Source: an uncultured bacterium
Lineage (GTDB): Bacteria > Chloroflexota > Dehalococcoidia > Lucifugimonadales > UBA3495
Assembly: GCA_963997925.1 (NCBI GenBank)
Contig: CAXEOX010000001.1
Coordinates: forward strand, 16,536-80,535
Reading direction: 5' to 3'
DNA length: 64,000 bases
The notes under the pieces were generated by a model that was given only the letters and a program-made list of their open reading frames with translations, did no database searches and was not told where the DNA came from. Positions within the stretch are counted from its first letter, which is position 1. The number at the start of each line of letters is the position of its first letter. The translations under genes and the position numbers were made by a program. Positions 1 through 64,000 of this stretch are shown piece after piece.

Positions 1-307
1 GGAGGCCCAGGGCATCGAGTGTGATGTCACTCTGTCCATGGATAGCTTCCAGTCCATCAAGCGATACGTGGAGATTGACATGGGCGTGGCGGTAGTCAGC
101 GATTTCGCCCTACTGCCCGAAGACCTTGAGCATTTGAGTGTGGTGAACCTAGACCATCTCTTCCCCGGATCGGCGATTGGCATCTGCACTTTGAAAGGGA
201 AGTATCTAGGTCCTGCCGTGCAGAACTTCATCGACAAACTCGCCGCCGACCTGACTGGTTTTCGCAGCGCCCTGTGGGAACAACCGATCCTCCAAGAAGC
301 TGATTAA
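1..307 (+). CDS. LysR-family transcriptional regulator, C-terminal effector-binding fragment (5' end outside window)
   Basis: Frame is open from the window edge to TAA at 305-307. The segment SIKRYVEIDMGVAVVSDFAL...GICTLKGKYLGPAVQNFIDKL resembles the C-terminus of a LysR substrate-binding domain. Confidence 0.55.
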   Translation, partial: EAQGIECDVTLSMDSFQSIKRYVEIDMGVAVVSDFALLPEDLEHLSVVNLDHLFPGSAIGICTLKGKYLGPAVQNFIDKLAADLTGFRSALWEQPILQEAD

Positions 308-448
308 ACCACTGAAGCGTTCCCACCCCGCCATCTCAGTCAATCAGCACCGCTATTTCGCCGAAGAGACCGCTACCGAATGTTCTCCTCCATTCCTCCG
401 GCACCGGACTGTTCTTTCAGATACACGCGCTTCATTCCTGACGCCGGG

Positions 449-476
449 TTTACAGGCAGGTTTAGCACGGTATACT
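449..476 (+). promoter_or_regulatory. Candidate sigma70-type promoter upstream of bioY
   Basis: TTTACA (449-454), a 16-nt spacer, then TATACT (471-476). It is followed by a small hairpin GCCGG-AGAC-CCGGC and the RBS AGAGGAGG before the TTG at 518. Confidence 0.35.
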
Positions 477-517
477 CTGGCAGGGCCGGAGACCCGGCTA
501 GCTAGAGGAGGTCCGAT

Positions 518-1180
518 TTGTACTCCCCAACACAAGCAGCAACCCTGATCGACGCCCTGCTGCCCACAAGCCAACTGAACCGCCGGATAGCCAGGGACGT
601 TCTACTGATTGTAGGGTTCAGTTTGTTCACCGCCTTGATGGCCCGTTTCGTCATCCACCTGTCCTTCACCCCGGTGCCCATCACCGGCCAGACGCTGGCG
701 GTGCTGTTGACCGGAGCGACTCTAGGCAGCCGTCGCGGCGCAGCGGCCCTCGCCCTATACCTGGTGGAGGGTAGTGTGTTTCCGGTCTTCGCCGGCGGCA
801 GCGGAGCGGACTTTCTCTTTCAGGCCAACGCGGGCGGATACATCTTTGGCTTTTCCTCGGGCTCGGCCGGATTAGTTTGGAATCTTGCCTCGGGCGGGTA
901 CATCATCGGCTTCATCCCGGCGGCGTTCGTCGTCGGCTACCTATGCGAACGGGGCTGGGACCGCCGGGTGTGGATCCTCCTAGCCATGGGCGCAGGCAAC
1001 ATCGTTCTGTACATCCCCGGCCTGATACAACTGTCATTATTCGTGCCCAACGATAAGGTGCTGGAGTTCGGATTGTATCCCTTCATCTTTGGGGATCTGG
1101 CCAAATTGTACGTCGCGTCTCTGGCGGTGCCTTCCGCTTGGGCCTTGGCCGGCAGGTTGGGCGGCAAGCCAGGCGATTAG
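518..1180 (+). CDS. bioY: Biotin transporter BioY (solitary ECF S-component type)
   Basis: 220-aa polytopic membrane protein with the BioY signature block TPVPITGQTLAVLLTGATLGSRRGAAALALYLVEG. It has a TTG start with the RBS AGAGGAGG 5 nt upstream. Confidence 0.8.
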   Translation: MYSPTQAATLIDALLPTSQLNRRIARDVLLIVGFSLFTALMARFVIHLSFTPVPITGQTLAVLLTGATLGSRRGAAALALYLVEGSVFPVFAGGSGADFLFQANAGGYIFGFSSGSAGLVWNLASGGYIIGFIPAAFVVGYLCERGWDRRVWILLAMGAGNIVLYIPGLIQLSLFVPNDKVLEFGLYPFIFGDLAKLYVASLAVPSAWALAGRLGGKPGD

Positions 1181-1200
1181 ACCTTGTCCGGGTTGGCCTG

Positions 1201-2478
1201 ATGAATCAACAACGAAGGCAGGATGGCGTCGACACAGGCGGTAACACGGCTTCCCGGCGCCGGTCCGGTCTGCAAACTTTCTCATCTCTTAAAAGCATCG
1301 ACTTTCGACTGCTATGGGCCGGGAGTATCTTCGATAACCTGGCCCTATGGCTCCAGTTCATAACCTTGAGTTGGATGGTGTGGGACCTAACCGAATCAGC
1401 TTCCCTTTCCGGCGCGGCTGCCGGACTGCGGGGGCTCCCCACCTTGGTGATTGGACCCTGGGCGGGGGTGATTGCCGACCGCATCGACCGGCGCAAGCTG
1501 GTCATTGTCCTCCAGATATTCCTCGGTGTTGTGGCCGTTTTCTTCGCCAGCATGGTAGCTACCGGCTCAGCCCAAGTCTGGCACGTATTCGCATACGCTT
1601 CGGTATCGGCGGTCTGCTTCGCATTTATCATGCCGGCCCGGCAATCCCTCATCGCCAACACGGTGCCCCCGGAAAACATGGGCAACGCCTTCGCTTTAAG
1701 CGCCATGACCGTCACCGTGAACCGTCTAGCCGGAGGATTGTTGGGAGGATTGCTAATCACCACCGTGGGGATACAGTGGAACTTCTTCGTCGAAGCCGGA
1801 GCCTACATCGCCACCGCTTTGCTGTTGATTCCGATGAAGACTCCCTACCAGCAGGCATCGACCGCCCGGTTCACGTCGGTCTTGGCGAACTTCAAGGACG
1901 GGTTCAGATACATCTGGCGAGACAACCGGATAATCCTGCACCTGATTGTCCTGGGAATTATATTGAATGTGGTATTCATCCCCGTGCCGGCCCTGCTCCC
2001 GCCTTACGCCAGCACCGTGCTGGGCGCCAATGCCAGCGTCGGAGGATACCTCTTGGCGGCTCAGGGTGTCGGAGGCATCGCCGCCACCGTTGCCATCGCG
2101 TCTCTGGGATTCGTCATCTACAAGGGGAAGCTGGGGCTGATATGCCTGGTTCTGGGGTCGGCGGCGGTCCTTGTACTGGCCCAGTCCCATTGGCTGGCCC
2201 TATCCATAGCAATGCTGATTGTGCTGGGGATCTCCCAGTCCACCTTCATCGTCAGCACCCAGACTCTGATCCAATCCATGACGCCCGACACTCTACGGGG
2301 CAGAATCACTAGTATCTACATGTTAGAGTTCGGATTGGGTCCTATCGCCATCGTATTGATTGGGCTTTTGATGGATCTAACCACCGTGTCCGGCGCGCTG
2401 ACAATCGTCGCGGCGGTCAGCTTGACCCTATCTCTTCTGTTTTTAGTTACATTCAGACAGGTCAGAGGATTGGCGTAA
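1201..2478 (+). CDS. MFS transporter (MFS_3 / EntS-like subfamily)
   Basis: About 12 predicted TM helices. The N-terminal block FRLLWAGSIFDNLALWLQFITLSWMVWDLT...ADRIDRRKL is typical of MFS_3. I chose the ATG at 1201 (MNQQRR) rather than the track start at 1138, which overlaps bioY. Confidence 0.8.
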   Translation: MNQQRRQDGVDTGGNTASRRRSGLQTFSSLKSIDFRLLWAGSIFDNLALWLQFITLSWMVWDLTESASLSGAAAGLRGLPTLVIGPWAGVIADRIDRRKLVIVLQIFLGVVAVFFASMVATGSAQVWHVFAYASVSAVCFAFIMPARQSLIANTVPPENMGNAFALSAMTVTVNRLAGGLLGGLLITTVGIQWNFFVEAGAYIATALLLIPMKTPYQQASTARFTSVLANFKDGFRYIWRDNRIILHLIVLGIILNVVFIPVPALLPPYASTVLGANASVGGYLLAAQGVGGIAATVAIASLGFVIYKGKLGLICLVLGSAAVLVLAQSHWLALSIAMLIVLGISQSTFIVSTQTLIQSMTPDTLRGRITSIYMLEFGLGPIAIVLIGLLMDLTTVSGALTIVAAVSLTLSLLFLVTFRQVRGLA

Positions 2479-2504
2479 CCGGGAACCACCGGAGGAATGG
2501 AGAT

Positions 2505-3908
2505 ATGAGCGACCCCCCTTTGCATTACCTGACTATCACCGAAGTCGCGTCCTTGATCCGCGACAAGCAGGTTTCCCCGGTGGAAGTGACCGAAGCGATG
2601 CTCCAGCGAATCGATGCGCTGGACGGTCGATTCCAGAGCTACGCAACGGTGATGGCGGACCAAGCGATGGATTCGGCCAGAAAAGCGGAGATTGAGATTT
2701 CCGCCGGAGGCTACTTGGGTCCTCTGCACGGCGTGCCCATCGCGGTGAAGGATCTTTGCTTCACTAAAGGCGTCCGCACCATGGGCGGTACACCGGTGCT
2801 ATCCAATCACGTTCCAGATTTCGACGCTACGGTTATCTCCAAGCTGGCGGCTGCGGGCTCGGTCCTGCTGGGCAAACTGAACTTGACCGAGGGAGCGATG
2901 GCCGGATACCACCCTGACTTCCCGATCCCGGTCAACCCGTGGAACCCGGAGTATTGGACCGGCGTATCGTCCAGCGGCTCCGGAGTAGCCACCGCCGCCG
3001 GGCTTTGCTTTGGATCTCTGGGCAGCGACACCGGCGGCTCCATACGGTTTCCCGCGGCTTCCTGCGGTATCGTCGGTATCAAGCCCACATGGGGATTGGT
3101 CAGCCGCTACGGAGTTCTGGCCCTGGCCGAGTCCATGGACCACGTCGGCCCCATGACCCGCAGCGCCGCCGACGCCGGTATCATGCTTCAAGCCATCGCC
3201 AGCCACGACCCCAACGACGCAACCTCTCTGCCCAGACCTGCACTCGACTTGTTGGCGGGACTGGGAGAGGGTGTAAGTGGCATTCGCATCGGCCTGGACC
3301 TTCGGTATATCGAGGACGACGTTGACGGCGAATTATCAGCGTCGGTGTTGGCGGCCATCCGAGTGATGGAAGTGCTGGGCGCGGAGATTGTCGAGGTGAG
3401 CATGCCCGAGACCCGCGAATATACCGGAGCTTGGGCGGTGCTATGTTCCGCCGAAGCCGCCGAAGCCCATCGCGCGACCTATCCGTCACGCCGGGACGAG
3501 TACGGCCCCTGGTTCCGGGGCTGGCTGGACAAGGGCTCTGAAGTAACCGGCTCGGATTATGCCCAGGCCAACAACGTGCGCGCGGAGTGCAACGGTCTGC
3601 TTCGAAGCGTGTTTGAAGATATAGATGTGCTGGCGTGTCCCTCAACAATCGCCCCACCGGGCCGGGTAACCCCGGAGCAATTGCGCGCTCCCATGGGAGG
3701 CGAAGACGACCTGAAGTGGGGCCGCTTCACCGTTCCATTCGATTTCAACGGCGCTCCAACCATTTCCCTGCCCTGCGGCCAGAACAGCGACGGTCTGCCT
3801 CTAAGCCTCCAGTTCGTAGGAAAGCACCTATCCGAGGCGTTGCTGGTCAGATTAGGCCACGCCTATGAACAAGCAACAGACTGGCGCAACATGAGACCGC
3901 CAATGTGA
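2505..3908 (+). CDS. Amidase (amidase-signature family, GatA-like)
   Basis: The catalytic Lys lies in PIAVKDLCFTKG. The Gly/Ser-rich AS block is GVSSSGSGVATAAGLCFGSLGSDTGGSIRFPAASCG. Confidence 0.85.
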   Translation: MSDPPLHYLTITEVASLIRDKQVSPVEVTEAMLQRIDALDGRFQSYATVMADQAMDSARKAEIEISAGGYLGPLHGVPIAVKDLCFTKGVRTMGGTPVLSNHVPDFDATVISKLAAAGSVLLGKLNLTEGAMAGYHPDFPIPVNPWNPEYWTGVSSSGSGVATAAGLCFGSLGSDTGGSIRFPAASCGIVGIKPTWGLVSRYGVLALAESMDHVGPMTRSAADAGIMLQAIASHDPNDATSLPRPALDLLAGLGEGVSGIRIGLDLRYIEDDVDGELSASVLAAIRVMEVLGAEIVEVSMPETREYTGAWAVLCSAEAAEAHRATYPSRRDEYGPWFRGWLDKGSEVTGSDYAQANNVRAECNGLLRSVFEDIDVLACPSTIAPPGRVTPEQLRAPMGGEDDLKWGRFTVPFDFNGAPTISLPCGQNSDGLPLSLQFVGKHLSEALLVRLGHAYEQATDWRNMRPPM

Positions 3909-3994
3909 GGTTTCCCCAATCAAAACAAACGTTCCCCCTTTAGAAGGGTGGACCACAGGGGGTCGTTCTCTCGAGGGGTAAAACCTCACCTATA

Positions 3995-4015
3995 CCCCTC
4001 CTTGGTAAGGAGGGG
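3995..4015. terminator. Hairpin between convergent genes (candidate bidirectional terminator / REP-like)
   Basis: CCCCTCC-TTGGTAA-GGAGGGG, a 7-bp perfect stem, lies in the 115-nt spacer between the amidase (+) and the deiodinase-like gene (-). There is no clear U-tract. Confidence 0.35.
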
Positions 4016-4023
4016 ACTGTGTC

Positions 4024-4767
4024 TTAGATCTGTATCCGGCCCGGCCTAGGCGGTTGTTGAGCGCCGCGCTTTTGGCTGTTCTCCCAGTCGGACAATGCCT
4101 GAGGTCCGGCCTTTTCCAGCACCTCATGATGCTTCGCCAAGTCGCTCCACCGGTACCCAACCATCTCGGCGTAGAAGGGTGCCATCCGCAGACCTTCCCT
4201 GCGCTGCTTGCGAGCGTCTAGGATGTAGTCCAAGACCTTCTCGATGGTCGGCGGATCCGTCCAGTCCGACCGGAATAGCACCTTGCCACCCCGGTCGATA
4301 ACGTAGGTCATGTTGGGGAGCGCACCGTAAAGCTCATGCCCTGTGCCCTCCACATCATCCACCAGGATTGGGCGCTGCACGTCCAGCACCTTCTTGAGCG
4401 AACGGGCATGATCCAGCTTCTGCTCCAAGGTCTGATGCGCGGGGTAGTTCTCTCCGGGATGGGCTTCCCTCGTATAGACGAAGATGAACTTGAACCCCAG
4501 ATCGGCGTACTTCTTGGCCATGGGCTCCAGCGCTGGCGCCGCCAGCGTGCAATAGGGTCAAGTTAATGAGCCGAACTCAATAACTACGTCTCCCTCTTTA
4601 CAGTAGTCCCGTAGCTGAACCTTGTCTCCGCTGTCCAAGGCAACGGCGGTGAAGTCGGGCGCCGGAGAGCCGACGGGCAGCTTGGAGCGGAAAGCCATGA
4701 AATCCGACTCCCCTCCCATGAATGCTTCGTAGTTGTAAAGAGCGACTGCGGTTTCCGGTGTAGCCAT
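4024..4767 (-). CDS. Thioredoxin-fold, iodothyronine-deiodinase-like candidate selenoprotein (in-frame TGA at 4560..4558 read as Sec)
   Basis: Track ORFs 4558..4767 and 4024..4521 share one frame and are separated only by a single TGA. Read-through gives ...VVIEFGSLT-U-PYCTLAAPALEPMAKKYADLGFKFIFVYTREAHPGE...PILVDDVEGTGHELYGALPNMTYVIDRGGKVLF.... The RBS GGAGGGAGGA precedes the ATG at 4767. Confidence 0.7.
4531..4547 (-). promoter_or_regulatory. SECIS-like mRNA hairpin 10 nt downstream of the in-frame UGA
   Basis: The minus-strand RNA reads UGA-CCCUAUUGCA-CGCUGGC-GGC-GCCAGCG. This is a 7-bp perfect G+C stem with a G-containing apical loop, about 17-20 nt from the UGA. Confidence 0.45.
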
Positions 4768-4845
4768 TGGATCCTCCCTCCTACTTCCGAGATGTTATGT
4801 CAATCCAATTAGGTCTTTGATGAATCTGTTTTCCACCTGTCAGAA

Positions 4846-7044
4846 TCATTCAGACTCTGAATCGTTGGTATCTTCATCGCCGGTATCGCCATCGCCGGTA
4901 ACTTGGTCATCAGCTTCTAAATCTTCAGTGCCGGCATCGTCGATTTCTTCGTCAACAATCTCTTCGCCGTCGATCTCTTCTTCATCAGGCTCTACTTCGA
5001 GCACCGGTGGGCGGGACTGGCTTGGGTCTCGCCAAAATTCCACCAACCGGGAAACTTCCCCATCGTCCACGAAGGTTCCTTGGACTCGCCGGGGTTGGGG
5101 CGACTGATTTTCCAGCAGGAGCATATCGCCCCTCCCCAGAAGATCTTCGGCCCCAGACACATCCAGAATCACTCTGGAGTCGGTCTGGGACGCCACAGTA
5201 AAAGCGATGCGGGTAGCGATGTTGGCTTTGAGCAAGCCGGTAACCACGTCCACGGTCGGCCTCTGGGTAGCCAGCATCAAGTGGATACCTGTTGCCCGGC
5301 CCATCTGAGCCAGCCTCACCAGATTCGCTTCGGCCTCTCGGCCACCGGCCAGCATGAGTTCCGCCAATTCATCAACCACCAACACCACGTAGGGCATCCT
5401 TCTCTCGGCGGTGGCGTTGTAGCCGGCGATGTTGCGCGCCCCGGCCTCCGCCAACCTGGTGTACCGTTGCTGCATCAAACTCAACAAGCCCTTAAGCGAT
5501 TCGGTGAATCCTTTGAATTCCTGAACGGTGGGGGCAGCTAGGTGCGGCAGCCCATCGAAGGGCGTCAGTTCCACTCCCTTGGGGTCTACCATCAATAGAC
5601 GCAATTGATCCGGCGATTTCGACACCAGCAGAGAGGCCACGATGCTGTTGAGGCATACACTTTTGCCCGTGCCCGTGGCTCCGGCGATGAGCAGATGAGG
5701 CAGTCCTGCCAGGTCCAACACCTCCGGCTCGCCAGCGATGTCCAAGCCGATCGCGATGGGCAAGCCTCCCTTGGCGGCACAGTCAACAAAGGCTTGGGAT
5801 TCTACCACCTCTTTCAACCCAACTCTCCTCGGTGTGGGAGAGGGAACCTCCAGCCCCACCAACGACTCACCCGGGATGGTGGGTTGGATCCTGATTGTAG
5901 GAGTCTTGAGCGCAAGGGCCAGGTCGTTCTGCCGAGCCAAGATGGCTTGGACCCTAACCCGGCTCCTCCCGCCAACGCCGCCGTCTTGCTGTTCATCCGA
6001 GCCGCCCTTGTCGTCAGTCAACCAGCCCGGGTCGAGACCGAAACGATTGAGCCGGGGTCCGGACTGGATGCTGGCGTCGGGAACCGTTACGTTCGCGCCA
6101 TAGCTGGCCAGAGTGTCCTCGATGAGACGGGCGGTGGCTATCAGGGCCTCTTCGTTGGACTCGACCGGTTCCGGAGCAGTCAGCAGGTCTGCGGCAGGCA
6201 ACAGCCAAGGCGGATTCGAGACCGAGCTAGGGTCGACAGGCTCGGCATATAGAGATAACTCTTCGCTGACAAAGCCATCGATGGCGGATATCTCGCTCCT
6301 GGTATCCGGCTGGACTTCCGGAACCACCTCCTGTTGGTCGGGCGGATTATCCTGGACGGGTTTATCTTCAGCTACCGCCGTTGCCGTCGATTCTACGGCA
6401 GGCGGCTCAGGGGTTGGCACAGGAGTCGATGCTGGGATGCTTGGCTGCTCAGTGTCTTTTGTCCGAGACTTTAGCCTTTGCGCTATGGCTCCCCTGAACC
6501 GTTTCAGAAGCGGGTGTTCGGCCACGAACCGCGCACTTTGGCCTACCTGCTCGAAGGCCCGAGCGTACAAGGGGCCAACCCTCCTTGGAAACACCACCAC
6601 CGGCATCAAGACGGCTATAATCACCAACTTGGCGATGCCCAACGACAGGGGTGCACCGCCCAAGATTGTTCCCCACCGGCCGCCCAGACTGACATCTGCG
6701 AAGATCCCGAAGCCGGGGTGGAAGAAGGAGAGGACACCGACGGCGATGGCGGCCCCGGCGGCAGCGGTCACCCACCATTGCCACTGACGTGCAAAGAACC
6801 TGATGTGGTAGCGCAAGCCAAACACCAGAGCACCAAGCCACAGCCCCACCGGCGCCCAGCCGTAGGCTAGGGACTCCAGAGCCCATGTCCGAGCGGACGG
6901 GCTCAAGAACATGGTGATGGCCAAGGCTAACACGGCGGTGACTAGGACCAACCCATCTATGACAAACGCTATCCGCACCGGGCTGGACTTACCGCCGGAC
7001 CGCGAACGAGAGGAACGGCGTCTGCCTTCAGGGTTACGTGCCAC
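4846..7044 (-). CDS. ftsK: DNA translocase FtsK/SpoIIIE (no recognisable gamma domain; poly-acidic C-terminal tail)
   Basis: N-terminal TM helices are followed by a Pro/Glu-rich linker. The motor domain has Walker A LLIAGATGTGKSVCLNS, Walker B VVLVVDELAELM and LATQRPTVDVVTG. The start is GTG with the RBS AGGAGG 5 nt upstream. Confidence 0.9.
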   Translation of the reverse strand: MARNPEGRRRSSRSRSGGKSSPVRIAFVIDGLVLVTAVLALAITMFLSPSARTWALESLAYGWAPVGLWLGALVFGLRYHIRFFARQWQWWVTAAAGAAIAVGVLSFFHPGFGIFADVSLGGRWGTILGGAPLSLGIAKLVIIAVLMPVVVFPRRVGPLYARAFEQVGQSARFVAEHPLLKRFRGAIAQRLKSRTKDTEQPSIPASTPVPTPEPPAVESTATAVAEDKPVQDNPPDQQEVVPEVQPDTRSEISAIDGFVSEELSLYAEPVDPSSVSNPPWLLPAADLLTAPEPVESNEEALIATARLIEDTLASYGANVTVPDASIQSGPRLNRFGLDPGWLTDDKGGSDEQQDGGVGGRSRVRVQAILARQNDLALALKTPTIRIQPTIPGESLVGLEVPSPTPRRVGLKEVVESQAFVDCAAKGGLPIAIGLDIAGEPEVLDLAGLPHLLIAGATGTGKSVCLNSIVASLLVSKSPDQLRLLMVDPKGVELTPFDGLPHLAAPTVQEFKGFTESLKGLLSLMQQRYTRLAEAGARNIAGYNATAERRMPYVVLVVDELAELMLAGGREAEANLVRLAQMGRATGIHLMLATQRPTVDVVTGLLKANIATRIAFTVASQTDSRVILDVSGAEDLLGRGDMLLLENQSPQPRRVQGTFVDDGEVSRLVEFWRDPSQSRPPVLEVEPDEEEIDGEEIVDEEIDDAGTEDLEADDQVTGDGDTGDEDTNDSESE

Positions 7045-7184
7045 GCAATCCTCCTAGACTTAGCTGGCTCGGTCAGTTCCGCTCGACAACGCGCCAGCTA
7101 AAAGCCAGCCGAGTCTTGCTTAACGGCGAGTATAGTTTCGCCCTACCGGAATATCAACGAAGCAGTCGACTACCCGGACTAGTT

Positions 7185-8189
7185 CTACTCAAAGAACAAT
7201 TTCTGGGCACTGCCACAGCAGATCAACTGGTACTCCGCCGGCTCAAAACCGGCTTCGCGCACCGGCTCCGTCAAGGGTTGGGGCGTGCCGGAGAACACAT
7301 AGTCCGACCCGAGCATGATGTGCTCCGCGCCAGCGACGTTCCGCAGCATCCGCAGGGAGTCCGGGGACATGTTCACCGTGTCGTAGTAGAGCATCTCCAG
7401 GTAGTCCGACGGCTTGTCGCGTTTCAGTTCCACGGGCCTTCCCGCGCCACTGCGATACCCGTTGTCGATGCGAGCGGCCTGGTAGGGAAGGAACCCTCCG
7501 CCGTGGACCAATACCATTTTCAGGTTGGGATGCCGGTCGAAGAGACCCTCAAGTATCAGCTTTGCCGCAGTTATTGTTGTATCCAAGGTGCGGCCCAGAC
7601 TGAAGGTCAGGTAGTTGGGCGTTATCCCACCGCCAAACCCATGGGTAGCCGGATGCAGTACGATCGGCACACCCAGGCTTTCCGCCGCCGCCCACAAGGG
7701 TTCGTAGCTGTCCTGCGACAAATCGTGCCCCACCGGGTCGGCGGACACCATGGTGCCCAGCATGCCCAACGTGTTCACTGCGTACTCCAGTTCCTTCGCC
7801 GCCATGGTCCCGTCCTGGATCGGCACCGTGGCCAAGCCCCGGAAGGTATCGCCGTTCGATCCCACAAGTTCAGCCAGGTGCTCATTGAACAGTCTGGCCC
7901 ACGTGGCAGCTTTGTCCGGGGAAAGGGTGTATCCGTGGATGTCCAGCCATGACGCTAGGATCTGCTGATCCAGGCCCTGGGTAGTCATCCACTCCAGACG
8001 GGGCTCAAGTTGGGCCAAGCCGCCCAGTGGCCGGAGCTGGACCAACCCTTCGAACTGGAGTGCGGGTCCCCGGTCGGTGTCCTCCACCGTCACGCCCAAA
8101 CTCTTCCCGCTGGTCCTTGCCTCATCGACCAGACCGGCCGGAACGATGTGGGCGTGGCTATCGATGAACTGTTCTTTCTGAGTGCTCAT
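7185..8189 (-). CDS. Amidohydrolase-2 family protein (ACMSD-like metal-dependent hydrolase/decarboxylase)
   Basis: The N-terminal FIDSHAHIVP motif, ...VLHPATHGF... and ...MLGSDYVF... follow the PF04909-type pattern. The RBS GAGGAGGG lies upstream of the ATG. Confidence 0.75.
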   Translation of the reverse strand: MSTQKEQFIDSHAHIVPAGLVDEARTSGKSLGVTVEDTDRGPALQFEGLVQLRPLGGLAQLEPRLEWMTTQGLDQQILASWLDIHGYTLSPDKAATWARLFNEHLAELVGSNGDTFRGLATVPIQDGTMAAKELEYAVNTLGMLGTMVSADPVGHDLSQDSYEPLWAAAESLGVPIVLHPATHGFGGGITPNYLTFSLGRTLDTTITAAKLILEGLFDRHPNLKMVLVHGGGFLPYQAARIDNGYRSGAGRPVELKRDKPSDYLEMLYYDTVNMSPDSLRMLRNVAGAEHIMLGSDYVFSGTPQPLTEPVREAGFEPAEYQLICCGSAQKLFFE

Positions 8190-8341
8190 GATTTCCCTCC
8201 TCGCTCTTGAGCCATATCATATCCCCCTCGAAGCTAGCGTGCCAACGGACTTCGTAGACTGCCGTCCCCCATCAGTCGCCCAGACAACGGCAGCAAGCCA
8301 TCTAATGAGACCCGCAGATAGAGAAAACGGCTTTGGCGGCG

Positions 8342-8812
8342 ATGTTGGCTGGATCTAAAAACAGAAACTCAGGAATCTACGTCCTGATATTCCACTTGTC
8401 CAACGACGTAACGATGACAATAGGAAAGCGTGGTGAGCTTGATTTCCAAAGCGGTTGGTATGGCTACGTCGAATCTGGAAAGTCCGGAGTAGAGGCGCGG
8501 GTTCGCCGCCATCTACGGACCCACGACCGCCCCCATTGGCATCTCGACTACCTGATGCACCTAGGCAAACCCACTACCGCCATCATCGGCCACACTGAAG
8601 AATCGTTGGAATGCCCTCTGGTCCGCCACTTGGAGACAATATTCCTGGTGGTTCCACGGTTCGGCTCCAGCGACTGCCGCTGCTCAAGGCACTTATTCCA
8701 CAGCCCGGAACAATCGTCATTGGAAAAAGCGGCGTTGCAAGGTATGACGGCGTTGGGTTGTACGCCGGTGCCGATTCAGGTTGATTGGATCTGGGACACC
8801 GAGGCAAAGTGA
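8342..8812 (+). CDS. GIY-YIG nuclease superfamily protein (DUF123-like)
   Basis: It has SGIYVLIF..., ...GWYGYVES..., RVRRHLR...HWHLDYL and ...RFGSSDCRCSRHLFH, which I recognise as the DUF123 pattern. The start is uncertain (TTG 8333 or ATG 8342). Confidence 0.6.
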   Translation: MLAGSKNRNSGIYVLIFHLSNDVTMTIGKRGELDFQSGWYGYVESGKSGVEARVRRHLRTHDRPHWHLDYLMHLGKPTTAIIGHTEESLECPLVRHLETIFLVVPRFGSSDCRCSRHLFHSPEQSSLEKAALQGMTALGCTPVPIQVDWIWDTEAK

Positions 8813-9062
8813 CCCTCCCATTCTGCACCTGCCCCTTTCTAAGCAAAACTGCCTGACTAGATGATTGGTCTAATGAGATGCAGAATCCCTCGGTCTTAGA
8901 CACTCCATCCCGATAGGCTTCGCATCACGCCGCTTGACGGTGCTCGAGCGATATGATATTAACCGGGATACTCGGGCGTCCTGGTCTCGCCTGCGACTGA
9001 TCCATTGGCAACGCCGCGGCGTTGCCAATGGCCGATCCGTCCCAATCGTCAGATCCGGGAGG

Positions 9063-9440
9063 ATGACAATGCTAGAGACCAAGTTGAGGACAAAGGGCAT
9101 CGACCACACGGTATTACACGTTAAAGACGTGGCCAAGTCTCGGAAATTCTATCTCGACGTGCTGGGAATGACCGTCAACCACGAAGACGCCACCCACGCC
9201 TTTCTCTGGTGCGGCGGCGGGCAAATGGTCGCCTTGTTCCAGGTTGGCGAGGGCACCGACATCAAACCGGGCGATGACGTGAACCACATGGCCCTTCGGA
9301 TAGAATCGGGCACGTACGAAGAAGTAAAGGCGTACTTGGAAAGCAACGGCGCCACCGTGTTCGGACGTCCCGGCGATGACCGGTGCATCTACTTCGACGA
9401 CCCAGACGGGCACCGGCTCCAAATCATGTATCCGGACTAG
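9063..9440 (+). CDS. VOC family protein (glyoxalase/bleomycin-resistance/dioxygenase fold)
   Basis: GIDHTVLHVKDVAKSRKFYLDVLGM...NHMALRIESG...YFDDPDGHRLQI. I shortened the track ORF to the ATG at 9063/9069 next to the GGGAGG RBS. Confidence 0.7.
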   Translation: MTMLETKLRTKGIDHTVLHVKDVAKSRKFYLDVLGMTVNHEDATHAFLWCGGGQMVALFQVGEGTDIKPGDDVNHMALRIESGTYEEVKAYLESNGATVFGRPGDDRCIYFDDPDGHRLQIMYPD

Positions 9441-9550
9441 GAAACCCAGAAATCTGAGAATGGGGAAACTCGGCCCGTGAGACGCCGCAACAGCGGAGTT
9501 CGGAGTAGATCCGCGTCTTCCCCATTCCAGCAGCATTAAGGAGAAGTCCC

Positions 9551-10510
9551 ATGCCCGAACCCAAGCTGACCCTAGCGGTGGAACACTACGACCGCCACAT
9601 CCCATTGCTGGACCGAACGGTGAAGGCCGAAGGTATCCAGCTTGATGTCCGGCATGTCACCGTGGAGTCGGGCCGCCACGAGCGGATGTTGGACGGTTTG
9701 GAGTGGGACTGCGCCGAGCTCTCCCTGTCGTCCTACATCATGGCAATCACCCGGGGCGCGGCGCTGACCGCCATTCCAGTGTTCCCGCGCCGCCTGTTCA
9801 GCCAGTCACAGATGTACGTCAACACCGCCGCCGGTATCAGCGGGCCCCAAGACCTCATCGGCAAAAGGGTCGGTCTGCGCAGTTTCCAGACCACACTATC
9901 GGTGCTGGCCAAGGGCGACTTGCAGCACGAATACGGCATCCCCTTGGACCAGGTTAATTGGATCACCAGCACCGATGAACCCGTATCGTTCCAGGCACCG
10001 GCTGGGGTTTCCATCGAACGGGCTCCCCAAGGGAACAATATAGAAACGATGCTGGTACAAGGCGAGATCGATGCCTACATGGTGCCCCGGATGCCCGTTC
10101 CCTTCGTTGCCGGAGCGCCCGAGGTAGGGCGTCTTTTTCAGGACTCCCGGTCCGAAGAGATTTCCTACTTCCAGCGCAACGGTTTCTACCCCATCATGCA
10201 TCTGGTCGCCATCAAACAGGAAGTCGCCAACCAGCATCCCGAGGTCACTGCCGCTCTGTTCACCGCCTTTGAGCAAGCCAAAGAAACCGCCTTCCGGTTC
10301 TACGACGACCCAAACTGGAGCAGCATGGCCTGGGCGCCCCAACTGGCCCAAGAAGAGCAGCTAATCATGGGCGGCGACACTTGGCCAAATGGGTTGGAAA
10401 AGAATCGAAGCAATCTGGAGCGGTTCATCCAGTACGAACTCGACCAGGGGCTGATCGACGGCCACCTTGAGGTTGAAGACCTGTTCCACGCCAGCAGCCA
10501 CCATCTGTAA
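9551..10510 (+). CDS. PhtD-like protein (4,5-dihydroxyphthalate decarboxylase / NMT1-type periplasmic-binding-protein fold, cytoplasmic)
   Basis: LTLAVEHYDRHIPLLDRTVKAEGIQLD...EWDCAELSLSSYIMA...AIPVFPRRLFSQSQMYVN...DLIGKRVGLRSFQTT matches the PhtD-type family as I remember it. There is no signal peptide, and the RBS is AAGGAG. Confidence 0.6.
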   Translation: MPEPKLTLAVEHYDRHIPLLDRTVKAEGIQLDVRHVTVESGRHERMLDGLEWDCAELSLSSYIMAITRGAALTAIPVFPRRLFSQSQMYVNTAAGISGPQDLIGKRVGLRSFQTTLSVLAKGDLQHEYGIPLDQVNWITSTDEPVSFQAPAGVSIERAPQGNNIETMLVQGEIDAYMVPRMPVPFVAGAPEVGRLFQDSRSEEISYFQRNGFYPIMHLVAIKQEVANQHPEVTAALFTAFEQAKETAFRFYDDPNWSSMAWAPQLAQEEQLIMGGDTWPNGLEKNRSNLERFIQYELDQGLIDGHLEVEDLFHASSHHL

Positions 10511-10572
10511 ACCGGGAACCGGTGCCATCGCTTCTTCCCAAGACCCAATCTCCGGCTAGGATGTAATCTGCC

Positions 10573-11115
10573 ATGCAAGACGACGTACTCCGCCAAGTGG
10601 AGCAGTTCCTATATCGGGAGGCCCGGCTGCTGGACTCCCGGCAGTTTCGCCGGTGGATAGACTTGCTGGCCGACGACCTTCGCTACTGGATCCCCATGCG
10701 CTCCAACCGATACTCCGCCGCCAGCAAGTCCATATCCATCCTAGACGGCTCCCGCTATGAGGAAGACGACCTATCCAAAGAGAGCGATCAGGCGTTCATG
10801 GACGAGGACAAAGGCTCCCTGCGGCGGCGGGTAGATCGGTTGGACACCGGCATGGCCTGGGCGGAAGACCCCCCGTCCCGGACCCGCCATTTGATCTCTA
10901 ATGTGGAAGTAGAGCCGGGAGAGAGAGAGTCGGAGGTAAAGGTCTACTCAAATTTCATCATGTACCGCAGCAGAGGAGAAACCGAGGAGGATTTCTACGT
11001 AGGCAGCCGGGAGGACGTGCTGCGCAACGTAGATGGCAGTTGGCAGCTAGCCAGCCGGAAGATTGTCTTCGAACAGAACGTTCTCTCGGCGAAGAACCTA
11101 AGCAACTTCTTCTAA
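10573..11115 (+). CDS. Aromatic-ring-hydroxylating dioxygenase beta-subunit-like protein (NTF2/SnoaL fold)
   Basis: The segment VEQFLYREARLLDSRQFRRWIDLLADDLRYWIPMRSN is the canonical N-terminal block of RHD small subunits. No Rieske alpha subunit is present in the window. Confidence 0.75.
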   Translation: MQDDVLRQVEQFLYREARLLDSRQFRRWIDLLADDLRYWIPMRSNRYSAASKSISILDGSRYEEDDLSKESDQAFMDEDKGSLRRRVDRLDTGMAWAEDPPSRTRHLISNVEVEPGERESEVKVYSNFIMYRSRGETEEDFYVGSREDVLRNVDGSWQLASRKIVFEQNVLSAKNLSNFF

Positions 11116-11185
11116 CATACCCCCAGCCGGCCTCGTGGCCTGTACTTGGGGGAGAGTCTCCCTTATCGCTCCGAGCACGTCACAT

Positions 11186-11276
11186 GTCATTCCGACCGCA
11201 GGGAGGAATCTGAGCATGTGGTGGTGTCGTCCATTCGAAACACCAGATTCCTCGTCGCTGCGCTCCTCGGAATGAC
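11186..11276. repeat. Inverted pair of GTCATTCCGA..GAATCTG intergenic repeats (REP-like, family 2)
   Basis: GTCATTCCGACCGCAGGGAGGAATCTG (11186-11212) faces CAGATTCCTCGTCGCTGCGCTCCTCGGAATGAC (11244-11276). A third copy lies at 29703-29734. Confidence 0.6.
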
Positions 11277-11401
11277 AAGCTGCGATAACCAAGCCAACCC
11301 CACTAGAAATGTAACGCAGAACCCAGTCCCAAGAAAAAAGCCCCGCCCCGGAGATATCGGGACGGGGCTTAAGTTCATCGCAGCCTAGCTACTGAGAGCG
11401 T

Positions 11402-11839
11402 CTAGCTCTGGGCGGGGGTCTTGGCCGGGGTCAGCTCATAAAGCTGGGTCCTGGCGCCGATCTGCTCGTCCCACCCGCGGTAGCGGATGTCCAACATGAT
11501 GCCGTCGGGGTCGGCATACTTACGGTTCATTTCGCTGCTGTTGTCGCACTTTATAGACCCGGCTTTTTCTACGGCTTCGCAGGACTCTTCCAAGTCGTCT
11601 ACGTAGAAGCCGATGTGGTCCACAGTGCCGGTGGCGCCGGGAGCCAAGGTAGTGGTAACGTCCGGATTGCCAACCTTCAGGATAGCGAAATAGATGTATC
11701 CGTCGCTGAGCCATACGCCGTCCGCCCCGGTGTCTGCAGGCTCTCGACGCAGTTCTGCGAGTCCAAAGTTATCCATGTAGAATGCGGCCGTCTTCGCCGG
11801 GTCCTCGCTGGCTAGCGCGATATGCTTGATTCTTGCCAT
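11402..11839 (-). CDS. VOC family protein (glyoxalase-like)
   Basis: MARIKHIALASEDPAKTAAFYMDNFGL...VDHIGFYVDDLE...KYADPDGIMLDI. I chose the ATG at 11839 with the RBS GAGGAGGAA rather than the track start at 11953. Confidence 0.7.
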   Translation of the reverse strand: MARIKHIALASEDPAKTAAFYMDNFGLAELRREPADTGADGVWLSDGYIYFAILKVGNPDVTTTLAPGATGTVDHIGFYVDDLEESCEAVEKAGSIKCDNSSEMNRKYADPDGIMLDIRYRGWDEQIGARTQLYELTPAKTPAQS

Positions 11840-11975
11840 GATTCCTCCTCTATTTTGGCCCTTGGGGATTTCCTCGGTGTCTTCCAGGTGCAGGGGCATT
11901 TTAGCCCCACTTGTATTGTTGTGGATTGTAGACAGGCGTGCCTGCCCTGTCAATCAGGCGAGTGGCGCCGACAAG

Positions 11976-12908
11976 TTAAACCCGGCCCACCATGCTCTTC
12001 AGAAACTCCATGGTGCGAACCGCTGATGCCGACCGGTCGCTGCTGACCGGCAATATCGAGGCGACAAAATCGGTGGCTCCGGCGCTGGCGAAGTCCCGCA
12101 ACTGCTGCTCCACCTGAGCCTCGTTGCCGATAACCGCTACCTCAGATGGCCCCTCAACACCCTCGATATCCAAAAGCCGCCGGTAGTTGGTTAGCTGGCC
12201 GTAGCGGTTGTAGGTCCGAGCGGCTCGCTCCCTGGCCTCGGAAGTATCGTCGGTCACCGCCACGGGGAGGGAGGCAATAACTCTAGGGCTGGGACGCCCC
12301 GCCGCTTCCGCCGCTTCCCGGATGCGGGGCGATACGTGAGACCCGATGGCCTTCACCCCGCCCATCCAGGTCACCGTGCCATCCGCCATCTCCCCGGCCA
12401 AACGCAGCATCCGGGGAGCCAGAGCGGCGATTACGATGGGAAACGACGACGACCCTGGTACGTTAAGCTCGGCCTTAACCTGGAATGCCTGACCATCGAA
12501 GTCGGCGGAGCCATCCTCCACTAGGGAACGAACCACGGTCAGGTATTCGCGCATGTGCCGCAACGGGTGCTGGTAAGACAGACCCAACGTATCCTCGATG
12601 GATGGTTTGTGGGACAGACCCAACCCCAGCGTCAGCCGCCCCTGAGTTGCCGCCTGAGCCGTCAGGGCATGCTTAGTCATGGCCAGCGGATGGGTGGGAA
12701 AGGTGGGTATCACTGCCGTGCCCAGTTCGATTCGCTCGGTCTGTATACCCGCCAAGGAGATTATGGTCAGGGCGTCGTATCCGAAGCCGGACATCTGGGG
12801 AAACCAGACGCTGTCAAAGCCATCACTCTCGGCCTCAACCACCTGCCGCACCGTATCTTGAAGGGTCATGGCGTCCCGCCGGGCGCCGGGTAACAGACCT
12901 ATGCGCAT
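11976..12908 (-). CDS. LLM-class (luciferase-like) F420/FMN-dependent oxidoreductase
   Basis: The segment MRIGLLPG...AESDGFDSVWFPQ...IELGTAVIPTFPTHPLAMTKHALTAQAATQGRLTLGLGLSHKP is typical of the luciferase-like monooxygenase family. An alternative GTG start lies at 12914. Confidence 0.8.
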   Translation of the reverse strand: MRIGLLPGARRDAMTLQDTVRQVVEAESDGFDSVWFPQMSGFGYDALTIISLAGIQTERIELGTAVIPTFPTHPLAMTKHALTAQAATQGRLTLGLGLSHKPSIEDTLGLSYQHPLRHMREYLTVVRSLVEDGSADFDGQAFQVKAELNVPGSSSFPIVIAALAPRMLRLAGEMADGTVTWMGGVKAIGSHVSPRIREAAEAAGRPSPRVIASLPVAVTDDTSEARERAARTYNRYGQLTNYRRLLDIEGVEGPSEVAVIGNEAQVEQQLRDFASAGATDFVASILPVSSDRSASAVRTMEFLKSMVGRV

Positions 12909-13083
12909 CGTCACGTCCTCATACCGTAAAAGTTAGGCCTCACTTATCGCCCGTCTGGACAACACCCGCTCCAACAACGGCCGCATCCCCAGTTCGCTGG
13001 AGATTGTCATGGACTCGTCCAGCAGGGTGATGGCTTTGGGTAAGCACCCAGCCTTGGCGTGGCAATACGCCCATCACCTGCCC

Positions 13084-13836
13084 CTACTGAGCTGTAAATC
13101 CACCGTCCATCACCAGCTCACTGCCGGTGACGAAGGATGCTTCGTCCGAGGCTAAGTAGAGGACTCCGTAGGCAATCTCCTCGGGTTTGGCGGTGCGACC
13201 TAGGGGGGCACGTTCGTTGGCTTGTTTCTGGAGTTCCGGGTCGGAGAGGCGGTATTCGACCATCGGGGTGTCCACCGCGCCCGGATGCACCGAGTTGACC
13301 CGAATGCCTTCTTTGGCGTATTGGATGGCGGCCGACTTGGTGAATATCCGCACGGCCCCTTTAGACGCGTTGTACACCGGGCTCGTGGAGGCTTGGCCAA
13401 TCAGTCCGGATATGGAGGACGTGTTGACGATGGAGCCTCCTCCGGCCCGCCGCATCTCGGGAATGGCGGCTTTGGTGCCCAGGAAGACACCCTTGGCGTT
13501 GATGTCCATCACTCGGTCCCACTCTTCGACGGTGGTGTCTTCAAGGGTGCCTCTGGATAGCACTCCGGCGTTGTTCACCAGGATATCCAGCTTGCCGAAG
13601 CGGTTGACCGCAGTGGCCACGGCTTCTTGCCATGCCGCCTCGCTGGTAACGTCCAGCGGGACGAAGACGCACTCGCCGCCCGACTCGTTAATCTCGGCTT
13701 CGGTGCGGCGTCCTTCATATTCCAGGATGTCGCCGATGACCACCTTAGCCCCTTCGCTAGCGAACAACTTTGCTTCCGCCGCGCCCATCCCCCTGGCTCC
13801 CCCGCTGATTAGCGCGACCTTGTTTTCCAGCCGCAT
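13084..13836 (-). CDS. SDR family oxidoreductase (classical short-chain dehydrogenase)
   Basis: It has the cofactor motif ISGGARGMG, NNAG, and the catalytic YNASK. The ATG at 13836 has the RBS GGAGGA; the track ORF extends further 5' without support. Confidence 0.85.
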   Translation of the reverse strand: MRLENKVALISGGARGMGAAEAKLFASEGAKVVIGDILEYEGRRTEAEINESGGECVFVPLDVTSEAAWQEAVATAVNRFGKLDILVNNAGVLSRGTLEDTTVEEWDRVMDINAKGVFLGTKAAIPEMRRAGGGSIVNTSSISGLIGQASTSPVYNASKGAVRIFTKSAAIQYAKEGIRVNSVHPGAVDTPMVEYRLSDPELQKQANERAPLGRTAKPEEIAYGVLYLASDEASFVTGSELVMDGGFTAQ

Positions 13837-14017
13837 GTTTCTGTCCTCCGATCGGCTTATCTGGTTTATGCCGGGCGATTGTACCACCCAAATTGGGGGA
13901 TTGAACCATAGAAAATCGTGGCCTAGCTTCGACGCAGGCCTGCTCGATCCGCGCCGGGCGTGATGTAGAATACCTTGATGAAATCCCATGGCGTGGGACG
14001 GCAATCAGGAGGTTCTT

Positions 14018-15568
14018 ATGGCTTATAGCCTGGTGCGCGGCAAGTACGTAATCTCTAAGGTGACCGGACCCAACTCCGCCGTAGTGATTTCCGACGGCGC
14101 AATACTACAACAAGACGGCCAGATCATAGAGGTTGGCGGCTACCAGGACCTCCGCTCCCGTTATCCCAACGAAGAGATTATCGGGTCTTCCAACTATGTG
14201 GTCATGCCGGGTTTGGTCAACGACCATTTCCATGTGGGCCTCACGCCCTTTCAGATGGGCGCCCCCGACCTGCCTTTGGAAATGTGGATGTTGGCCCGCA
14301 TAGGCGCCAGGGCCATTGACCCCTACCTGGACCAGCTATACGGCGCAGTCCAGATGATTGAGTCGGGGACAACCACGGTGCAAGCGATTCACTCCGCCGG
14401 GCGAGGAGTGGCCCCGGTAGACATGGCGGTGGCCGACAAAGTAGTTAAAGCCTATCAAGACTCTGGGATGCGGGTCTCCTACGCTCCGTCCATCGCCGAC
14501 CAGAACTCGATGGTGGCCGGGGCCGGCGGGGGCGAGGAAGATTTCGCGGCGCAGATGCCTGGCGATCTGGCGGAACGATACCGGTCGTTCATGGCCCGCA
14601 GCTACTGGCCGGTGGCCGACGTGATGCCCATCCTGGAGGAGATTTGCTTCAAGTACGGCAACAACCGCCACGAGCGAGTACAAGTTGTCATGGCGCCCAG
14701 CAATGTTCATCGATGCACCGACGAGATGTTGGTGGCCTTAAAGGATATGGCTACCCGCCACCAAACAGGAATCCACATCCATCTGCAAGAAACGGTGTAC
14801 CAAAAGCTGTTCGGCTTGCAGGCCTGGAACAAAACCCCACTGCAGCACTTGAACGACTTGGGGTTCCTGGGGCCTGAGATTACCTGCGGGCACAGCGTTT
14901 GGGCCACGGATGAGGACATCGCGTTGATGGCGGCAACTGGGACCAACGTGTGCCACAACGCCAGCTCCAACCTGCGCCTGCAAAGCGGCATCGCCCCCAT
15001 CGGCAAGATTTTGGCGGCGGGCGTTAGGGTGGCCATGGGCAGCGATGAAGCGGGAATCAACGACGACAAGGACCTGTTCCAAGAGATGCGCATGGTCTTA
15101 AAGCTGCATCGAGTCCCGGGCATCGAACACACCCCTCCTACTTCTTACCAAGTACTGGAGATGGCGACGGTGAACGGAGCCTACGCCAGTATGTTCGGCG
15201 ACCGCATCGGCACCCTGGAGGCGGGCAAACGCGCGGATATGATTCTGCTGGACCTGCGGAACATCGAGGAGCCCTATCTGGACCCTGAAGTTCCAATGGT
15301 CGATGCCGTTGTCCACCGGGGCCGAAGCATAGACGTGGACACAGTTATCGTCGATGGCGAGGTCATCATGCGGGATAGACAATTGACCAAGATAGACAAA
15401 GCGGGGTTATTCAAAGAATTAAAAGAGGCATTGGACCGGCCCCTTACGCCCCAGGAATTAGAACGCCGGGAGCTAAGCTGGCTGGTTGAACCCCACCTGC
15501 GCCAGTTTTACCAGGGGAGTATTCCCATGAACACAACGCCCCACACCAACTACAACGCTCAGTCTTGA
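14018..15568 (+). CDS. Amidohydrolase family protein (chlorohydrolase / aminohydrolase, TRZ-ATZ/SsnA-like)
   Basis: It has the metal motif PGLVNDHFHV and later ...HIHLQET... and ...AMGSDEAG.... The ATG at 14018 follows the RBS AGGAGG. Confidence 0.8.
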   Translation: MAYSLVRGKYVISKVTGPNSAVVISDGAILQQDGQIIEVGGYQDLRSRYPNEEIIGSSNYVVMPGLVNDHFHVGLTPFQMGAPDLPLEMWMLARIGARAIDPYLDQLYGAVQMIESGTTTVQAIHSAGRGVAPVDMAVADKVVKAYQDSGMRVSYAPSIADQNSMVAGAGGGEEDFAAQMPGDLAERYRSFMARSYWPVADVMPILEEICFKYGNNRHERVQVVMAPSNVHRCTDEMLVALKDMATRHQTGIHIHLQETVYQKLFGLQAWNKTPLQHLNDLGFLGPEITCGHSVWATDEDIALMAATGTNVCHNASSNLRLQSGIAPIGKILAAGVRVAMGSDEAGINDDKDLFQEMRMVLKLHRVPGIEHTPPTSYQVLEMATVNGAYASMFGDRIGTLEAGKRADMILLDLRNIEEPYLDPEVPMVDAVVHRGRSIDVDTVIVDGEVIMRDRQLTKIDKAGLFKELKEALDRPLTPQELERRELSWLVEPHLRQFYQGSIPMNTTPHTNYNAQS

Positions 15569-15830
15569 GCAGCTAACCCACATTGGCTTTCCGTGGCGGC
15601 TTGGACTCCGCAGCCGGACCCGTATATACTCCAAGCTCAACTCGGTGATACTACCCAACACATTGAATCACCTTGTGTGCCTGGTGATGTTCTCATATCG
15701 CCCGGTCCGTTCTTTCTGCCGATCACGGACATCACCTGCATCTCGAGTACGACCAGCCTACACACAGGACGGGTCTTCAGAAGTTAAGTTGGCGTCTTTG
15801 GCAACAATCAGTCGTTACCTGCCCTCCTCC

Positions 15831-17081
15831 ATGAGGTACGGGCAGTTTCGGTATTACTGGCTGGCCCTGCTGGCCGGCGTTACGGGCCATCAGATGCTGC
15901 TCCAGTTCACTCTGGGTTGGCTCATCTACCGAATGACCGGCGAACCCAGGTACATCGCTTACCTCGGGGTCGCCATCGCCATCCCCGCTTTGGCACTGAA
16001 CCTCATCGGTGGGGTACTGGCCGACCGGTGGGAGCCCAAATACTTGGTGGCGGCCGCTCAGTCCGTTTCGGCGACTGTGGTAGTGGTGCTGGCTATCCTG
16101 GTCCTCAACGGGGACGTGAAAACGTGGCACATTCTGGCCGCCGGTGTAATTATAGGGGCCGTACAAGCCTTCGACGCGCCCAGCCGCTCCAGCATCTCGC
16201 CCCGTTTGGTGCGCACTGAACATATCGTCAACGCCGTGGCCATGGACTCCATAGTTTGGAACGTCGTACGGGTGCTGGCGCCGGCATTGGCCGGTATAAT
16301 CATCGCCTGGCGGGACATTCCAACATCCATGTTCATCAGCGCCGCTTCTTTCTATCTGCTGGCAGCGGTTCTGACGATCTTAAGGCTGCGGCCCCGCCCT
16401 CCGGCCAAGGGTCGATTCGCCCCTCAGGTAGCCGAGAGCCTACGGTACGTGCGGCAACGTCCAGTTTTCTTCAACGTTATGCTCCTCACCTGCTGTAACA
16501 GCCTGTTCGGCATGTCTTACGTCTTCTTGATGCCCGTGTTTGCCAAAGACGTACTGGATGTTGGGGCTGAAAAGATTGGCTTGCTCCTAGGGGCCTCCGG
16601 AGTAGGCGCCATCATCGGCACATGGTACATCGGCAATCTCAAGGACGGCGCTCCCAAGGGCCAGTTGATTTTGGCCGGAGCGGCCTTATACGGGCTCACC
16701 CAGATCCTCTTCGCCATGGCGGCCTGGCAGGGTAGCTATACGGCATCCATGGCCATGCTGGTATTGGTAGGCGCGTCCAACTCCCTGTACCTCGTCGGAG
16801 GCCTCAGCACCATACAACAACTGGTCCCGGAACAGCTTCGGGGCCGGGTCATGGGACTCTACGGCATAACCTGGAGTCTGGCCCCACTGGGAATGACACA
16901 GGGGGGAATGATTGCCCAATACATCGGCGCTCCCTGGGCGGTGGCTCTAGGGGCGATGGTCATGATTGTGGTTTCAGGGTTAATGTACGTCCTGAGCCCC
17001 GACCTGAGAAATCTCAGAGCCGGAGCGGTTGAGCAACTACCTCCAACCCACGCGGTTTCAGTTGCCGATGATGACGATTAG
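15831..17081 (+). CDS. MFS transporter (MFS_3 subfamily, paralog of 1201..2478)
   Basis: FRYYWLALLAGVTGHQMLLQFTLGWLIY...ADRWEPKYL. About 12 TM helices are predicted. The start is uncertain (ATG 15831 or upstream TTG 15789). Confidence 0.8.
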   Translation: MRYGQFRYYWLALLAGVTGHQMLLQFTLGWLIYRMTGEPRYIAYLGVAIAIPALALNLIGGVLADRWEPKYLVAAAQSVSATVVVVLAILVLNGDVKTWHILAAGVIIGAVQAFDAPSRSSISPRLVRTEHIVNAVAMDSIVWNVVRVLAPALAGIIIAWRDIPTSMFISAASFYLLAAVLTILRLRPRPPAKGRFAPQVAESLRYVRQRPVFFNVMLLTCCNSLFGMSYVFLMPVFAKDVLDVGAEKIGLLLGASGVGAIIGTWYIGNLKDGAPKGQLILAGAALYGLTQILFAMAAWQGSYTASMAMLVLVGASNSLYLVGGLSTIQQLVPEQLRGRVMGLYGITWSLAPLGMTQGGMIAQYIGAPWAVALGAMVMIVVSGLMYVLSPDLRNLRAGAVEQLPPTHAVSVADDDD

Positions 17082-17146
17082 CGGCTTCAACTTTTAGCGC
17101 TAAACAATATCCCCAAACGGGAATCTCAAGGATAGGACGGTACGAC

Positions 17147-18490
17147 GTGGCCTTACCGAAGATAGCGATAATCCCCACCGGCGGCACCATCCAGAACGGG
17201 CAACCCCTGGTCACATCCACCAAGGCAGGCGGCGCATTCAATCTGCTGAGACCCCAACGCCTTCATGAATCCGTGTCAGTGAAGATCTCCAAGGAGGACC
17301 TGGACGGCAATCCGCTGTCCACCGGCGCCAATGAAGATCCCTATTGGAGCGTCACCCTCGACCCATCCGACGGCCTCTACCTGCTGCCTCCCATGACGCC
17401 GGATAAATCCCCTCCCGAAGGATACGCAGCGGTCCACATGAACGCCCGCCGAATCATCGAGGAGATAGACCGGTTCGGCTTGGACACTGCCGGACGTAAC
17501 GGCTTATTAGCCAAGGCAGCCCAACTGGAGGTCAGGGAGATTATCGACCCTCACACGGGGCGGGAGCTGCGGGCTGGGGGACAGACGTTCAGCATGTTCG
17601 AGTTGGTCTTGATATCCAACGCCGTTAATGAAGCCCTGGCGGAAAGTGATACGACGGGATGCGTCATCACCCACGGTACCTTCACAGCCGAAGAAACAGC
17701 CTGCTTCCTGCACTACACCGTCAATAGCGACAAGCCAGTTGTGGTGGCCGCCTCCCAGCGCCGCCACAGCAGCATGGGCAACGACGGCGACTGGAACTTG
17801 GTCGACGCCGTCCGGGTGGCCACCCATCCCGATGCCAAAGGCCGGGGTGCCATGCTGGTGATGAACGAAGAGATTATGTCCTCCCGTGAAGTCACGAAAA
17901 CCAACCAACGGCCCGGCGGATTCGCCAGTTCGGGCGGCTCGGCGTCAGCCTTGGGGTCGGTAGAAAGCGACCAAGTAACCTTTTATTTCCGGCCGGAGCG
18001 CAAACATACCCTCTGGTCAGATGTGCGTGCCAATGGGCCTCTGCCTGAGGTGATGCCCAGAGTGGACATCGTTAAGACCTACGCCGGGGCCGACGAGGTG
18101 CCCATCGCCGCCTTGATCGACCGGGCACTGAAAGAACGATCGACGCCGGACGCGCCACATAAGCACGGCATCGTGGTGGAAGGGTTCGCCTACGATGGCA
18201 AGCCCCACCAATTCCAGATGCCCATCTTGCAGACAGCCATGTATCAACACGGTATCCCAGTGGCGGTGGCCAACCGTGGCGACCACGGCCGGGTGCCCAA
18301 GCTGGTGGATAACCCGTTCATCTCGTGCGACAACCTGATGGCGGTCAAGGCCAGGTTACTTTTGATTTTGGCCCTCGAGAAGCTGGGAACGCTAACCCCC
18401 TTCGCTAATGTCAACAACCCATCCAGCGAAGACCGAGTGCGGTTGGAGCAAGAATTGTCGCGATACCAGGAAATCTTCGATACCCACTAG
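17147..18490 (+). CDS. L-asparaginase/glutaminase-family protein with a large insertion and an altered catalytic dyad
   Basis: It has IIPTGGTIQ (nucleophile Thr block), VITHGTFTAEETACFL (canonical HGTDTMEETA), and GAMLVMNEEIMSSREVTKTN (Lys block). About 165 aa separate the first two blocks, against about 75 in E. coli AnsB. Confidence 0.65.
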   Translation: MALPKIAIIPTGGTIQNGQPLVTSTKAGGAFNLLRPQRLHESVSVKISKEDLDGNPLSTGANEDPYWSVTLDPSDGLYLLPPMTPDKSPPEGYAAVHMNARRIIEEIDRFGLDTAGRNGLLAKAAQLEVREIIDPHTGRELRAGGQTFSMFELVLISNAVNEALAESDTTGCVITHGTFTAEETACFLHYTVNSDKPVVVAASQRRHSSMGNDGDWNLVDAVRVATHPDAKGRGAMLVMNEEIMSSREVTKTNQRPGGFASSGGSASALGSVESDQVTFYFRPERKHTLWSDVRANGPLPEVMPRVDIVKTYAGADEVPIAALIDRALKERSTPDAPHKHGIVVEGFAYDGKPHQFQMPILQTAMYQHGIPVAVANRGDHGRVPKLVDNPFISCDNLMAVKARLLLILALEKLGTLTPFANVNNPSSEDRVRLEQELSRYQEIFDTH

Positions 18491-18511
18491 AGTCCCAGAG
18501 GAGGGCCAACA

Positions 18512-19801
18512 TTGACGTCGACTCCCAACGAACTCATCGTCATCAAGCCAGGCTGGCTCATTGATGGACAGGGTGGTCCGCCCATCCAAGGGCATGCCGT
18601 CACGATCCAGGGAGATCGCATAGCTTGGTGTGGTCCCGCCGAGCAAACCGACGATCCGTCCGGGCCGGTTCTCGGGCCGGATGGTTCGCCCAGCCCCCAG
18701 GTGTTAGACCTGCAAACCGCGACTCTTTTACCCGGACTGATCGACTGCCATACCCACACCAATATGCCCGGAGACGGACGCAGGGGTGAGGACGTAATCA
18801 GCGACTCCGACGATGTCCGGCTGTTGCGGTCCGCCAAAAACGTGGAACGGGCGTTGGTGTCGGGGGTGACCACCCTGTGCGACGCTGGGTCCTGGAACCG
18901 TACAGCCTTCTCCCTCAAGGAAGGTATCCGCCAAGGGCTGGTGGCCGGCCCCAGGGTCATGGTAGCAGGACAGCCGGTTACGGTGACCGGCGGACATCTT
19001 TGGTACATGGGCGGCGAGGCCGACGGACCGGAAGAGGTCCGGCAGCGGGTTCGAACGCTCATCAAAGAGGGAGCGGACTTCATAAAGGTGATAGCCTCCG
19101 GCGGCAGCACGGTCACCAGCGACCCCTACCGTCCTTCGCTGACCGTTGAAGAACTGAAGGTAGCCACATCGGAAGCACACGGACGGAACCGCCCTGTGTC
19201 TGCCCATTGCCGCTCCACTGTCGCCATCAACAATGCACTGGATGCTGGCGTTGACGTCATTTTCCATTGCGCCTTCTACGAGCCTGACCAGTCGTACCGG
19301 TACGATCAGGCCACCGCCGAGCGCTTGGCCGAAGGGACTACCTGGGTCAATCCCACCCTATACCTGGGAACTTTCCGGAGAACTCAGCTTCGCGCGAAAC
19401 GGGAACGGGGCGAACTGAATGGCGAAGAAGTGGTCATGCTGGAAAGGCTTGAAGGCAACGCACGTTACCGGGAAGACCAGTTCGGCCGGCTCGTCGAGAT
19501 GGGAGTGAAGTTCGTGGGGGGCTCGGACTGCGGTTGGGGCAGCTATCCCTTCGGTGACTTTCAGGGCGAATTATTAGCCCTAAATAACATGGGACTGTCC
19601 CCCATGCAGTCCATCTTGGCGGGAACCAGGGACGCTGCCACAGCGATGAGGGTTTCAGACAATACCGGGACCATCGAGACCGGAAAAGCAGCCGACCTGC
19701 TGCTGGTGGAAGGCAACCCGGTGGAAGAGATAGCCGCTCTACGCCGGGTGCTTGCCGTGTTCCATGAGGGAAGTTGGGCCGCTGGGTCTAAGCTGCCGTA
19801 A
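18512..19801 (+). CDS. Amidohydrolase family protein (imidazolonepropionase/prolidase-like)
   Basis: LLPGLIDCHTHTN, ...ADFIKVIASGG..., ...VSAHCRS... and ...GSDCGWG.... The start is TTG with the RBS AGGAGG 7 nt upstream. Confidence 0.8.
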   Translation: MTSTPNELIVIKPGWLIDGQGGPPIQGHAVTIQGDRIAWCGPAEQTDDPSGPVLGPDGSPSPQVLDLQTATLLPGLIDCHTHTNMPGDGRRGEDVISDSDDVRLLRSAKNVERALVSGVTTLCDAGSWNRTAFSLKEGIRQGLVAGPRVMVAGQPVTVTGGHLWYMGGEADGPEEVRQRVRTLIKEGADFIKVIASGGSTVTSDPYRPSLTVEELKVATSEAHGRNRPVSAHCRSTVAINNALDAGVDVIFHCAFYEPDQSYRYDQATAERLAEGTTWVNPTLYLGTFRRTQLRAKRERGELNGEEVVMLERLEGNARYREDQFGRLVEMGVKFVGGSDCGWGSYPFGDFQGELLALNNMGLSPMQSILAGTRDAATAMRVSDNTGTIETGKAADLLLVEGNPVEEIAALRRVLAVFHEGSWAAGSKLP

Positions 19802-19823
19802 GCCGCATCCCCCTCTGACGACA

Positions 19824-19854
19824 GTAGGGGCAGGTTCTTCAAACCTGCCCCTAC
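19824..19854. terminator. GTAGGGGCAGGT hairpin (REP-like family 1) acting as a likely terminator between convergent genes
   Basis: GTAGGGGCAGGT-TCTTCAA-ACCTGCCCCTAC has a 12-bp perfect stem and is followed by ATTTT on the + strand. Copies lie at 34799-34827 and 43142-43170. Confidence 0.5.
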
Positions 19855-19925
19855 ATTTTGCTCAGGATGATTGCCACTCAGATTCCATGCGTCTTCGGGG
19901 CCTTCCCGAAAACGCAACCGGCATC

Positions 19926-22196
19926 TTACTGGTGGAACAGGTTCAGCGCCGAGCCCAACCGGAACCACTCGATCTGGGGTTCGCCCAGGGTATGGTTCAG
20001 GCTCAACGTTTCGCTGGTCCCGTCGGAGTGGCTGACGGTGCAAGGGACGGGCTTGCCGGGTGCCAGTTCAGTCAAACCGGTCAGGCTGATACGATCGTCC
20101 TCGCGAATCTTGTCGTAGTCGGCGGAGTCGCTGAACGTCAGAGCCAGCAAGCCCTGTTTCTTCAGATTTGTCTCGTGGATGCGAGCGAAGCTGCGGGCTA
20201 TGACCGCGCCACCACCCAGCAATTTCGGCGATAGAGCGGCGTGTTCCCGGCTGCTACCCTCACCGTAGTTGGAGTCACCAACCACCACCCACTTCAACCC
20301 TTCGGCCTGGTAGTGCCGGGCGATGTGGGAGACGGCTACACCGGTCTCGCCGGATAAGACGTCCAGCCCCTTGCCGGCCTCGCCGTTGTAGGCGTTGATG
20401 CCGCCCATCAAGAAGTTCTCGCTGAACTTGGTGAGGTGTCCCCGGAGGCTCAGCCAAGGACCGGCGGGGGAGATGTGGTCCGTGGTGCACTTCCCTTGAA
20501 CTTTCATGACGACGGGCGCGTCCACGATGTCCTTCTGGTCCCATGCAGGCCAGGGGTTGATTAACTCGATCCTCGGGCTGTTGGGGTCGACCACCACTTC
20601 CACGCTGCTCCCGTCTTCCGGAGGCGCGATATAGGAAGAGTTACCGGGATCGAAATCCTCTTCCGGAACATCGGGAGCTTGCTTCGGCGGCTCCAGCATA
20701 ACCGCGTTCCCTTGGGCGTCGGTCAGCGTGTCCGTCATGGGATTGAAGGACAGCCTTCCGGCCAGAGCCAGGGCCACAGTCATTTCCGGGCTGGCGATGA
20801 AGTTCATCGTTTGGGGCCGGGCGTCGTTACGAGCGGGGAAGTTGCGGTTGTAGGACGTAACAATAGTATTGGCGTCTTCATTTTCCCGAGCCCGCCGCCA
20901 CTGTCCGATGCAGGGACCGCAAGCGTTGGCCAGGACCGTTGCACCGATAGACCGTAGGGACTCCAACTGGCCGTCCCGCTCGATGGTTGCCCGCACCTGT
21001 TCGGAACCCGGCGTCACCATCAATTGGGTCGCTATTTCGATGCCAAAAGCTTTGGCTTGCTCCGCCACGTCAGCCGAGCGACTCATGTCTTCGTAGGAGG
21101 AGTTGGTGCAGCTTCCGATCAGCGCAGTAGAAATCTCGTCGATAAACCCATTGGCCGGGTCTTTGACTTGGGCGGCCAATTCAGAGATCGGGCGGGCCCG
21201 GTCCGGAGAGTGTGGGCCCACCAGGTGGGGCTCCAGCTTGCTCAAGTCAATCTCCACGACGCGGTCAAAGTGGGCCTCCGGATTGTCCAGCACTTCCTGG
21301 TCCGCCCGGAACATCTCACGGTTCTGATCGGCCAGGTCCGCCAGTTCGGCACGGTGGGTGGACCGGAGATACCGGGCCATCGACTCATCGTAAGGGAAAA
21401 CCGATGTCGTCGCTCCCAACTCCGCGCCCATGTTTGTGATGGTCGCTTTGCCGGTACAGCTTATCGTCTCTGTTCCCGGCCCGAAGTACTCGATGATCGC
21501 GTTGGTGGCTCCGGAGACGGTTAGTTCACCTGCTAGATAGAGAATGATGTCTTTGGGGGCGGTCCATCCATTCAGTCTGCCTGTCAGCTTGACGCCGATG
21601 CGGCTAGGATAAAGGACTTCCCAGGGGAGCCCGGCCATAACTTCCACCGCATCGGCCCCGCCCACACCCACCGAGCAAGCGCCAAGGCCGCCGGCGTTGG
21701 GTGTATGGGAATCGGTGCCGATAATCATCGCTCCGGGGAAAGCGTACTGCTCCAGGTTTACTTGGTGCAGGATACCCGCGCCGGGACCCCAGAAGCCCAC
21801 GCCGAATTTGGCGGCGGCGGAGCGCAGAAAATCGTAAACCTCACCGTTTTCCGACACGGACTCGTTCAAGTCGGAAGATGCTCCAACCCGAGCTTGAATC
21901 AGGTGGTCGCAGTGAACACTGGTTGGGACTGCGGTGCTGGCCCGGCGGGTCTGCATGAACACCAGCATGGCAGTCTGGCCCAAAACGTCTTGTAGAATCA
22001 CTCGGTCTGGGCGAGCCAGCAGGTAGCTCTTGCCAGCCTCCAACTCCTGGTTTTCCGGATCGTCCAGGTGGGAAAGGACCAGCTTGTCCGCCAACCCCAG
22101 GGGCCTACCCAGTCTCGGGCGAACAATCTCCAAGTTATTGCGCATGATTGTGTATGCGTTAGCTACAAATTCAGGTGTTGAATCAATTACCGGCAT
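19926..22196 (-). CDS. Aconitate hydratase (about 755-aa mitochondrial-type aconitase)
   Basis: LARPDRVILQDVLGQTAMLVF, GTDSHTPNAGGLG, the Fe-S ligand blocks ...IGSCTNSSYEDM... and ...ANACGPCIGQW..., and the swivel domain ...VVGDSNYGEGSSREHAA.... Confidence 0.9.
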   Translation of the reverse strand: MPVIDSTPEFVANAYTIMRNNLEIVRPRLGRPLGLADKLVLSHLDDPENQELEAGKSYLLARPDRVILQDVLGQTAMLVFMQTRRASTAVPTSVHCDHLIQARVGASSDLNESVSENGEVYDFLRSAAAKFGVGFWGPGAGILHQVNLEQYAFPGAMIIGTDSHTPNAGGLGACSVGVGGADAVEVMAGLPWEVLYPSRIGVKLTGRLNGWTAPKDIILYLAGELTVSGATNAIIEYFGPGTETISCTGKATITNMGAELGATTSVFPYDESMARYLRSTHRAELADLADQNREMFRADQEVLDNPEAHFDRVVEIDLSKLEPHLVGPHSPDRARPISELAAQVKDPANGFIDEISTALIGSCTNSSYEDMSRSADVAEQAKAFGIEIATQLMVTPGSEQVRATIERDGQLESLRSIGATVLANACGPCIGQWRRARENEDANTIVTSYNRNFPARNDARPQTMNFIASPEMTVALALAGRLSFNPMTDTLTDAQGNAVMLEPPKQAPDVPEEDFDPGNSSYIAPPEDGSSVEVVVDPNSPRIELINPWPAWDQKDIVDAPVVMKVQGKCTTDHISPAGPWLSLRGHLTKFSENFLMGGINAYNGEAGKGLDVLSGETGVAVSHIARHYQAEGLKWVVVGDSNYGEGSSREHAALSPKLLGGGAVIARSFARIHETNLKKQGLLALTFSDSADYDKIREDDRISLTGLTELAPGKPVPCTVSHSDGTSETLSLNHTLGEPQIEWFRLGSALNLFHQ

Positions 22197-22561
22197 TGCA
22201 GATCTCCCGTTTCAAGTGGATTGCATTTAGGCGGATTGAGCCCCAATAAACTGCTCAACAAGGACATCGGCGAGTGTATCAGCACCTCGCCACGGCGTCA
22301 AACTAACCGCCTCTTGGAGACGTAAAAGCCCACCTTATGATAGAGGTAATTTTCCCGGCATCGCACCTTGAGCTTTAACCAAGAGGAGGACCCACGATTT
22401 CCTGGTTGTATTTCTCGGAGACGGCCTTGAGCCTTTCAACGTAAGAACCCGCTGCGCCCTTCTTGATATGGATGGCGCGTTACGCGGTTACAAGCCGATC
22501 GATCGGTTCCGTGTCATGCGGGGATAATTACCTTGCGTAAGGGGAAGTGGGAAGATGGGTA

Positions 22562-23050
22562 TTATCCAAGAAATAATGTATAAGTCCCACGGCCAGCCTG
22601 GGTGATGGTCTGGGGAAACAAAACCCGATGGTCGGCTGACAGCGCCTGCTTGGCGACTTCCACGTTGATGGCCCCGATCTGCTCTATGGCCAGTATCTCT
22701 TCCAAGGTGAAGAATTCGGCCCTATCTACTTCTGTCATGTCTGGTTTAGGCTCGCCGCTTAGACCGTTGAGCAACATCACCACGTAGATGCTGTTGCCAC
22801 CGTCTTCGTCGTAGCGGTTCCTGATACCCAGCACGCCTTGAACCTCAGCCGTGACCCCGGCCTCCTCCTCCACTTCACGCACCACTGCCTTCTCGATGGT
22901 TTCGTCCTGCTCGACGAACCCACCGGGTACCTGCCAGTTACCATGGCCTCGGCGTGACAAGCGGCGCACTAAAAGCAGGCGCCCGTCTCGCACCACGGCT
23001 CCGCCTACGCCGACGTTATATCCGGTGTTGTATCTTTCCGGTGGAGGCAT
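22562..23050 (-). CDS. NUDIX hydrolase
   Basis: The Nudix box is GGFVEQDETIEKAVVREVEEEAGV (GX5EX7REUXEEXGU). Confidence 0.85.
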   Translation of the reverse strand: MPPPERYNTGYNVGVGGAVVRDGRLLLVRRLSRRGHGNWQVPGGFVEQDETIEKAVVREVEEEAGVTAEVQGVLGIRNRYDEDGGNSIYVVMLLNGLSGEPKPDMTEVDRAEFFTLEEILAIEQIGAINVEVAKQALSADHRVLFPQTITQAGRGTYTLFLG

Positions 23051-23232
23051 ACGTTATCCACGCTCCCTTGAGGGTTTCTTTGGGAAGACATGCTACCAGA
23101 AATCAGGCGTGAAGGCGGCATGACTATGCGGTAGCCCCGGCTAGAGATATAATCATGGCTGTTTGCTGGCCGACAGCGAACTTCCGATTCTTTCCCTTAG
23201 TAACGAAATGCGTTCCCGGAGAGGTGACTGAA

Positions 23233-23748
23233 ATGACTCAACAATCGGCTGAGCTTAGCCCACAAACGGTATTGGATGAACTGAAGAAGAACGGCGTTAC
23301 CCACGTCGTCTGGCTACCCGACAGCGAGACCAACTGGCTGTATCTGCTGATGCAGGCAGAACCGACCATCGACCTCATCACCGTTAGCCGGGAAGGTCAG
23401 GCATTTTCCACCGCTGCGGGCCTGGCGGTGGGCGGGGCAAAACCCGTGATTCTGATTCAGAACACCGGGCTACAGGAGTCGGGCGACTCGATGCGCGGTT
23501 GGACCATGGGCATGCACATACCGGTGGTCTTGATGGTCGGGTATCGGGGCTACACCCGCCACGGCGACAACTCCGACACCGCCGCCACCTACACCGAGCC
23601 CTTCTTGAACGCCTACAACATCAAGTACTACCTGATCGAGAACAATGACGATGCCGGCCGGATCACCCGCGCCTTTGAGGAAGCCGACAAAGCCCAAGGC
23701 CCCGTGGCGGTCTTAGTAGGCGACGAGTTCCACGGATTCAATCGCTAA
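23233..23748 (+). CDS. TPP-dependent 2-oxoacid (sulfopyruvate/phosphonopyruvate-type) decarboxylase, alpha subunit (ComD-like)
   Basis: This 171-aa protein matches a TPP-enzyme N-terminal (pyrimidine-binding) domain only: VTHVVWLPDSETNWLY...VSREGQAFSTAAGLAVGGAKPVILIQNTG. The RBS GGAGAGG precedes the ATG at 23233. Confidence 0.65.
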   Translation: MTQQSAELSPQTVLDELKKNGVTHVVWLPDSETNWLYLLMQAEPTIDLITVSREGQAFSTAAGLAVGGAKPVILIQNTGLQESGDSMRGWTMGMHIPVVLMVGYRGYTRHGDNSDTAATYTEPFLNAYNIKYYLIENNDDAGRITRAFEEADKAQGPVAVLVGDEFHGFNR

Positions 23749-23806
23749 TAGCACCCCGGAATATCGGGCTTCCCGGCCATTAACGTGAAATATTAGGAGA
23801 CACTAG

Positions 23807-24394
23807 ATGATTCATACAGAAGAAATGTTCAAGGTCTTTGCCCAGTACCGGGGCAACGCGATAGTCATCCCGGGCCGCGGTGGACGCCACTGGCACACAA
23901 TCACCGATCAGCCGTCACGGGACGTGCCTCTCGGCGACCCGGCCATGGGCGGCCACGGCTCCTTCGGATTGGGATTCGCTCTCGCCCGCCCCAACGAAAA
24001 GGTGATTCTCTTCGACTCGGAGGGAGACATCTTGATGAACATGGGTGCGTTGCCCACCATCGCCGAGAAGGCCCCGCCGAATTTCTACCACTTCATGCTT
24101 GACAACGAGGTCTATGCGACGACCGGCGGCCAACCGGTGCCCAACGCCAAGAACATCGCCTACGACGTGATAGCCAAGGGTTCCGGCTATCCCTCTACCT
24201 TCTCCTTCGACAACCTGGAAGACTTCACCAACAACATCGAAGCGATCCTGAACGCCCCCGGCCCGGTGTTCGTGGCCCTGAAAGTCCACCCGGAAGTGGA
24301 GAACGTCCCCATCGGCCAGAGAATCCGCTGGAACCCGCGCACCCGTGACAAGGTTATCGAAGACTTGCAGGCAGCGATCGGACCGCGAAAGTAA
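23807..24394 (+). CDS. TPP-dependent decarboxylase, beta subunit (ComE-like, diphosphate-binding)
   Basis: This 195-aa protein carries the TPP/Mg motif DSEGDILMNMGALPTIAEKAPPNFYHFMLDNEVYATTGGQ (GD..N.....DN). Confidence 0.65.
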   Translation: MIHTEEMFKVFAQYRGNAIVIPGRGGRHWHTITDQPSRDVPLGDPAMGGHGSFGLGFALARPNEKVILFDSEGDILMNMGALPTIAEKAPPNFYHFMLDNEVYATTGGQPVPNAKNIAYDVIAKGSGYPSTFSFDNLEDFTNNIEAILNAPGPVFVALKVHPEVENVPIGQRIRWNPRTRDKVIEDLQAAIGPRK

Positions 24395-24404
24395 GGAGCA
24401 ACGA

Positions 24405-25031
24405 ATGACCGAGAGCATCGACCTGTTCGAGGCCATCGATACACAGCGGGGCATACGCCGATTCAAGCCCGACCCGGTCCCCGACGAACTCATCACCCGC
24501 CTGGTGCAGGCCGCTATCAAAGCGCCATCAGGCGGGGTTAGGCAAGGTTGGAGCTTCATCGTTATTCGGGACCAGGACACCAAGGACAGGATCGGAGAGC
24601 TTTACCGAACCGGGGATAGATTCTCGATCACTCCCGAATTGACCGGTCAGGTGCGGCGCGTCTACGGCGCCGCCCAATATCTGGAAGATCACATGGAGGA
24701 CGTGCCTGCCTTCATACTGGCCTGCATCCAGGCCAACCCTGACGGCTCCTATTCGGCTGCATCCATATTCCCTGCCGTCCAGAACATCCTACTGGCGGCG
24801 CGGGGGCTTGGGCTGGGGTGTTGTTTGACTACCCGGCAGACAAGGTTCGAGAAAGATATCAAAGAACTGCTCAACATCCCCGACGACGTCGCCACGGCGG
24901 CCCTGTTACCGCTAGGGTTTCCCGCCGAGGGCGTAGGATACGGTCCCACCAGGCGCAGAGCGCTGGAAGAAGTAGCATTTGACGGCTTGTGGGGAAACGG
25001 TTGGCAGCTTCCCGAATCCAGCCAATCATAA
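24405..25031 (+). CDS. Nitroreductase family protein
   Basis: DLFEAIDTQRGIRRFKPDPVPDELI...AIKAPSGGVRQGWSF is the classic nitroreductase N-terminus. The RBS AAGGAG lies 10 nt after the previous stop. Confidence 0.8.
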   Translation: MTESIDLFEAIDTQRGIRRFKPDPVPDELITRLVQAAIKAPSGGVRQGWSFIVIRDQDTKDRIGELYRTGDRFSITPELTGQVRRVYGAAQYLEDHMEDVPAFILACIQANPDGSYSAASIFPAVQNILLAARGLGLGCCLTTRQTRFEKDIKELLNIPDDVATAALLPLGFPAEGVGYGPTRRRALEEVAFDGLWGNGWQLPESSQS

Positions 25032-25084
25032 GTGACCAAATTCGGACGTTTCAATCACCCGGCTAATAGGTAAGGAGATCTGAA

Positions 25085-26170
25085 ATGCCCCATCAGGTCA
25101 ACGGAATAGTCGCTACTGCCAAAGGCGCCGAGGTATCGTTACAGAGCATCCTGGTTCCCGATCCAGGCCCCGGCGAGGCTTTGATTCGGGTTAAAGCCTG
25201 CGGCGTCTGCCACACCGACCTGCACTACCGGGAAGGCGCGATCAACGACGAGTTTCCCTTCCTACTGGGACATGAAGCTTCTGGCACGGTGGAGAGCGTA
25301 GGAGATGGCGTGAACAACGTCGCTCCGGGAGACTTCGTCATAATCGCCTGGCGATCTCCCTGCGGCACCTGCCGCTCCTGCCAGCGCGGGCGGCCCTGGT
25401 ACTGCTTCTCCAGCCGCAACGCCCAGCAGCCCATGACTCTGGCCGACGGTACTCCCCTGTCGCCCGCCTTGGGTATCGGCGCTTTCGCCGAGTTGACCCT
25501 GGTGGACGCCGGACAAGCCGTAAAGATTAACCCCGACGCCAGTCCCCAAGCCGCCGGCCTGGTGGGCTGCGGCATCATGGCCGGTCTGGGAGCCGCCATC
25601 AACACCGGCGGCGTGTCCCGGGGCGATTCTGTTGCCGTCTTTGGATGCGGGGGTGTTGGCGACGCCGCCATCGCCGGAGCGAAACTGGCCGGGGCCCACA
25701 CCATCATCGGCGTGGACATCGACGATCGTAAGCTGGAGTGGGCCAAAGAATTCGGCGCCACCCACACGGTCAACGCTTCTCAGACCGACCCCGTCGAAGC
25801 CATAAGGGCGCTAACCGGGGGCAACGGCGCTAACATCACCATCGAGGCTGTCGGCAGCCCAAGAACCTACGAGCAAGCCTTCTACGCCCGCGACCACGCC
25901 GGAACGTTGGTTCAGGTGGGCGTTCCCAGCCCTGACATGAAGATAGAACTGCCCCTGATAGAGTTGTTCGGACGGGGCGGGTCCCTCAAGTCTTCTTGGT
26001 ACGGCGACTGTCTACCCAGCCGCGACTTCCCCATGTACATAGACCTGTACCTGCAAGGCCGCCTGGATCTGGACAGATTCGTATCGGAAACCATCCCTCT
26101 AGACGGCGTTGAAGACGCCTTCCACAAGATGGAGCGGGGAGAAGTGCTGCGGTCGGTGGTGGTTTTTTAG
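25085..26170 (+). CDS. Zn-dependent alcohol dehydrogenase, class III / S-(hydroxymethyl)thiol (formaldehyde) dehydrogenase-like
   Basis: It has [35 protein letters not shown], the structural-Zn Cys cluster [11 protein letters not shown], and the NAD fold [10 protein letters not shown]. Confidence 0.85.
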
Positions 26171-26417
26171 CCGTCCATTTTCCTTTTCCAAGACGCCCAT
26201 CGGTTTGGTACACAGTAATATCGCTGGACCATTATTCACGTTTGCCTGGGGCATATTCATATAACCCCCCCAAACCTCCCCTCCCCGGCATACGTACCCC
26301 ACAACCAGTGACCAATGGTCCCTTTTGTTCGGGCCGTACTACCCTTCCTAGCCATGGAGGGTAGTCTTAACCTCACCGTAGGGAACGACCTACTCTACGT
26401 TCCCTGGGAGGCAAGCG

Positions 26418-26966
26418 ATGTATTCTGAGATTCTAGTGCCGTTAGACGGGTCTCACTTATCGGAGCAAGTACTGCCTTACGTGCGAATGCTGGCAGGCTC
26501 GTTCAGACTGCCGGTCCATCTGTTCCAGCCGTACAGCCCGGTCTCCGAGGAACTAGCTGACCCGCTTCACGGCCGGTATCGGGACGCCGTGTCCGAGTCC
26601 TACCGAAACGAGGCTACGGATTATCTTCACACCATTGGTCAGACGATGGAAGAGATTGGCGTGGCGGTTAGATACTCGGTACGGGAAGGGAGACCCGCAC
26701 ATCTGATTGTCGATGAGGCGGAGAAGAATCCGGGCGCGTTGATCGCCATGTCGACCCACGGTCGTTCCGGTGTCAGCCGGTGGCTGCTGGGCAGCATCAC
26801 CAACAAGGTCCTGCATGCCACCAACGCCCCGCTGCTTGTGGTACGGGCCAGCGAGGGAGAGGACACCACTCCTCCTTCTGAATTGACTTCCATCATCGTA
26901 CAGTTGGACGGCTCCACATTGGCCGAGGAGAGCCTTTCCCACGTCACCGACCTCGCAAGAAAATGA
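26418..26966 (+). CDS. Universal stress protein (USP domain 1 plus the first strand of domain 2)
   Basis: ILVPLDGS...ALIAMSTHGRSGVSRWLLGSITNKVLHATNAPLLVV is followed by a second IIVQLDGSTLAE... start that breaks off at the TGA. Confidence 0.7.
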   Translation: MYSEILVPLDGSHLSEQVLPYVRMLAGSFRLPVHLFQPYSPVSEELADPLHGRYRDAVSESYRNEATDYLHTIGQTMEEIGVAVRYSVREGRPAHLIVDEAEKNPGALIAMSTHGRSGVSRWLLGSITNKVLHATNAPLLVVRASEGEDTTPPSELTSIIVQLDGSTLAEESLSHVTDLARK

Positions 26967-27262
26967 ACCTAAAGGTGATTTTGGTGCGAGTGGAGAGCGA
27001 CGGCGAAGAGGTAAGCAACAATTACCTCCATGCGATTCGGGACAGGTTGTCAGATGAGGGAGTGGCATCGGTGGAAAAGCGGGTGCTACACGGTCATCCC
27101 GCAGTCACCATAGTTGACCTAGCCCATGAGACTGCGAAAAGCCTGGTAACTATGACGACTCACGTCCGCTCCGGGATAGGCCGGTGGGTCTTGGGCAGCG
27201 TAACGGATAGGGTCGTACGGCATTCAGGAGACCCGGTGTTGGTGATTCGCTCTTCGGATTAA
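26963..27262 (+). CDS. Universal stress protein fragment (remainder of USP domain 2; ATGA overlap, -1 frame)
   Basis: LKVILVRV...LVTMTTHVRSGIGRWVLGSVTDRVVRHSGDPVLVI. No RBS precedes its ATG, so it is probably the frameshifted continuation of 26418..26966. Confidence 0.6.
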   Translation: MNLKVILVRVESDGEEVSNNYLHAIRDRLSDEGVASVEKRVLHGHPAVTIVDLAHETAKSLVTMTTHVRSGIGRWVLGSVTDRVVRHSGDPVLVIRSSD

Positions 27263-27286
27263 GAGATATGGGTGGGGGCACCGGGG

Positions 27287-28972
27287 TTAAAGTCCACCCG
27301 CCCGGTGCACCACCTGGCCTCCGACCATGGTGAGCAAGGAATGCAGTCCGGGAATCTCGTCGTCGGGAACGGTTAGCGGGTCATCGGACAGTACCGCTAG
27401 GTCGGCCAGTTTCCCCGGTACCAGCGACCCGCGCCGTTCCTCGTCGAAGCTGAAGTAGGCGCCACCTAGGGCAAAAGCCTTGAGAGCTTCCAGACGGTTC
27501 AGGCACTGGTCCGGGGCCAGCACCTTGCCGGTATGGCGTTCCTGGCGGGTCACCGCCGACCACAGCGTCATAAAGGGATTGAAGGGCTTGTTGTCGGTGC
27601 CGAAGCCGAAGGGCACGCCCAACTCCAGATAGGTTTGGTGGGGCACGGCCAGGGCCGCTGCTTTGGGGTTATCGGCCAACGGTCTGCCCCGCAGCCATAG
27701 CTCGGTGAGCGGAATGGTCTCTAAAACCAACCCCAGCTTCCGGATGCGGTCCAGTTGACTGGCGGTGGTTTCCCTGACGTGGGCCAGGATCCATCGCCGG
27801 TCGTCGATGGGCGTGTCCCGGTGCACTTCTTCAAAGATACTCAACACCTCGTCCAGGCCTTCCCGCACGATGGTATTCACCCTCAGGTTATGCTGCGCCG
27901 CCAGCTTCACCAACCGGCGGTAACGCCCCGGAGGGTTGTACCCTTGGGCGAACCCGGCCCATCCGGTGTAGGGAAGCTCGGCGGAGCGGGCGCGGGAGGT
28001 GTAGCGGCCGCCCCGGTATTGCAAGTAGTAGCCGCTGATACGCAACATGTCGTCGCCGTATCCGGCCCCCGACGCAGAATGGCCCCAACGGTCCATCTCC
28101 TGAGCCGCTTCCTTAACCGACTTCCATGCCGGACTCAAGACCAGATGAGAGCGCACGGTCATCCGCCCCGCGTCCCACAACTCTTTGTAAGCCCGCAGCA
28201 CTTCCGGTGCCACGCCATGCCCCTCGTAGGTCCCGGTGACGCCCACCGAGTTGTAAAGGCCCATGGACTCTTCCAAGGCTTGTACCCGTTGGGAGTGGGT
28301 GAATCTAGGGACCACCTTCATCAATGTGAACTCAAGGGAAGGGAACCGGGCAGTGTCCATCAAGATGCCGGTGGGTTCCCCATTGGCGTCCTTATCGATG
28401 GTCACAGAGGAGTCGGGAGACGGAGTATCGCGGTCTATGCCGGCAAGACGCAACGCCAGACTGTTGGCCACGGCCACCGAAGGCGGCACGTTCCATGGCG
28501 TCCAGATCCCGCGGATATACACGGGGTTATTGGGCGAAACCCTGTCCAACTCCCAGCGGTTGGGATACCGGCCCTCCTGAAGACACTGGGGGACGTCCAA
28601 GTAGCTGGGCTGGTCTCCCACCGGCATGGTGACCACCCACTCGCCGGGAGATGCTTGGTCCACCAGTAGCTTCACCGCTGCCAGAATCTCATCGATAGAC
28701 CGGAGACCCTCCAAAGACGGACAAGCCCGTTTCAGGCCTTCCCGGTCCATGTGGGCATGGATGTCGATGATTCCTGGTATAGCCGTGCGTCCCTGAAGAT
28801 CGATGACTTCGGTACCAGGGTCCGACAGGGCAAGCATGTCCCGGTCACTGCCGACGGCTTGTATCGACTCACCGCTGATGGCCATGGCCTGTTGGACCAC
28901 GCCGTCATCGGCCATGGTCAGTACTTTGCCGTTGTGCAGCACAACGGTGGGGATGTTTTGGCTGGATGACAT
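27287..28972 (-). CDS. Amidohydrolase-3 family metal-dependent hydrolase (YtcJ-like)
   Basis: GRTAIPGIIDIHAHMD, ...GTYEGHG..., ...FGFGTDNKPFNPF... and ...GKLADLAVL... follow the PF07969-type pattern. Confidence 0.8.
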   Translation of the reverse strand: MSSSQNIPTVVLHNGKVLTMADDGVVQQAMAISGESIQAVGSDRDMLALSDPGTEVIDLQGRTAIPGIIDIHAHMDREGLKRACPSLEGLRSIDEILAAVKLLVDQASPGEWVVTMPVGDQPSYLDVPQCLQEGRYPNRWELDRVSPNNPVYIRGIWTPWNVPPSVAVANSLALRLAGIDRDTPSPDSSVTIDKDANGEPTGILMDTARFPSLEFTLMKVVPRFTHSQRVQALEESMGLYNSVGVTGTYEGHGVAPEVLRAYKELWDAGRMTVRSHLVLSPAWKSVKEAAQEMDRWGHSASGAGYGDDMLRISGYYLQYRGGRYTSRARSAELPYTGWAGFAQGYNPPGRYRRLVKLAAQHNLRVNTIVREGLDEVLSIFEEVHRDTPIDDRRWILAHVRETTASQLDRIRKLGLVLETIPLTELWLRGRPLADNPKAAALAVPHQTYLELGVPFGFGTDNKPFNPFMTLWSAVTRQERHTGKVLAPDQCLNRLEALKAFALGGAYFSFDEERRGSLVPGKLADLAVLSDDPLTVPDDEIPGLHSLLTMVGGQVVHRAGGL

Positions 28973-29056
28973 AGGAGGCCCTTATCGTTGGAGGTGTTTG
29001 AGAAAGCGCGGGAATGGGTGGGCGGATCCGGCGCTGGACCCGCCCACTGCCGGAGG

Positions 29057-29587
29057 CTAGGGAGCGAACCAGCCCCTACCCTCGAAGTAGCCTCTCAGGA
29101 AAGCGATCTGGCCCCCGTGGACTATGTTGTCGTATAGCAGGATGCCCAGCATCTCTGAAACCGAACGGGGTTCGGTGGCCGGAGGCACGATGCGGGTCGT
29201 GTCCAGGTCGGCATTGGATAGGCCGTCCAGATACTTCCTGGCCTCGGCTTTGGTTGCCTCGAAGTACCCCAATAAAACGACCTTGGTAGGTGCCTTCCAA
29301 GCGGCTACTTGCTCTGGAGACCAACCCTGTCCGGTCGTTTCCGGGTCATCGCTCAGACCACACTTCTCGACCCATCCATCTTGAACCCACAGTTGGGGTA
29401 TACCCCGGAGCCGCGTTTGGGTGAAAACATCCACCACGCGGGTCATGTGCCAGAGTAGCCAGGCGATGGAGTTGACCTGACCGTCTATCAGGCGGCTCAA
29501 CATGGCATCGTCCAAATTATCCACCGCCCGGTCCACCATTCCCCAGTTGCGTTCCAGTGAAGTTTTGATTACGTCGCTTGCTGGCAT
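29057..29587 (-). CDS. DinB-family (DinB_2) four-helix-bundle protein
   Basis: NSIAWLLWHMTRV...IVHGGQIAFLRGY contains the His-containing helices typical of DinB-like metal-binding proteins. The RBS is AAGGAG. Confidence 0.7.
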   Translation of the reverse strand: MPASDVIKTSLERNWGMVDRAVDNLDDAMLSRLIDGQVNSIAWLLWHMTRVVDVFTQTRLRGIPQLWVQDGWVEKCGLSDDPETTGQGWSPEQVAAWKAPTKVVLLGYFEATKAEARKYLDGLSNADLDTTRIVPPATEPRSVSEMLGILLYDNIVHGGQIAFLRGYFEGRGWFAP

Positions 29588-29685
29588 GATTACTCCTTAA
29601 TCCTTCTAATTAATTTTCCGACCTGGGTAGCGTAACTGTCGAAATAGCTAGTAGTTGTCCCTTCCCGCTTTACGGAGCTTTGCCC

Positions 29686-29839
29686 CAAAGCTGTCATTCT
29701 GAGGTCCGCAGGCCGAAGAATCTGGGGTGGGGTTGTCCGCGCGAACGTGAGCCCACCGCCTCAGACCCTGAGTCCTTCGGCGGAAGGACTCAGGGTGACA
29801 TTACCGGCGGGGCTTTTGAGGCAAAGCCCTTTTACGGGG
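29686..29839. repeat. Cluster of four intergenic hairpins/REP-like elements
   Basis: AGCTTT-GCCCC-AAAGCT (29686-29702); a family-2 repeat GTCATTCTGAGGTCCGCAGGCCGAAGAATCTG (29703-29734); a 12-bp hairpin CCCTGAGTCCTT-CGGCGG-AAGGACTCAGGG (29776-29805); and GGGCTTT-TGAGGC-AAAGCCC (29820-29839). Confidence 0.55.
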
Positions 29840-29865
29840 GAAGGTTAGAATGGGAGTGATTCGGC

Positions 29866-31332
29866 TCACCTCCATCCCAACGTGCTGTTGCCTTCGTCTA
29901 CGTAGGTTGTTTCGCCCACGACAGATAGCTTGATCTGCTGACGGTATACCTTCTCTTTCAGCCGCCGTTCGGTGCTGTGAAGTTCACTCGACCATTCAAC
30001 AGAGTCAGGGTCGGGACCGCCAACCAACGCCTCGGCCAGCACCCGGCCATCCATGGCCTCTCCACCCGGAAGGCCCAACAGGTTCAATATCGTGGGGGCA
30101 ACATCGATGTTGCCCGACGGGACGTCCACGCTGACGCCCCGCTTGAACCCGGGACCCCAAGCAAACATCACGTTGTTCATCTCGTGTTTGCTCATGGAGC
30201 CATGCTGTCCTTGGCCCGCCCGGCCACTGGTGGAGTACACCTTTCCCTGGTAGCCGCCATCGTTGGTGGCCGAGTTCCACCGGAATGACATCGTAATCTC
30301 CGGTCCGCGTGGCCCCTGGTTACCGACGACCGATGAAGGGAAGGTGCCGGTCATTTCACCGATGCTATCCGAAACGGTGAGGGACCCGCACCACTCCTGA
30401 CCCATCAGCCAGATTGCCAAACGTTCAGCAGTCTCCGGGTCACCGTCCGTCGTGTAGAACAGCGCCGAGCCACCATTGTTAGCTACCGCCACCCCGCCGG
30501 GCTCGCCACACGGGGGGAAGCCGGCCTCGCGGACCAAGGCTTCAACATTTATCGGGTGGATGATGCTAGAGTAGCCGTGGTCGGAGACAACCATAACGTT
30601 GGTGTCCGCAGCCCGGCCCGACTCGCTTAGCCAGTCCATAAGTATTCCAAACTGTTGATCGGCTTCTTTGATAGCGCCGTTGGAAAGGTCCGACCCCACC
30701 GGCTCATCGTGCTGGGACTTATCCGGCTCCGAGGACCATATCAGCGCAACAGCAGGATTGCGCTCGGGAAGGATGTACTCGGTTATAATTTTGACGGCTT
30801 GAGCCATCCGTGGGGTGTTAGGCCTGGTCTCGTCCGGCCAGGGTCCGAACCGGGCGGTTATGTCCTCATGAAGACCGTGGGGCAGGGTGAATTCGGGATG
30901 GATCGTCGCACCACCGCTACGCTCCGCCGTGGGGTTCTGCAGATAGGCATTGCCGCTGGTTCCCACTCCTATCGCCACGTACTCCTGACCGTTCTGGGAC
31001 AGTATCTCCCCCAGAGTGGGAGCCAGCAGAACCTGACCGGTTTTCGCCTCAACCTCGGCGAGCTGAGTTTCCAGTGCCGGGATGACATTGGTGGCATCGA
31101 ATTCCCGGACCATCAGGCTATTCCCCGCCAACCCGTGTCCCCCTGGATATCGTCCGGTGACCACGCTGGAGACATTGACCCTGGTGACCGAGGGATAAAC
31201 GGGATGATGGTTAGTGAAGGTGATACCCTGGGCGGCCAACGACGCCAGATTAGGCATCAACTCAGGAATAACCTGAGCCGGTTGAAGCCCGTCAAATACA
31301 GCGATAAGGACCGATGCCATGGGCTCCTCCAC
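29866..31332 (-). CDS. Alkaline-phosphatase-superfamily protein (type I phosphodiesterase / nucleotide pyrophosphatase, NPP-like)
   Basis: LIAVFDGLQPAQV...MPNLASLAAQGITFTNHHPVYPSVTRVNVSSVVTGRYPGGHGLAGN and ...MVVSDHGYS.... The start is GTG at 31332 or ATG at 31320. Confidence 0.8.
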   Translation of the reverse strand: MEEPMASVLIAVFDGLQPAQVIPELMPNLASLAAQGITFTNHHPVYPSVTRVNVSSVVTGRYPGGHGLAGNSLMVREFDATNVIPALETQLAEVEAKTGQVLLAPTLGEILSQNGQEYVAIGVGTSGNAYLQNPTAERSGGATIHPEFTLPHGLHEDITARFGPWPDETRPNTPRMAQAVKIITEYILPERNPAVALIWSSEPDKSQHDEPVGSDLSNGAIKEADQQFGILMDWLSESGRAADTNVMVVSDHGYSSIIHPINVEALVREAGFPPCGEPGGVAVANNGGSALFYTTDGDPETAERLAIWLMGQEWCGSLTVSDSIGEMTGTFPSSVVGNQGPRGPEITMSFRWNSATNDGGYQGKVYSTSGRAGQGQHGSMSKHEMNNVMFAWGPGFKRGVSVDVPSGNIDVAPTILNLLGLPGGEAMDGRVLAEALVGGPDPDSVEWSSELHSTERRLKEKVYRQQIKLSVVGETTYVDEGNSTLGWR

Positions 31333-31610
31333 CTATGGAGTGTTGACTTTGGGAGCAGCAGGGAGCCGGACCCAGAAACCTAACCCTGCGTTAAATCAGC
31401 CCGCATTATAACAACCCTACCGGCCTTAGGTTAGGAACGCATCCTGGGATCGGATTCAGAAGGCTTCATTACCGCCTCTTCGATCGGAATCCAACGTAAT
31501 TGACCCATCTTGGCAGCCTTGCTAGAATCCGTCCGACACAGGCAGACCTTCCCAGGGAAGGCTGCCGCTCCCCGGAGCAGGCCCGGAAGCCGGCGATAAG
31601 GAGAAGTATC

Positions 31611-32756
31611 TTGGTTGAAACATGGGGCACCATAGACAGTTCCGCGGAAGTCGCGACAACACACATCGGGGTGAACGTCTACACCTACGACGCCTGGATG
31701 CGGTCGGTGGGGATTCCCGTGCACACCGGGTTCTTCATTTCCGACCTCCGGACCTTGGAGTTAGAATGGTGGGAAGACCGGGGCTGTAAAGCCGCTTTCA
31801 TCCAATTAATGGGACAGGAAGGAATCATCGAAGCCCGCGTTAGTGAGATTCCTCCCGGCGAGTCCTTGCCCCCTCTCAAACTGTCGGTAGACGAGGTCGT
31901 TTACGTCGTCGAGGGTCAAGGCCTGACCAGCGTTTGGGGAGCAGAAGACTCTCGGCGGCAGACGGTAGAGTGGCAGAAACATAGCATCTTTCTGCTGGAG
32001 CGGAACCGCTACCACCAGTTCAGCAACACACGGGGGGATCTCCCCGTCCGGTTGCTGCATTACAACTACCTGCCCTTGGCCATGTCCACCATCCCAGACC
32101 CAGCTTTTTTCTTCAACAATCCTTACGACGCCCCGGAATCTGCAGGTGGAGAGTTCTACTCCGAAGCCAAGGCCGTGCCTAGGGCCGACCGGCGGGGCCG
32201 CCGGGGATTCCTGTGGAGAGGCAACTTCTTCCCGGACATGCAGAGCTGGGACCAGTTGGACAGCAACGAAACAAGGGGAGCGGGCGGTCACAGCGTCTAC
32301 ATCCAATTCCCCGGCTCGGAGATGTCTTCCCACATGTCCGTGTTCGCCCCTCAACTTTACAAAAAGGCGCATCGCCACGGCCCCGGCCGGGTCATAGTCA
32401 TCCCGGCGGGTGAGGGCTACACCATCCTGTGGGAAGAGGGCAAAGAAAAGATTGTCGTGCCCTGGCAGGAAGGCAGCGCTCTGGTCCCGCCCAACCGGTG
32501 GTTCCACCAGCACTTCAACGTCGGCGGCTCCAAGGCACGATACCTGGCCCTCCATCCGCCACGCCAGTTCCACGGCTACACCGACGAGTCGGTGGGAGAT
32601 TTGTCCAACGATCAGATCGAATACGTTGATGAAGAGCCCTGGGTACGCGAGAAGTTCGAGGAGGAACTGGCCAAACACGGCGTGACCAGTCTCATGCCCG
32701 ACGAAGCCTACAAAGACCGAGACTACCAATGGGATTACCGGACGGCAGCTCAATAA
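31611..32756 (+). CDS. Bicupin protein (second cupin carries an HxH...H metal site)
   Basis: Cupin 1 is IPPGESLPPLKLSVDEVVYVVEGQG, with no His ligands. Cupin 2 is YKKAHRHGPGRVIVIPAGEGYTILW...PPNRWFHQHFNVG. I chose the TTG at 31611, 7 nt after the RBS AAGGAG; the track start at 31500 has no RBS. Confidence 0.6.
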   Translation: MVETWGTIDSSAEVATTHIGVNVYTYDAWMRSVGIPVHTGFFISDLRTLELEWWEDRGCKAAFIQLMGQEGIIEARVSEIPPGESLPPLKLSVDEVVYVVEGQGLTSVWGAEDSRRQTVEWQKHSIFLLERNRYHQFSNTRGDLPVRLLHYNYLPLAMSTIPDPAFFFNNPYDAPESAGGEFYSEAKAVPRADRRGRRGFLWRGNFFPDMQSWDQLDSNETRGAGGHSVYIQFPGSEMSSHMSVFAPQLYKKAHRHGPGRVIVIPAGEGYTILWEEGKEKIVVPWQEGSALVPPNRWFHQHFNVGGSKARYLALHPPRQFHGYTDESVGDLSNDQIEYVDEEPWVREKFEEELAKHGVTSLMPDEAYKDRDYQWDYRTAAQ

Positions 32757-32778
32757 GTTACCGGGAGAATTAAGCTTA

Positions 32779-34344
32779 ATGGACCACGACGAATTCGAAG
32801 ACGGCCTTCACGGTCACAGCCATAGCCATGACAATTTCCCCGACGACCCTCACGACGATCTGGACGACTTCGGTGACGTTGGCGAAGCGGTGGAAATTGA
32901 AGGCATGGAGATGCTCACCATTCGCAGTGTGGGCATCGATATAGGCTCATCCACGTCGCATCTGGTGTTCTCCCAACTGGTACTGAGAAGAGAAGGGGCT
33001 GCGTTTTCCAGCCGGTTCCGGGTAACTGACCGGCAGGTCTTATACCGCTCTCCCATCATGCTGACGCCCTACGTATCCGGAACGTTGATCGACACCGACA
33101 ACATTCGGGAGTTCGTTCGCCAGTCTTACGAGGAAGCCGGATTCACCCCGGAAACCGTGGACACGGGGGCGGTGGTAATCACCGGAGAGGCACTGAAGAA
33201 GGAGAACGCACGGCCCATCAGCGAGCTTTTCGCCAAGGAGTCGGGCAAATTCATCTGCGCGTCCGCCGGACCCAACCACGAAGCATTGCTGGCGGCCCAC
33301 GGGTGCGGAGCGGTGGCCCTATCCAAGGATGAAAGCGCCACTGTCCTAAACATCGACGTGGGCGGCGGCACTACCAAGTTGTCCCTGATACGTAACGGCG
33401 TGGTGACAAGCACTGCTGCCGTCACCGTTGGCGCACGGCTTATCGCCTTCGATGAAGAGAACCAGATAACTAGGCTGGAGGAGCCGGCATTAGACCTGCT
33501 CAATGAAATAGGCCGGATCTTAGCCGTGGGGCGAGCCATCAGCGAATCCGTGAAAGAAGACTTCGCCGCCCGCATGTCCGAGATTCTCGCCTTGGTGATT
33601 CGAAACGCTCCCCTGACCGGGATCGCTGAGCGCTTCCTACTTACAGACCCACTGGAAGACTATCAGGGTCCCTCTGAAGTTGATTATGTCGTGTTTTCCG
33701 GCGGCGTGTCCGAGTACATCTACGACCACGACGCAGCCTCCTACGGAGACCTGGGTCCCCAGTTCGCCCGCCACATCCGCGAAAGCCTGAAAACCGTGTT
33801 CAAAGAAGGGGTAGTGCGCGAAGCCTCTGAAGGCATCCGGGCAACGGTCATCGGGGCCGGGGAGTACACGGTGCAAGCCAGCGGCGGCACCAGCCATCTG
33901 TCCGGATTGGACTCACTTCCGGCTTTCGGGCTACAGGTGGTGCGCCCTTACATGAACGGTCAGGAGTCGGTGGAGCGGGCGATTCAGAGCGCCCTGGCCA
34001 AGTTCGATCTAACCGAATTCGCCCCCGGATTGGCCCTAGCCCTGGAAGTTGAAGAGCCACCCAACTACCGCTCCCTGAAAAGACTGGCCGACGGTATCTC
34101 CTCCGTGGTCAACAACGGCGACGCTACAGATGTCCCGGTGTTCATAGTTCTCGATACCGACGTTGCCAAGTCCCTTGGCGGCATCCTGAAAGAGGAACTG
34201 AAGCTGAGCCAAGACGTGGTGGTGGTTGACGGCATAGACGTGGGAGACCTGGACTACTTGGACATCGGCCTGCCAATGGGCATATCCGAAGTTGTTCCGG
34301 TGACGGTTAAGTCGCTGATATTCCCCACGAAAGAAGAGCGTTAA
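32779..34344 (+). CDS. EutA-family (ethanolamine ammonia-lyase reactivase-like) ASKHA-fold ATPase with a His/Asp-rich N-terminal tail
   Basis: SVGIDIGSSTSHLVFSQLVL...SPIMLTPY...DTGAVVITGEALKKENARPISE...ICASAGPNHEALLAAHGCGA...VLNIDVGGGTTK aligns block-for-block with E. coli EutA as I remember it. The N-terminus is MDHDEFEDGLHGHSHSHDNFPDDPHDDLDDFGD. Confidence 0.8.
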   Translation: MDHDEFEDGLHGHSHSHDNFPDDPHDDLDDFGDVGEAVEIEGMEMLTIRSVGIDIGSSTSHLVFSQLVLRREGAAFSSRFRVTDRQVLYRSPIMLTPYVSGTLIDTDNIREFVRQSYEEAGFTPETVDTGAVVITGEALKKENARPISELFAKESGKFICASAGPNHEALLAAHGCGAVALSKDESATVLNIDVGGGTTKLSLIRNGVVTSTAAVTVGARLIAFDEENQITRLEEPALDLLNEIGRILAVGRAISESVKEDFAARMSEILALVIRNAPLTGIAERFLLTDPLEDYQGPSEVDYVVFSGGVSEYIYDHDAASYGDLGPQFARHIRESLKTVFKEGVVREASEGIRATVIGAGEYTVQASGGTSHLSGLDSLPAFGLQVVRPYMNGQESVERAIQSALAKFDLTEFAPGLALALEVEEPPNYRSLKRLADGISSVVNNGDATDVPVFIVLDTDVAKSLGGILKEELKLSQDVVVVDGIDVGDLDYLDIGLPMGISEVVPVTVKSLIFPTKEER

Positions 34345-34372
34345 AGGCGTTAACCCAAAAGGGAGGAATAAC

Positions 34373-34753
34373 ATGGATATCATCCGCCGCGACTACCCCG
34401 ACCTGCCCCAACCAGCCGGGGCATTCCACCATTCGGTCCGCTGGGGCAACATGCTCTTCATAGCGGGCAGCACCGCCAGGGGCACCCCCGCCGAGAAGGG
34501 AGACATCGCCGCCCAAACTGAGGTGATTCTCCAGAAGTTTCAGACGATATTGGAGGCCAACGGCGGGTCTATGAGTAGCATCGTCAAAGTCACCAGCTTC
34601 GTCACGGACCTGCGGGAAGCAGCCGCCAGCGGCGAAGTCCGGCGCGAGTATTTTAAAGACGGCTTCCCGGCCAGCACTCAAGTGCAGGTTGCCGCTTTGG
34701 GGACGCCGGATATTAAGATAGAGATAGAGGCCATCGCCATACTTCCCGAATAG
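34373..34753 (+). CDS. RidA / YjgF / endoribonuclease L-PSP family protein
   Basis: This 126-aa protein reads PAGAFHHSVRWGNMLFIAGSTA...IVKVTSFVTD...FPASTQVQVAALG...IEIEAIA. The RBS is GGGAGGAA. Confidence 0.85.
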   Translation: MDIIRRDYPDLPQPAGAFHHSVRWGNMLFIAGSTARGTPAEKGDIAAQTEVILQKFQTILEANGGSMSSIVKVTSFVTDLREAAASGEVRREYFKDGFPASTQVQVAALGTPDIKIEIEAIAILPE

Positions 34754-34798
34754 GGCGAGGGATTGTTCCGGGTATCAGGGCTCCATCACCAGCGTAGG

Positions 34799-34827
34799 GG
34801 CAGGTTTGAAACCTGCCCCTACATCGT
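34799..34827. terminator. GTAGGGGCAGGT hairpin (family 1) between convergent genes
   Basis: GTAGGGGCAGGT-TTGAA-ACCTGCCCCTAC has a 12-bp perfect stem. It lies between the ridA-like gene (+) and the lipoprotein gene (-). Confidence 0.5.
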
Positions 34828-34861
34828 CAGGATACCGAACCCGCAAGGTCAACGACCAGCT

Positions 34862-35512
34862 TTATTGAACTGAGTCTATCCTAGAGTTGAGCCTTTCCAG
34901 TTCTAGGCCAAAATCTCCTTGGAAATCACTCAAGACCCGTTCCAAATCCTCCACTTGCAAGCGAAGTTGCTCAAGTTCCAAATGAGCTTCGCTCTTGGCA
35001 TCCTCAATCATTCCTCTAGTTTCGTCGATCTCGAATCTTAGTTGATCCAGGTCAAAGCCCTGGTCCGCATCCAGGTCTCTTAGTGCCAGATTGTTATTTA
35101 TGTCGTCGACCTGAAATTGCAGATTGTTCAGGCTTTCTAACCGGGCGTATTCGAACTCCAGACCGTCAAACCTGGACCTAACCTGTTGAATGTCCAAACT
35201 CAGGCTCTCCAGATCGAACCTGGACACGGGATCGGTCCCTTCCACTTGGTTCTTGAGGCTATCGAATTCAAAACGCAGGTCATCCAACGGTTGCATCATT
35301 TCGAATTGAAAATCACCCTGGCTGGGGCCGAAGTCCTGGGACATCTCCTCCTTGGCCGCTTCGATCTGGAATCTGACCTCGTCCTCCACCGCTTGCATGA
35401 TACGTCCCTCGTCCAACGGCTGTTGGCCGGCGAGCTCACAGGCTACGGCCGCCACCAGTAGAATCAATGCGGCTGGAATGACTACCGAGGCCAGGTGTTT
35501 ACGTAGTTTCAG
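34862..35512 (-). CDS. Acidic, repeat-rich putative lipoprotein (possible CTG start)
   Basis: The track ORF starts at TTG 35467 (MILLVAAVAC...). The frame is open upstream with no ATG/GTG/TTG, but a CTG at 35512 lies 7 nt after GGGAG and would give MKLRKHLASVVIPAALILLVAAVAC, a complete lipoprotein signal. The mature part consists of degenerate F-x-[FL]-[DE]...L repeats. Confidence 0.5.
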   Translation of the reverse strand: MKLRKHLASVVIPAALILLVAAVACELAGQQPLDEGRIMQAVEDEVRFQIEAAKEEMSQDFGPSQGDFQFEMMQPLDDLRFEFDSLKNQVEGTDPVSRFDLESLSLDIQQVRSRFDGLEFEYARLESLNNLQFQVDDINNNLALRDLDADQGFDLDQLRFEIDETRGMIEDAKSEAHLELEQLRLQVEDLERVLSDFQGDFGLELERLNSRIDSVQ

Positions 35513-35563
35513 GATATAACTCCCTTTTTGCCGGATCGATTTCCGGCACGCTTACATGACTGG

Positions 35564-37552
35564 TCAAGAAGCGCGATTCTCACCCATGAAATAGTCGTAC
35601 TTCAATCCGGCTCTCTCACTCACTCCGGGGATGTCTTCCGCCAGCATGTAGCCCTCATCCACCAATGACTGAGCGGAGACCCGCACCTGCTGTAGGTATG
35701 ACTCCCGGCCGGAGTAGCGTTCGCTTATCGACCGGCGCGGGTCACCGGCGGATTCCCGGTCGGCGGCATTCTTCTGAAATGGCAGCGTCCAGCCCGCCAG
35801 TCCCCCAGTGATGCCGATGAACAGATCGGGATTTCCGATGCTGGGATGGCGCAAGTTCCAGCCCGTGTAAGTCGCCACGGGAACTGTCAGGTCGGGCAGC
35901 CGGATGCCGGCTCGGTCATTGAAGTCATCGTCGATGTCGGAAACCAAGGCGGGATATTCCTGGCCTACTTCCGCAGGCAGGGTAGTTAGCCTGCTCAGAT
36001 GACTTTCCGTCCCATAATCCAAGCGCAGCGCACGAGTGGTCTTGGCGGTCACCGGAACACCGGGCAGACTAGCAAACTTGTCCATGACCGACTGGGAATC
36101 GACTGCGGTTCTGTCGGACAATCTGGGGTGCCTGCTGGCGGGCGGGGGCTCACCGGTGGTGACCCATCGGTCCAGATTGACCAGGGCGGCACGAAGCAAG
36201 GGAGCGTAATCGACGCTATTGAAGGGCAACTGCCCCTGTCTTCCCCCACCGCTCCTAACTTCCAGAGGCGGGAACGCGCCAAGACCATGCTGGCACCCGG
36301 CGAAGTGGTAGCGGCGGACGGAAGGGGATTCATCTGCGTCTTGCATCGTTTCCAAGTCGGTGTGAATCAATGCGGCGTCGCCCCGCCAGTACTCCCCCGA
36401 GGTGTTGGTGAACATCATCTTGGGCACTTGGCCCTGTTCCTCCAACTTATCCAGCAAGGAGCCGGTAGCACCGGTTATGGGGTCGACTTGGGTAGTATCG
36501 GTGAAGGGGAACATCTCTGGGCAGATGAAACAGATGTCTTGAGAGGGCTGGCCGAAGCGGAGATTGAACTCACCCCGCATCCCGCCGCCAACGTGGGGAA
36601 TGATGCCGTCCAGAGCCATGCGGCCTTCTTCGTCGTCATTCAATCCCAAGTGAATCATCTGCCGCAGAAACCGGCCGCTCTGGGACCTACCGAACCCGTA
36701 GGCATAGTCGATGTCACCAGCGCAGGGGTTACCCGCATCGCCATCAGCGTATTTCAAGAAGGACACTACGTCTCTGACCGCGGCGAGGCCCAGGCCTACG
36801 ATGGTGCTTCCCTTGGATACGTACACCAACTGGTAAATCTTGCCCGGCAGAAAGCCCGACGGCATGTATATGTGGCTGGGTTCGGAACCCGCCTTGGCGT
36901 CTTCGGAGCGGATGAAAGACCAATCTCCCCGGTCGATGGGCGCCGCCTGGTCGTTGGGGTGATCGCGGATCATTAGTGTGGCGTCCGGGTCGTCCAGGTC
37001 CGCCGGAGGATGAGGCGTATGCCCACGATGGGATAGCAGAAAACTCTGTACCGGGATATCTGACTGAAATTGGCAGAGAATCTTCCCAGCCAAGGGGCCG
37101 CCGGGGCCGATGGCTTGCGGAGCTTGCAATCCGATCAAGCCAGGAACATCCGGCATATCTGCTTGCCAACCGCCCCAGACGACGGTGTAGCCATGGCGCA
37201 TCAGGAACCCGTTGCCAGGCGCCAAAGGCGCCGTTGGATCCTCGATGGAAGGAATACTGTTGAAGCCAAAGGCGGTTTTACCGCCCCGGTTCACCACGTC
37301 GAACAACAACCGCCGATTGCCTCGGCCAAGTTCAGAGGGTTTAAGTACCGCAAAGTCGGCGGACATCTCGACCTTGCCCGCCGAGTCTCGAGGCGCAAGG
37401 TCCAGATCTGTGATGACTTGGTTCCGGGGATTGAGAGGATCCACCGCGAAATGGACTTTTCCTTCGATCAGTTCGTAAGAACCGGTCTCTCCGAAGGATT
37501 CTCCATGAGCGAACTGACTTCGATCGGCTATCTCAAGCTTGGTGACCGGCAA
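35564..37552 (-). CDS. Conserved hypothetical protein of about 660 aa (family usually annotated as alpha/beta-hydrolase-domain protein)
   Basis: The N-terminus VTKLEIADRSQFAHGESFGETGSYELIEGKVHFAVDPLNPRNQVITDLDLAPRDSAGKVEMSADFAVLKP...GNRRLLFDVVNRG matches a widespread uncharacterised family as I recall it. I chose the TTG at 37552 after the RBS AAGGGGGG. Confidence 0.5.
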   Translation of the reverse strand: MPVTKLEIADRSQFAHGESFGETGSYELIEGKVHFAVDPLNPRNQVITDLDLAPRDSAGKVEMSADFAVLKPSELGRGNRRLLFDVVNRGGKTAFGFNSIPSIEDPTAPLAPGNGFLMRHGYTVVWGGWQADMPDVPGLIGLQAPQAIGPGGPLAGKILCQFQSDIPVQSFLLSHRGHTPHPPADLDDPDATLMIRDHPNDQAAPIDRGDWSFIRSEDAKAGSEPSHIYMPSGFLPGKIYQLVYVSKGSTIVGLGLAAVRDVVSFLKYADGDAGNPCAGDIDYAYGFGRSQSGRFLRQMIHLGLNDDEEGRMALDGIIPHVGGGMRGEFNLRFGQPSQDICFICPEMFPFTDTTQVDPITGATGSLLDKLEEQGQVPKMMFTNTSGEYWRGDAALIHTDLETMQDADESPSVRRYHFAGCQHGLGAFPPLEVRSGGGRQGQLPFNSVDYAPLLRAALVNLDRWVTTGEPPPASRHPRLSDRTAVDSQSVMDKFASLPGVPVTAKTTRALRLDYGTESHLSRLTTLPAEVGQEYPALVSDIDDDFNDRAGIRLPDLTVPVATYTGWNLRHPSIGNPDLFIGITGGLAGWTLPFQKNAADRESAGDPRRSISERYSGRESYLQQVRVSAQSLVDEGYMLAEDIPGVSERAGLKYDYFMGENRAS

Positions 37553-37663
37553 TGTTGTACCCCCCTTTTCGCCTTGAATACAGGGTTCGATAGCCAACCT
37601 TGGGCCATCTCCAGGGGATTTTAACATCTGGGCGAAAAGGGAGGTCCTTTTCACCTAGGGAAA

Positions 37664-38038
37664 TTATCGTTGATGCGCCTCTAAGAACACTTCGGGAACG
37701 GGTAGCTCCCCCCACTTGTCTCCCGACTTGGCCGATTTAGTTACGTAGCCCTCACGTTCCAGTTCCCTAGCGCCGACGATGATGGCGATCCGTTCCTGGA
37801 GTTCGGCTGGATCCCAGGGTTTCTTGATATAGTCAGTAACCCCCGCCTGCAGGCACCGGCGCTCCGATTCGATGTCTATCCTGGCGGTCAAGATAATCAC
37901 CGGGATATGCTCGGTCTCTGGATTGCTTTTCAGCTTGTGCAGCACTTGGAACCCATCCATGATGGGCATGTTCAGATCCATCGGAGCGCAGTTCTTAGAG
38001 CTATTCGCTGGCGTGTACTCCGTCTTCGTTCGTCGCAT
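37664..38038 (-). pseudogene. Response-regulator receiver domain lacking its N-terminal third (truncated remnant or orphan fragment)
   Basis: It begins MRRTKTEYTPANSSKNCAP and then runs directly into MDLNMPIMDGFQVLHKL...PVIILTA...DYIKKPW. These are the phospho-Asp strand and the T and K motifs, but the beta1-alpha1-beta2 region with the DD acidic pocket is absent. Confidence 0.5.
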
Positions 38039-38250
38039 GATATTAATTCCTTGACCCGTTGACTCTCAGTCCCAGACTTCTTTACATCGCCAGGCTTCCG
38101 AGCATTGACGGAGAGAGGGGGAATCCTCTGCCTGTATCCAAGCCGGAATCCCAGACGTTGCCGCGTCACTGATTTTCCACTCAACAGCAATCCCCATATT
38201 TCCGCGTCGATACACTCCTCTGGACACCCCACCCAAACTCCGCACGCCGG

Positions 38251-38259
38251 TGGTATAAT
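38251..38259 (+). promoter_or_regulatory. Candidate extended -10 promoter element (TGGTATAAT) upstream of the capA-like gene
   Basis: TG-G-TATAAT at 38251-38259 lies 62 nt before the ATG at 38322. No good -35 hexamer is present. Confidence 0.35.
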
Positions 38260-38321
38260 CGGCCCACCTGACGCCTGAGACTAGTCCCGGCGCCATCCCA
38301 GTGTCCATCTTAGGAGGCAAC

Positions 38322-39671
38322 ATGATTTACAACGCTGAGAAAAGAGACATCTCCATCGCCGTTGGCGGCGACGCGATGATTACCAGGCGGATGCAGTCCT
38401 TCACCGAGCCCAAATTCCTCGAGCTGATCGAGATATTGAGGGCTGCCGACGTTTCGGTGGTGAATCTGGAGATGCTGTTCCACGACTACGAAAGCAGTTG
38501 GCAATGGAGCGGGGCGACCTACACGAGGTCCGATCCCCGTAACTTGGAAGAACTGAAGTGGATGGGTATAAACGCGGTCACCACCGCCAACAACCACTCC
38601 TTCGACTTTTCCGAGGGCGGGTTCTTGACCACTCTGGAACACTGCAAAGAGGTGGACCTTCCCCAAGCCGGCGGCGGCCGAGACATAGACGAAGCCCGCG
38701 CCCCGGCCTACGTTGACTCTCCCATGGGACGCCTGGCCATCATGTCCGCCACCAGCACCTTCAGCGAGCAGTCCAGGGCGGGCGGCGGCAGGCCCGACTT
38801 CCCCGGCAGGCCTGGCGTGAACGCGCTGCGCCACGACCTGACCCACCACGTGGAGCGGGATGTGTTCGAGTCCCTGCTCAAAGCCAATCAGGAGTTGGGA
38901 TACACCGACATCGAGGAAGCCACCCGAGCCTTCGGCTTCAGAGGCAACAGTGATGCCGCCGACCACTCCACCGAAGTCGAATTCATGGAGAAAAAATTCA
39001 TCCTGTCGGAAGAGTTCGCCGTCAAAACTTCGCCCAACCAGGACGACCTGGCCGGAATGGCGAACTGGATCCGTGGCGCTCAGAAGCTGTCCGACTGGTC
39101 GATCTACGCCACCCATTGCCATGAAAGCGGATCCACCGGCGAGTTCCACGGCAGCACCCGGGTTTCGCCCCCCGATTTTCTGGTGGACTTTGCCCGCTGG
39201 ACTATCGACCAAGGCTGCGCCATGTTCGTCGGCCACGGACCCCACTTCCTGCGCGGCATCGAGATATACAAGGGCAAGCCCATCTTCTACAGCCTGGGCA
39301 ACTTCATCTTCCAGAACGAAAGCGTCCTGCGGCTTCCCAGCGAAGCCTATCGCCGCTTCGGCCTGGGCCACGAACAGACCCCGGGCGACTACCTGGACAC
39401 CCGCTCCGGAGGCGGCACCCGAGCCTTCGCCGGCGACCCCATCTTCTGGCAGAGCGTGGTCGCTGTATGTAACTACGCAGGCGGCGAACTGAAGGAAATC
39501 GTCCTTCACCCCATCGACATGGGGCACGGACGTCCCATCGCCCAACGAGGCCGCCCAGTCATAGCGGAAGGCGACATGGCCCAGCGAACCCTAGCCTGGC
39601 TCCGTGACGTCTCCAAACCCTACGGCACCGAAATTACGATCGAAGGTGAAGTAGGAATGATTCGCCTGTAA
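38322..39671 (+). CDS. CapA-family (PGA_cap) metallophosphatase-like protein
   Basis: IAVGGDAMITRR...AADVSVVNLEMLF...GINAVTTANNHSFDFSEGGFLTTLE...AGGGRDIDEA. The ATG at 38322 lies 4 nt after TAGGAGG. Confidence 0.75.
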   Translation: MIYNAEKRDISIAVGGDAMITRRMQSFTEPKFLELIEILRAADVSVVNLEMLFHDYESSWQWSGATYTRSDPRNLEELKWMGINAVTTANNHSFDFSEGGFLTTLEHCKEVDLPQAGGGRDIDEARAPAYVDSPMGRLAIMSATSTFSEQSRAGGGRPDFPGRPGVNALRHDLTHHVERDVFESLLKANQELGYTDIEEATRAFGFRGNSDAADHSTEVEFMEKKFILSEEFAVKTSPNQDDLAGMANWIRGAQKLSDWSIYATHCHESGSTGEFHGSTRVSPPDFLVDFARWTIDQGCAMFVGHGPHFLRGIEIYKGKPIFYSLGNFIFQNESVLRLPSEAYRRFGLGHEQTPGDYLDTRSGGGTRAFAGDPIFWQSVVAVCNYAGGELKEIVLHPIDMGHGRPIAQRGRPVIAEGDMAQRTLAWLRDVSKPYGTEITIEGEVGMIRL

Positions 39672-39689
39672 GCGCCTCCCCCGGACCCT

Positions 39690-39729
39690 AAATCCCCCTT
39701 TCGTAAAGGGGGATTTAGGGGGATTTCCC
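39690..39729. repeat. CCCCCTTT..AAAGGGGG hairpin plus GGGGGATTTCCC tail (REP-like family 4)
   Basis: AAATCCCCCTTT-CGT-AAAGGGGGATTT has a 12-bp perfect stem and is followed by AGGGGGATTTCCC. An inverted copy lies at 45832-45866, and a degenerate copy at about 3933-3965. Confidence 0.55.
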
Positions 39730-39759
39730 GCCCCAGCAAAATCTCAATCAGGAAGCATC

Positions 39760-41175
39760 ATGCAAGACACCGACCTGCTCTACACTCCAGTCTGGCAACT
39801 ACGAGAACTTCTGGACACCCGCCAAGTCTCTTCTGTCGAACTAACGGAGACGTTCCTGCGCCGGATCGAACAACTGAACCCCAAGCTCAACGCGTACCTC
39901 ATAGTCACGGGAGACGAAGCGTTGGCCGCCGCGAAAGCTGCCGACGAGATGATTGGACAGGGCCAGGCTGGGCCACTGTTAGGCATCCCCATTTCCCTGA
40001 AAGACCTGGAGGCCACCAAAGGGATACGCAGTACCATGGGGTCACTGGCGTACCAAAACACCGTGCCCGACTTCGACTCTGTAGTCGCCGAGCGGGTGAA
40101 AGCCAGTGGAGCCGTGCTGCTGGGTAAAACCAACACCCCTGAGTTCGGACTACAGGGCACCACGGAGAACCGGCTGGGCGACCCTTGCCGCAACCCATGG
40201 AACACCGAGCGGACAGCTGGGGGCTCCAGCGGTGGCGCCGGAGCGGCAGTGGCTGCGGCTATGTGTCCCTTCGCCACCGGCACCGACGGCGGCGGGTCCA
40301 TCCGCAACCCCAGCAGCTTCAACGGTATCTACGGAATCAAGCCGACGCTGGGTAGAGTCCCCAGGGCGGGCGGATTGGGACGCCCCGCTCCCAACCTAAC
40401 TTCCCAGTCGGGGCCCATGGCCCGCAACGTTCGGGACGCCGCTATGTTGCTGAACGCCCTTGCCGGGCATGACGCTAGGGACCCTGCTTCGTTGAGAGAT
40501 CAAGCGCCGGACTTCCTAGCCGGTTTGGACAACGGCGTGCATGGACTTCGGATAGCTTGGAGCACCGATATGGGTTACGGGGTAATCGACCCTGAGGTGG
40601 CCTCCATCACGTCAACCGCGGCCCGTGTGTTCGAGGAGTTGGGTTGCACGGTGGATGACCCTGGGTTCGCCCTGGATAACCCCATCCCGGCATTCCTGAT
40701 GATTTTTTGGACAGGTAACTACACTAGCTACGGCCACTTGATGGAAGAGTGCCCCGACAAACTAAGCGACAACGCCCGGTTCTGCTTCGAAAACGGCAGC
40801 AAAGCAACCGCCGCCGACTACGCTAGGGCTATCAGGACGGTGGACGAGATGAAGTGCCGGATCGATGACCTGATGGACACCTATGACCTGCTGCTCACGC
40901 CAACGATGGCGGTGCCACCCTTCCCCATCGGCCAGCCGCCGGACAAGATAGACGGCAAGGACGTAACGGCAAGGACGGCGTATTCACCCATGACCCGTCC
41001 CTTCAACCTGTCGGGACAACCCGCCGCCAGCGTTCCCTGCGGCTTCTCCAGCGATGGCATGCCCATCGGACTGCACATCATCGGCAGAAGGGGAGACGAA
41101 GCAACAGTCCTCCGCGCCTCCGCCGCCTTCGAACAAGCCAGACCGTGGGAGCACCTCCGGCCAAATATCAACTGA
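39760..41175 (+). CDS. Amidase (amidase-signature family), paralog of 2505..3908
   Basis: It has PISLKDLEATKG and the AS block TAGGSSGGAGAAVAAAMCPFATGTDGGGSIRNPSSFNG. Confidence 0.85.
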   Translation: MQDTDLLYTPVWQLRELLDTRQVSSVELTETFLRRIEQLNPKLNAYLIVTGDEALAAAKAADEMIGQGQAGPLLGIPISLKDLEATKGIRSTMGSLAYQNTVPDFDSVVAERVKASGAVLLGKTNTPEFGLQGTTENRLGDPCRNPWNTERTAGGSSGGAGAAVAAAMCPFATGTDGGGSIRNPSSFNGIYGIKPTLGRVPRAGGLGRPAPNLTSQSGPMARNVRDAAMLLNALAGHDARDPASLRDQAPDFLAGLDNGVHGLRIAWSTDMGYGVIDPEVASITSTAARVFEELGCTVDDPGFALDNPIPAFLMIFWTGNYTSYGHLMEECPDKLSDNARFCFENGSKATAADYARAIRTVDEMKCRIDDLMDTYDLLLTPTMAVPPFPIGQPPDKIDGKDVTARTAYSPMTRPFNLSGQPAASVPCGFSSDGMPIGLHIIGRRGDEATVLRASAAFEQARPWEHLRPNIN

Positions 41176-41208
41176 CCGGCCTTGGCCGCTATATAGATGT
41201 TAAGGAAA

Positions 41209-41862
41209 CTATATAAGCCACAAAGTCAAGAGTGTGGCTGCTATCGCGATAATTCCTCCGACTAAAGGGCCATTGAAAGCTGCCCATTGAAGTTTGTGGC
41301 TTCGAGACTCCTCGGCCAAGAATCTCAACGCCTCGAGTAGGTGGGATCCGCTCCACTCTTCAACTTCCTGAAGCTGTTCTAAGGTGTAACCCTTTTGGGA
41401 CCGTAAAAGACGATCTCCTTCAAAACTCTCATCTCTACTACGTGCAAGCCTCAAGCGATGCGTTTTTGCATCTTCAAGCTCTGCACCGGCTTGGAAAGCT
41501 TTGCCAACAGACTGCTTCAATTCCCGATCTGCCTTCAATTTTTCGAACCATTCTTTGGTGAATAATTGCTTCGGAGAGGCTAATCTGGTGAATGCTAATG
41601 GCGCGTCACGGTGAGCGTCTCGGAGGTCACCGAGATGCAGCATATGTTTTGTGCGACTGACCAACGCACGGTAGTGTGTTTCCGAAGAAATCCCCAAGTG
41701 AGCCGCAATTTGATTAAGGACCCGTTCTTGAGCCTGGGTTGTCGGGAAAGAAGTCTTGGGGAAAACTAGAAAGCTTTCTCGGTCCCGACCTGGCGCAACA
41801 TGCTCGGCCCCAAAAGAATACTCCGGGTCGTCCGTGAAGGCTACATAAAAAGCGATGAACAT
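41209..41862 (-). CDS. Hypothetical tail-anchored membrane protein in a low-GC island (coding-like frame continues to 42072 without a canonical start)
   Basis: This 217-aa ORF is helical and charged, and its extreme C-terminus is a TM helix (LVGGIIAIAATLLTLWLI). The same frame stays open 70 codons upstream of the ATG up to a TGA at 42075..42073. Confidence 0.4.
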   Translation of the reverse strand: MFIAFYVAFTDDPEYSFGAEHVAPGRDRESFLVFPKTSFPTTQAQERVLNQIAAHLGISSETHYRALVSRTKHMLHLGDLRDAHRDAPLAFTRLASPKQLFTKEWFEKLKADRELKQSVGKAFQAGAELEDAKTHRLRLARSRDESFEGDRLLRSQKGYTLEQLQEVEEWSGSHLLEALRFLAEESRSHKLQWAAFNGPLVGGIIAIAATLLTLWLI

Positions 41863-42094
41863 GGGGCTAGGGCCTACCGTCTCAAGTTCCCATGCATCAT
41901 GACCTCCAAGCAGTTCTTCTAGGATACGGAGCCCCTCCCTACCAAAACCGTAACTGTATGGATGGGTTATATGCTGATTGCACTTGATTGTGGTTGTAAA
42001 AATTGTTCCATCGTACGTTAGCCTGAATGTCTCAGTCAGAGTTGTTCCAGAATAATGTAAATCTTGATTTTTTCAGGCCAATTCGCAGTAAACT

Positions 42095-42427
42095 TCATTG
42101 GGGAAAAACAGAGAAAGCTGGCTTAGTCCTATCCTCGAATTGATGATTAACTTGGTCTAATCGACGGACTCTTGCCTGTCTGAGAGACGTCGGTGCCTCA
42201 GCATCCGGAACGGATACCACGATTGGTGACCGACGGACCACTTCGACCATATCGGCAAAAATTTCTCTTAATGTCTCAAATTGTGTTGAGACGGTAGCGT
42301 TCTCCGTCAAAGAGGGCAACGCAAATAAGCATCCAACTCGAATGGCGTAGATGTCTACATCTGGTTTATGAGGCCCTACTTCCTCAGAAGATTCGACCGT
42401 GGTCTCTGCGAAGCCATCTTCAGACAT
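42095..42427 (-). CDS. Hypothetical protein (110 aa, acidic N-terminus), low-GC island
   Basis: This ORF has no motif I recognise. It is co-oriented with 41209..41862 and lies 20 nt upstream of its open frame. Confidence 0.35.
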   Translation of the reverse strand: MSEDGFAETTVESSEEVGPHKPDVDIYAIRVGCLFALPSLTENATVSTQFETLREIFADMVEVVRRSPIVVSVPDAEAPTSLRQARVRRLDQVNHQFEDRTKPAFSVFPQ

Positions 42428-42483
42428 TATTCGTTGTCCTCACATTTCCTCCATCCCGAGTAATCTCTTCGGTACAACCGAGA

Positions 42484-42954
42484 CTAGTCCTCAACCTCTA
42501 CAATCATCTCAATCTCCACGGCCATCTGGCCGGGCAGCATGGCCATTCCCACGGCTGACCTAGCGTGTCGGCCAGCGTCGCCATAGATGCTGACGAGTAG
42601 GTCCGACGCACCGTTGGCTACAGCGGGCGATTCCCGGAAGTCCTGGGCGGCGTTCACCATGCACAGCAGCTTGATGACCCTTTTCATCTTGTCCAGATCA
42701 CCGATCTCGCCCTTAAGCGAAGTGAGAAGGTTCAGCATGGTTTGGCGGGCGGCGGCGTAGCCATCATCCACGGTCAAGTCAGCCCCCAGCTTCCCAGTGT
42801 GGGAGAACCCACCTTCGGGCAGGGACGGGCCGTGTCCCGAGAGGTAAACCAGGTTGCCGGTGCGAACCGCCGGAACAAAGTTTCCTGCCATCGTGGTTCT
42901 GGGCGGTGGTAGCTGGTAGCCCAAGTCGTTAAGCTTTTTCTCTACTTCCGGCAT
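42484..42954 (-). CDS. RidA-family protein (longer, about 155-aa subgroup)
   Basis: NLVYLSGHGP...DLDKMKRVIKLLCMVNA...ARSAVGMAMLPGQMAVEIEMIVEV. The RBS is GAGGTG. Confidence 0.8.
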   Translation of the reverse strand: MPEVEKKLNDLGYQLPPPRTTMAGNFVPAVRTGNLVYLSGHGPSLPEGGFSHTGKLGADLTVDDGYAAARQTMLNLLTSLKGEIGDLDKMKRVIKLLCMVNAAQDFRESPAVANGASDLLVSIYGDAGRHARSAVGMAMLPGQMAVEIEMIVEVED

Positions 42955-43141
42955 ATCTGTTCACCTCATCGGATTTATTACGGTTCCCTCGAATTCCAGT
43001 TGACCCGCCCATTGTACCCTTGCCGGTCTAGAAAACAACCGGATTGTCAGCCCTCTGGTGGGCAGCACGGTGGTATTATTGTTTACCTTGATTCCGGCTC
43101 AAGTGAATCGTCTAGCGCAAACGCACCGAATTGAACGCGAT

Positions 43142-43170
43142 GTAGTGGCAAGTTTGAAACCTGCCACTAC
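43142..43170. repeat. GTAGTGGCAAGT hairpin (family 1 variant) in a divergent intergenic region
   Basis: GTAGTGGCAAGT-TTGAA-ACCTGCCACTAC is a 12-bp stem with one mismatch. Confidence 0.5.
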
Positions 43171-43237
43171 GCTGGAGTGAGCACAGCGTTTTTCCAAAGA
43201 ATTCCCATCTCAAGCTTTAGATTAAAACGAGGGCAAC

Positions 43238-44614
43238 ATGACCACCGTCATCAAGAACGCAACCATCGTGACTGGGGACAGCGGCAGGACCATCTTATAC
43301 GACTCTGCCATTGCAATCGATGGGGACAGAATAGTCGGGATCGGCCTAACTCCGGAGGTAGTGGCCGCTCATCCCAACGCCAAGCAGATAGAAGGCTCCG
43401 GTAAGGCGGTGTTCCCTGGGCTGGTCAACTGCCATACCCACCTCCTAGCTTCCAACGACCGGGGCATCTTGGAGGATTGGGGGTTCCCGACTACGCTGAA
43501 GTTTCCCGCTTCGGCCCGCTCCTTGCTGTCCCAAGAGGAACGGCAGTTGATGGCGACGCTGGGCGTTCTGGAAGCTATCCGCAGCGGAACCACCACTTTG
43601 CTGGAGGTCCAGGCTGAGGTGTCGGACTATGCGGAGCACCTGGAAAAGACGGGATTGCGCTTCGTGTTGGCAGACACCGTAAACGACATCGACGAATCGG
43701 CCGGTCCGGCTGGTTCATCGTCGGCCCAGGGATCTCTCGGGGACCGTGGTCTGCAGAGGTGCGCCGACTTGATCGAAAGCTGGCATGGCAAGGGCGATGG
43801 GCGTATCTCCTGTTTCGTCGCTCCCCACGCTCCGGAGACGGTGTCGCCGGGACTGCTTCGTCAGAGCCGGGAGATGGCGGAGAGCTACGATGTAGGCTAC
43901 ACCATCCACTTGTCGCAAAGCCCCAACGAGATTGAGTCGGTGATGCGGGCCAGGGGTGTGCCTCCGACTCACTATCTATTCGCCAACGACTTTCTGGGGC
44001 CCCGGTTGGTGCTGGCCCATTGCCGCTACGTGAACTCAGCGGAAATCGCGTTGCTGGGACAAGCAGGTTGCGGGGTGTCTAACAACGCCGCCATCGCCGC
44101 CCGGCGGGGAGCGGCCGCGCCGGTGAAGGAACTGCTGGCAGCGGGGTGCGGCATGGGTATGGGCACGGATAACATGTCCGAGGACATGGTGGAAGTAATG
44201 CGGGCGGGACTATTCCTGGAACGGGTGCGCCGCAACGACCAGATGGACCCTCAGCCGGAAGACGTGCTTGAATGGGCCAGCCGTGGCGGAGCCCAGATCC
44301 TAGGACTTGGTCAGGAGACCGGCAGCCTGGAGGTAGGCAAGAAAGCGGACCTGTTCATGATAAACATGATGCGCCCCCACCTGGTGCCCACGCTGCGCAT
44401 CGTATCTGGCTTCGTCCACAACGGCCAGCCGTCCGACGTTCAGTCGGTTATGGTTGATGGACGCTGGCTGATGCAAGACGGCAAGGTCTTGACCATCGAC
44501 GAAGACGACATCGTCCATCGCGCCGAGCAAACGGCCCACGACGTGTGGCAGCGGCTTCTGAAGAAGTACCCCAACGTGCCCTTCCCAGTCTCATTGCCGC
44601 CCCAGCGAAACTAA
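43238..44614 (+). CDS. Amidohydrolase family protein (aminohydrolase/chlorohydrolase, TRZ-ATZ-like)
   Basis: It has AVFPGLVNCHTHLL, ...YTIHLSQS... and ...GMGTDNMSEDM.... Confidence 0.8.
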   Translation: MTTVIKNATIVTGDSGRTILYDSAIAIDGDRIVGIGLTPEVVAAHPNAKQIEGSGKAVFPGLVNCHTHLLASNDRGILEDWGFPTTLKFPASARSLLSQEERQLMATLGVLEAIRSGTTTLLEVQAEVSDYAEHLEKTGLRFVLADTVNDIDESAGPAGSSSAQGSLGDRGLQRCADLIESWHGKGDGRISCFVAPHAPETVSPGLLRQSREMAESYDVGYTIHLSQSPNEIESVMRARGVPPTHYLFANDFLGPRLVLAHCRYVNSAEIALLGQAGCGVSNNAAIAARRGAAAPVKELLAAGCGMGMGTDNMSEDMVEVMRAGLFLERVRRNDQMDPQPEDVLEWASRGGAQILGLGQETGSLEVGKKADLFMINMMRPHLVPTLRIVSGFVHNGQPSDVQSVMVDGRWLMQDGKVLTIDEDDIVHRAEQTAHDVWQRLLKKYPNVPFPVSLPPQRN

Positions 44615-44710
44615 CGGCGGACAAGCAACGCCTCAGACCAAGGCTTGCACAAGGGGCTGTTGTGTAGGAGGATAATCCGGTCGATCGACATACTCTGAGA
44701 GGTACAACAA

Positions 44711-45793
44711 ATGAAAATCACCAGCGTGGAGTGCTTGATTCTTGACCGTGCCAATCCCTTCGTCAGGGTATATACCGACGAGGGAATCACGGGAATCGGT
44801 GAATGCTTCCGCCGCCAGCCTCAGGTGATTAAGACATTGGTCGAGCACATACTGACCCCGGCGCTGGTTGGTAAGGACCCATTGGACAATGAGCTCCGTT
44901 GGCGGGACATGTACCGTGCCGGTTCAGCATCCGACATGGGCGGTGCGGTCTACTGTGCCATCGCTGGCTTGGACATCGCCCTCTGGGACATCAAGGGTAA
45001 AGCCTTGGGAATGCCCATACACAAGCTGTTGGGGGGCAAGCTCAAAGACAAAATCAGGATGTATGCCAGTTCCCTACGCCGGGACTTGTCCCCTAGCGAA
45101 GAGGCCCGGCGCGCTGCGTCTTTCGTTGAGCAGGGGTTTACGGGGTACAAACTGCACAGCGCGGTCCCAGGGGAGATGGACGACCCCGCCGACCAGACTA
45201 TCGAAACGGTGCGGGCGGTCAGGGCCGCCGTTGGAGACAACATCGATATATTGGTAGACGTGAACGGAGCATTCACGACCCATCATGCACTGGAGATTGG
45301 GAGGGCATTGGAAAACCTGGGAGTATTCCACTTTGAAGAGCCCCGGCCCCACTTCGACCTGCCAGGACTGGCCACGGTCGCCGACACGCTGGACATACCC
45401 ATCGCCTCGGGAGAAATGATTTACACTCACCAGCAATACAGGGACCTGATTCTCCAGGGGCACGTGGACATCTTGCAGCCAGACATCGTTAAGGTGCCTG
45501 GATTCACAGAGTTCCAGAAGATTGCCGCTCTAGCGTCGGCCTTCGGTAAACCCATCACAGTACACAACACCCAACCCACCATCAGCACTGTCGCTCATCT
45601 ACACGTCTGCGCCGTCTACGCCAACATACCCTACGCCCAGGAGTACAATATCGAACCTCTGAGCATCCGTGACGAATGGCCCATCTTAAAAGAGCCTCTA
45701 CAAGTGATAGACGGGTATTTGAAGGTGCCCGACGGCCCGGGATTGGGAGTGGAGTTTGATGAGGATGTTGTGAAGAGGCTTGCTGCGGCGTAG
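44711..45793 (+). CDS. Enolase-superfamily enzyme (mandelate racemase / muconate lactonizing / acid-sugar dehydratase-like)
   Basis: MKITSVECLIL...VRVYTDEGITGIGEC...IALWDIKGKALGMPIHKLLGG...ILVDVNGAF...FEEP...GE...QPD. Confidence 0.85.
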   Translation: MKITSVECLILDRANPFVRVYTDEGITGIGECFRRQPQVIKTLVEHILTPALVGKDPLDNELRWRDMYRAGSASDMGGAVYCAIAGLDIALWDIKGKALGMPIHKLLGGKLKDKIRMYASSLRRDLSPSEEARRAASFVEQGFTGYKLHSAVPGEMDDPADQTIETVRAVRAAVGDNIDILVDVNGAFTTHHALEIGRALENLGVFHFEEPRPHFDLPGLATVADTLDIPIASGEMIYTHQQYRDLILQGHVDILQPDIVKVPGFTEFQKIAALASAFGKPITVHNTQPTISTVAHLHVCAVYANIPYAQEYNIEPLSIRDEWPILKEPLQVIDGYLKVPDGPGLGVEFDEDVVKRLAAA

Positions 45794-45831
45794 GCGAGTC
45801 TAGAGTTGAGGGCCTTGGTTTTAAGGCGATA

Positions 45832-45866
45832 CGGGAAATCCCCCTGCCCCCCTTTAACAAAGGGGG
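45832..45866. repeat. Family-4 repeat, inverted orientation
   Basis: GGGAAATCCCCC is followed by CCCCCCTTT-AAC-AAAGGGGGG. The reverse complement aligns with 39694-39729. Confidence 0.55.
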
Positions 45867-45893
45867 GTTGGAGGAATCTGGTTGCGCTGAGGG

Positions 45894-46292
45894 TTAGACC
45901 AATACGCCGAACCCGGAGACGGTGCATAGCTCGATGCGGTTGCCGTCGGGATCGTCTAGGTAGCAGGCCCTCTGGCCGTCGTTCCGAGTTTGGATCTCGG
46001 TGACTTCGATACCCGCTCCCATGACTGCGTCGCGGGCTGCATCAAGATCATCGACCTCGAAGGCTGTGTGGTGGGACGGCGCCGATGGGGCGAGGACGTT
46101 TTCGATGATGTGGACCATGGCTCCGCTGGGTAGTTGGAGCCAGTAGAGATGGTCGCCGTTGACCATCTTCGGGATCTGTTTCAGCCCCAATATCTCCTGG
46201 TACCATTTCAACGCAGCGTCTTTGTTCCTTACGTTGTAGGTTATGTGGTTGATGTTCTTTAGCCTGACGTTGTCGTTCCCCAATACTGACAT
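45894..46292 (-). CDS. VOC family protein (glyoxalase-like)
   Basis: INHITYNVRNKDAALKWYQEILGL...HHTAFEVDD...YLDDPDGNRIEL. The RBS is AGGAGAGAG. Confidence 0.75.
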   Translation of the reverse strand: MSVLGNDNVRLKNINHITYNVRNKDAALKWYQEILGLKQIPKMVNGDHLYWLQLPSGAMVHIIENVLAPSAPSHHTAFEVDDLDAARDAVMGAGIEVTEIQTRNDGQRACYLDDPDGNRIELCTVSGFGVLV

Positions 46293-46386
46293 TACTCTCT
46301 CCTGTCATCACCGCATTCGGTGGAGTCGCCCCATAATAACAGGCTTACCACCGAAAAGAGAATCCCAGGGGCAATCTGTCCCAAAG

Positions 46387-47988
46387 TCAGCTAATCACGT
46401 CGGCTATTCGCTCCCCAATCATCAAGACCGTGGGGTTGATGGGTGCCCGCACCAGGTCGGGCATGATGGATGCGTCGACGATGCGCAGGCCTTCCAAGCC
46501 GTGGACCTTCCCGTATTGATCGGTGACTGCCATCGGGTCACTGACCGGTCCCATCTTGCAGGTGCAGGAGATATGGGAGTAGGTGTGGGCTTCCCGCATC
46601 ATCCACCGGTCCAGGGCGTCATCCGACGCTAGGTCAGTGTCCGTTGGCTCCATCCTTTCGCCTATAACGTCAGCGAGTCGAGGATTTTCGGCCAACTTGA
46701 GACACAGTCTGACCGCTTCACGCATCCTTTCTCGATCAAATGACTCGGATAGGTAATTGTAGTCCAGGTGTGGCTGAACGGTCGGGTCTGTGGAAGTAAG
46801 AGTGAGTTGGCCCGAACTTACCGGCAGCAGCAGCCCCACCATCATCTCGACCCGCCGATCGGATAGGTCGCTACCATCTCCCTGGTAAGTCGTGTATTCA
46901 GACGGATGGAGCCGTGGCGTAACGAAAGCCCCAAAGCTGATGCCCAAGTCGTTCCTCAGGTGGGAGCCAGTCCCAGTAAAGCGAAAGGCCACTCCACCTC
47001 GGGCCGCTCTCTCTTCTACTGGACACCCTTCCTTAACACTCCAGGTGACGTACAGCTTGGGATGGTCACGCAGGTTCTGACCCACGCCCGGCAGGTCTAA
47101 GACCACCGGGATATCCAGGCTGCTAAGGTGCTCCGCCGGGCCGATTCCCGAAAGCATAAGAATTTGGGGTGAGAAAACGGCCCCGGCGCTGAGAATGACT
47201 TGGTCCGCTTCCACGACGAAAACATCGCCGCCACTTTCCACCTCGACACCAGTGACTCGTCGGCCTTCCAAAACAAGGCGGCGGGCGGCGCAATTAGCGC
47301 GGATTGTCAGGTTCAGACGGTGACGTCCCTGGCTCAGGTATCCCAGTGACGTGCTGAAGCGGACCCGGTTGTGGTTGTTGCTTATAGAAGGGCCAACGCC
47401 CTCGGAGCCCGGCTCGTTATGGTCCTGGGTCTCCGGGAACCCAGCGTCCACTATGGCGTCGTAGAATGCTGTTTGGGCGGAGTGCCACTGCTCACGGTTT
47501 GAATGGTGCACGAAGATGGGGCCGTCGTTGCCGTGGTGTTCATCCTGGCGGTCAACGTCGGTTTCCAACCGGCGGAAGTAGGACAGCACCTTGTCGAAAC
47601 CCCACTCATCATTGCCCATGCCAGCCCAGGCTTGGAAATCGTCGGGGATGCCCCGGTAGAAAGCCGAGGAATTGATGGCGCTGGAACCGCCGGTGACCTT
47701 TCCCCTGGGTACGGCCATGTTGGGGGCAAGTTCGGTGGCCCGGCCCACTAGTTGCCAGTTGTGGGCGCTGGATGCCAGGGCCACGGGATGGCCGCCCGGA
47801 GTCCGCATCGGAGGGACGCCGGTGCCGGTGTCGAAGCCGAACTTTACTTCGTCGGGAAGATGCTCAAAGTCAGGATAGTCCGGTCCGGCTTCCAAGAGAA
47901 GGACGGACCGTTGAGAGTCTTCCGAGAGCCGGCTGGCCAGGATCGCCCCGGCGGACCCGGCTCCGACGATGATTACGTCATACTTCAC
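46387..47988 (-). CDS. GMC-family FAD-dependent oxidoreductase (choline dehydrogenase-like)
   Basis: It has YDVIIVGAGSAGAILASRLSED, ...GGSSAINS..., and the C-terminal ...HISCTCKMG...VHGLEGLRIVDASIMP.... I chose the GTG at 47988, 7 nt after GGAGG; the track start at 48030 adds 14 unsupported residues. Confidence 0.9.
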   Translation of the reverse strand: MKYDVIIVGAGSAGAILASRLSEDSQRSVLLLEAGPDYPDFEHLPDEVKFGFDTGTGVPPMRTPGGHPVALASSAHNWQLVGRATELAPNMAVPRGKVTGGSSAINSSAFYRGIPDDFQAWAGMGNDEWGFDKVLSYFRRLETDVDRQDEHHGNDGPIFVHHSNREQWHSAQTAFYDAIVDAGFPETQDHNEPGSEGVGPSISNNHNRVRFSTSLGYLSQGRHRLNLTIRANCAARRLVLEGRRVTGVEVESGGDVFVVEADQVILSAGAVFSPQILMLSGIGPAEHLSSLDIPVVLDLPGVGQNLRDHPKLYVTWSVKEGCPVEERAARGGVAFRFTGTGSHLRNDLGISFGAFVTPRLHPSEYTTYQGDGSDLSDRRVEMMVGLLLPVSSGQLTLTSTDPTVQPHLDYNYLSESFDRERMREAVRLCLKLAENPRLADVIGERMEPTDTDLASDDALDRWMMREAHTYSHISCTCKMGPVSDPMAVTDQYGKVHGLEGLRIVDASIMPDLVRAPINPTVLMIGERIADVIS

Positions 47989-48084
47989 GTTTGCGCCTCC
48001 TGGTTTAAGACCAAGCGCATTGTATCCCAATCAACACCGGAGCTCGCTCGGGTTGGGTCCCCTCCGGTGTCCAGTTTCAATCAC

Positions 48085-48300
48085 CCGACGAACAGGGCCC
48101 ACTGCTCACGCCCATCCTATGCGCCGGACATCCCTTATTGACCTGCCAGGTGACGTACAGTTTATGATGGTCCCGCCGCCTTAGGCCCACACTCGGCAAT
48201 TCCAAGAACACCGGGATTCTCAAGCTGGTTAGGTGTCCCACCAGACCGAATTCCCGATAGTATTACAGTCGGGGCACGGCGCGCAGGAGGTTGACCCTTA
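48085..48300 (-). pseudogene. Degenerate fragment of a second GMC oxidoreductase gene
   Basis: The DNA at 48146-48290 aligns by eye with 47041-47190 of the intact gene (for example CCAGGTGACGTACAG shared). The translated pieces APTVILSGI / EFGLVGHLTSLRIPVFLELPSVG..RDHHKLYVTWQVNKGCP parallel SPQILMLSGIGPAEHLSSLDIPVVLDLPGVGQNLRDHPKLYVTWSVKEGCP, but they lie in two frames and cover only about 70 of about 530 residues. Confidence 0.55.
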
Positions 48301-48548
48301 CTGCTGGCTGAACAAACCTTGGGGACATGGAGTAGCAGCCATCGCTCCCGACGCGGCGACAAAACTCCCGACCGGTGCCAGCATGCAGGTGTTCGCTCCC
48401 GCCGTTGGGCTGAACGTCCCAGAGGACAAGACTGAAAGATGAGCGCCTTCGCTGAAGATGCGCAGTTACGTGAAGAAAAGCGGCGGGGTAGCTTTAGATT
48501 CGCTAAGGGAATCGTTCTGAAAATACCGTGACGTCAGCTTAGAAAGAT

Positions 48549-49055
48549 CTACCTGCCCTTGGTTCGTATCTCGTTGAACACTCCGAGGCAAGTGGCAACG
48601 GCGATTCCTCCGATAGCTGCCCCCCAGTGGCTGTTGTTTACTATAGTGGCCCGCTGCCCCATGTAGGTGGCTTCGATGTTTTGCCCGTATTCCGCTCCGA
48701 GGTACGTACCCACTATCCCTCCCAATACTGCCAGAAGAACGGAAGCACCAAGTAGATACCAGCGGCTGGTTAGATTCATCCATGCCACGTACGCGCCCAA
48801 ACCCGCACCCAATCCGATGCCAACCAGATAGATGTTTAGATGCACATTCCCATCCCACGCGTATCCAACCAACTGATTAAAGTTTCTTGCCATCCAGCCA
48901 CCCATAATGGCCAGAAACCCCCTATGCAAAAGCCTATGATTGTCCGAAAAATCGGAAGCATCCAGAAGTAGATCCCACCGTCTATCATATAAACCCTTCA
49001 GCGCCCCCGCACGGTCTTTTGGCCAATGCCATACTCTAGACCTGTGCCGGTTCAA
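48549..49055 (-). CDS. Hypothetical membrane protein with glycine-zipper-like TM helices
   Basis: The candidate TM segments are YLVGIGLGAGLGAYVAW, LLGASVLLAVLGGIVGTYLGA and WGAAIGGIAVATCLGV. The TTG start has uncertain boundaries. Confidence 0.4.
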   Translation of the reverse strand: MNRHRSRVWHWPKDRAGALKGLYDRRWDLLLDASDFSDNHRLLHRGFLAIMGGWMARNFNQLVGYAWDGNVHLNIYLVGIGLGAGLGAYVAWMNLTSRWYLLGASVLLAVLGGIVGTYLGAEYGQNIEATYMGQRATIVNNSHWGAAIGGIAVATCLGVFNEIRTKGR

Positions 49056-49245
49056 AATGCGATATTAAAATAACGGTTGTAGCTATGAAGCTGACTGTAG
49101 GCGGCACCTGGACCTCTACCGGTGTGGTAGGGGCCGGGGCTGAAGTCGGTTGCTCTGATCCACCGCAGGCGACCAGCGCCACGGTCAACAGAGCAATCAG
49201 GCCGATAGCCCAACGCCCAGGATGGAGTTTCATCGAAGATCCCAT
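49036..49245 (-). CDS. Small putative lipoprotein
   Basis: MKLHPGRWAIGLIALLTVALVAC-GGSEQP contains a lipobox-like LVAC and is followed by a Pro/Thr-rich stretch. It overlaps the next ORF by 20 nt. Confidence 0.4.
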   Translation of the reverse strand: MGSSMKLHPGRWAIGLIALLTVALVACGGSEQPTSAPAPTTPVEVQVPPTVSFIATTVILISHFEPAQV

Positions 49246-49567
49246 ATCAGGTTACTCGCCTCCACATCGACAATAATACTAGATACATAACCCTATTCTC
49301 ACTTTGGGGATAGGGCCGACTGGGAATACATCACATGGAAAGATGCTGTCAAGCAAGAATAATAGGAATTCGAAATCTATATGCCGAATATTGATCATAC
49401 TATAGCATAATACAACGAATAATAGTCATATATATCAATTAATAGACAGAACTCTATAACCTATAGCGATTCAATAAATAGTGCGCTAACAACAACTCAA
49501 GTCGTTTAATGGTGATTCGTAGTCAAAGCAGTATCAGTGAACTATATGGGCCATCCCTCAAGCAGGT

Positions 49568-50059
49568 TCACCGATCCTTCCCATTACGACTTGAACCACC
49601 AAATCCGAACCATCCTCTACGACGCTCCGGTCGCTTGAGATTGGCATCGGAAACTTTGTTCAGGAGATCGCCGACATAGAAGTAGCGGAAATCATAGCCC
49701 AGCAACGTGTCCAGCGCACCCCAGAGGGTGTAGAGGAAAGCGAGGAAGCCAGCGAGACCAAACACTAATGGAAGACGGGGCGCTACGGAGGTATAAATCA
49801 TCCCGACAGCCATCAGCAGGATGAATCCCTGGACCACGGTAGCCTGCATGGCCTGGAATGATCCCCAGGCCATTCTCCGGCGCCGGAACGACCGGGAAAT
49901 CATGTATGCGGCCAACGGGCAGGGAGCGAGGAATAGGGGGAATTCGTGGAGGAAAACGGTTAACGGAATGCCGATGAGCAAGGTGCTGCCATGGGCGATA
50001 GCCCCGCCCAACCGCTCAACCTTAGAGAAAGGTGCGTCTTCACTTTCCGGTTCGTTCAA
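49568..50059 (-). CDS. DUF4870-like small membrane protein
   Basis: ERLGGAIAHGSTLL...FQAMQATVVQ...GYDFRYFYVG resembles the DUF4870 pattern (E..a.laH...; ..AlnFqi..; G..yrYP). The TTG start lies 7 nt after GGGAGG. Confidence 0.5.
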   Translation of the reverse strand: MNEPESEDAPFSKVERLGGAIAHGSTLLIGIPLTVFLHEFPLFLAPCPLAAYMISRSFRRRRMAWGSFQAMQATVVQGFILLMAVGMIYTSVAPRLPLVFGLAGFLAFLYTLWGALDTLLGYDFRYFYVGDLLNKVSDANLKRPERRRGWFGFGGSSRNGKDR

Positions 50060-50158
50060 TGGCCAGCCTCCCAGGGCGGCAGGCGGAATGACCTGCGATG
50101 AAGTGGAGGATAGAGCCGGCGGGCAGGTTACTCAACCGTTAGATGGCCAGCCAAAAGT

Positions 50159-52438
50159 TTACTCGATGATGCCAACTTGTTCGAGTGCGGCTTGACCGCT
50201 CTCAGACAGCTCCAGTCCTTGAGACAACCCGGCCTCATACATGCTCTGGATGGCTGCCATGCGGCCGGCGCTAGGACGCCGTCCTTCTCCCAAACGGGCA
50301 ACCAACTCCGGCAAGGTATTGTAGGCTTGATCGACGTGCCAGTAGAAAGACAACAGCCAGGCCAGTTCGCGCTCCTCGATCGGAGACGGGATATCCGCCA
50401 TATCGATTATCGCGTCTTGCACCTTGGTGTACCTTAGTATCCCGGCTTTATCCTGGGAGTCGCGGCTGTAGTACCGCCTTCGGCTCAACTCCCGCATACG
50501 GGCGGCGTAGTCGTCCTCACCGTATATCTCTTTGGGGATCCATCCTTCACGAAGGTCCAAGACAGTTTCGCCTTGGGCATTCACAACCGCAACCGCGATG
50601 TCAGAACCCAATGTTTCGTCATGCTCGAATATCACGGCTTCCCGCAGCAAGGCCTCTTGTAACAGTAGGGTCAGTTCTCTGGGAATCTTCCGGTACTTCG
50701 CGCCGCTGGCCTCGTCGTTGGAGTCGGCGCCCACGCCACCGGTATTGAATACGTAATACTCTTGACCCATTCCCCCCTTTTCTATCTCCCGGAGAATGTT
50801 GTGCAACAGACTGGCGTTGTCGTCCTCCAGGCCGATGATGAAGGGGTCAGAGAAATACTCCACATAGGGGCGGCCGATGGCCCCCACCGCCGCGCCCATC
50901 TGAACGGCTTCTCCGTACATCAGAACGCGGATGTATTGCTCCATGTTCAATCGCCGCAGCGGCGGAATCACGGTGTTCTGACGCATCACCGCCTGCCAAA
51001 ATATCCGGTCCGTGTTCTCCATGGGGACGTGGACCGAGTCACTCAGGCCACCCTCAGTGATGGTTTCAATCAGATGCTGGGCATTCTTTCGGGCGATAAG
51101 CCGGGGCCGCGACAGGGTCACCCTCATGTTGCGGACGGGATTCAGCAGGTAGTTGGGAGTGGCTTCTTGGACGTTGACGGGCACGTTTTCCAAGGTCTCC
51201 TGGTCATTGGGAACTTCCTTGGTGCCACGGACGGCCTCAAAGGTTATCGGGTCTTCTTCCTGGTTCAGACCGAAAGGCATGGCATAAAAATTGTTTTCCG
51301 TCCCGTCGATGCCATGAGTGATTCGGACTTTCTTCCCTTGGCGGTCAACGTCTACCAGTTGGGCAAGGGGCTGGAGCAGGACGATGTCGTCATTCATCGG
51401 ATAGACACCTTCTTCAGGGTCTTCCGACAGTCCCAGCTTTTGGGCCAATTCACTTTTCGCCAACTCAATCATGATGGTCAGGGTGCTCTTGCCGTGCAAA
51501 GACGGCCCCACTGTGATAACCGCAGTGTTCTTTACTGCGTTGGTCAAGGTCTTAACCCGGGCCATGCTGAGAGCGGCCTGTATGGCCAGACCCTGCTTCT
51601 GCTTGACCAAGAACATGGCGATGGACAGTGGGCCCATCTTGTGCTCGCCCACATAGTCGAATCCCAGATGGAGTGAAAGACCCTTGGTGGGAGCTTTGAA
51701 GACCAGCTTGGTCAGTCCAGATTCATTGATGCGGGCTTTCAGGTCGTCGGGCAGACCCAAGTCTTCCAACCAGTGGGGGATGGAGACTTCTAATATGTGC
51801 GGCTTGCCGGTATGTTCCGCCTGGGGGAGCTCAAAGGTGAGCTGCCGCCACATGAGAGGAATCTGCACGTAACGAGTGCCAAACAGCAATTGTCGGGCAT
51901 GGAACGAACGCCCTGGAGCGTCACAGATCTGACGATCGGACTGGACAATGGTTTTCCCTGCCGAAAATTGCTCGGCCATGTATCTATTTATGTAGGTGAA
52001 CACCTCGGCGAAAAGACTCTGAGAGTCTTCATTAAAAGCCAAGGCGTCGCGGTTCTTGGGAAAGCCGTCGATGAAATACTGGGTAAGATCGGGACGCCTA
52101 ACCACGCCCAGCTGGCTGAAAAAAGCCAGTCCGCCACTGTCCAACCGAACAACCACTTCCGGCCAAGCTCTGGTAGCTGCTCTGCCAGCGGCGTTTGCTT
52201 CTTCGGCTTCCTTATCCAACTGACTGGCTTCAGCTAATATCTTAGCCCTTTCCGCTTCAGGCAAGTCCTGTAGAACGGACATATGGCCGAACAACCAATC
52301 ATTGGGCGGGTTGAAATACTGGCTATCTGTCTTCTGGCCGCTTGAGGCCAATCCTACCAACTGGTCTAACTCTTTCAGGAAATCCGGGTTGACTGCCGGA
52401 GCGGCCAGAGGACTCTGCTGCTGGCGCTCCGAACTCAT
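50159..52438 (-). CDS. Divergent ATP-type phosphoenolpyruvate-carboxykinase-like protein (759 aa)
   Basis: The ordered blocks DYVGEHKMGPLSIAMFLV, VGPSLHGKSTLT (P-loop), MNDDIVLL, NNFYAMPFGL, TLENVPV, VRNMRVTL, YYVFNTGGVG and IPRELTLLLQEALL parallel the PckA blocks GEMKKGxFS, GLSGTGKTTLS, GDDEHGW, GGCYAK, LENV, ENTR, LVNTGWxGG and TRAIIxAIL. Confidence 0.6.
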   Translation of the reverse strand: MSSERQQQSPLAAPAVNPDFLKELDQLVGLASSGQKTDSQYFNPPNDWLFGHMSVLQDLPEAERAKILAEASQLDKEAEEANAAGRAATRAWPEVVVRLDSGGLAFFSQLGVVRRPDLTQYFIDGFPKNRDALAFNEDSQSLFAEVFTYINRYMAEQFSAGKTIVQSDRQICDAPGRSFHARQLLFGTRYVQIPLMWRQLTFELPQAEHTGKPHILEVSIPHWLEDLGLPDDLKARINESGLTKLVFKAPTKGLSLHLGFDYVGEHKMGPLSIAMFLVKQKQGLAIQAALSMARVKTLTNAVKNTAVITVGPSLHGKSTLTIMIELAKSELAQKLGLSEDPEEGVYPMNDDIVLLQPLAQLVDVDRQGKKVRITHGIDGTENNFYAMPFGLNQEEDPITFEAVRGTKEVPNDQETLENVPVNVQEATPNYLLNPVRNMRVTLSRPRLIARKNAQHLIETITEGGLSDSVHVPMENTDRIFWQAVMRQNTVIPPLRRLNMEQYIRVLMYGEAVQMGAAVGAIGRPYVEYFSDPFIIGLEDDNASLLHNILREIEKGGMGQEYYVFNTGGVGADSNDEASGAKYRKIPRELTLLLQEALLREAVIFEHDETLGSDIAVAVVNAQGETVLDLREGWIPKEIYGEDDYAARMRELSRRRYYSRDSQDKAGILRYTKVQDAIIDMADIPSPIEERELAWLLSFYWHVDQAYNTLPELVARLGEGRRPSAGRMAAIQSMYEAGLSQGLELSESGQAALEQVGIIE

Positions 52439-52773
52439 ACTTTCTTATCCAATGGGAATCCCCCTGCTCATTCCACACGTATTCAGCCGCCTCGGCACCC
52501 TTCAATTTCCATGCACAAGCCGGCAAAATTATGCTACATGTTTGCCGCTGCCAAGTCAAAGATTATGTACCCTCAAAACACCGAATCTCCAAGGTGATTT
52601 GCCTTCTGGGGTCCCGTCACATCAAAATGCCGACAGCAAGAAATATTGGAGGAAGGATCACTGGTGGGACGCCGGTAGGCCATCGGCCCGATGAGTAATC
52701 TCCGGCCCGGTGTTAGAATAAGCCGGGCTTACGTTCTCGCCTAATCACGTATATCGAATGAAAGGGGTTGTTG

Positions 52774-54396
52774 ATGGCCGAAATGACTGGTGGTCAAGCG
52801 TTGATGAAATCTCTGTACCGGGAGGGTATCCGGGTGATATTCGGATTGCCCGGAGTCCAGCTTTATCACGCGATGGACGCTCTCTACGATGAACCCGGTA
52901 TCAGATTCATAACCACGCGCCACGAGCAAGCCACCGCCTACATGGCCGACGGGTTTTCCCGGGCTGGGGGCGGCATAGGCACTGCATTGATGGTTCCCGG
53001 ACCCGGACTGCTCAACGCTGCGGCCGCCATCGGCACCGCCTACTCGGCGTCGTCGCCGATCCTTGTCCTTTCAGGTCAGATAGAGCGGGACATGATCGGT
53101 GTGAACCGGGGTATGCTTCACGAGGTCGACGACCAGATCGACTGTATCGCACCCATCACCAAGTGGGCCAAGCGCATCCTAGATCCGGCGGAAGTCCCAG
53201 ACGCCGTGCATGAAGCCTTCTTCCATCTTAAAACCGGGCGGCCCAGGCCGGTGGAGATTGAGATACCTCCGGAGACTCTGGCCGAGATAGCGCAAGTGGA
53301 ATTGAGAGAGCCTGAGGAATATCCCCGGCCCGTGGGCACCGCTGAGCAGATCCAACAAGCGGCTCAAACCCTGAGCCAAGCTACCTCGCCCCTTATATGG
53401 GCCGGTGGCGGAGTTATTTCATCCGTCGCTTCCGAAGCACTGGTGCGGGTAGCCGAGCATCTACAAGCTCCGGTTGTGACTACTGCGGAAGGTCGGGGCG
53501 CAATCTCCGACCACCACCACCTGTCCCTGGGCGGCCTAATGTTGCGGAACGACCCGTTGGGCGAAGCTCAGTTCGGCCACGACGTGATTCTCGCCGTGGG
53601 GACCAGGTTGGCGACTCCCCATTTCCTCGGTGGTCAGCGGGTGATTCAGATCGATATCGACCCGGAGGAATTGGGCCGTAACTATGAAAACACCATGGGG
53701 ATTCACGGCGACGCCCGTAGTTCCCTGGAAGAGTTGCACAAAGCCCTATCGGCCGCTGCGCCAGCCCGGCCTGAGGATAAAGAAGCAATCAACAAGCTGA
53801 AGGAATTGAGAGCGGAATCCTCTATCAGGGTGGAGCCTCAAGACTCTCTCATCGCCGCAGTCCGCTCCGCCATGCCCGACGACGGCATACTCATCTCCGG
53901 CATGACCCAACTGGGGTACTACAGCCGGACCTACTTCCCCGTGTATCAGCCCCAGTCCTTCCTTACTTCGTCCTACTTCGGCAACTTGGGCTACGCTTAT
54001 CCCACGGCTCTGGGCGCCAAGGTGGCCCAGCCGGACAAGGCCGTCGTCGCGTTGTCTGGAGACGGTGGGTTCCTGTTCAACTCACAGGAGTTGGCTACCG
54101 CCGTTCAGCACGGAATCAACGCAGTGGTCGTGGTGTTCAACGACAATGCCTACGGCAACGTCCTAAGAGACCAAGTGAACCGGTTCGATGGCCGGGCCAT
54201 CGGCGCCGAACTGCACAACCCTGACTTTGTGAAGCTGGCCGAAGCTTATGGAGCCAGGGGAGTCAGAGCCCACGGGCCGGACGAACTTGAAGCATCGCTA
54301 AAAGAGGCCTTGGGAATAGAAGCCCCAACCCTGATCGAAGTTCCGGTGGGGATGATGCCGTCGCCCTTCGAGCGAGGCCTCAGGAACCCGCGATAG
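52774..54396 (+). CDS. Thiamine-diphosphate-dependent enzyme (acetolactate synthase large-subunit-like / benzoylformate-decarboxylase-like)
   Basis: MTGGQALMKSLYREGIRVIFGLPGVQL...TRHEQATAYMADGFSRAGG...VPGPGLLNAA, with the TPP motif LSGDGGFLFNSQELATAVQHGINAVVVVFNDNAYG. Confidence 0.85.
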   Translation: MAEMTGGQALMKSLYREGIRVIFGLPGVQLYHAMDALYDEPGIRFITTRHEQATAYMADGFSRAGGGIGTALMVPGPGLLNAAAAIGTAYSASSPILVLSGQIERDMIGVNRGMLHEVDDQIDCIAPITKWAKRILDPAEVPDAVHEAFFHLKTGRPRPVEIEIPPETLAEIAQVELREPEEYPRPVGTAEQIQQAAQTLSQATSPLIWAGGGVISSVASEALVRVAEHLQAPVVTTAEGRGAISDHHHLSLGGLMLRNDPLGEAQFGHDVILAVGTRLATPHFLGGQRVIQIDIDPEELGRNYENTMGIHGDARSSLEELHKALSAAAPARPEDKEAINKLKELRAESSIRVEPQDSLIAAVRSAMPDDGILISGMTQLGYYSRTYFPVYQPQSFLTSSYFGNLGYAYPTALGAKVAQPDKAVVALSGDGGFLFNSQELATAVQHGINAVVVVFNDNAYGNVLRDQVNRFDGRAIGAELHNPDFVKLAEAYGARGVRAHGPDELEASLKEALGIEAPTLIEVPVGMMPSPFERGLRNPR

Positions 54397-54466
54397 TTCG
54401 TTTCAAAACCCAGTACTTCAAACCACGGGACGTCAAAACCCAGAAAGGCTAACACCGTTCGTTGTA

Positions 54467-54508
54467 AGCCTGTCGGACCGCTGTTCCGCGGAAGGACCCT
54501 TCGACAGG
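54467..54508. repeat. Intergenic hairpin of the 'CGACAGGCTC' REP-like type
   Basis: GCCTGTCG...(26 nt containing TCCGCGGA)...CGACAGGC. It generates the spurious ORF 54433..54672. Confidence 0.4.
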
Positions 54509-54586
54509 CTCACTGGCGAAGGGGTGAAGCTATCAGACGTTTCCAAGCCCAGATAATCTATAACAAACCCGCCACGCCGACTCAGC

Positions 54587-55204
54587 CTAAAGAACCTGGA
54601 AGTGGGCCTCGGTGGGGGTGCAGTTGACGCCGTTGATGGGGACGACGTCCTGGGGACAGGCGGAGAATGCAACGACGCAGTCCATCTCTGCCCGTAGCGT
54701 AACGTAATCTCCCGGTTTGGACACCGGGGCTACGAATGCCACGCTGCCGTCAGCCGCCACCGGTATGTTCATGAACAAGTTCCAGGGACTGGGCGTCTCC
54801 GGAGGAGTCAGTCCCAACTCAGCCAGAGCGGCCGCCAAGTTGTCGGTGCAATTATCGTGATAGCCCTCGCACCCAAGAAGCTCGTACCGGTACCGGTCAC
54901 AAGCGGCCAATAGGGTGTCGTGGATCCCCGCCGTATCCCCTTCTACCGTAGTGTCTTCGACCAGAGTCAGGATGGGGCGGCGGCGATTGGTGGCCATGCT
55001 GTCTCCCACCCGCGCCATTATCCTGCTGAGAAACGTTCTGGAGTGCTCCATGGACATGAACTCTTTTAGGTCGGCGCGGTTGAAAGCCCAGGTATCGACA
55101 ACCTGCTGCCCGTGGGTGTTAATCACCCGGATCCGCTGACCCGCCTCAAGGAACGCCGCTTTACCGCCCCGCGCCGGGATCGTGACCAATGATGAGCTTG
55201 TCAT
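54587..55204 (-). CDS. DUF1989 protein (urea-carboxylase-associated / aminomethyltransferase-like family)
   Basis: VTIPARGGKAAFLEAGQRIRVINTHGQQVVDTWAF...HDTLLAACD...HDNCTDNL...WNLFMN...KPGDYVTLRAEMDCVVAFSACPQD. I chose the ATG at 55204, outside the upstream repeat. Confidence 0.7.
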   Translation of the reverse strand: MTSSSLVTIPARGGKAAFLEAGQRIRVINTHGQQVVDTWAFNRADLKEFMSMEHSRTFLSRIMARVGDSMATNRRRPILTLVEDTTVEGDTAGIHDTLLAACDRYRYELLGCEGYHDNCTDNLAAALAELGLTPPETPSPWNLFMNIPVAADGSVAFVAPVSKPGDYVTLRAEMDCVVAFSACPQDVVPINGVNCTPTEAHFQVL

Positions 55205-55222
55205 AGCTGATCCTACTTTTTG

Positions 55223-55277
55223 CCACAGAGACACAGAGATACGGAGATTTATTTATTGGCCCTCCGTGTCTCCGTGG
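55223..55277. repeat. Inverted pair of CCACAGAGACACAGAG..CGGAG repeats (REP-like family 3)
   Basis: CCACAGAGACACAGAGATACGGAG, then ATTTATTTATTGGCC, then CTCCGTGTCTCCGTGG. A second inverted pair lies at 60093-60168. Confidence 0.55.
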
Positions 55278-55287
55278 CTATCTCGTC

Positions 55288-56283
55288 TTAACCAACGAAC
55301 TGGGACCATACCGCAGGCAGACGGTCCAGAGCTTCAGAGGGTAGGGGTCCTTTGTCGGCGAACTGGATGGATTGTTCCAGGTGGTCCATGTTGGAGTAGC
55401 CCACCAGGACGGTGGAGACGTTGGGATTGCTCAGGGCGAAGCGCACCGACGCCTCAACAAGATCGTCGGCGAAGCCATCGTCGACCAGGAAGCGGAAACC
55501 CGACGACCTATCGAAGTCCTGCTGGTAGTCCCGGCCAGAGCCGATGGGCGCTACAGTAGGCACGGCCACCGGGTCACGTTCGGCCACCCCGGTGAGGGCT
55601 CCGGCCGCCAACACCCTTATCACTATGACACCCATGCCGGTGGCGTTGGCCCCATCAATCATTTTTTTGTAGTCCGGCATGTCGAAGTCAGGTACGACAT
55701 CCGCCCCCGCTGAGGCATTGATTAGGTTGTATACGGTCTGTATGGAATACAGCGCCCCAGAGTCAACAACCCGATTCAGGGATTCGGGCTCGCCCACTCC
55801 AGTCAGTCCCCAAAAATCGATCTTCCCTTGGGACTTCAGAGTCTCGGTAGCCTCCACCACATCGCCCAGCACATCCTCGACACTCAGCGTACCGGTAGAC
55901 AGGTCCCTTCGAGGAGCGAGCCGATTATGAAGCTGTATCAAGTTCACGTGATCCCGTCCCATTCGGGAGAGACTGGCGTCAACCGAGGCGATGACGCCTC
56001 CCTTTATGTCGGCGTCGTCCTGAGATGTCAGGCGATATTTCGTGCCCACATAGACGTCAGCCTTCAACTCGTTCAAAACCAATCCCAGGTTAGTCTCAGA
56101 CACACCGTCCCCATATTGGGAAGCGGTGTCGAAGTAGTTGATACCAAGCTCCATGGCCCTGGCCACGGCCTTCACTTGGTCGCCGTGCTCTCCCCGTATC
56201 ATGAGGCCGCCTACGTTGCCACAACCGAACCCAATCTCGGATACTTCCAGCCCCGTGCGGCCCAAACTTCTGTATTTCATCAT
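55288..56283 (-). CDS. Aldo/keto reductase
   Basis: MKYRSLGRTGLEVSEIGFGCGN...INYFDTASQYGDGVSE...HVNLIQLH. The start is the ATG at 56283 or 56280. Confidence 0.85.
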   Translation of the reverse strand: MMKYRSLGRTGLEVSEIGFGCGNVGGLMIRGEHGDQVKAVARAMELGINYFDTASQYGDGVSETNLGLVLNELKADVYVGTKYRLTSQDDADIKGGVIASVDASLSRMGRDHVNLIQLHNRLAPRRDLSTGTLSVEDVLGDVVEATETLKSQGKIDFWGLTGVGEPESLNRVVDSGALYSIQTVYNLINASAGADVVPDFDMPDYKKMIDGANATGMGVIVIRVLAAGALTGVAERDPVAVPTVAPIGSGRDYQQDFDRSSGFRFLVDDGFADDLVEASVRFALSNPNVSTVLVGYSNMDHLEQSIQFADKGPLPSEALDRLPAVWSQFVG

Positions 56284-56588
56284 TCTCTCCTAGCTCCGGC
56301 ATTTTCAGTTTAGAACGGGACTTCAGCCGGTTTGATCTAAGCTAGTGATAAATCCGGCACAAGGAATCCAGGTCGTATATTACATTATCTTTAGGAATCC
56401 GGGCGGCGCCGGAATATAGACTGAATGGGCAACACAGCACACGGCGATGATTGACGCCCAGAGCAGGCACGACTACACTGCCTCAGGCTTTACAATACCG
56501 ATGCGCAGGAACAGCCCCGACCTGTCTTGCGAAATAGATGGGAGCGCAGCCAAGGCGAGGTTGCCCCGGAATCGAAAGTACTTAATGG

Positions 56589-57848
56589 GTGGGAATGACT
56601 GACTCACAGGACCAGATATCGGACTATCGATGGGTTGTCATGGGCGTCTGGCTGACCGCCAGCGTCTCAGGGTTCATGATTATGTCGACCCTGGGAATCC
56701 TGTTGCCAGCCATCAGCGAAGATATGGACCTGTCTCCCACCCAACAGGGGTTGCTGGGCTCGGCGGCATTCTGGGGCAATCTGACTTTGGCCATCCCGCT
56801 AAGCTGGTGGACCTCCAGATACGGCCCCAAGATACTGACCACCGTCACCCTGCTATTGGGTACAGGCTTTCTTTTTATGCAGGGCTGGGCGCCGGTGTTC
56901 GCGATCCTGCTTTTCGGCCGGGTGGCTTTTGGAATCACCATCATCGCCAGGCAACCGGCCCGTGCCTTCCTGATGCAGCAATGGTTCCCCCAGCGGGAAG
57001 TTCTTCTAGTCAACAGTATCTCCAACGCCATGTTCGGCCTGGTAGTGGGGGGTGGATTGGCGGCGGCTCCGTTTATCTTGAGCGCGCTGGGGGACGATTG
57101 GCGGACTACCCTGAACCTCTTCGGTGGTCTGTTCGCTGTGTTGAGCATCCTGTGGGTGGCTTTCGGCCGGGAGCGGGTAACCACCGACTTCCGACGCCTG
57201 GTGGAATCACAGGACACTAGCGTCCTCAAGGGTACGTTGCGCCACCGGGATTTGTGGATCAGCGGGTTGGGGTTCGTGGGAGCCACCACGGCGTGGTCGG
57301 CGTTCTTGAGCTTCTTTCCCACCATGATGCTGAACGACCACTATGTTTCATTGCGCTGGTCCGGCAGCATCTTGGCTCTGGGGATCTTCGTGGGCGGCAT
57401 CTCCGGACTGGGCTTCGGGTGGGCAGTCACTGTGACTAATAAGGGCAATCCCATCCTGGTGGGCTTGGGTGCGCTGATGGCGGCATCATTCACCGCCATG
57501 ACGTTAACAGGCAGCATACCGATTCTGATTGTTCTCACATTTCTAAACGGGATCGCTTGGGGTTTCTGGCCCATCCTATATTCGGTTCCGTTCCACCTGC
57601 CGGGCATCAGGCCCAGAGAGTTGGCGATGGGTATAGCGTTCATAATGATGATGAGTTCCATCGGCACTACTCTGGGACCGCTGTTGACGGGCTTGCTGCA
57701 AGAGGCGACCGGGGATCTAAGACTCTCTTTATTACTCGTGAGTATTGGCCCCCTGTCCGTATCGGGAGCCGGAATGTTCTTAAAGGCTACTTCGCCGCCA
57801 AAACGAGAGTCCGTGACTGCAGTCGCCGCTCAGACTTCAGATAACTAA
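56589..57848 (+). CDS. MFS transporter
   Basis: This 419-aa protein has about 12 TM helices, with YRWVVMGVWLTASVSGFMIMSTLGILLP at the N-terminus. The start is GTG 56589 or ATG 56595. Confidence 0.8.
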   Translation: MGMTDSQDQISDYRWVVMGVWLTASVSGFMIMSTLGILLPAISEDMDLSPTQQGLLGSAAFWGNLTLAIPLSWWTSRYGPKILTTVTLLLGTGFLFMQGWAPVFAILLFGRVAFGITIIARQPARAFLMQQWFPQREVLLVNSISNAMFGLVVGGGLAAAPFILSALGDDWRTTLNLFGGLFAVLSILWVAFGRERVTTDFRRLVESQDTSVLKGTLRHRDLWISGLGFVGATTAWSAFLSFFPTMMLNDHYVSLRWSGSILALGIFVGGISGLGFGWAVTVTNKGNPILVGLGALMAASFTAMTLTGSIPILIVLTFLNGIAWGFWPILYSVPFHLPGIRPRELAMGIAFIMMMSSIGTTLGPLLTGLLQEATGDLRLSLLLVSIGPLSVSGAGMFLKATSPPKRESVTAVAAQTSDN

Positions 57849-58049
57849 CCGTCACCGATCCTTGTTTCCGAACGAAAACCTGGATATCTTTGTCGGAAAG
57901 ATCGTGCCGCCTGATTATATGAAGGACCATCACTGGCCAGTGCTAAAATCAAGCTAATCAACGCTTTGGGTGTGGTCTAGCCTTGGCCCCAACCGGTCCG
58001 ATGTGGTACAAACAAACGAAGGAATTCTGGGGAGAGTAAATCAGGAATC

Positions 58050-58370
58050 ATGGTTTTAACCCAACCCATACCGATACAGGCGAGTCAACCGAGACTTTTC
58101 CCAAGACCCACGGGCGACCCCCGGCTGCTTGTACCAGGATGGGGAGGAGACCTATCCCCGGATGAGTTCGATTTCGTTCAGGACGAGTTGATCAGAGATA
58201 AGAAGCTGGCTTACGAATGGGGTTTCCGGCCCAACGCCAAGGGCCGGCCGGAGTGGGCCGTACGGCAAGTAACGCAGTGGGGCCACCCAGACTCCCGCAC
58301 GGCGAATCTCGCCCTGGCCCGACATCCAATGCCCCAATCCGTCCCATCGGAAAACCCGGAGCAAGCTTAA
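58050..58370 (+). CDS. Hypothetical protein (106 aa)
   Basis: This is an ORF only. It has no recognisable motif and a weak RBS. Confidence 0.3.
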   Translation: MVLTQPIPIQASQPRLFPRPTGDPRLLVPGWGGDLSPDEFDFVQDELIRDKKLAYEWGFRPNAKGRPEWAVRQVTQWGHPDSRTANLALARHPMPQSVPSENPEQA

Positions 58371-58592
58371 GGATTCAACGTTACCCTCCGGCTCCATGCG
58401 CCCTCCCATAAATGGTCGGCGGACTTATTGAACTAAGGCAAGATTTAGACCCTTTAAAAGCTTCTCCGCGATCGATTACATCAACATGATGTCTACAGTA
58501 CCTCGGCCTTTAGACGTAGAAACGGGCGATATCGGCTCTAGCAATCCCGAATACCATGTGAGTCTCCTTTAAATCACTTCTTCTCCCAGTCG

Positions 58593-58621
58593 TTGACAGG
58601 CAACAAGAGCCTGTTTACACT
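58593..58621 (+). promoter_or_regulatory. Candidate sigma70-type promoter for the M20 peptidase gene
   Basis: TTGACA (58593-58598), a 17-nt spacer, then TACACT (58616-58621), about 60 nt upstream of the start codon. Confidence 0.45.
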
Positions 58622-58682
58622 CCCCAATGCCTACCAATAGCCAAAGTGTAGTCGGTGGGAATCCCGATTAAGGAGCTTGACC

Positions 58683-60041
58683 ATGCCCGACTTGAAGGAT
58701 CTATTCGCCCAGGTTGATGCCGCGCTGGACGACATCGTGGCTCTGGAGCAAGCCCTAGTCCGGATTCCCTCAGTAAATACCGGAGCAATGCCCACTGGGA
58801 ACGAAACCGCAGTGTGCGATTACGCACGGGAATGGCTGGCCGAGGACGGCATAGAGTCCGAGATTCTTAGCCGGGACCCGGACAGGGGAAACCTGATATC
58901 CCGGATAGAAGGCCGGTCCGGCAGTGCGGGCCTGATGTTCATGTCCCACACCGATGTTGTGCCGGTGGAAGACGAAACCAAGTGGCGGTTCCCTCCCTTC
59001 AGCGCCACCATCTCCGACAACCGAATCTTCGGCAGGGGGGCGTCCGACTGCAAGGGATTGCTCACCGCCCAGATGATGGCCATGCGACTGTTGAAACGGA
59101 ACGGCATCGCATTGGAAGACAGCTTGATTCTGGCATCGGGAGCCGATGAAGAGCACGGAGGACGTTACGGTTTCGGTTGGCTTGCGGAGAACCATCCGGA
59201 AAAGCTGGCAGCTCCCTTCGCAGTCAACGAGGGCGGTGGAGCGCCTATCAAAGCGGCCGGAGCCCTTACCTACGTTCTAGGCGTCGGCGAGAAGGGACGA
59301 CTCCAGATAGAGATCGACGTCAAAGGCGTCAGTTCTCACGCGTCGGTACCCTGGCAGGGCACCAACGCCATGTACCGCTTGAGCCGGGCGCTCAGCAGCA
59401 TCGAGCAGTTCGAACCGGAGTTGGACACCTCCACCGGTCTCTTCGACCACCTTTCCACCTTCGCCATCGAGCACAAGCCTTCCCCGGCAAACATCGAAGA
59501 AATCATCGCCGAGGTTGAACCCGACAACCCGCGTTTCGCTTCCCTGCTGAAGGCTCTGTCGCGCATGACTTTGACCCCCACCATGATTCGGGGCGGCATC
59601 AAATCCAACAGCGTGCCCGAGTCCATACAACTCACCTGCGACGTGAGAACCCTGCCTCATCAGGACGAGCAGTACGTGAGGGAGCAGGTTGAAGCTGTAC
59701 TGGAGGGGATCCCCGGCATCGATTTCGAGATTGACTACATGGCCCAGCCCAACTCTTCAACCTTTGGAACCCCACTGTCCCAAAGCATCCAGTCGGTGAC
59801 GGCCCAAGCATTGGGCCGGGACGACATCCAATGGGTACCGGCCATCAGCAATGGGTTCACCGACTCCCGCTTCACCCGGCCTTTGGGAATCGTAACCTAC
59901 GGATTCACCGGCTCCCATCCCGACGACGACCCCATGCTTACCTTCACCCACGGCACCAACGAGTCGGTGGGCATCAAGAGCTTGGTCAGCGGGACCAAGA
60001 TTATGCTCGGATTGGCCTGCGATATGCTGGCTGTGAAGTAG
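58683..60041 (+). CDS. M20-family metallopeptidase (ArgE/DapE/ACY1/CPG2-like)
   Basis: It has LMFMSHTDVVPVED...PPF...IFGRGASDCKG and ...GADEEHGG.... The ATG at 58683 lies 7 nt after TAAGGAG. Confidence 0.85.
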   Translation: MPDLKDLFAQVDAALDDIVALEQALVRIPSVNTGAMPTGNETAVCDYAREWLAEDGIESEILSRDPDRGNLISRIEGRSGSAGLMFMSHTDVVPVEDETKWRFPPFSATISDNRIFGRGASDCKGLLTAQMMAMRLLKRNGIALEDSLILASGADEEHGGRYGFGWLAENHPEKLAAPFAVNEGGGAPIKAAGALTYVLGVGEKGRLQIEIDVKGVSSHASVPWQGTNAMYRLSRALSSIEQFEPELDTSTGLFDHLSTFAIEHKPSPANIEEIIAEVEPDNPRFASLLKALSRMTLTPTMIRGGIKSNSVPESIQLTCDVRTLPHQDEQYVREQVEAVLEGIPGIDFEIDYMAQPNSSTFGTPLSQSIQSVTAQALGRDDIQWVPAISNGFTDSRFTRPLGIVTYGFTGSHPDDDPMLTFTHGTNESVGIKSLVSGTKIMLGLACDMLAVK

Positions 60042-60092
60042 CTGCAGAGGCGGTCTGCCTCTCGTCGTAACGAGCAAGTAACGACTAAGTAA

Positions 60093-60168
60093 CCACAGAG
60101 GTCGCAGAGACCTCAAAGAGACCAAGTCAATAAATCGATTAGCTCCGTGGCCTCTGTGCTCTCTGTGG
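60093..60168. repeat. Family-3 repeat, second inverted pair
   Basis: CCACAGAGGTCGCAGAGACC... is followed by an AT-rich centre (AGTCAATAAATCGATTAG) and then CTCCGTGGCCTCTGTGCTCTCTGTGG. Confidence 0.55.
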
Positions 60169-60229
60169 TGAATTTCCCGCGACTCTCGAAAACCTTGGAC
60201 CAGCGCAGCATGAAAAGAGGTGGCTAATT

Positions 60230-61165
60230 ATGCCCGGACAGATAGGGGTGCCCTGTGATATAGCTATTCCTCAGGTGTTCCACGACGGCCCGGTGGACAT
60301 GGACCTGGTGCGAAGGCACGTTGAAACGGCGGAGGCAATGGGGTACCACGGTATCTGGGTACAGGAGCGGTTCATCGGCGAAAGCCCGACGCTGGAGGGC
60401 CTTAGTCTACTTTCATATGTAGCCGCGCTCACTAAAAATGTTCGTCTGGGCACCTCGGTTGTGGTTGCGCCCAATCACAACCCGGCGCATCTGGCCAAGC
60501 AGTTCAGCACGATAGATCAGATGAGCCAGGGACGGTTAACCATCGGTTTGGGGCTGGGAGGCCGTCCCCAGAACGATAACTTGATGGGAGGGGCAACTGA
60601 GCGCCGGGTGCGCTACTTCGTGGAAGGCCTTCAGGTGATGAAGGCGTTGTGGCAGGAACCCAAGGCCAACCACCACGGCCACTTCTGGAATTTGGAAGAC
60701 GTGGAGATGGAGCCCAAGCCGGTGCAGAAGCCTCATCCGCCGGTTTGGTTCGGCGGCCGCCATCCCAACGCCCTGATCCGCGCCGTCCGGCACGGGAATG
60801 GCTGGATGGGCGCCGGTTCCTCCAGTACTGAGCAATTCAAGCAGCACGTCGCCACGCTTCAAGAAACTATGGAATCAACCGGACGGGACCCAGCCACGTT
60901 CGCCATCTCCAAAAGGATATACCTGGCGATAGACGACAACGAAGCCCGAGCCGAAGGGAGACTGCGGGAGTGGTTCGGCAGGCACTACGGCAACACCGAC
61001 ATGGGTTCACAAGTTTCGGTCTGGGGAAGCGCGTCCCACTGCGCCGAAGCTTTGGCGGAGATTGTGGACGGCGGCGCCCAGATGCTGATGCTAAATCCGG
61101 TGTTCGACCACATGGAACATTTGGATGGGCTCAAACAAGCACTCAACTTCCCCAATGCGAAATAG
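60230..61165 (+). CDS. LLM-class (luciferase-like) F420-dependent oxidoreductase
   Basis: AEAMGYHGIWVQERF...VRLGTSVVVAPNHNPAHLAKQFSTIDQMSQGRLTIGLGLGG. The RBS is AGAGGTGG. Confidence 0.8.
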   Translation: MPGQIGVPCDIAIPQVFHDGPVDMDLVRRHVETAEAMGYHGIWVQERFIGESPTLEGLSLLSYVAALTKNVRLGTSVVVAPNHNPAHLAKQFSTIDQMSQGRLTIGLGLGGRPQNDNLMGGATERRVRYFVEGLQVMKALWQEPKANHHGHFWNLEDVEMEPKPVQKPHPPVWFGGRHPNALIRAVRHGNGWMGAGSSSTEQFKQHVATLQETMESTGRDPATFAISKRIYLAIDDNEARAEGRLREWFGRHYGNTDMGSQVSVWGSASHCAEALAEIVDGGAQMLMLNPVFDHMEHLDGLKQALNFPNAK

Positions 61166-61253
61166 CTTAACTTTCGCTCGGATTATTGCTTAATATTATC
61201 GTGCGAAATAGCCGTTCCTCTGGCCAGGAATCGGGCAATGATGTCGGATAAAT

Positions 61254-63503
61254 ATGGCCGAAAGACAAGAGGAAAATGGCGATTCGAACAGTGCGGCTAC
61301 GGGATATATCTGTCTGGACCAAGCCCGGGCTTTAGCCCTCCAGTACGCCCAGGACCATCGCGAATTCTACGGGACCATCTCCGAACAAGAACTCACTTGG
61401 GATGCCCTCAGTGCTCATGAAACCGAGCACGGCTTCGAAGTCCGGCAGTCATTCCGCTCGGTAGACAGCTTTCGCACCGCCGGTATCGAACAGATCAATA
61501 TCGGCAAAACCGGATCGATCGAGTCCCGCCAGATAATCAATCAACCCAGATTAACCCGCGGCTTCATCACGGTCGCCGTCACCATTGCTGTTGTGGCGGT
61601 TACGGGAGTCATATTCGGCGGGTTGTTCGCCGCCGGAAGACCGGACGCCACCAATGTCTCTCAGCAGCTGAGTACTTCAATCTCAATAACCCCTGAAACT
61701 CCGGCTATCCTAATCTCTCCCGATGGAGAAGTTTCCATAGAGTTGAACGCCAACACGGTGGGCGCACCTGCCCAACTGGCTTATTCCGCCCTTTACATCG
61801 CCGAGATACCAGCTCTGCCTCCTGAGTTCACCAGCACCGACAAAAGCCTTTGAACTGACGACAAAAACTCCGTTATTGAAGCCCATCACCATTAAGGTGG
61901 CACTCAGAGACGCCGATACCGCTCTGGCAGCCGGGAAAGAAGACAATATCGTCATCCAGCACTACACGGGTGGCGCTTGGACCCAATTAAATACGCCAGT
62001 GGACTTTAGAGCGTCTACAGCGACCGCTCAGGTGGACAGTTTAAGAATGTTCGTCCTGACGATCCGGGATCCGGGTGGAACGCCCAAACAGGTCCCGGGG
62101 GCGGCCCAAGCCGCTTTGCCCGCGGAGCCACTGAACCCAACGCTTTCACCCGTGATAAGTTCGCCCACCGCAGATTCGGCTAAGGCGACCCCTGTACCAT
62201 CGCCAACCGGGGCGGCGCTCTCCCGTCCTGTCACGACACTGGTACCGGTACTGCGGGATTCTCCGGTGACGGCGGAGCTGCCACCGCAGCGGAATTGAAC
62301 CATCCTTGGGGAGTGGATGTGGACGACTCAGGCAACCTGTTCATCGCCGATCTTAGCAACCACCGCGTGCGCAAGGTGACCTTCTTTGAACCGGTCGTCC
62401 TTGAGTCGTTGACGATAGCTCCGGCCACGGCCACGATAGCCGCCGGGCTCACCCAGCAGTTCACCGCCACCGGCAACTTCAGCGACAGCAGTCCTCAAGA
62501 CCTGACGCGCAGCGTTACTTGGTCCAGCAACAACGAGCCCGTTGCCACCATCGCCGCCGGAGACCTGGCCACTGGTGTAGCCGACGGTACCGCCACCATC
62601 ACTGCCACTTTGGCTGGCATCAACGATTGGGCGGCACTGAACGTAGCCCAATTGGCTACCTGCGGAGACACCCTTACAACTCACGCAACGTTAAGCGCTG
62701 ATCTGGACTGCACTGGAACCACCGGAACGGTGTTCACCTTCGCAGCGGACAGCGTTGTCTTCGATGGCCAAGGTTACAAGGTCCTAGCCCCCAGCGCCGC
62801 TCTCATGGTGTCGTCCATAGGTAACTCGGGCGTATCCATCCTGAATATGGATCTATCCGGGACCGCGAGCAACGGGCTCAAGATTAGCGGCGGAAGCGGA
62901 AACCTCGTCTCTAGCGTAGACGTTTCGTATACCGGGGTGACGCCAGCAGGCTACGGCGTACAGTTGGAGAGCAGCACTAACAACGTAATCCAGAACGTGA
63001 CCGCTACCAACCGAAACCCGGGCGTTTGGCTCACTGGCACCTCGGGTGGGAACACTATCCAGAACAACAACTTCTCTGGTAATAACTTTGCCATTCATGC
63101 GTCACAGTTGGGCCAGGGAAACAGCTACCTGAACAACGACCTTCCCAACACGACAACCTGGGCAATCATTGTTTGGGGCGACGATTCGATTCAGATCTCG
63201 GGCAACGACTATACGCTAGCCGTCAACGCCATATTCCTCGGCGGGGTCGACGGTGTGACTATCGATGGTGAGAACTTGGCTTGGACGGGGTCAGCCGGAG
63301 CGGGCGGAATCGGCCTGGAATTGCAGAACAGCAACGGTAACACGATTCAGAACCTAATCTCTACCAACCGTAGCATGGGAGTTCGCATCACCGGAACGTC
63401 GAGTAGCAACACTATCCAGAACAATGACATTTCCAATGACGTCTGGGGCATCCACCCGGTCTTTCCCGGATCGGGTAACATATACGTGTGCAACACGTTC
63501 TAA
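61254..63503 (+). pseudogene. Single membrane-anchored surface protein (NHL repeat, Big_2 Ig-like domain, right-handed beta-helix repeats) split into three ORFs by two compensating frameshifts
   Basis: ORF1 (frame 0) ends ...PPEFTSTDKSL*. Frame 1 continues with ..KAFELTTKTPLLKPITIKV.... Frame 0 reopens at 62184 with ...TGTGTAGFSGDGGAATAAELNHPWGVDVDDSGNLFIADLSNHRVRKV, a complete NHL repeat whose first half lies upstream of the called TTG start at 62295. That is followed by a Big_2-like LTIAPATATIAAGLTQQFTATG and then NxIxNN beta-helix repeats. Confidence 0.55.
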
Positions 63504-63554
63504 GGGCGCGACGCTGCCGGAGCCGAAAACGTATAGAAAGTACCCTGCGGCTCC

Positions 63555-64000
63555 CTAGCCGTCGAATAACACTCCGGGATTCATGACCCCCCGTCCGTCC
63601 ACTCGGCCTTTAGCCGCCCGTAGCACTTCCAAGAATAGATCTGGGCTTTCTCCTTGATACCAAGGCTTGTGCAGGCGGCCGACTGCGTGGTGGTGGGTGA
63701 TCGTGCCACCGGTGGCCATTATCGCCTCGGACGCAGCCCTTTTAATCTCCTGATGGGCTTCCAGTTCTCCCCCACGCTGGCCGAATCCCGAGAAGGTGAA
63801 GTAGGGAGCGGGGCCGTCGGGGTAGACGTGGGTGAATCGGCAGGTGACCGTCCCCCCGCGGCAGGAATGGTTCATAGCGTTCTGGATCGCTTCCCGTACC
63901 GCTGCGTCCAGCTTGGGCCACTGGTCCCAGGTAACGGCGGTTTCCAGAGTGTCTTCAACCAAGCCTAGGCCGGTGGTTATGTTGCGTTGATAGGGCGCGT
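63555..64000 (-). CDS. FAD-linked oxidase, C-terminal domain (alkyl-DHAP-synthase / GlcD-like); 5' part outside window
   Basis: ...TLETAVTWDQW...CRFTHVYPDGPAPYFTF...GGTITHHHAVGRLHKPW...DGRGVMNPGVL. The frame is open to the window edge. Confidence 0.7.
   Translation of the reverse strand, partial: APYQRNITTGLGLVEDTLETAVTWDQWPKLDAAVREAIQNAMNHSCRGGTVTCRFTHVYPDGPAPYFTFSGFGQRGGELEAHQEIKRAASEAIMATGGTITHHHAVGRLHKPWYQGESPDLFLEVLRAAKGRVDGRGVMNPGVLFDG

Follow-up and report, generated by a model that had tools for sequence, protein, structure and literature searches.

Here we describe a gene on the minus strand of a 64-kb window (the whole stretch of DNA analysed, 64,000 nucleotides) from a marine member of the Dehalococcoidia, in which one in-frame TGA probably encodes selenocysteine (Sec). 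A Dehalococcoidia-related origin had been raised as a condition in an earlier reading of the letters, made without database searches (hereafter the sequence-only reading), and the assigned lineage is indeed Dehalococcoidia.

Genetic organization of the locus

Translation on the minus strand from the ATG at 4767..4765 to the TAA at 4026..4024 gives a 247-codon frame with only one in-frame TGA, at 4560..4558, which is codon 70. The ORF lister cuts the gene at this codon into two pieces, 4558..4767 and 4024..4521, which the sequence-only reading had joined into a single frame with a single TGA; the translation bears this out. Its description of the split and of the 12 open codons (PYCTLAAPALEP) that join the TGA to an internal ATG at 4521 also holds, whereas its numbering of the internal Met does not, since that residue is Met83 and not Met82. 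The active-site motif FGSLT-U-PYC is read across the TGA, and the residues spanning Sec70 are EFGSLT-U-PYCTLAAPALEPMAK. The strong ribosome-binding site that had been placed before the start codon is present (Table 1). Downstream, the palindromic hairpin that separates the gene from the convergent amidase gene is a possible bidirectional terminator, judged by its match to the consensus.

Table 1. Features of the selenoprotein locus, in window coordinates
Feature	Position	Strand	Remarks
Complete predicted selenoprotein gene	4024..4767	minus	247 codons (246 standard residues + Sec70), then TAA
Shine-Dalgarno-like ribosome-binding site GGAGGGAGGA	4772..4781	minus	4 nt 5' of ATG 4767..4765; read from sequence
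In-frame UGA, predicted Sec70, first residue of the U-P-Y-C redox dyad	4558..4560	minus	79/79 loci
Cys73 codon, putative resolving residue of the UxxC dyad	4549..4551	minus	Invariant in 77/77 family sequences
Predicted bacterial SECIS hairpin	4531..4547	minus	MFE fold, bSECIS constraints, covariation, synonymous-site restriction
Thioredoxin/peroxiredoxin-like catalytic domain, about residues 25-175	4243..4695	minus	Pfam, Dio3 match, AF2, Foldseek
Helical C-terminal extension, about 72 aa	4027..4242	minus	Conserved in alignments; without family match
Internal ATG (Met83), taken by gene callers as start of a 165-aa ORF	4519..4521	minus	
Palindromic 9-bp G+C-rich hairpin	3995..4015	.	Between convergent amidase gene and selenoprotein gene

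Protein family, fold and conserved residues

The best Pfam match of the read-through product is T4_deiodinase (PF00837), with 51.8 bits over residues 25-165 (gathering score 27). Two other profiles also score above threshold, AhpC-TSA (47 bits against 26, below T4_deiodinase) and Redoxin (40.3 bits). By sequence, the best solved structure is mouse Dio3 (4TR3; residues 16-166, E = 7.8e-10), with Dio2 (9H48) also among the top matches, so that the deiodinase family named in the sequence-only reading is upheld. The catalytic domain carries the deiodinase-type motifs FGSxT-U-P, Y-x-x-EAHPGE, PxH, LVDD and YGxLPNM. Within the first of these, F65, G66, S67, U70 and P71 show little or no variation. 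The proton relay of Dio2, consisting of S127, T129, Y157, E160, H162 and H182 (PMC11592359), is retained in the alignment with Dio3 as S67 (77/77), T69 (75/77), Y98, E101 and H103 (77/77 each) and H111 (63/77). Other invariant residues are specific to the family, namely Arg132, His144, Pro151-Asn152-Met153 and Trp169-Thr170-Asp171. Set beside the peroxiredoxin motif P-x3-T/S-x2-C, Ser67 lies at -3 from Sec, and position -7 is Ile, Val or Leu, not Pro.

Beyond the catalytic domain, the C-terminal extension has no Pfam match, and its motif RRREGxRLAPFYAExVGYRW...GLxRAGPQAV is conserved in three alignments. Structure prediction (AF2) was done on the Cys homolog P0010, which is 60% identical to the window protein; the core of the model has pLDDT above 90, and the helices of the extension have pLDDT 47-75. 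A Foldseek search of the PDB with this model returned the thioredoxin/peroxiredoxin fold without parting deiodinases from TlpA/ResA/DsbE or peroxiredoxins, Dio3 being 20th with a similar E-value. The deiodinase assignment thus rests on the sequence motifs. In a 19-residue hydropathy scan N-terminal of the motif, no family member showed a hydrophobic segment (the highest value was 1.26 for the family as a whole and 0.40 for the window protein).

The UGA column across homologs

Homologs align over residues 1-247 in 80 loci, and all 79 that cover the site carry TGA at the same column. These loci span at least 10 phyla, and the groups represented include Chloroflexota, Acidobacteriota, Verrucomicrobiota, Deltaproteobacteria, Alphaproteobacteria, Actinomycetota, Armatimonadota, Eiseniibacteriota and Rokubacteria. 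Together with the covarying hairpin described below, this conservation puts the in-frame UGA beyond chance. Hundreds of independent marine assemblies contain the same TGA, which argues against an assembly error, and among the homologous loci the two halves were never found as separate genes.

Two full-length homologs, P0010/L081 and P0012/L082, have Cys (TGC) at the UGA column. Such full-length forms are rare; Cys forms are numerous among wider family representatives. These orthologs show Cys at the column and no gap, in accord with the proposal of the sequence-only reading that the UGA falls at the catalytic Cys/Sec position, and the UxxC dyad that it pointed out proved invariant (77/77 sequences). 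TGA serves as a normal stop in the rest of the window: it terminates 14 of 60 ORFs, among which the amidases and a GMC oxidoreductase match their Pfam profiles through the last position.

A hairpin with the properties of a bacterial SECIS

A perfect 7-bp stem with the apical loop GGC (CGCUGGC-GGC-GCCAGCG) starts 10 nt after the UGA, as the sequence-only reading had seen. The hairpin is present in the MFE fold and has a stand-alone energy of -11.3 kcal/mol. The published bSECIS model (PMC13188914) calls for an apical loop of 3-9 nt with G in its first two positions, a stem of 4-16 bp, a UGA-to-loop distance of 16-37 nt and an MFE of -7.5 kcal/mol or lower; with its GGC loop, 7-bp stem, spacing of 17 nt and the energy given above, the hairpin falls within all four limits.

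The 81-nt region as a whole folds no better than shuffles (z = -0.66), and covariation and synonymous-site tests were therefore used in its place. The covariation score of the hairpin is 0.31 compared with 0.14 in shuffles, none of 500 shuffles reaching it, and 87.8% of the cells in the hairpin alignment pair, against only 26-53% in slid registers. Stem pair 20-36 is C-G in 29 sequences, G-C in 29 and G-U in 7, and pair 22-34 is C-G in 41 and A-U in 27. Synonymous sites are restricted as well. The Pro78 codon is CCA or CCG in 73/73, with CCA used in 68% against a background of 11% (p = 2e-27), and the Ala76 codon is GCG in 74 of 79 against a background of 40% (p = 4e-23), a preference that keeps the loop G. 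Codon usage is normal at Pro71, which is located outside the stem.

The element is not uniform across the family. When perfect stems were strictly enumerated, 24 of the 80 loci missed -7.5 kcal/mol, many of them at -7.0 to -7.2 kcal/mol, and in five alphaproteobacterial or unclassified loci the hairpin lies at a different position. An Rfam search at gathering thresholds gave no match. Of the two Cys forms examined, L081 retains the hairpin and the other has a degraded one, so on these two examples the hairpin is not strictly Sec-specific.

Selection on both halves and database annotation

Compared with L001, a 91%-identical ALOHA ortholog, the gene has a pN/pS of 0.08 on the 5' side of the UGA and 0.07 on the 3' side, with pS at about 0.5; both halves are under equal purifying selection. 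Over the 11 codons between the UGA and Met83 there are no nonsynonymous changes relative to this ortholog. The Met83 column holds Met in 31 of 77 homologs, Leu in 24 and Ile in 20, and the use of this internal Met as the gene start is a gene-caller error.

Public records of the closest relatives are truncated 165-aa hypothetical proteins, and the gene and hundreds of near-identical orthologs from marine Dehalococcoidia have been deposited in this form. NCBIfam has no model for the clade, and protein databases therefore lack the active-site half with its predicted Sec.

Sec machinery and gene neighbourhood

Pfam annotation of essentially all ORFs in the 64-kb window revealed no selA, selB or selD, nor did a scan of the flanking DNA of the first 60 related loci; tRNA-Sec was likewise absent from the window and from the 60 related loci. 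The capacity of the host to decode Sec is accordingly inferred. Published Dehalococcoidia MAGs include some with 46-49 selenoproteins. A literature search on SAR202 and selenocysteine found nothing relevant. A screen of the window for TGA-interrupted genes gave no second selenoprotein; the one candidate in frame, at 38068..38066, proved to be a truncated response regulator.

Clustering of gene neighbourhoods at 80 loci revealed no universal partner and no halogen-related or otherwise conserved neighbourhood. An ABC ATPase is a neighbour in 16 of the 80, and one Chloroflexia clade has a Redoxin-domain protein as well as an FtsX permease nearby. All three were rejected as functional evidence.

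Relationship to known systems

The bacterial 'Deiodinase-like protein' selenoprotein family dates from a 2005 analysis of Sargasso Sea sequences (Zhang, Fomenko & Gladyshev, PMC1088965) and is also found in the GOS survey (PMC2398784) and in reviews (PMC9312934, PMC13188914); the sequence-only reading was right to recall such proteins from ocean-metagenome selenoproteome surveys. Its discoverers proposed a redox function, and the family is listed without known function up to and including 2026 reviews. Published representatives are MBO99264.1, MFL2763324.1 and AACY01143874. The window protein has in common with this family PF00837, the UxxC Sec motif, a bacterial SECIS just 3' of the UGA, the existence of Sec and Cys forms, and marine-metagenome origin. 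No difference has been demonstrated, the identity of the clade being drawn from motif and Pfam family rather than from an alignment. In the published family descriptions we did not find the 72-aa C-terminal extension, the near-obligate use of Sec in this clade or an occurrence at 588 or more genomic loci.

With animal Dio1-3 (4TR3/4TR4, 9H48), at about 20-25% sequence identity, the window protein shares the thioredoxin/peroxiredoxin-like fold, the FGSxT-U-P Sec motif, Y-x-x-E-A-H-P and the Ser/Thr/Tyr/Glu/His/His proton relay. The differences are numerous. Unlike Dio1-3, it has no N-terminal membrane anchor and bears an additional helical extension at the C-terminus; loop-D is shortened by 9 residues, its Trp and Asp are absent, and PGENYP stands in place of PSDGW; and the substrate-clamp Arg275 is replaced by Met153 (76 of 77 family sequences). 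At +3 the window protein carries Cys (U-P-Y-C), the corresponding Dio sequence being U-P-P-F, and its Arg132 lies at a position that is Cys in Dio3. The SECIS types also differ, that of the window being the bacterial in-frame type and that of Dio the 3'-UTR type.

The best structural neighbours are TlpA/ResA/DsbE (3GL3, 4NMU, 1SU9), with target-normalised TM-scores up to 0.86 and a C/U-x-x-C dyad at the N-terminus of helix 1 in common. Whereas these are CxxC proteins that are exported or anchored in the membrane, the window protein is predicted to be cytoplasmic (no export signal) and to use Sec; EAHPGE and the proton-relay motifs are present in it and missing from them, and the sequence E-values are much weaker, 1e-4 to 1e-2. 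The top Foldseek matches, thioredoxin-like 3U5R (SMc02350) and 2YWI, are of similar size and about 22% identical, and as uncharacterised Cys proteins they yield no functional information. NCBIfam NF038285 (deiodinase_rel) matches partially, residues 32-167 against profile positions 178-324 of 347. At 83.3 bits, well under the 250-bit cut-off, the match points to a different subfamily, and the long N-terminal region of that model is not present in the window protein.

Proposed mechanism and alternatives

Taken as a whole, we put at about 90% the probability that the locus is one gene encoding a 247-residue, soluble, cytoplasmic Deiodinase-like selenoprotein, in which UGA70 would be decoded as Sec by means of the SECIS and which would act as a redox enzyme of the thioredoxin/peroxiredoxin fold. 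In the proposed mechanism the 17-nt hairpin, within the coding sequence of the active-site helix, would serve as a bacterial SECIS and bring SelB-GTP-Sec-tRNA(Sec) to the ribosome, allowing the UGA to be read without termination; this step is suggested by the conservation of the RNA element and by what is established for Sec decoding in bacteria. Sec70 would then be the attacking nucleophile, Cys73 would resolve the oxidised selenium as a Se-S bond, and a cellular thiol reductant would reduce that bond. Ser67, Thr69, Tyr98, Glu101, His103 and His111 would supply a deiodinase-type hydrogen-bond and proton relay for the active site. The invariant U-x-x-C dyad and homology both point to such a redox cycle.

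Two alternatives dispense with Sec. That the locus is a pseudogene, the product of an assembly or sequencing error, or two genes of 69 and 165 aa could appeal to the splitting of the locus by gene callers and to public records that hold the 165-aa part only. We give it practically no credence in view of the recurrence of the TGA at every covered locus and in the independent marine assemblies, the low pN/pS of about 0.07-0.08 on either side of the UGA and the poorly conserved Met83; as for two genes, the motif FGSxT-U-PxC straddles the TGA and the halves are always adjacent and in frame. It is also very improbable that read-through or codon reassignment puts a selenium-free standard amino acid (Trp, Gly or Cys) at the UGA, or that an alternative genetic code is in use. 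JGI gene calls P0011 and P0026 do give the codon as W, although in P0011 this 'W' is actually a TGA codon, and the window contains no recognizable Sec machinery. Such a reading is opposed by the ordinary stop function of TGA in the window, including after Pfam-complete amidases and the GMC oxidoreductase, by the spread of the 79 loci over many phyla that use the standard code, and by the Cys, the usual counterpart of Sec, that homologs carry at the aligned position; moreover, the conserved hairpin, its loop G and its canonical distance are a specific signature of SelB-dependent decoding.

If the gene does encode a selenoprotein, its function is a separate matter. A role in oxidative-stress defence, as a peroxidase or a general thiol-disulfide (selenenylsulfide) oxidoreductase comparable to the UxxC selenoproteins of the Prx-like and Trx-like types, has in our view a little under an even chance. 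The AhpC-TSA and Redoxin matches, structural neighbours of the DsbE, ResA, TlpA-type and Bcp/Prx kinds, the invariant dyad and the redox function put forward by the discoverers of the family all favour such a role, whereas the family-specific invariant residues and the conserved 72-aa extension speak for a specific rather than a generic substrate, and the Met aligned to Dio3 Arg275 and the lack of the export signal of ResA and TlpA also weigh against it. Corrinoid-independent reductive dehalogenation, that is, deiodination or debromination of halogenated phenolics in which Sec70 would abstract the halogen as animal deiodinases do and Cys73 would resolve the Se-X intermediate, seems unlikely to us. 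In its favour, no characterised protein is closer by sequence than the deiodinases, the Dio proton relay is conserved in full, the host is one of the marine Dehalococcoidia, and the retention of Sec at every covered locus suggests a chemistry in which selenium greatly outperforms sulfur. Against this, the substrate-contact elements of Dio (Arg275 and the loop-D Trp and Asp) are missing, UxxC is typical of thiol-disulfide oxidoreductases and absent from animal Dio, the neighbourhoods of the 80 loci contain nothing halogen-related, the family comes mostly from soil and groundwater taxa without a link to organohalide metabolism, and a literature search found no experimental report on bacterial deiodinase homologs. 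Quite unlikely, too, is the wider proposal that the Sec-obligate clade, whose members occur widely in Chloroflexota as well as in other bacteria of soil, groundwater and the sea, would consist of corrinoid-independent, selenium-dependent reductive dehalogenases of natural iodo- and bromo-phenolics and represent the prokaryotic functional ancestor of the animal thyroid-hormone deiodinases.

The gene at 4024..4767 is very probably a genuine Sec-encoding gene, of a family catalogued since 2005 and so already known; as the family and its lack of an assigned function have been on record since that year, no new question is opened. The practical value lies in the annotation of truncated selenoprotein records, and an abundant lineage of marine Dehalococcoidia would, through this gene, possess an enzyme that depends on Sec. 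With its near-invariable Sec and the deiodinase proton relay kept, the clade is a reasonable starting point for the role of bacterial deiodinase homologs.

The UGA lies within a single conserved gene

The gene under study has been correctly recognised as belonging to a selenoprotein family that was catalogued before, the deiodinase-like family. The mechanical ORF list splits the locus into 4558..4767 and 4024..4521 (minus strand), exactly as the sequence-only reading had described, and the frame, lone TGA, ribosome-binding site and hairpin of that reading were each found where it had placed them. The residues around the TGA read ...VVIEFGSLT-U-PYCTLAAPALEP-M83..., where U is the predicted selenocysteine (Sec70) and M83 an internal methionine.

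Features of the deiodinase-like locus and its flanks
Feature	Position	Strand	Remarks
Deiodinase-like selenoprotein gene (candidate)	4767..4024	-	single frame, 247 sense codons + TAA stop
In-frame TGA, codon 70	4560..4558	-	sole interruption of the 247-codon frame
Purine-rich GGAGGGAGGA	4781..4772	-	4 nt before ATG
Hairpin CGCUGGC-GGC-GCCAGCG	4547..4531	-	starts 10 nt after UGA; within MFE structure
FtsK/SpoIIIE gene	4846..7044	-	upstream flank, same strand as selenoprotein gene
Amidase gene	2505..3908	+	downstream, convergent with selenoprotein gene
Palindromic 9-bp G+C-rich hairpin	3995..4015		between convergent amidase and deiodinase-like genes

A protein search returned 569 relatives, most of them 165-167 aa long and matching just the C-terminal 67% of the query sequence, a sign that gene callers cut them short at the same place. 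A scan of species-representative genomes confirmed at least 588 related loci, of which the best 80 (hereafter, the best 80) were kept for comparison. These come from Dehalococcoidia, Thermomicrobiales, Chloroflexia, Ktedonobacteria, Anaerolineae, Acidobacteriota, Verrucomicrobiota, Deltaproteobacteria, Alphaproteobacteria, Actinomycetota, Armatimonadota, Eiseniibacteriota and Rokubacteria. Among the best 80 of at least 588, every locus spanning the site (79/79) has TGA at the codon-70 column, flanked by conserved EFGSxT and PxC, and the N-terminal part of the protein, including a YNY motif, is kept across phyla. The Cys expected at this column in orthologs, if the UGA encodes Sec, is present as TGC in P0010 and P0012, two of the few database proteins of full length; the 'W' of a third, P0011, is a TGA read with a different code table. 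On this alignment, the UGA is conserved and is the counterpart of Cys.

A sequencing error or a pseudogene is excluded for practical purposes by the recurrence of the same TGA and by purifying selection on both sides of it. Against L001, an ortholog of 91% identity in a Dehalococcoidia MAG from Station ALOHA, pN/pS was 0.08 upstream of the UGA (codons 1-69) and 0.07 in codons 83-247 (pS ~0.5), with 0 nonsynonymous changes in the 11 codons from the UGA to Met83. The low ratios in both halves also argue, with equal practical force, against a split gene, the arrangement drawn by the ORF list and named beforehand as a possible refutation; the Met83 column holds Met in only 31/77 homologs, so that no separate downstream gene is conserved. 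An alternative genetic code can likewise be set aside for practical purposes because TGA is a normal stop elsewhere in the genome, ending 14/60 window ORFs, among them amidases and a GMC oxidoreductase that fit their Pfam profiles through the final position. Taken together, the comparative evidence establishes the locus as one gene.

The hairpin as a probable bacterial SECIS

The hairpin downstream of the UGA has an energy, standing alone, of -11.3 kcal/mol. An alignment of 77 sequences, taking in 6 nt upstream and 42 nt downstream of the TGA, has standard pairs in 87.8% of hairpin cells, with exchanges at pair 20-36 (C-G 29, G-C 29, G-U 7) and at pair 22-34 (C-G 41, A-U 27). The covariation score was 0.31 vs 0.14 in shuffles, none of which (0/500) scored as high, and pairing fell to 26-53% when the 3' partners were shifted by 1-3 columns. 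The protein itself is altered by some of the compensatory changes, Leu75->Met being coupled with Ala79->Ser, so that RNA structure constrains the peptide.

A protein-independent test compared third-codon positions of invariant residues with codon use elsewhere in the same genes. The Pro78 codon was CCA or CCG in 73/73 cases and never CCC or CCT, with CCA at 68% vs 11% elsewhere (Fisher p = 2e-27), a restriction that keeps a U-A or U-G stem pair. Ala76 was GCG in 74/79 vs a 40% background (p = 4e-23), a preference that keeps the first G of the apical loop, and Pro71, just outside the stem, showed normal usage. The minimal SECIS of E. coli is a 17-nt upper stem-loop located 11 nt from the UGA, a geometry that the window hairpin would closely fit.

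The published bSECIS consensus calls for a loop of 3-9 nt with a G in its first two positions, a stem of 4-16 bp, a UGA-to-loop distance of 16-37 nt and an MFE of -7.5 kcal/mol or lower (PMC13188914). The window hairpin lies within it on every count (GGC loop, 7 bp, 17 nt and the energy noted), as do 56 of the best 80 loci under a strict perfect-stem enumerator, by which many of the others fall narrowly short, at -7.0 to -7.2 kcal/mol. The standard hairpin at 17 nt is missing from five loci, alphaproteobacterial or unclassified (L055, L056, L070, L071, L075), which have another stem-loop ~30 nt past the UGA, e.g. GCGAUGG-AUG-CCAUCGC; this suggests that the SECIS has changed position within a single protein family. 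In the Cys forms, two only, the hairpin is kept in one and degraded in the other. Covariation and codon bias together point firmly to an RNA hairpin under selection at the canonical bSECIS position, in agreement with the element first proposed.

A soluble relative of the animal deiodinases

Scored with U changed to C, the window protein gave 51.8 bits against Pfam T4_deiodinase (threshold 27), 47 against AhpC-TSA (26) and 40.3 against Redoxin (26.6), and 83 bits, below the cut-off of 250, against NCBIfam NF038285 'deiodinase family protein'. The top PDB sequence matches were mouse Dio3 (4TR3, E = 7.8e-10, residues 16-166) and Dio2 (9H48), with generic thioredoxin-family proteins behind them. 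The 60%-identical Cys homolog P0010 was modelled with AlphaFold2 (mean pLDDT 73.8, core >90), and the model predicts a Trx/Prx-like fold followed by C-terminal helices. Its leading Foldseek matches were 3U5R, DsbE, ResA and 2YWI; Dio3 came 20th and Dio2 31st, with comparable E-values, so fold alone is not diagnostic, and the diagnostic evidence for the deiodinase assignment lies at the residue level.

The proton relay of Dio2, comprising Ser127, Thr129, Tyr157, Glu160, His162 and His182 (PMC11592359), is shared by the window family: in 77 sequences, the aligned Ser67, Tyr98, Glu101 and His103 are conserved in 77/77, Thr69 in 75/77 and His111 in 63/77. The catalytic motifs are thus of deiodinase type, and the family membership claimed by the sequence-only reading holds. 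Unlike the animal enzymes, the family has no membrane anchor (N-terminal hydropathy at most 1.26 across the family), and on the sequence evidence the protein is soluble. In the window protein, loop-D has nine residues fewer and no SDGW tryptophan, Met153 stands in place of the substrate-clamp Arg275, and where animal Dio has U-P-P-F the family has a U-x-x-C dyad that is invariant, as is Cys73. Further differences are the family-specific invariants Arg132, His144, Pro151-Asn152-Met153 and Trp169-Thr170-Asp171, and a conserved ~72-aa C-terminal extension with no family match.

An exhaustive search with P0010 against 1.84 billion representatives gave 1705 proteins with E ≤ 1e-3, of which 610 reached E ≤ 1e-10. 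The best 150 of the 1705 include many full-length bacterial Cys proteins with FGSxT-C-P and YTREAHPGE, often lacking the +3 Cys, which places the Sec clade within a larger bacterial deiodinase-like superfamily.

Gene neighbourhood and putative function

No neighbour was universal across the best 80 loci; an ABC ATPase gene lies near 16 of them. In one Chloroflexia clade (L029, L031, L038, L040, L041, L042, L049, L052) genes for an FtsX-type permease (~1040 aa) and an ABC ATPase precede it on the same strand, and ~1 kb downstream lies one for a 385-aa protein that ends in an AhpC/Redoxin domain. This arrangement is confined to that clade among the best 80, and the gene was treated as stand-alone. 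The palindrome between the convergent genes, T-tract poor on both strands, may be a bidirectional terminator. Neither selA, selB, selD or tRNA genes nor a second selenoprotein gene was found in the 64-kb window. BSepDB lists Dehalococcoidia MAGs with 46 and 49 selenoproteins, which documents Sec decoding for the class, not for the window genome.

By the established bacterial pathway, Sec would be inserted at codon 70 in a SelB-dependent manner. From Trx, Prx and Dio chemistry, Sec70 would act as nucleophile, Cys73 would then form a selenenylsulfide and a thiol system would recycle the enzyme. For the function, we give a generic peroxide or disulfide redox role a probability of about 0.45. Reductive dehalogenation, raised by the sequence-only reading, seems unlikely, and a specific substrate other than these takes the remainder.

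Relation to published accounts and public records

Sec- and Cys-containing bacterial deiodinase homologs with a bacterial SECIS were described from Sargasso Sea data (Zhang, Fomenko, Gladyshev 2005, PMC1088965), four Sec sequences being listed under 'Deiodinase-like protein, Pfam00837' with a proposed redox function; the GOS ocean survey had 22 Sec forms and 21 homologs with Cys (PMC2398784), in line with the sequence-only reading's mention of such surveys. Reviews of 2022 and 2026 list the family with its UxxC motif and no known function (PMC9312934, PMC13188914), and our literature search found no experimental characterisation of bacterial deiodinase homologs. Motif, Pfam family and habitat lead us to infer that the window gene belongs to the same clade. 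What is added to these papers is incremental: the near-exceptionless retention of Sec in this clade, its taxonomic breadth, the conserved Dio proton relay and the synonymous-site signature left by the SECIS.

Closest to the window gene are sequences of marine Dehalococcoidia in the Tara, JGI and ENA data, entered in public records as hypothetical proteins of 165 aa (e.g. MAZ64001.1, MCH2518696.1, HIB11860.1). Essentially all database entries of the clade are 165-167-aa 'hypothetical proteins' that start past the UGA (also MBI2089471.1), one variant being present on 209 contigs. P0016 (MBI2358887.1, 239 aa) is an apparent mis-called fusion that skips the active-site segment.

Other features of the window

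The window is rich in amidohydrolases (at least 5), amidases (2), luciferase-like monooxygenases (2), MFS transporters (4) and glyoxalase-fold proteins (3), and also encodes a nitroreductase, an EutA-like protein and a PEPCK-like 759-aa protein. This content, a GC of 58% and the absence of tRNAs fit a marine SAR202-type Dehalococcoidia genome. A ring-hydroxylating beta-subunit/SnoaL-like gene at 10573..11115 stands alone, with no Rieske alpha subunit beside it, where one might be expected; the 319-aa ORF upstream (9551..10510, +) is sub-threshold for NMT1/THI5-like (20.1 vs 20.5 bits). A second selenoprotein candidate, 37664..38323 (-), was rejected: its ORF 37664..38038 matches Response_reg positions 45-110 only, lacking the N-terminal phospho-acceptor part, and ahead of it in the same frame stand a TGA (38068..38066) and an 85-aa ORF without any Pfam match. 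It has the look of a response regulator that was truncated or has decayed. At 26418..27262 (+), there is a 4-nt overlap between two universal-stress-protein ORFs, of which the second covers Usp positions 71-141 only; this suggests a frameshift, real or from sequencing, within a tandem-USP gene.

Follow-up and report, generated by a model that had tools for sequence, protein, structure and literature searches.

A bicupin and EutA-like ATPase gene pair in a marine Dehalococcoidia genome: a possible dioxygenase-like enzyme with a dedicated maturation or reactivation factor

The locus and its bicupin

The window, a stretch of 64,000 nucleotides, belongs to a marine Dehalococcoidia/SAR202-type MAG of 3.54 Mb and 95.5 % completeness. 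Three co-directional genes on the forward strand code for a bicupin (31611..32756, 381 aa), a EutA-family ASKHA ATPase (32779..34344, 521 aa) and a Rid-family (YjgF/L-PSP) protein (34373..34753, 126 aa); the gaps of 22 and 28 nt between them are those given in a previous sequence-only reading. The bicupin gene starts with TTG and has an AAGGAG motif 8 nt upstream. A promoter-like site on the same strand (31500..31528; TTGACC, 17-nt spacer, TG-TAGAAT) lies 83 nt upstream of the bicupin start and is a consensus match only, with 10 of 12 matching positions. Metatranscriptome contigs that start at 31567-31623 are compatible with this site, but are no proof of it. Contigs from RNA libraries of four studies covered all three genes and bridged both junctions.

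Pfam recognized a single domain in the bicupin, Cupin_2 at residues 78-149 (31842..32057, forward strand), which is the N-terminal cupin barrel. The sequence-only reading had described this barrel as devoid of His ligands and the second as carrying a complete HxH...H site, and both descriptions held. The motif positions of the N-terminal cupin bear no His, its conserved residues being Y98, G102, G104, E120 and W121. The putative metal centre of the C-terminal cupin (32331..32519, forward strand) comprises H241, Y250-K251-K252, H254-R-H256 and H299-Q-H301-F-N303, and in an alignment of 44 bicupin family members the five residues H241, H254, H256, H299 and H301 were invariant. The signature KAHRH...WFHQHFN is of the KAHRH / WxHxHxN type and recurs as 'kahrh...wtwhehcn' in the C-terminal cupin of GDOsp aligned to the family.

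The AF2 model of the bicupin (pLDDT 85) had its best structural matches among gentisate and salicylate 1,2-dioxygenases, the Fe(II) 3-His bicupin enzymes of aromatic ring cleavage: VIA Z was 21.6 for 3bu7 (rmsd 6.0 over 277 residues), 21.4 for 2phd and 20.3 for 2d40 (rmsd 2.9 over 236 residues). Generic, unrelated bicupins reached a Z of at most 19.6, a lead of about 2 Z units for GDO/SDO. The bicupin-family profile (A1) had one significant match in the PDB, again 3bu7 (E 3e-8), limited to one cupin. No curated GDO family model of Pfam or NCBIfam clearly matched the bicupin. Its modelled structure places the protein, as a distant member, in the structural class of gentisate/salicylate 1,2-dioxygenases. 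Dioxygenase chemistry is an analogy only, because the bicupin has its putative metal site in the C-terminal cupin and canonical gentisate dioxygenases have theirs in the N-terminal one.

The EutA-like ATPase and its N-terminal tail

The Pfam EutA model (PF06277) covered residues 48-515 of the ATPase at E 3.8e-121, corresponding to model positions 3-474 of 475. The ASKHA (actin-fold) core spans residues 46-370 (32914..33888, forward strand) and has intact phosphate-1 (DIGSST), phosphate-2 (DVGGGT) and adenosine (SGGVSE) motifs. Whether the phosphate-binding motifs are preserved across the clade had been posed as a check, and the alignment of 37 EutA-like sequences (A2) showed D54/G56/T59, D193/G195-T198 and S307-E312 to be invariant. 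Structural matches of the ATPase model ranged over Z 19-12 and included Ppx/GppA (Z 19.2-15.5), the HgdC-type activator 4eht (15.0), DdrA 2d0o (12.1) and FtsA. The EutA-specific C-terminal domain, residues 371-521 (33889..34341, forward strand), was not covered by these ASKHA matches; it was delimited by the full-length alignment with E. coli EutA.

EutA uses ATP to reactivate ethanolamine ammonia-lyase, an adenosylcobalamin-dependent enzyme. The ATPase is homologous to E. coli EutA (b2451) over its full length with 33 % identity (E 1e-73), but scored below the cut-offs of all four NCBIfam EutA equivalog models, with a best value of 348.8 bits versus 598 required (NF007992). The absence of eutB/eutC and microcompartment genes, previously noted for the 64 kb, extends to the whole 95.5 %-complete genome, in which EutB (PF06751), EutC (PF05985) and BMC (PF00936) had no match; EutB also had none in two other module-bearing genomes (G155, G066). 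True EutAs, encoded in three genomes (G332, G145, G109), abut eutB. In a tree from a quick IQ-TREE run, in which the eutB-linked group was long-branched, a branch with SH-aLRT 100 split the four eutB-linked EutAs from all 58 EutA-like proteins. The protein does not group with EutA of eut operons, and the suspicion that it is a EutA homologue outside the reactivation of ethanolamine ammonia-lyase was borne out: the EutA-like ATPases form a bicupin-associated clade and are not ethanolamine-lyase reactivases.

A further distinction is a His/Asp-rich N-terminal tail of 45 aa (32779..32913, forward strand) with 6 His and 17 Asp/Glu, which ends in a (E/D)(I/V)EG(L/M)E linker. In the ATPase model residues 1-43 had a pLDDT below 50 and are predicted to be disordered. 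Among 117 close homologues, 113 had a tail with at least three His and 116 shared the EDIEGLE-type linker, the tails consisting of 12 % His and 35 % Asp plus Glu; of the divergent paralogs, the majority kept a similar tail. Sequence comparison showed the tail to be absent from E. coli EutA and the Chloroflexota eutB-linked EutAs. Such His/Asp-rich tails are not confined to chaperones. The His-rich tail nevertheless suggests, as judged from sequence, that the ATPase may load or repair the metal centre of the bicupin. Homologues began with MH in 72 of the 117 cases and had His at position 3 in 15, while the ATPase studied here begins with MDH and not with MHE, the N-terminal motif that forms the nickel site of HypA (PMC7055735).

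Gene pairing and its possible explanations

Among 41 relatives, a bicupin gene and a EutA-like gene were confined to the same 8 genomes, where they lay side by side. Loci seeded with the bicupin contained an adjacent bicupin-EutA pair in 21 of 79 cases, and adjacent pairs were found in Chloroflexota, Binatia, 'Deltaproteobacteria', Acidiferrales and Acidocella, frequently in the order bicupin-EutA-bicupin. An unbiased sample was obtained by collecting 36 EutA-like genes from 301 Chloroflexota genomes with the Pfam EutA model, without reference to cupins. A bicupin on the same strand directly adjoined 23 of these genes and lay at 1.1-2.2 kb from 4 more, 4 adjoined a Rieske/LigXa oxygenase, and 5 had neither nearby, although one of the 5 adjoined another double-Cupin_2 protein. 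The four genes beside Rieske oxygenases leave room for a wider client range or for an adjacency that partly reflects a shared pathway. Both families co-occurred in 13 of the 301 genomes, the bicupin alone in one and the EutA-like protein alone in none; the three genomes with a eutB-adjacent EutA lacked the bicupin. Distances within 44 adjacent pairs were correlated (Mantel r 0.83, matched by none of 2000 permutations), a value raised by the common descent of the organisms themselves; restricted to paralogs of the same genome, the comparison gave r 0.32 (p 0.17). In 23 of the 44 pairs, the partner of the nearest EutA-like protein was the nearest bicupin. Adjacency, phyletic co-occurrence and co-diversification together confirm the pairing of the EutA homologue with a bicupin that the sequence-only reading had proposed.

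A predicted complex of the two proteins, suggested earlier as a check, gave weak support for direct contact: the median ipSAE was 0.60 against 0.00 for the best control, the partners had a pLDDT of at least 70 and at least 34 % of the contacts were common to the runs. Of the 80 complexes with solved structures used for calibration, 58 reached the mark, as did 2 of the 110 mismatched pairs, but at values up to 0.60 it was reached by just 7 of the 80 together with both mismatched pairs. The informative neighbours of the module, Rieske/LigXa oxygenases, Amidohydro_2 proteins and UbiD decarboxylases, point to aromatic catabolism. None of the 25 Pfam families that recurred most often in 144 flanking ORFs was a metal transporter family; in the source genome, profile searches found NicO only below threshold, on a different contig, and HupE/UreJ not at all.

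Tight adjacency, the bicupin-EutA-bicupin order and the joint diversification of both families would also suit a multi-subunit enzyme with a catalytic EutA-like subunit. ASKHA enzymes of the hydantoinase/acetone-carboxylase type activate their substrates at the expense of ATP; by analogy, the EutA-like protein would phosphorylate or carboxylate a substrate and one or several bicupins would process the intermediate within a heteromeric complex. The similarity of the core fold to phosphotransfer enzymes, with Ppx/GppA as nearest structures, agrees with this proposal, which we nevertheless regard as unlikely. In three Chloroflexota genomes, bicupins and EutA-like proteins numbered 56 versus 5, 38 versus 4 and 31 versus 5, and the bicupin paralogs had the identical His set throughout, most of them without an adjacent ATPase. 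Since bicupins with the same metal site are thus roughly tenfold more numerous than the ATPases, a helper fits better than an obligatory subunit. Moreover, the closest sequence family is a reactivase and not a kinase, it is hard to see what a disordered His/Asp tail would do in the phosphorylation of a substrate, and in some cases the neighbour of the EutA-like gene is a Rieske oxygenase and not a bicupin.

The third gene gave rise to another explanation, already put forward in the sequence-only reading: the substrate of the bicupin is an amino compound, and a reactive enamine or imine product is quenched by the Rid protein. Such a system would be comparable to the 2-aminomuconate and 5-aminosalicylate pathways, where a Rid-family deaminase acts after ring cleavage. 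The gene follows the ATPase gene at 28 nt with RNA-library contigs across the junction, its product is a Rid-family member (Ribonuc_L-PSP, PF01042, E 1e-25; PDB matches down to E 2.5e-19), the Rid-family 2-aminomuconate deaminase 6izh was among the PDB matches (E 9.5e-12), and the bicupin had a faint match to the NCBIfam model of the 5-aminosalicylate 1,2-dioxygenase MabB (NF049978). This match of 16.9 bits is, however, far below the family cut-off of 650. Membership in the Rid family held, but an identity as RidA did not: the protein reached 79 bits against the TIGR00004 cut-off of 106.25 and also stayed below that of PRK11401, and three Rid proteins of solved structure have 'PAR' where its aligned sequence reads 'PAS', with Ser in place of the catalytic Arg needed for imino-acid deaminase chemistry (Arg105 in E. 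coli RidA numbering). Likewise, the neighbourhood survey proposed earlier retrieved the adjacency of the bicupin and not that of the Rid gene, which among about 60 module loci was linked within the same genus only (L014-L016) and once more on the opposite strand (L077). The conserved unit is the bicupin with the EutA-like ATPase; the Rid gene lies outside this core and is a genus-specific passenger or addition outside the mechanism. As it is not part of the module and lacks the catalytic Arg, an amino compound as substrate is without comparative support, and we consider this explanation improbable.

A genuine EutA whose adenosylcobalamin-dependent client (ethanolamine ammonia-lyase or a different B12 eliminase or mutase) is encoded at another locus, with the bicupin as an unrelated neighbour, would match the public annotation as EutA, the Pfam assignment and the full-length homology to the E. 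coli protein, but is strongly disfavoured and hardly conceivable in view of the lack of EutB and EutC matches in the 95.5 %-complete genome, the scores below the equivalog cut-offs, the separate clade and the constant presence of the bicupin family wherever an EutA-like protein occurred in the 301 genomes.

Proposed mechanism and comparison with known systems

The idea, raised from the sequence alone, that an ATP-dependent EutA-like factor loads the active site of the cupin or repairs it remains the best reading and is strengthened by the clade-wide tail. We propose a two-component module of a dioxygenase-like bicupin and a dedicated, ATP-driven maturation or reactivation factor of the EutA family, and judge its chances to be about even. 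The helper role is drawn by analogy with EutA and DdrAB, which release a dead cofactor at the expense of ATP, and with His-tailed metallochaperones. The bicupin would hold a mononuclear metal in a 3-His centre formed by H254, H256 and H299 at canonical cupin positions, with the invariant H241 and H301 in addition, and would most likely catalyse the oxygen-dependent cleavage or modification of a substrate that may be a hydroxylated aromatic acid. The EutA-like ATPase would have diverged from B12-enzyme reactivases and gained the metal-binding-like His/Asp-rich tail. It may bind the bicupin and open the metal site by ATP hydrolysis; the catalytic metal, Fe(II) or Ni(II), would then be inserted or exchanged, and the bicupin matured or reactivated. 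More tentatively, with the odds somewhat against it, the bicupin-linked EutA-like proteins may constitute a new class of ASKHA-fold metallochaperones or reactivases, in which Ni(II) or Fe(II) would be carried on a HypA-like N-terminal handle of the MH(D/E)/His-rich type while ATP hydrolysis opens the cupin barrel for metal insertion or replacement; Rieske non-haem iron oxygenases may be further clients of the same ATPases.

Thousands of database proteins are named 'ethanolamine ammonia-lyase reactivating factor EutA', and at E 1e-10 the EutA-like ATPase had at least 7,976 homologues, a count that includes true EutAs. A large bicupin-linked clade among them is unrelated to ethanolamine and B12, and the EutA label is misleading when the metabolism of uncultured groups, SAR202 and Binatia among them, is reconstructed. 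The bicupin family is unstudied. In certain Chloroflexota genomes it has 31-56 copies, and few enzyme families there are as expanded. It sits among genes of aromatic degradation and is therefore relevant to the use of recalcitrant aromatic carbon by deep-ocean and soil bacteria. If the helper reading is true, the ATPase would represent the first case of an ASKHA-fold factor that specifically serves a mononuclear metal oxygenase, and cupin enzymes would join B12 and radical enzymes under the reactivase principle.

With gentisate and salicylate 1,2-dioxygenases (3bu7, 2phd, 2d40) the bicupin shares the fold, the HRH ... WxHxHxN His signature and surrounding genes of the aromatic catabolism type. 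It differs in a sequence identity of just 12-15 %, in the C-terminal position of its His site and in an N-terminal cupin without any His; we know of no GDO that requires an ATPase. The third protein shares the Rid/L-PSP fold family with RidA (YjgF/TdcF), but has Ser for the catalytic Arg and is not conserved with the module. The His/Asp-rich tail and its frequent MH start recall Ni metallochaperones that are His-rich or have an N-terminal MHE (HypA, HypB, UreE, CooJ). As to differences, the module had no linked Ni or Fe transporter in the sampled loci, and to our knowledge no ASKHA-fold metallochaperone inserts a mononuclear metal. In its fold, the EutA-like protein resembles ASKHA activases of metallo- and radical enzymes, namely the HgdC-type 4eht and DdrA 2d0o. 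From EutA it differs by the missing eutBC partner and B12 context, the separate long-branch clade, the tail with its linker, and its partner, a bicupin and in some loci a Rieske oxygenase. Homology between the two extends over the ASKHA core as well as the EutA-specific C-terminal domain, the nucleotide-binding motifs are kept, and both probably share a common logic, that of an ATPase devoted to the cofactor site of one partner enzyme.

The locus, its genome and its RNA contigs

Re-derived coordinates agreed exactly with the three open reading frames of the sequence-only reading. The gene for the 381-aa double-cupin protein (bicupin; 31611-32756, + strand) starts with TTG, which AAGGAG precedes by 8 nt, and the Pfam Cupin_2 match falls on the first barrel of its product. 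After a gap of 22 nt follows the gene of the 521-aa EutA-like ATPase (32779-34344, + strand), which matched Pfam EutA (PF06277) over the full length with an E-value of 3.8e-121, and after another 28 nt a Rid-family gene (34373-34753, + strand; Pfam Ribonuc_L-PSP). A promoter-like site (TTGACC, 17 nt, TG-TAGAAT) is located at 31500-31528 on the + strand. Metatranscriptome contigs from four studies of marine and hydrothermal-vent samples matched the locus with 99-100% identity and spanned all three genes and both junctions (X1, 32431-33854; X3, 32649-33187 and 34164-34755; X2, 34296-34820). These contigs, from which transcript start, strand and level cannot be read, are compatible with co-transcription, a single transcript being unproven and DNA carry-over possible. 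Just 3' of the Rid gene, the summed depth over about 34 nt (34793-34826) was very high in each of the four RNA libraries, with loose ends of numerous unrelated contigs; this stretch looks like a REP-like multi-copy element common to many organisms or loci.

The genome is a metagenome-assembled genome (MAG) of 3.54 Mb and 95.5% completeness, its nearest public relatives being marine Dehalococcoidia/Chloroflexota MAGs. It has one PF06277 gene; EutB, EutC and BMC shell proteins were searched for without a match. A second full-length bicupin with 58% identity to the window copy is encoded on another contig (C10, 8618-9748), and no EutA-like gene was found beside it. Since the genome holds only one EutA-like gene, one ATPase may serve both bicupins.

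Conservation and divergence of the bicupin/EutA-like pair

Among 41 relatives examined, bicupin and EutA-like genes were present in the same eight genomes, adjoining each other. A bicupin scan with one genome per species returned 341 relatives, from which 79 loci were kept; 21 of these, from Chloroflexota, Binatia, 'Deltaproteobacteria', Acidiferrales and Acidocella, had an adjoining EutA-like gene, frequently in the order bicupin-EutA-bicupin. For the converse survey, EutA-like genes were sought without reference to cupins, by a search of 301 Chloroflexota genomes with the Pfam EutA model, and the neighbours of every EutA-like locus were scored with HMMs built in this analysis. Three full-length matches, scoring 528-542 bits, lie directly beside eutB and represent true EutAs; the bicupin profile found no bicupin in these three genomes. 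The other full-length matches scored 350-430 bits (window protein 406) and occurred in one to six copies per genome. Matches of 27-36 bits in Chloroflexota, located in ORFs of about 410-440 aa and aligned to no more than a small part of the model, were read as cross-hits to other actin-fold proteins; a PF06277 control search also had matches in Thermus, Deinococcus, Caulobacter and Bacillus. A bicupin gene directly adjoined 23 of 36 EutA-like genes on the same strand and lay at a distance of 1.1-2.2 kb in four further cases. Four EutA-like genes, two same-strand and two divergent, had a Rieske/LigXa-type oxygenase as neighbour (L116, 5658-6959; L117, 1779-3866; L115, 5899-7215; L134, 5102-6340). 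The remaining five had neither, one of them adjoining a different double-Cupin_2 protein. The adjacency of bicupin and EutA-like gene noted in the sequence-only reading is conserved. According to the bicupin profile and the Pfam EutA model, both families occur in 13 of the 301 genomes, across seven taxonomic families; a bicupin without an EutA-like protein was seen in one, 88% complete genome, the reverse in none of the 301. Three unpublished genomes (G298, G078, G202) count in these denominators only and contributed no positive locus.

Some copies look decayed: one EutA-like gene contains two in-frame TAG stops and adjoins a bicupin fragment of residues 274-380 only (G021:C14:202722-204937), another is split over two frames (L105, 4026-5621; G066:C53). 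An apparent bicupin-EutA fusion, an open frame of 1215 aa in G066:C60, was ruled out, as it comprises two genes in different frames.

None of the four NCBIfam EutA equivalog cut-offs was reached by the EutA-like protein (348.8 versus 598 bits), and E. coli EutA was alignable over its full length with 33% identity. In the alignment, the three nucleotide-binding motifs, phosphate-binding sites included, are intact and invariant in the clade, a point that had been proposed for inspection. A quick IQ-TREE run, not a careful search, with 62 EutA-family proteins separated the four eutB-linked EutAs (E. coli and three Chloroflexota) from 58 EutA-like proteins by a long branch with an SH-aLRT of 100; together with the missing EutB and EutC, this upheld the earlier view of a homologue apart from eut-operon EutA. 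The tree shows four old subclades, in each of which bicupin-adjacent genes dominate. For 44 adjacent pairs, ATPase and bicupin distances correlated with a Mantel r of 0.83, a value inflated by shared descent and reached by none of 2000 permutations; the partner of the nearest ATPase was the nearest bicupin in 23 of the 44. Co-divergence of paralogs within genomes, a subset of this test, did not reach significance (r 0.32, p 0.17). The literature searched contained no paper dealing with EutA homologues encoded elsewhere than in eut operons or with the bicupin/EutA-like pairing; matches to 'EutA homolog' concern the unrelated ectoine EutA.

Neighbouring genes and the Rid-family protein

Recurrent neighbours of the modules were Rieske/LigXa oxygenases, Amidohydro_2 proteins, UbiD decarboxylases, luciferase-like monooxygenases and solute-binding proteins, which points to aromatic catabolism as the setting. 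Rieske was the commonest Pfam family among the 144 flanking ORFs (10 members), and no metal-uptake gene was among the recurrent neighbours. The genes flanking one divergent bicupin-EutA pair (L094, 932-3436 and 6227-8649) encode a doubled family-III CoA-transferase, a class-V aminotransferase and an MFS transporter, suggesting a substrate class other than that of the Rieske-linked pairs. At loci from Binatia, 'Deltaproteobacteria' and Acidiferrales (L021-L028, L033), the bicupin-EutA-bicupin trio directly follows atpC of the F1Fo ATP synthase operon and precedes an EamA transporter, DUF4197, a NUDIX protein, a B12-binding radical-SAM gene or mnmE. This housekeeping setting differs from the catabolic one in Chloroflexota; a functional link to ATP synthase was rejected, the atp operon representing conserved synteny only.

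RidA had been proposed as the third part of the module, and this did not hold. The Rid gene lies 3' of the pair only in three loci of the same genus (L014-L016) and once more, on the opposite strand, at L077; in the 126-aa protein, Ser replaces the conserved Arg of solved Rid proteins ('PAS' versus 'PAR'). It was therefore treated as a lineage-specific passenger. The protein is also under the TIGR00004 cut-off (79 versus 106 bits).

Metal site, proposed role of the ATPase and known systems

Across 44 bicupin sequences, His 241, 254, 256, 299 and 301 as well as Y250, K251, K252, N303 and R310 are invariant, all in the C-terminal cupin, while the N-terminal cupin is without His. The family had 56, 38 and 31 matches at E ≤1e-10 in three Chloroflexota genomes (G155, G128 and G066, respectively) and is probably among their largest enzyme families; no literature was found on this family. 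In the AF2 model of the EutA-like protein (pLDDT 78), residues 45-370 make up an ASKHA core, which is followed by the EutA-specific C-terminal domain. A disordered, clade-specific tail precedes the core (median 31 aa, 12% His, 35% Asp+Glu). It carries at least three His in 113 of 117 close homologues, starts with MH in 72 (the window protein with MDH) and is closed by an (E/D)(I/V)EG(L/M)E linker in 116; of the divergent paralogs whose bicupins are also divergent, most have kept such a tail.

There are roughly ten times as many bicupins as ATPases, with an identical metal site throughout, which argues against the ATPase as an obligatory catalytic subunit of the bicupin enzyme. The same excess, the homology to a cofactor-exchange ATPase and the metal-binding-like tail make a dedicated maturation or reactivation factor the best-supported reading: the ATPase would mature or reactivate the metal centre of the bicupin. 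Its client range may be wider, as Rieske partners and bicupins have a mononuclear non-haem metal site, and nothing else, in common. The complex prediction suggested earlier gave weak support: bicupin and EutA-like protein reached a median ipSAE of 0.60 against 0.00 for the best control. In the calibration at ipSAE ≤0.60, the mark was reached by only 7 of 80 solved complexes plus both passing mismatched pairs. Partner pLDDT was at least 70 and runs agreed in at least 34% of contacts; no interface is given.

By analogy with gentisate 1,2-dioxygenase (GDO) and the Rieske partners, the bicupin metal may be Fe(II), while the tail of the ATPase suggests Ni(II); nickel gained no support from the sampled neighbours or from the genome, in which a clear Ni transporter was not found. 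With Foldseek alone, the ranking consisted solely of generic bicupins (oxalate decarboxylase, MncA, vicilins; TM about 0.45) and offered no hint at a function, and an ESM Atlas search yielded only unnamed or 'cupin' clusters. Only after re-ranking by structural comparison (VIA) did GDO and salicylate 1,2-dioxygenase become the best matches of the AF2 bicupin model (pLDDT 85), with Z scores of 21.6, 21.4 and 20.3 versus at most 19.6 for generic bicupins. The sole significant PDB profile match was the gentisate dioxygenase 3bu7 (E 3e-8), whose own C-terminal cupin carries the same KAHRH...WxWHxHxN signature. Gentisate-type dioxygenases were counted in the only SAR202 paper found to mention cupins, with no ATPase mentioned (PMC6123686). 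The EutA-like protein had no PDB match by sequence at E ≤0.01; structural neighbours of its model were Ppx/GppA (Z 19.2-15.5), FtsA, BcrAD/HgdC-type activators (Z about 15) and the diol-dehydratase reactivase DdrA (Z 12.1). An N-terminal MHE motif forms the nickel site of HypA (PMC7055735). E. coli EutA and the eutB-linked EutAs of Chloroflexota, in contrast to the EutA-like clade, have no tail and begin straight at the ASKHA motif.
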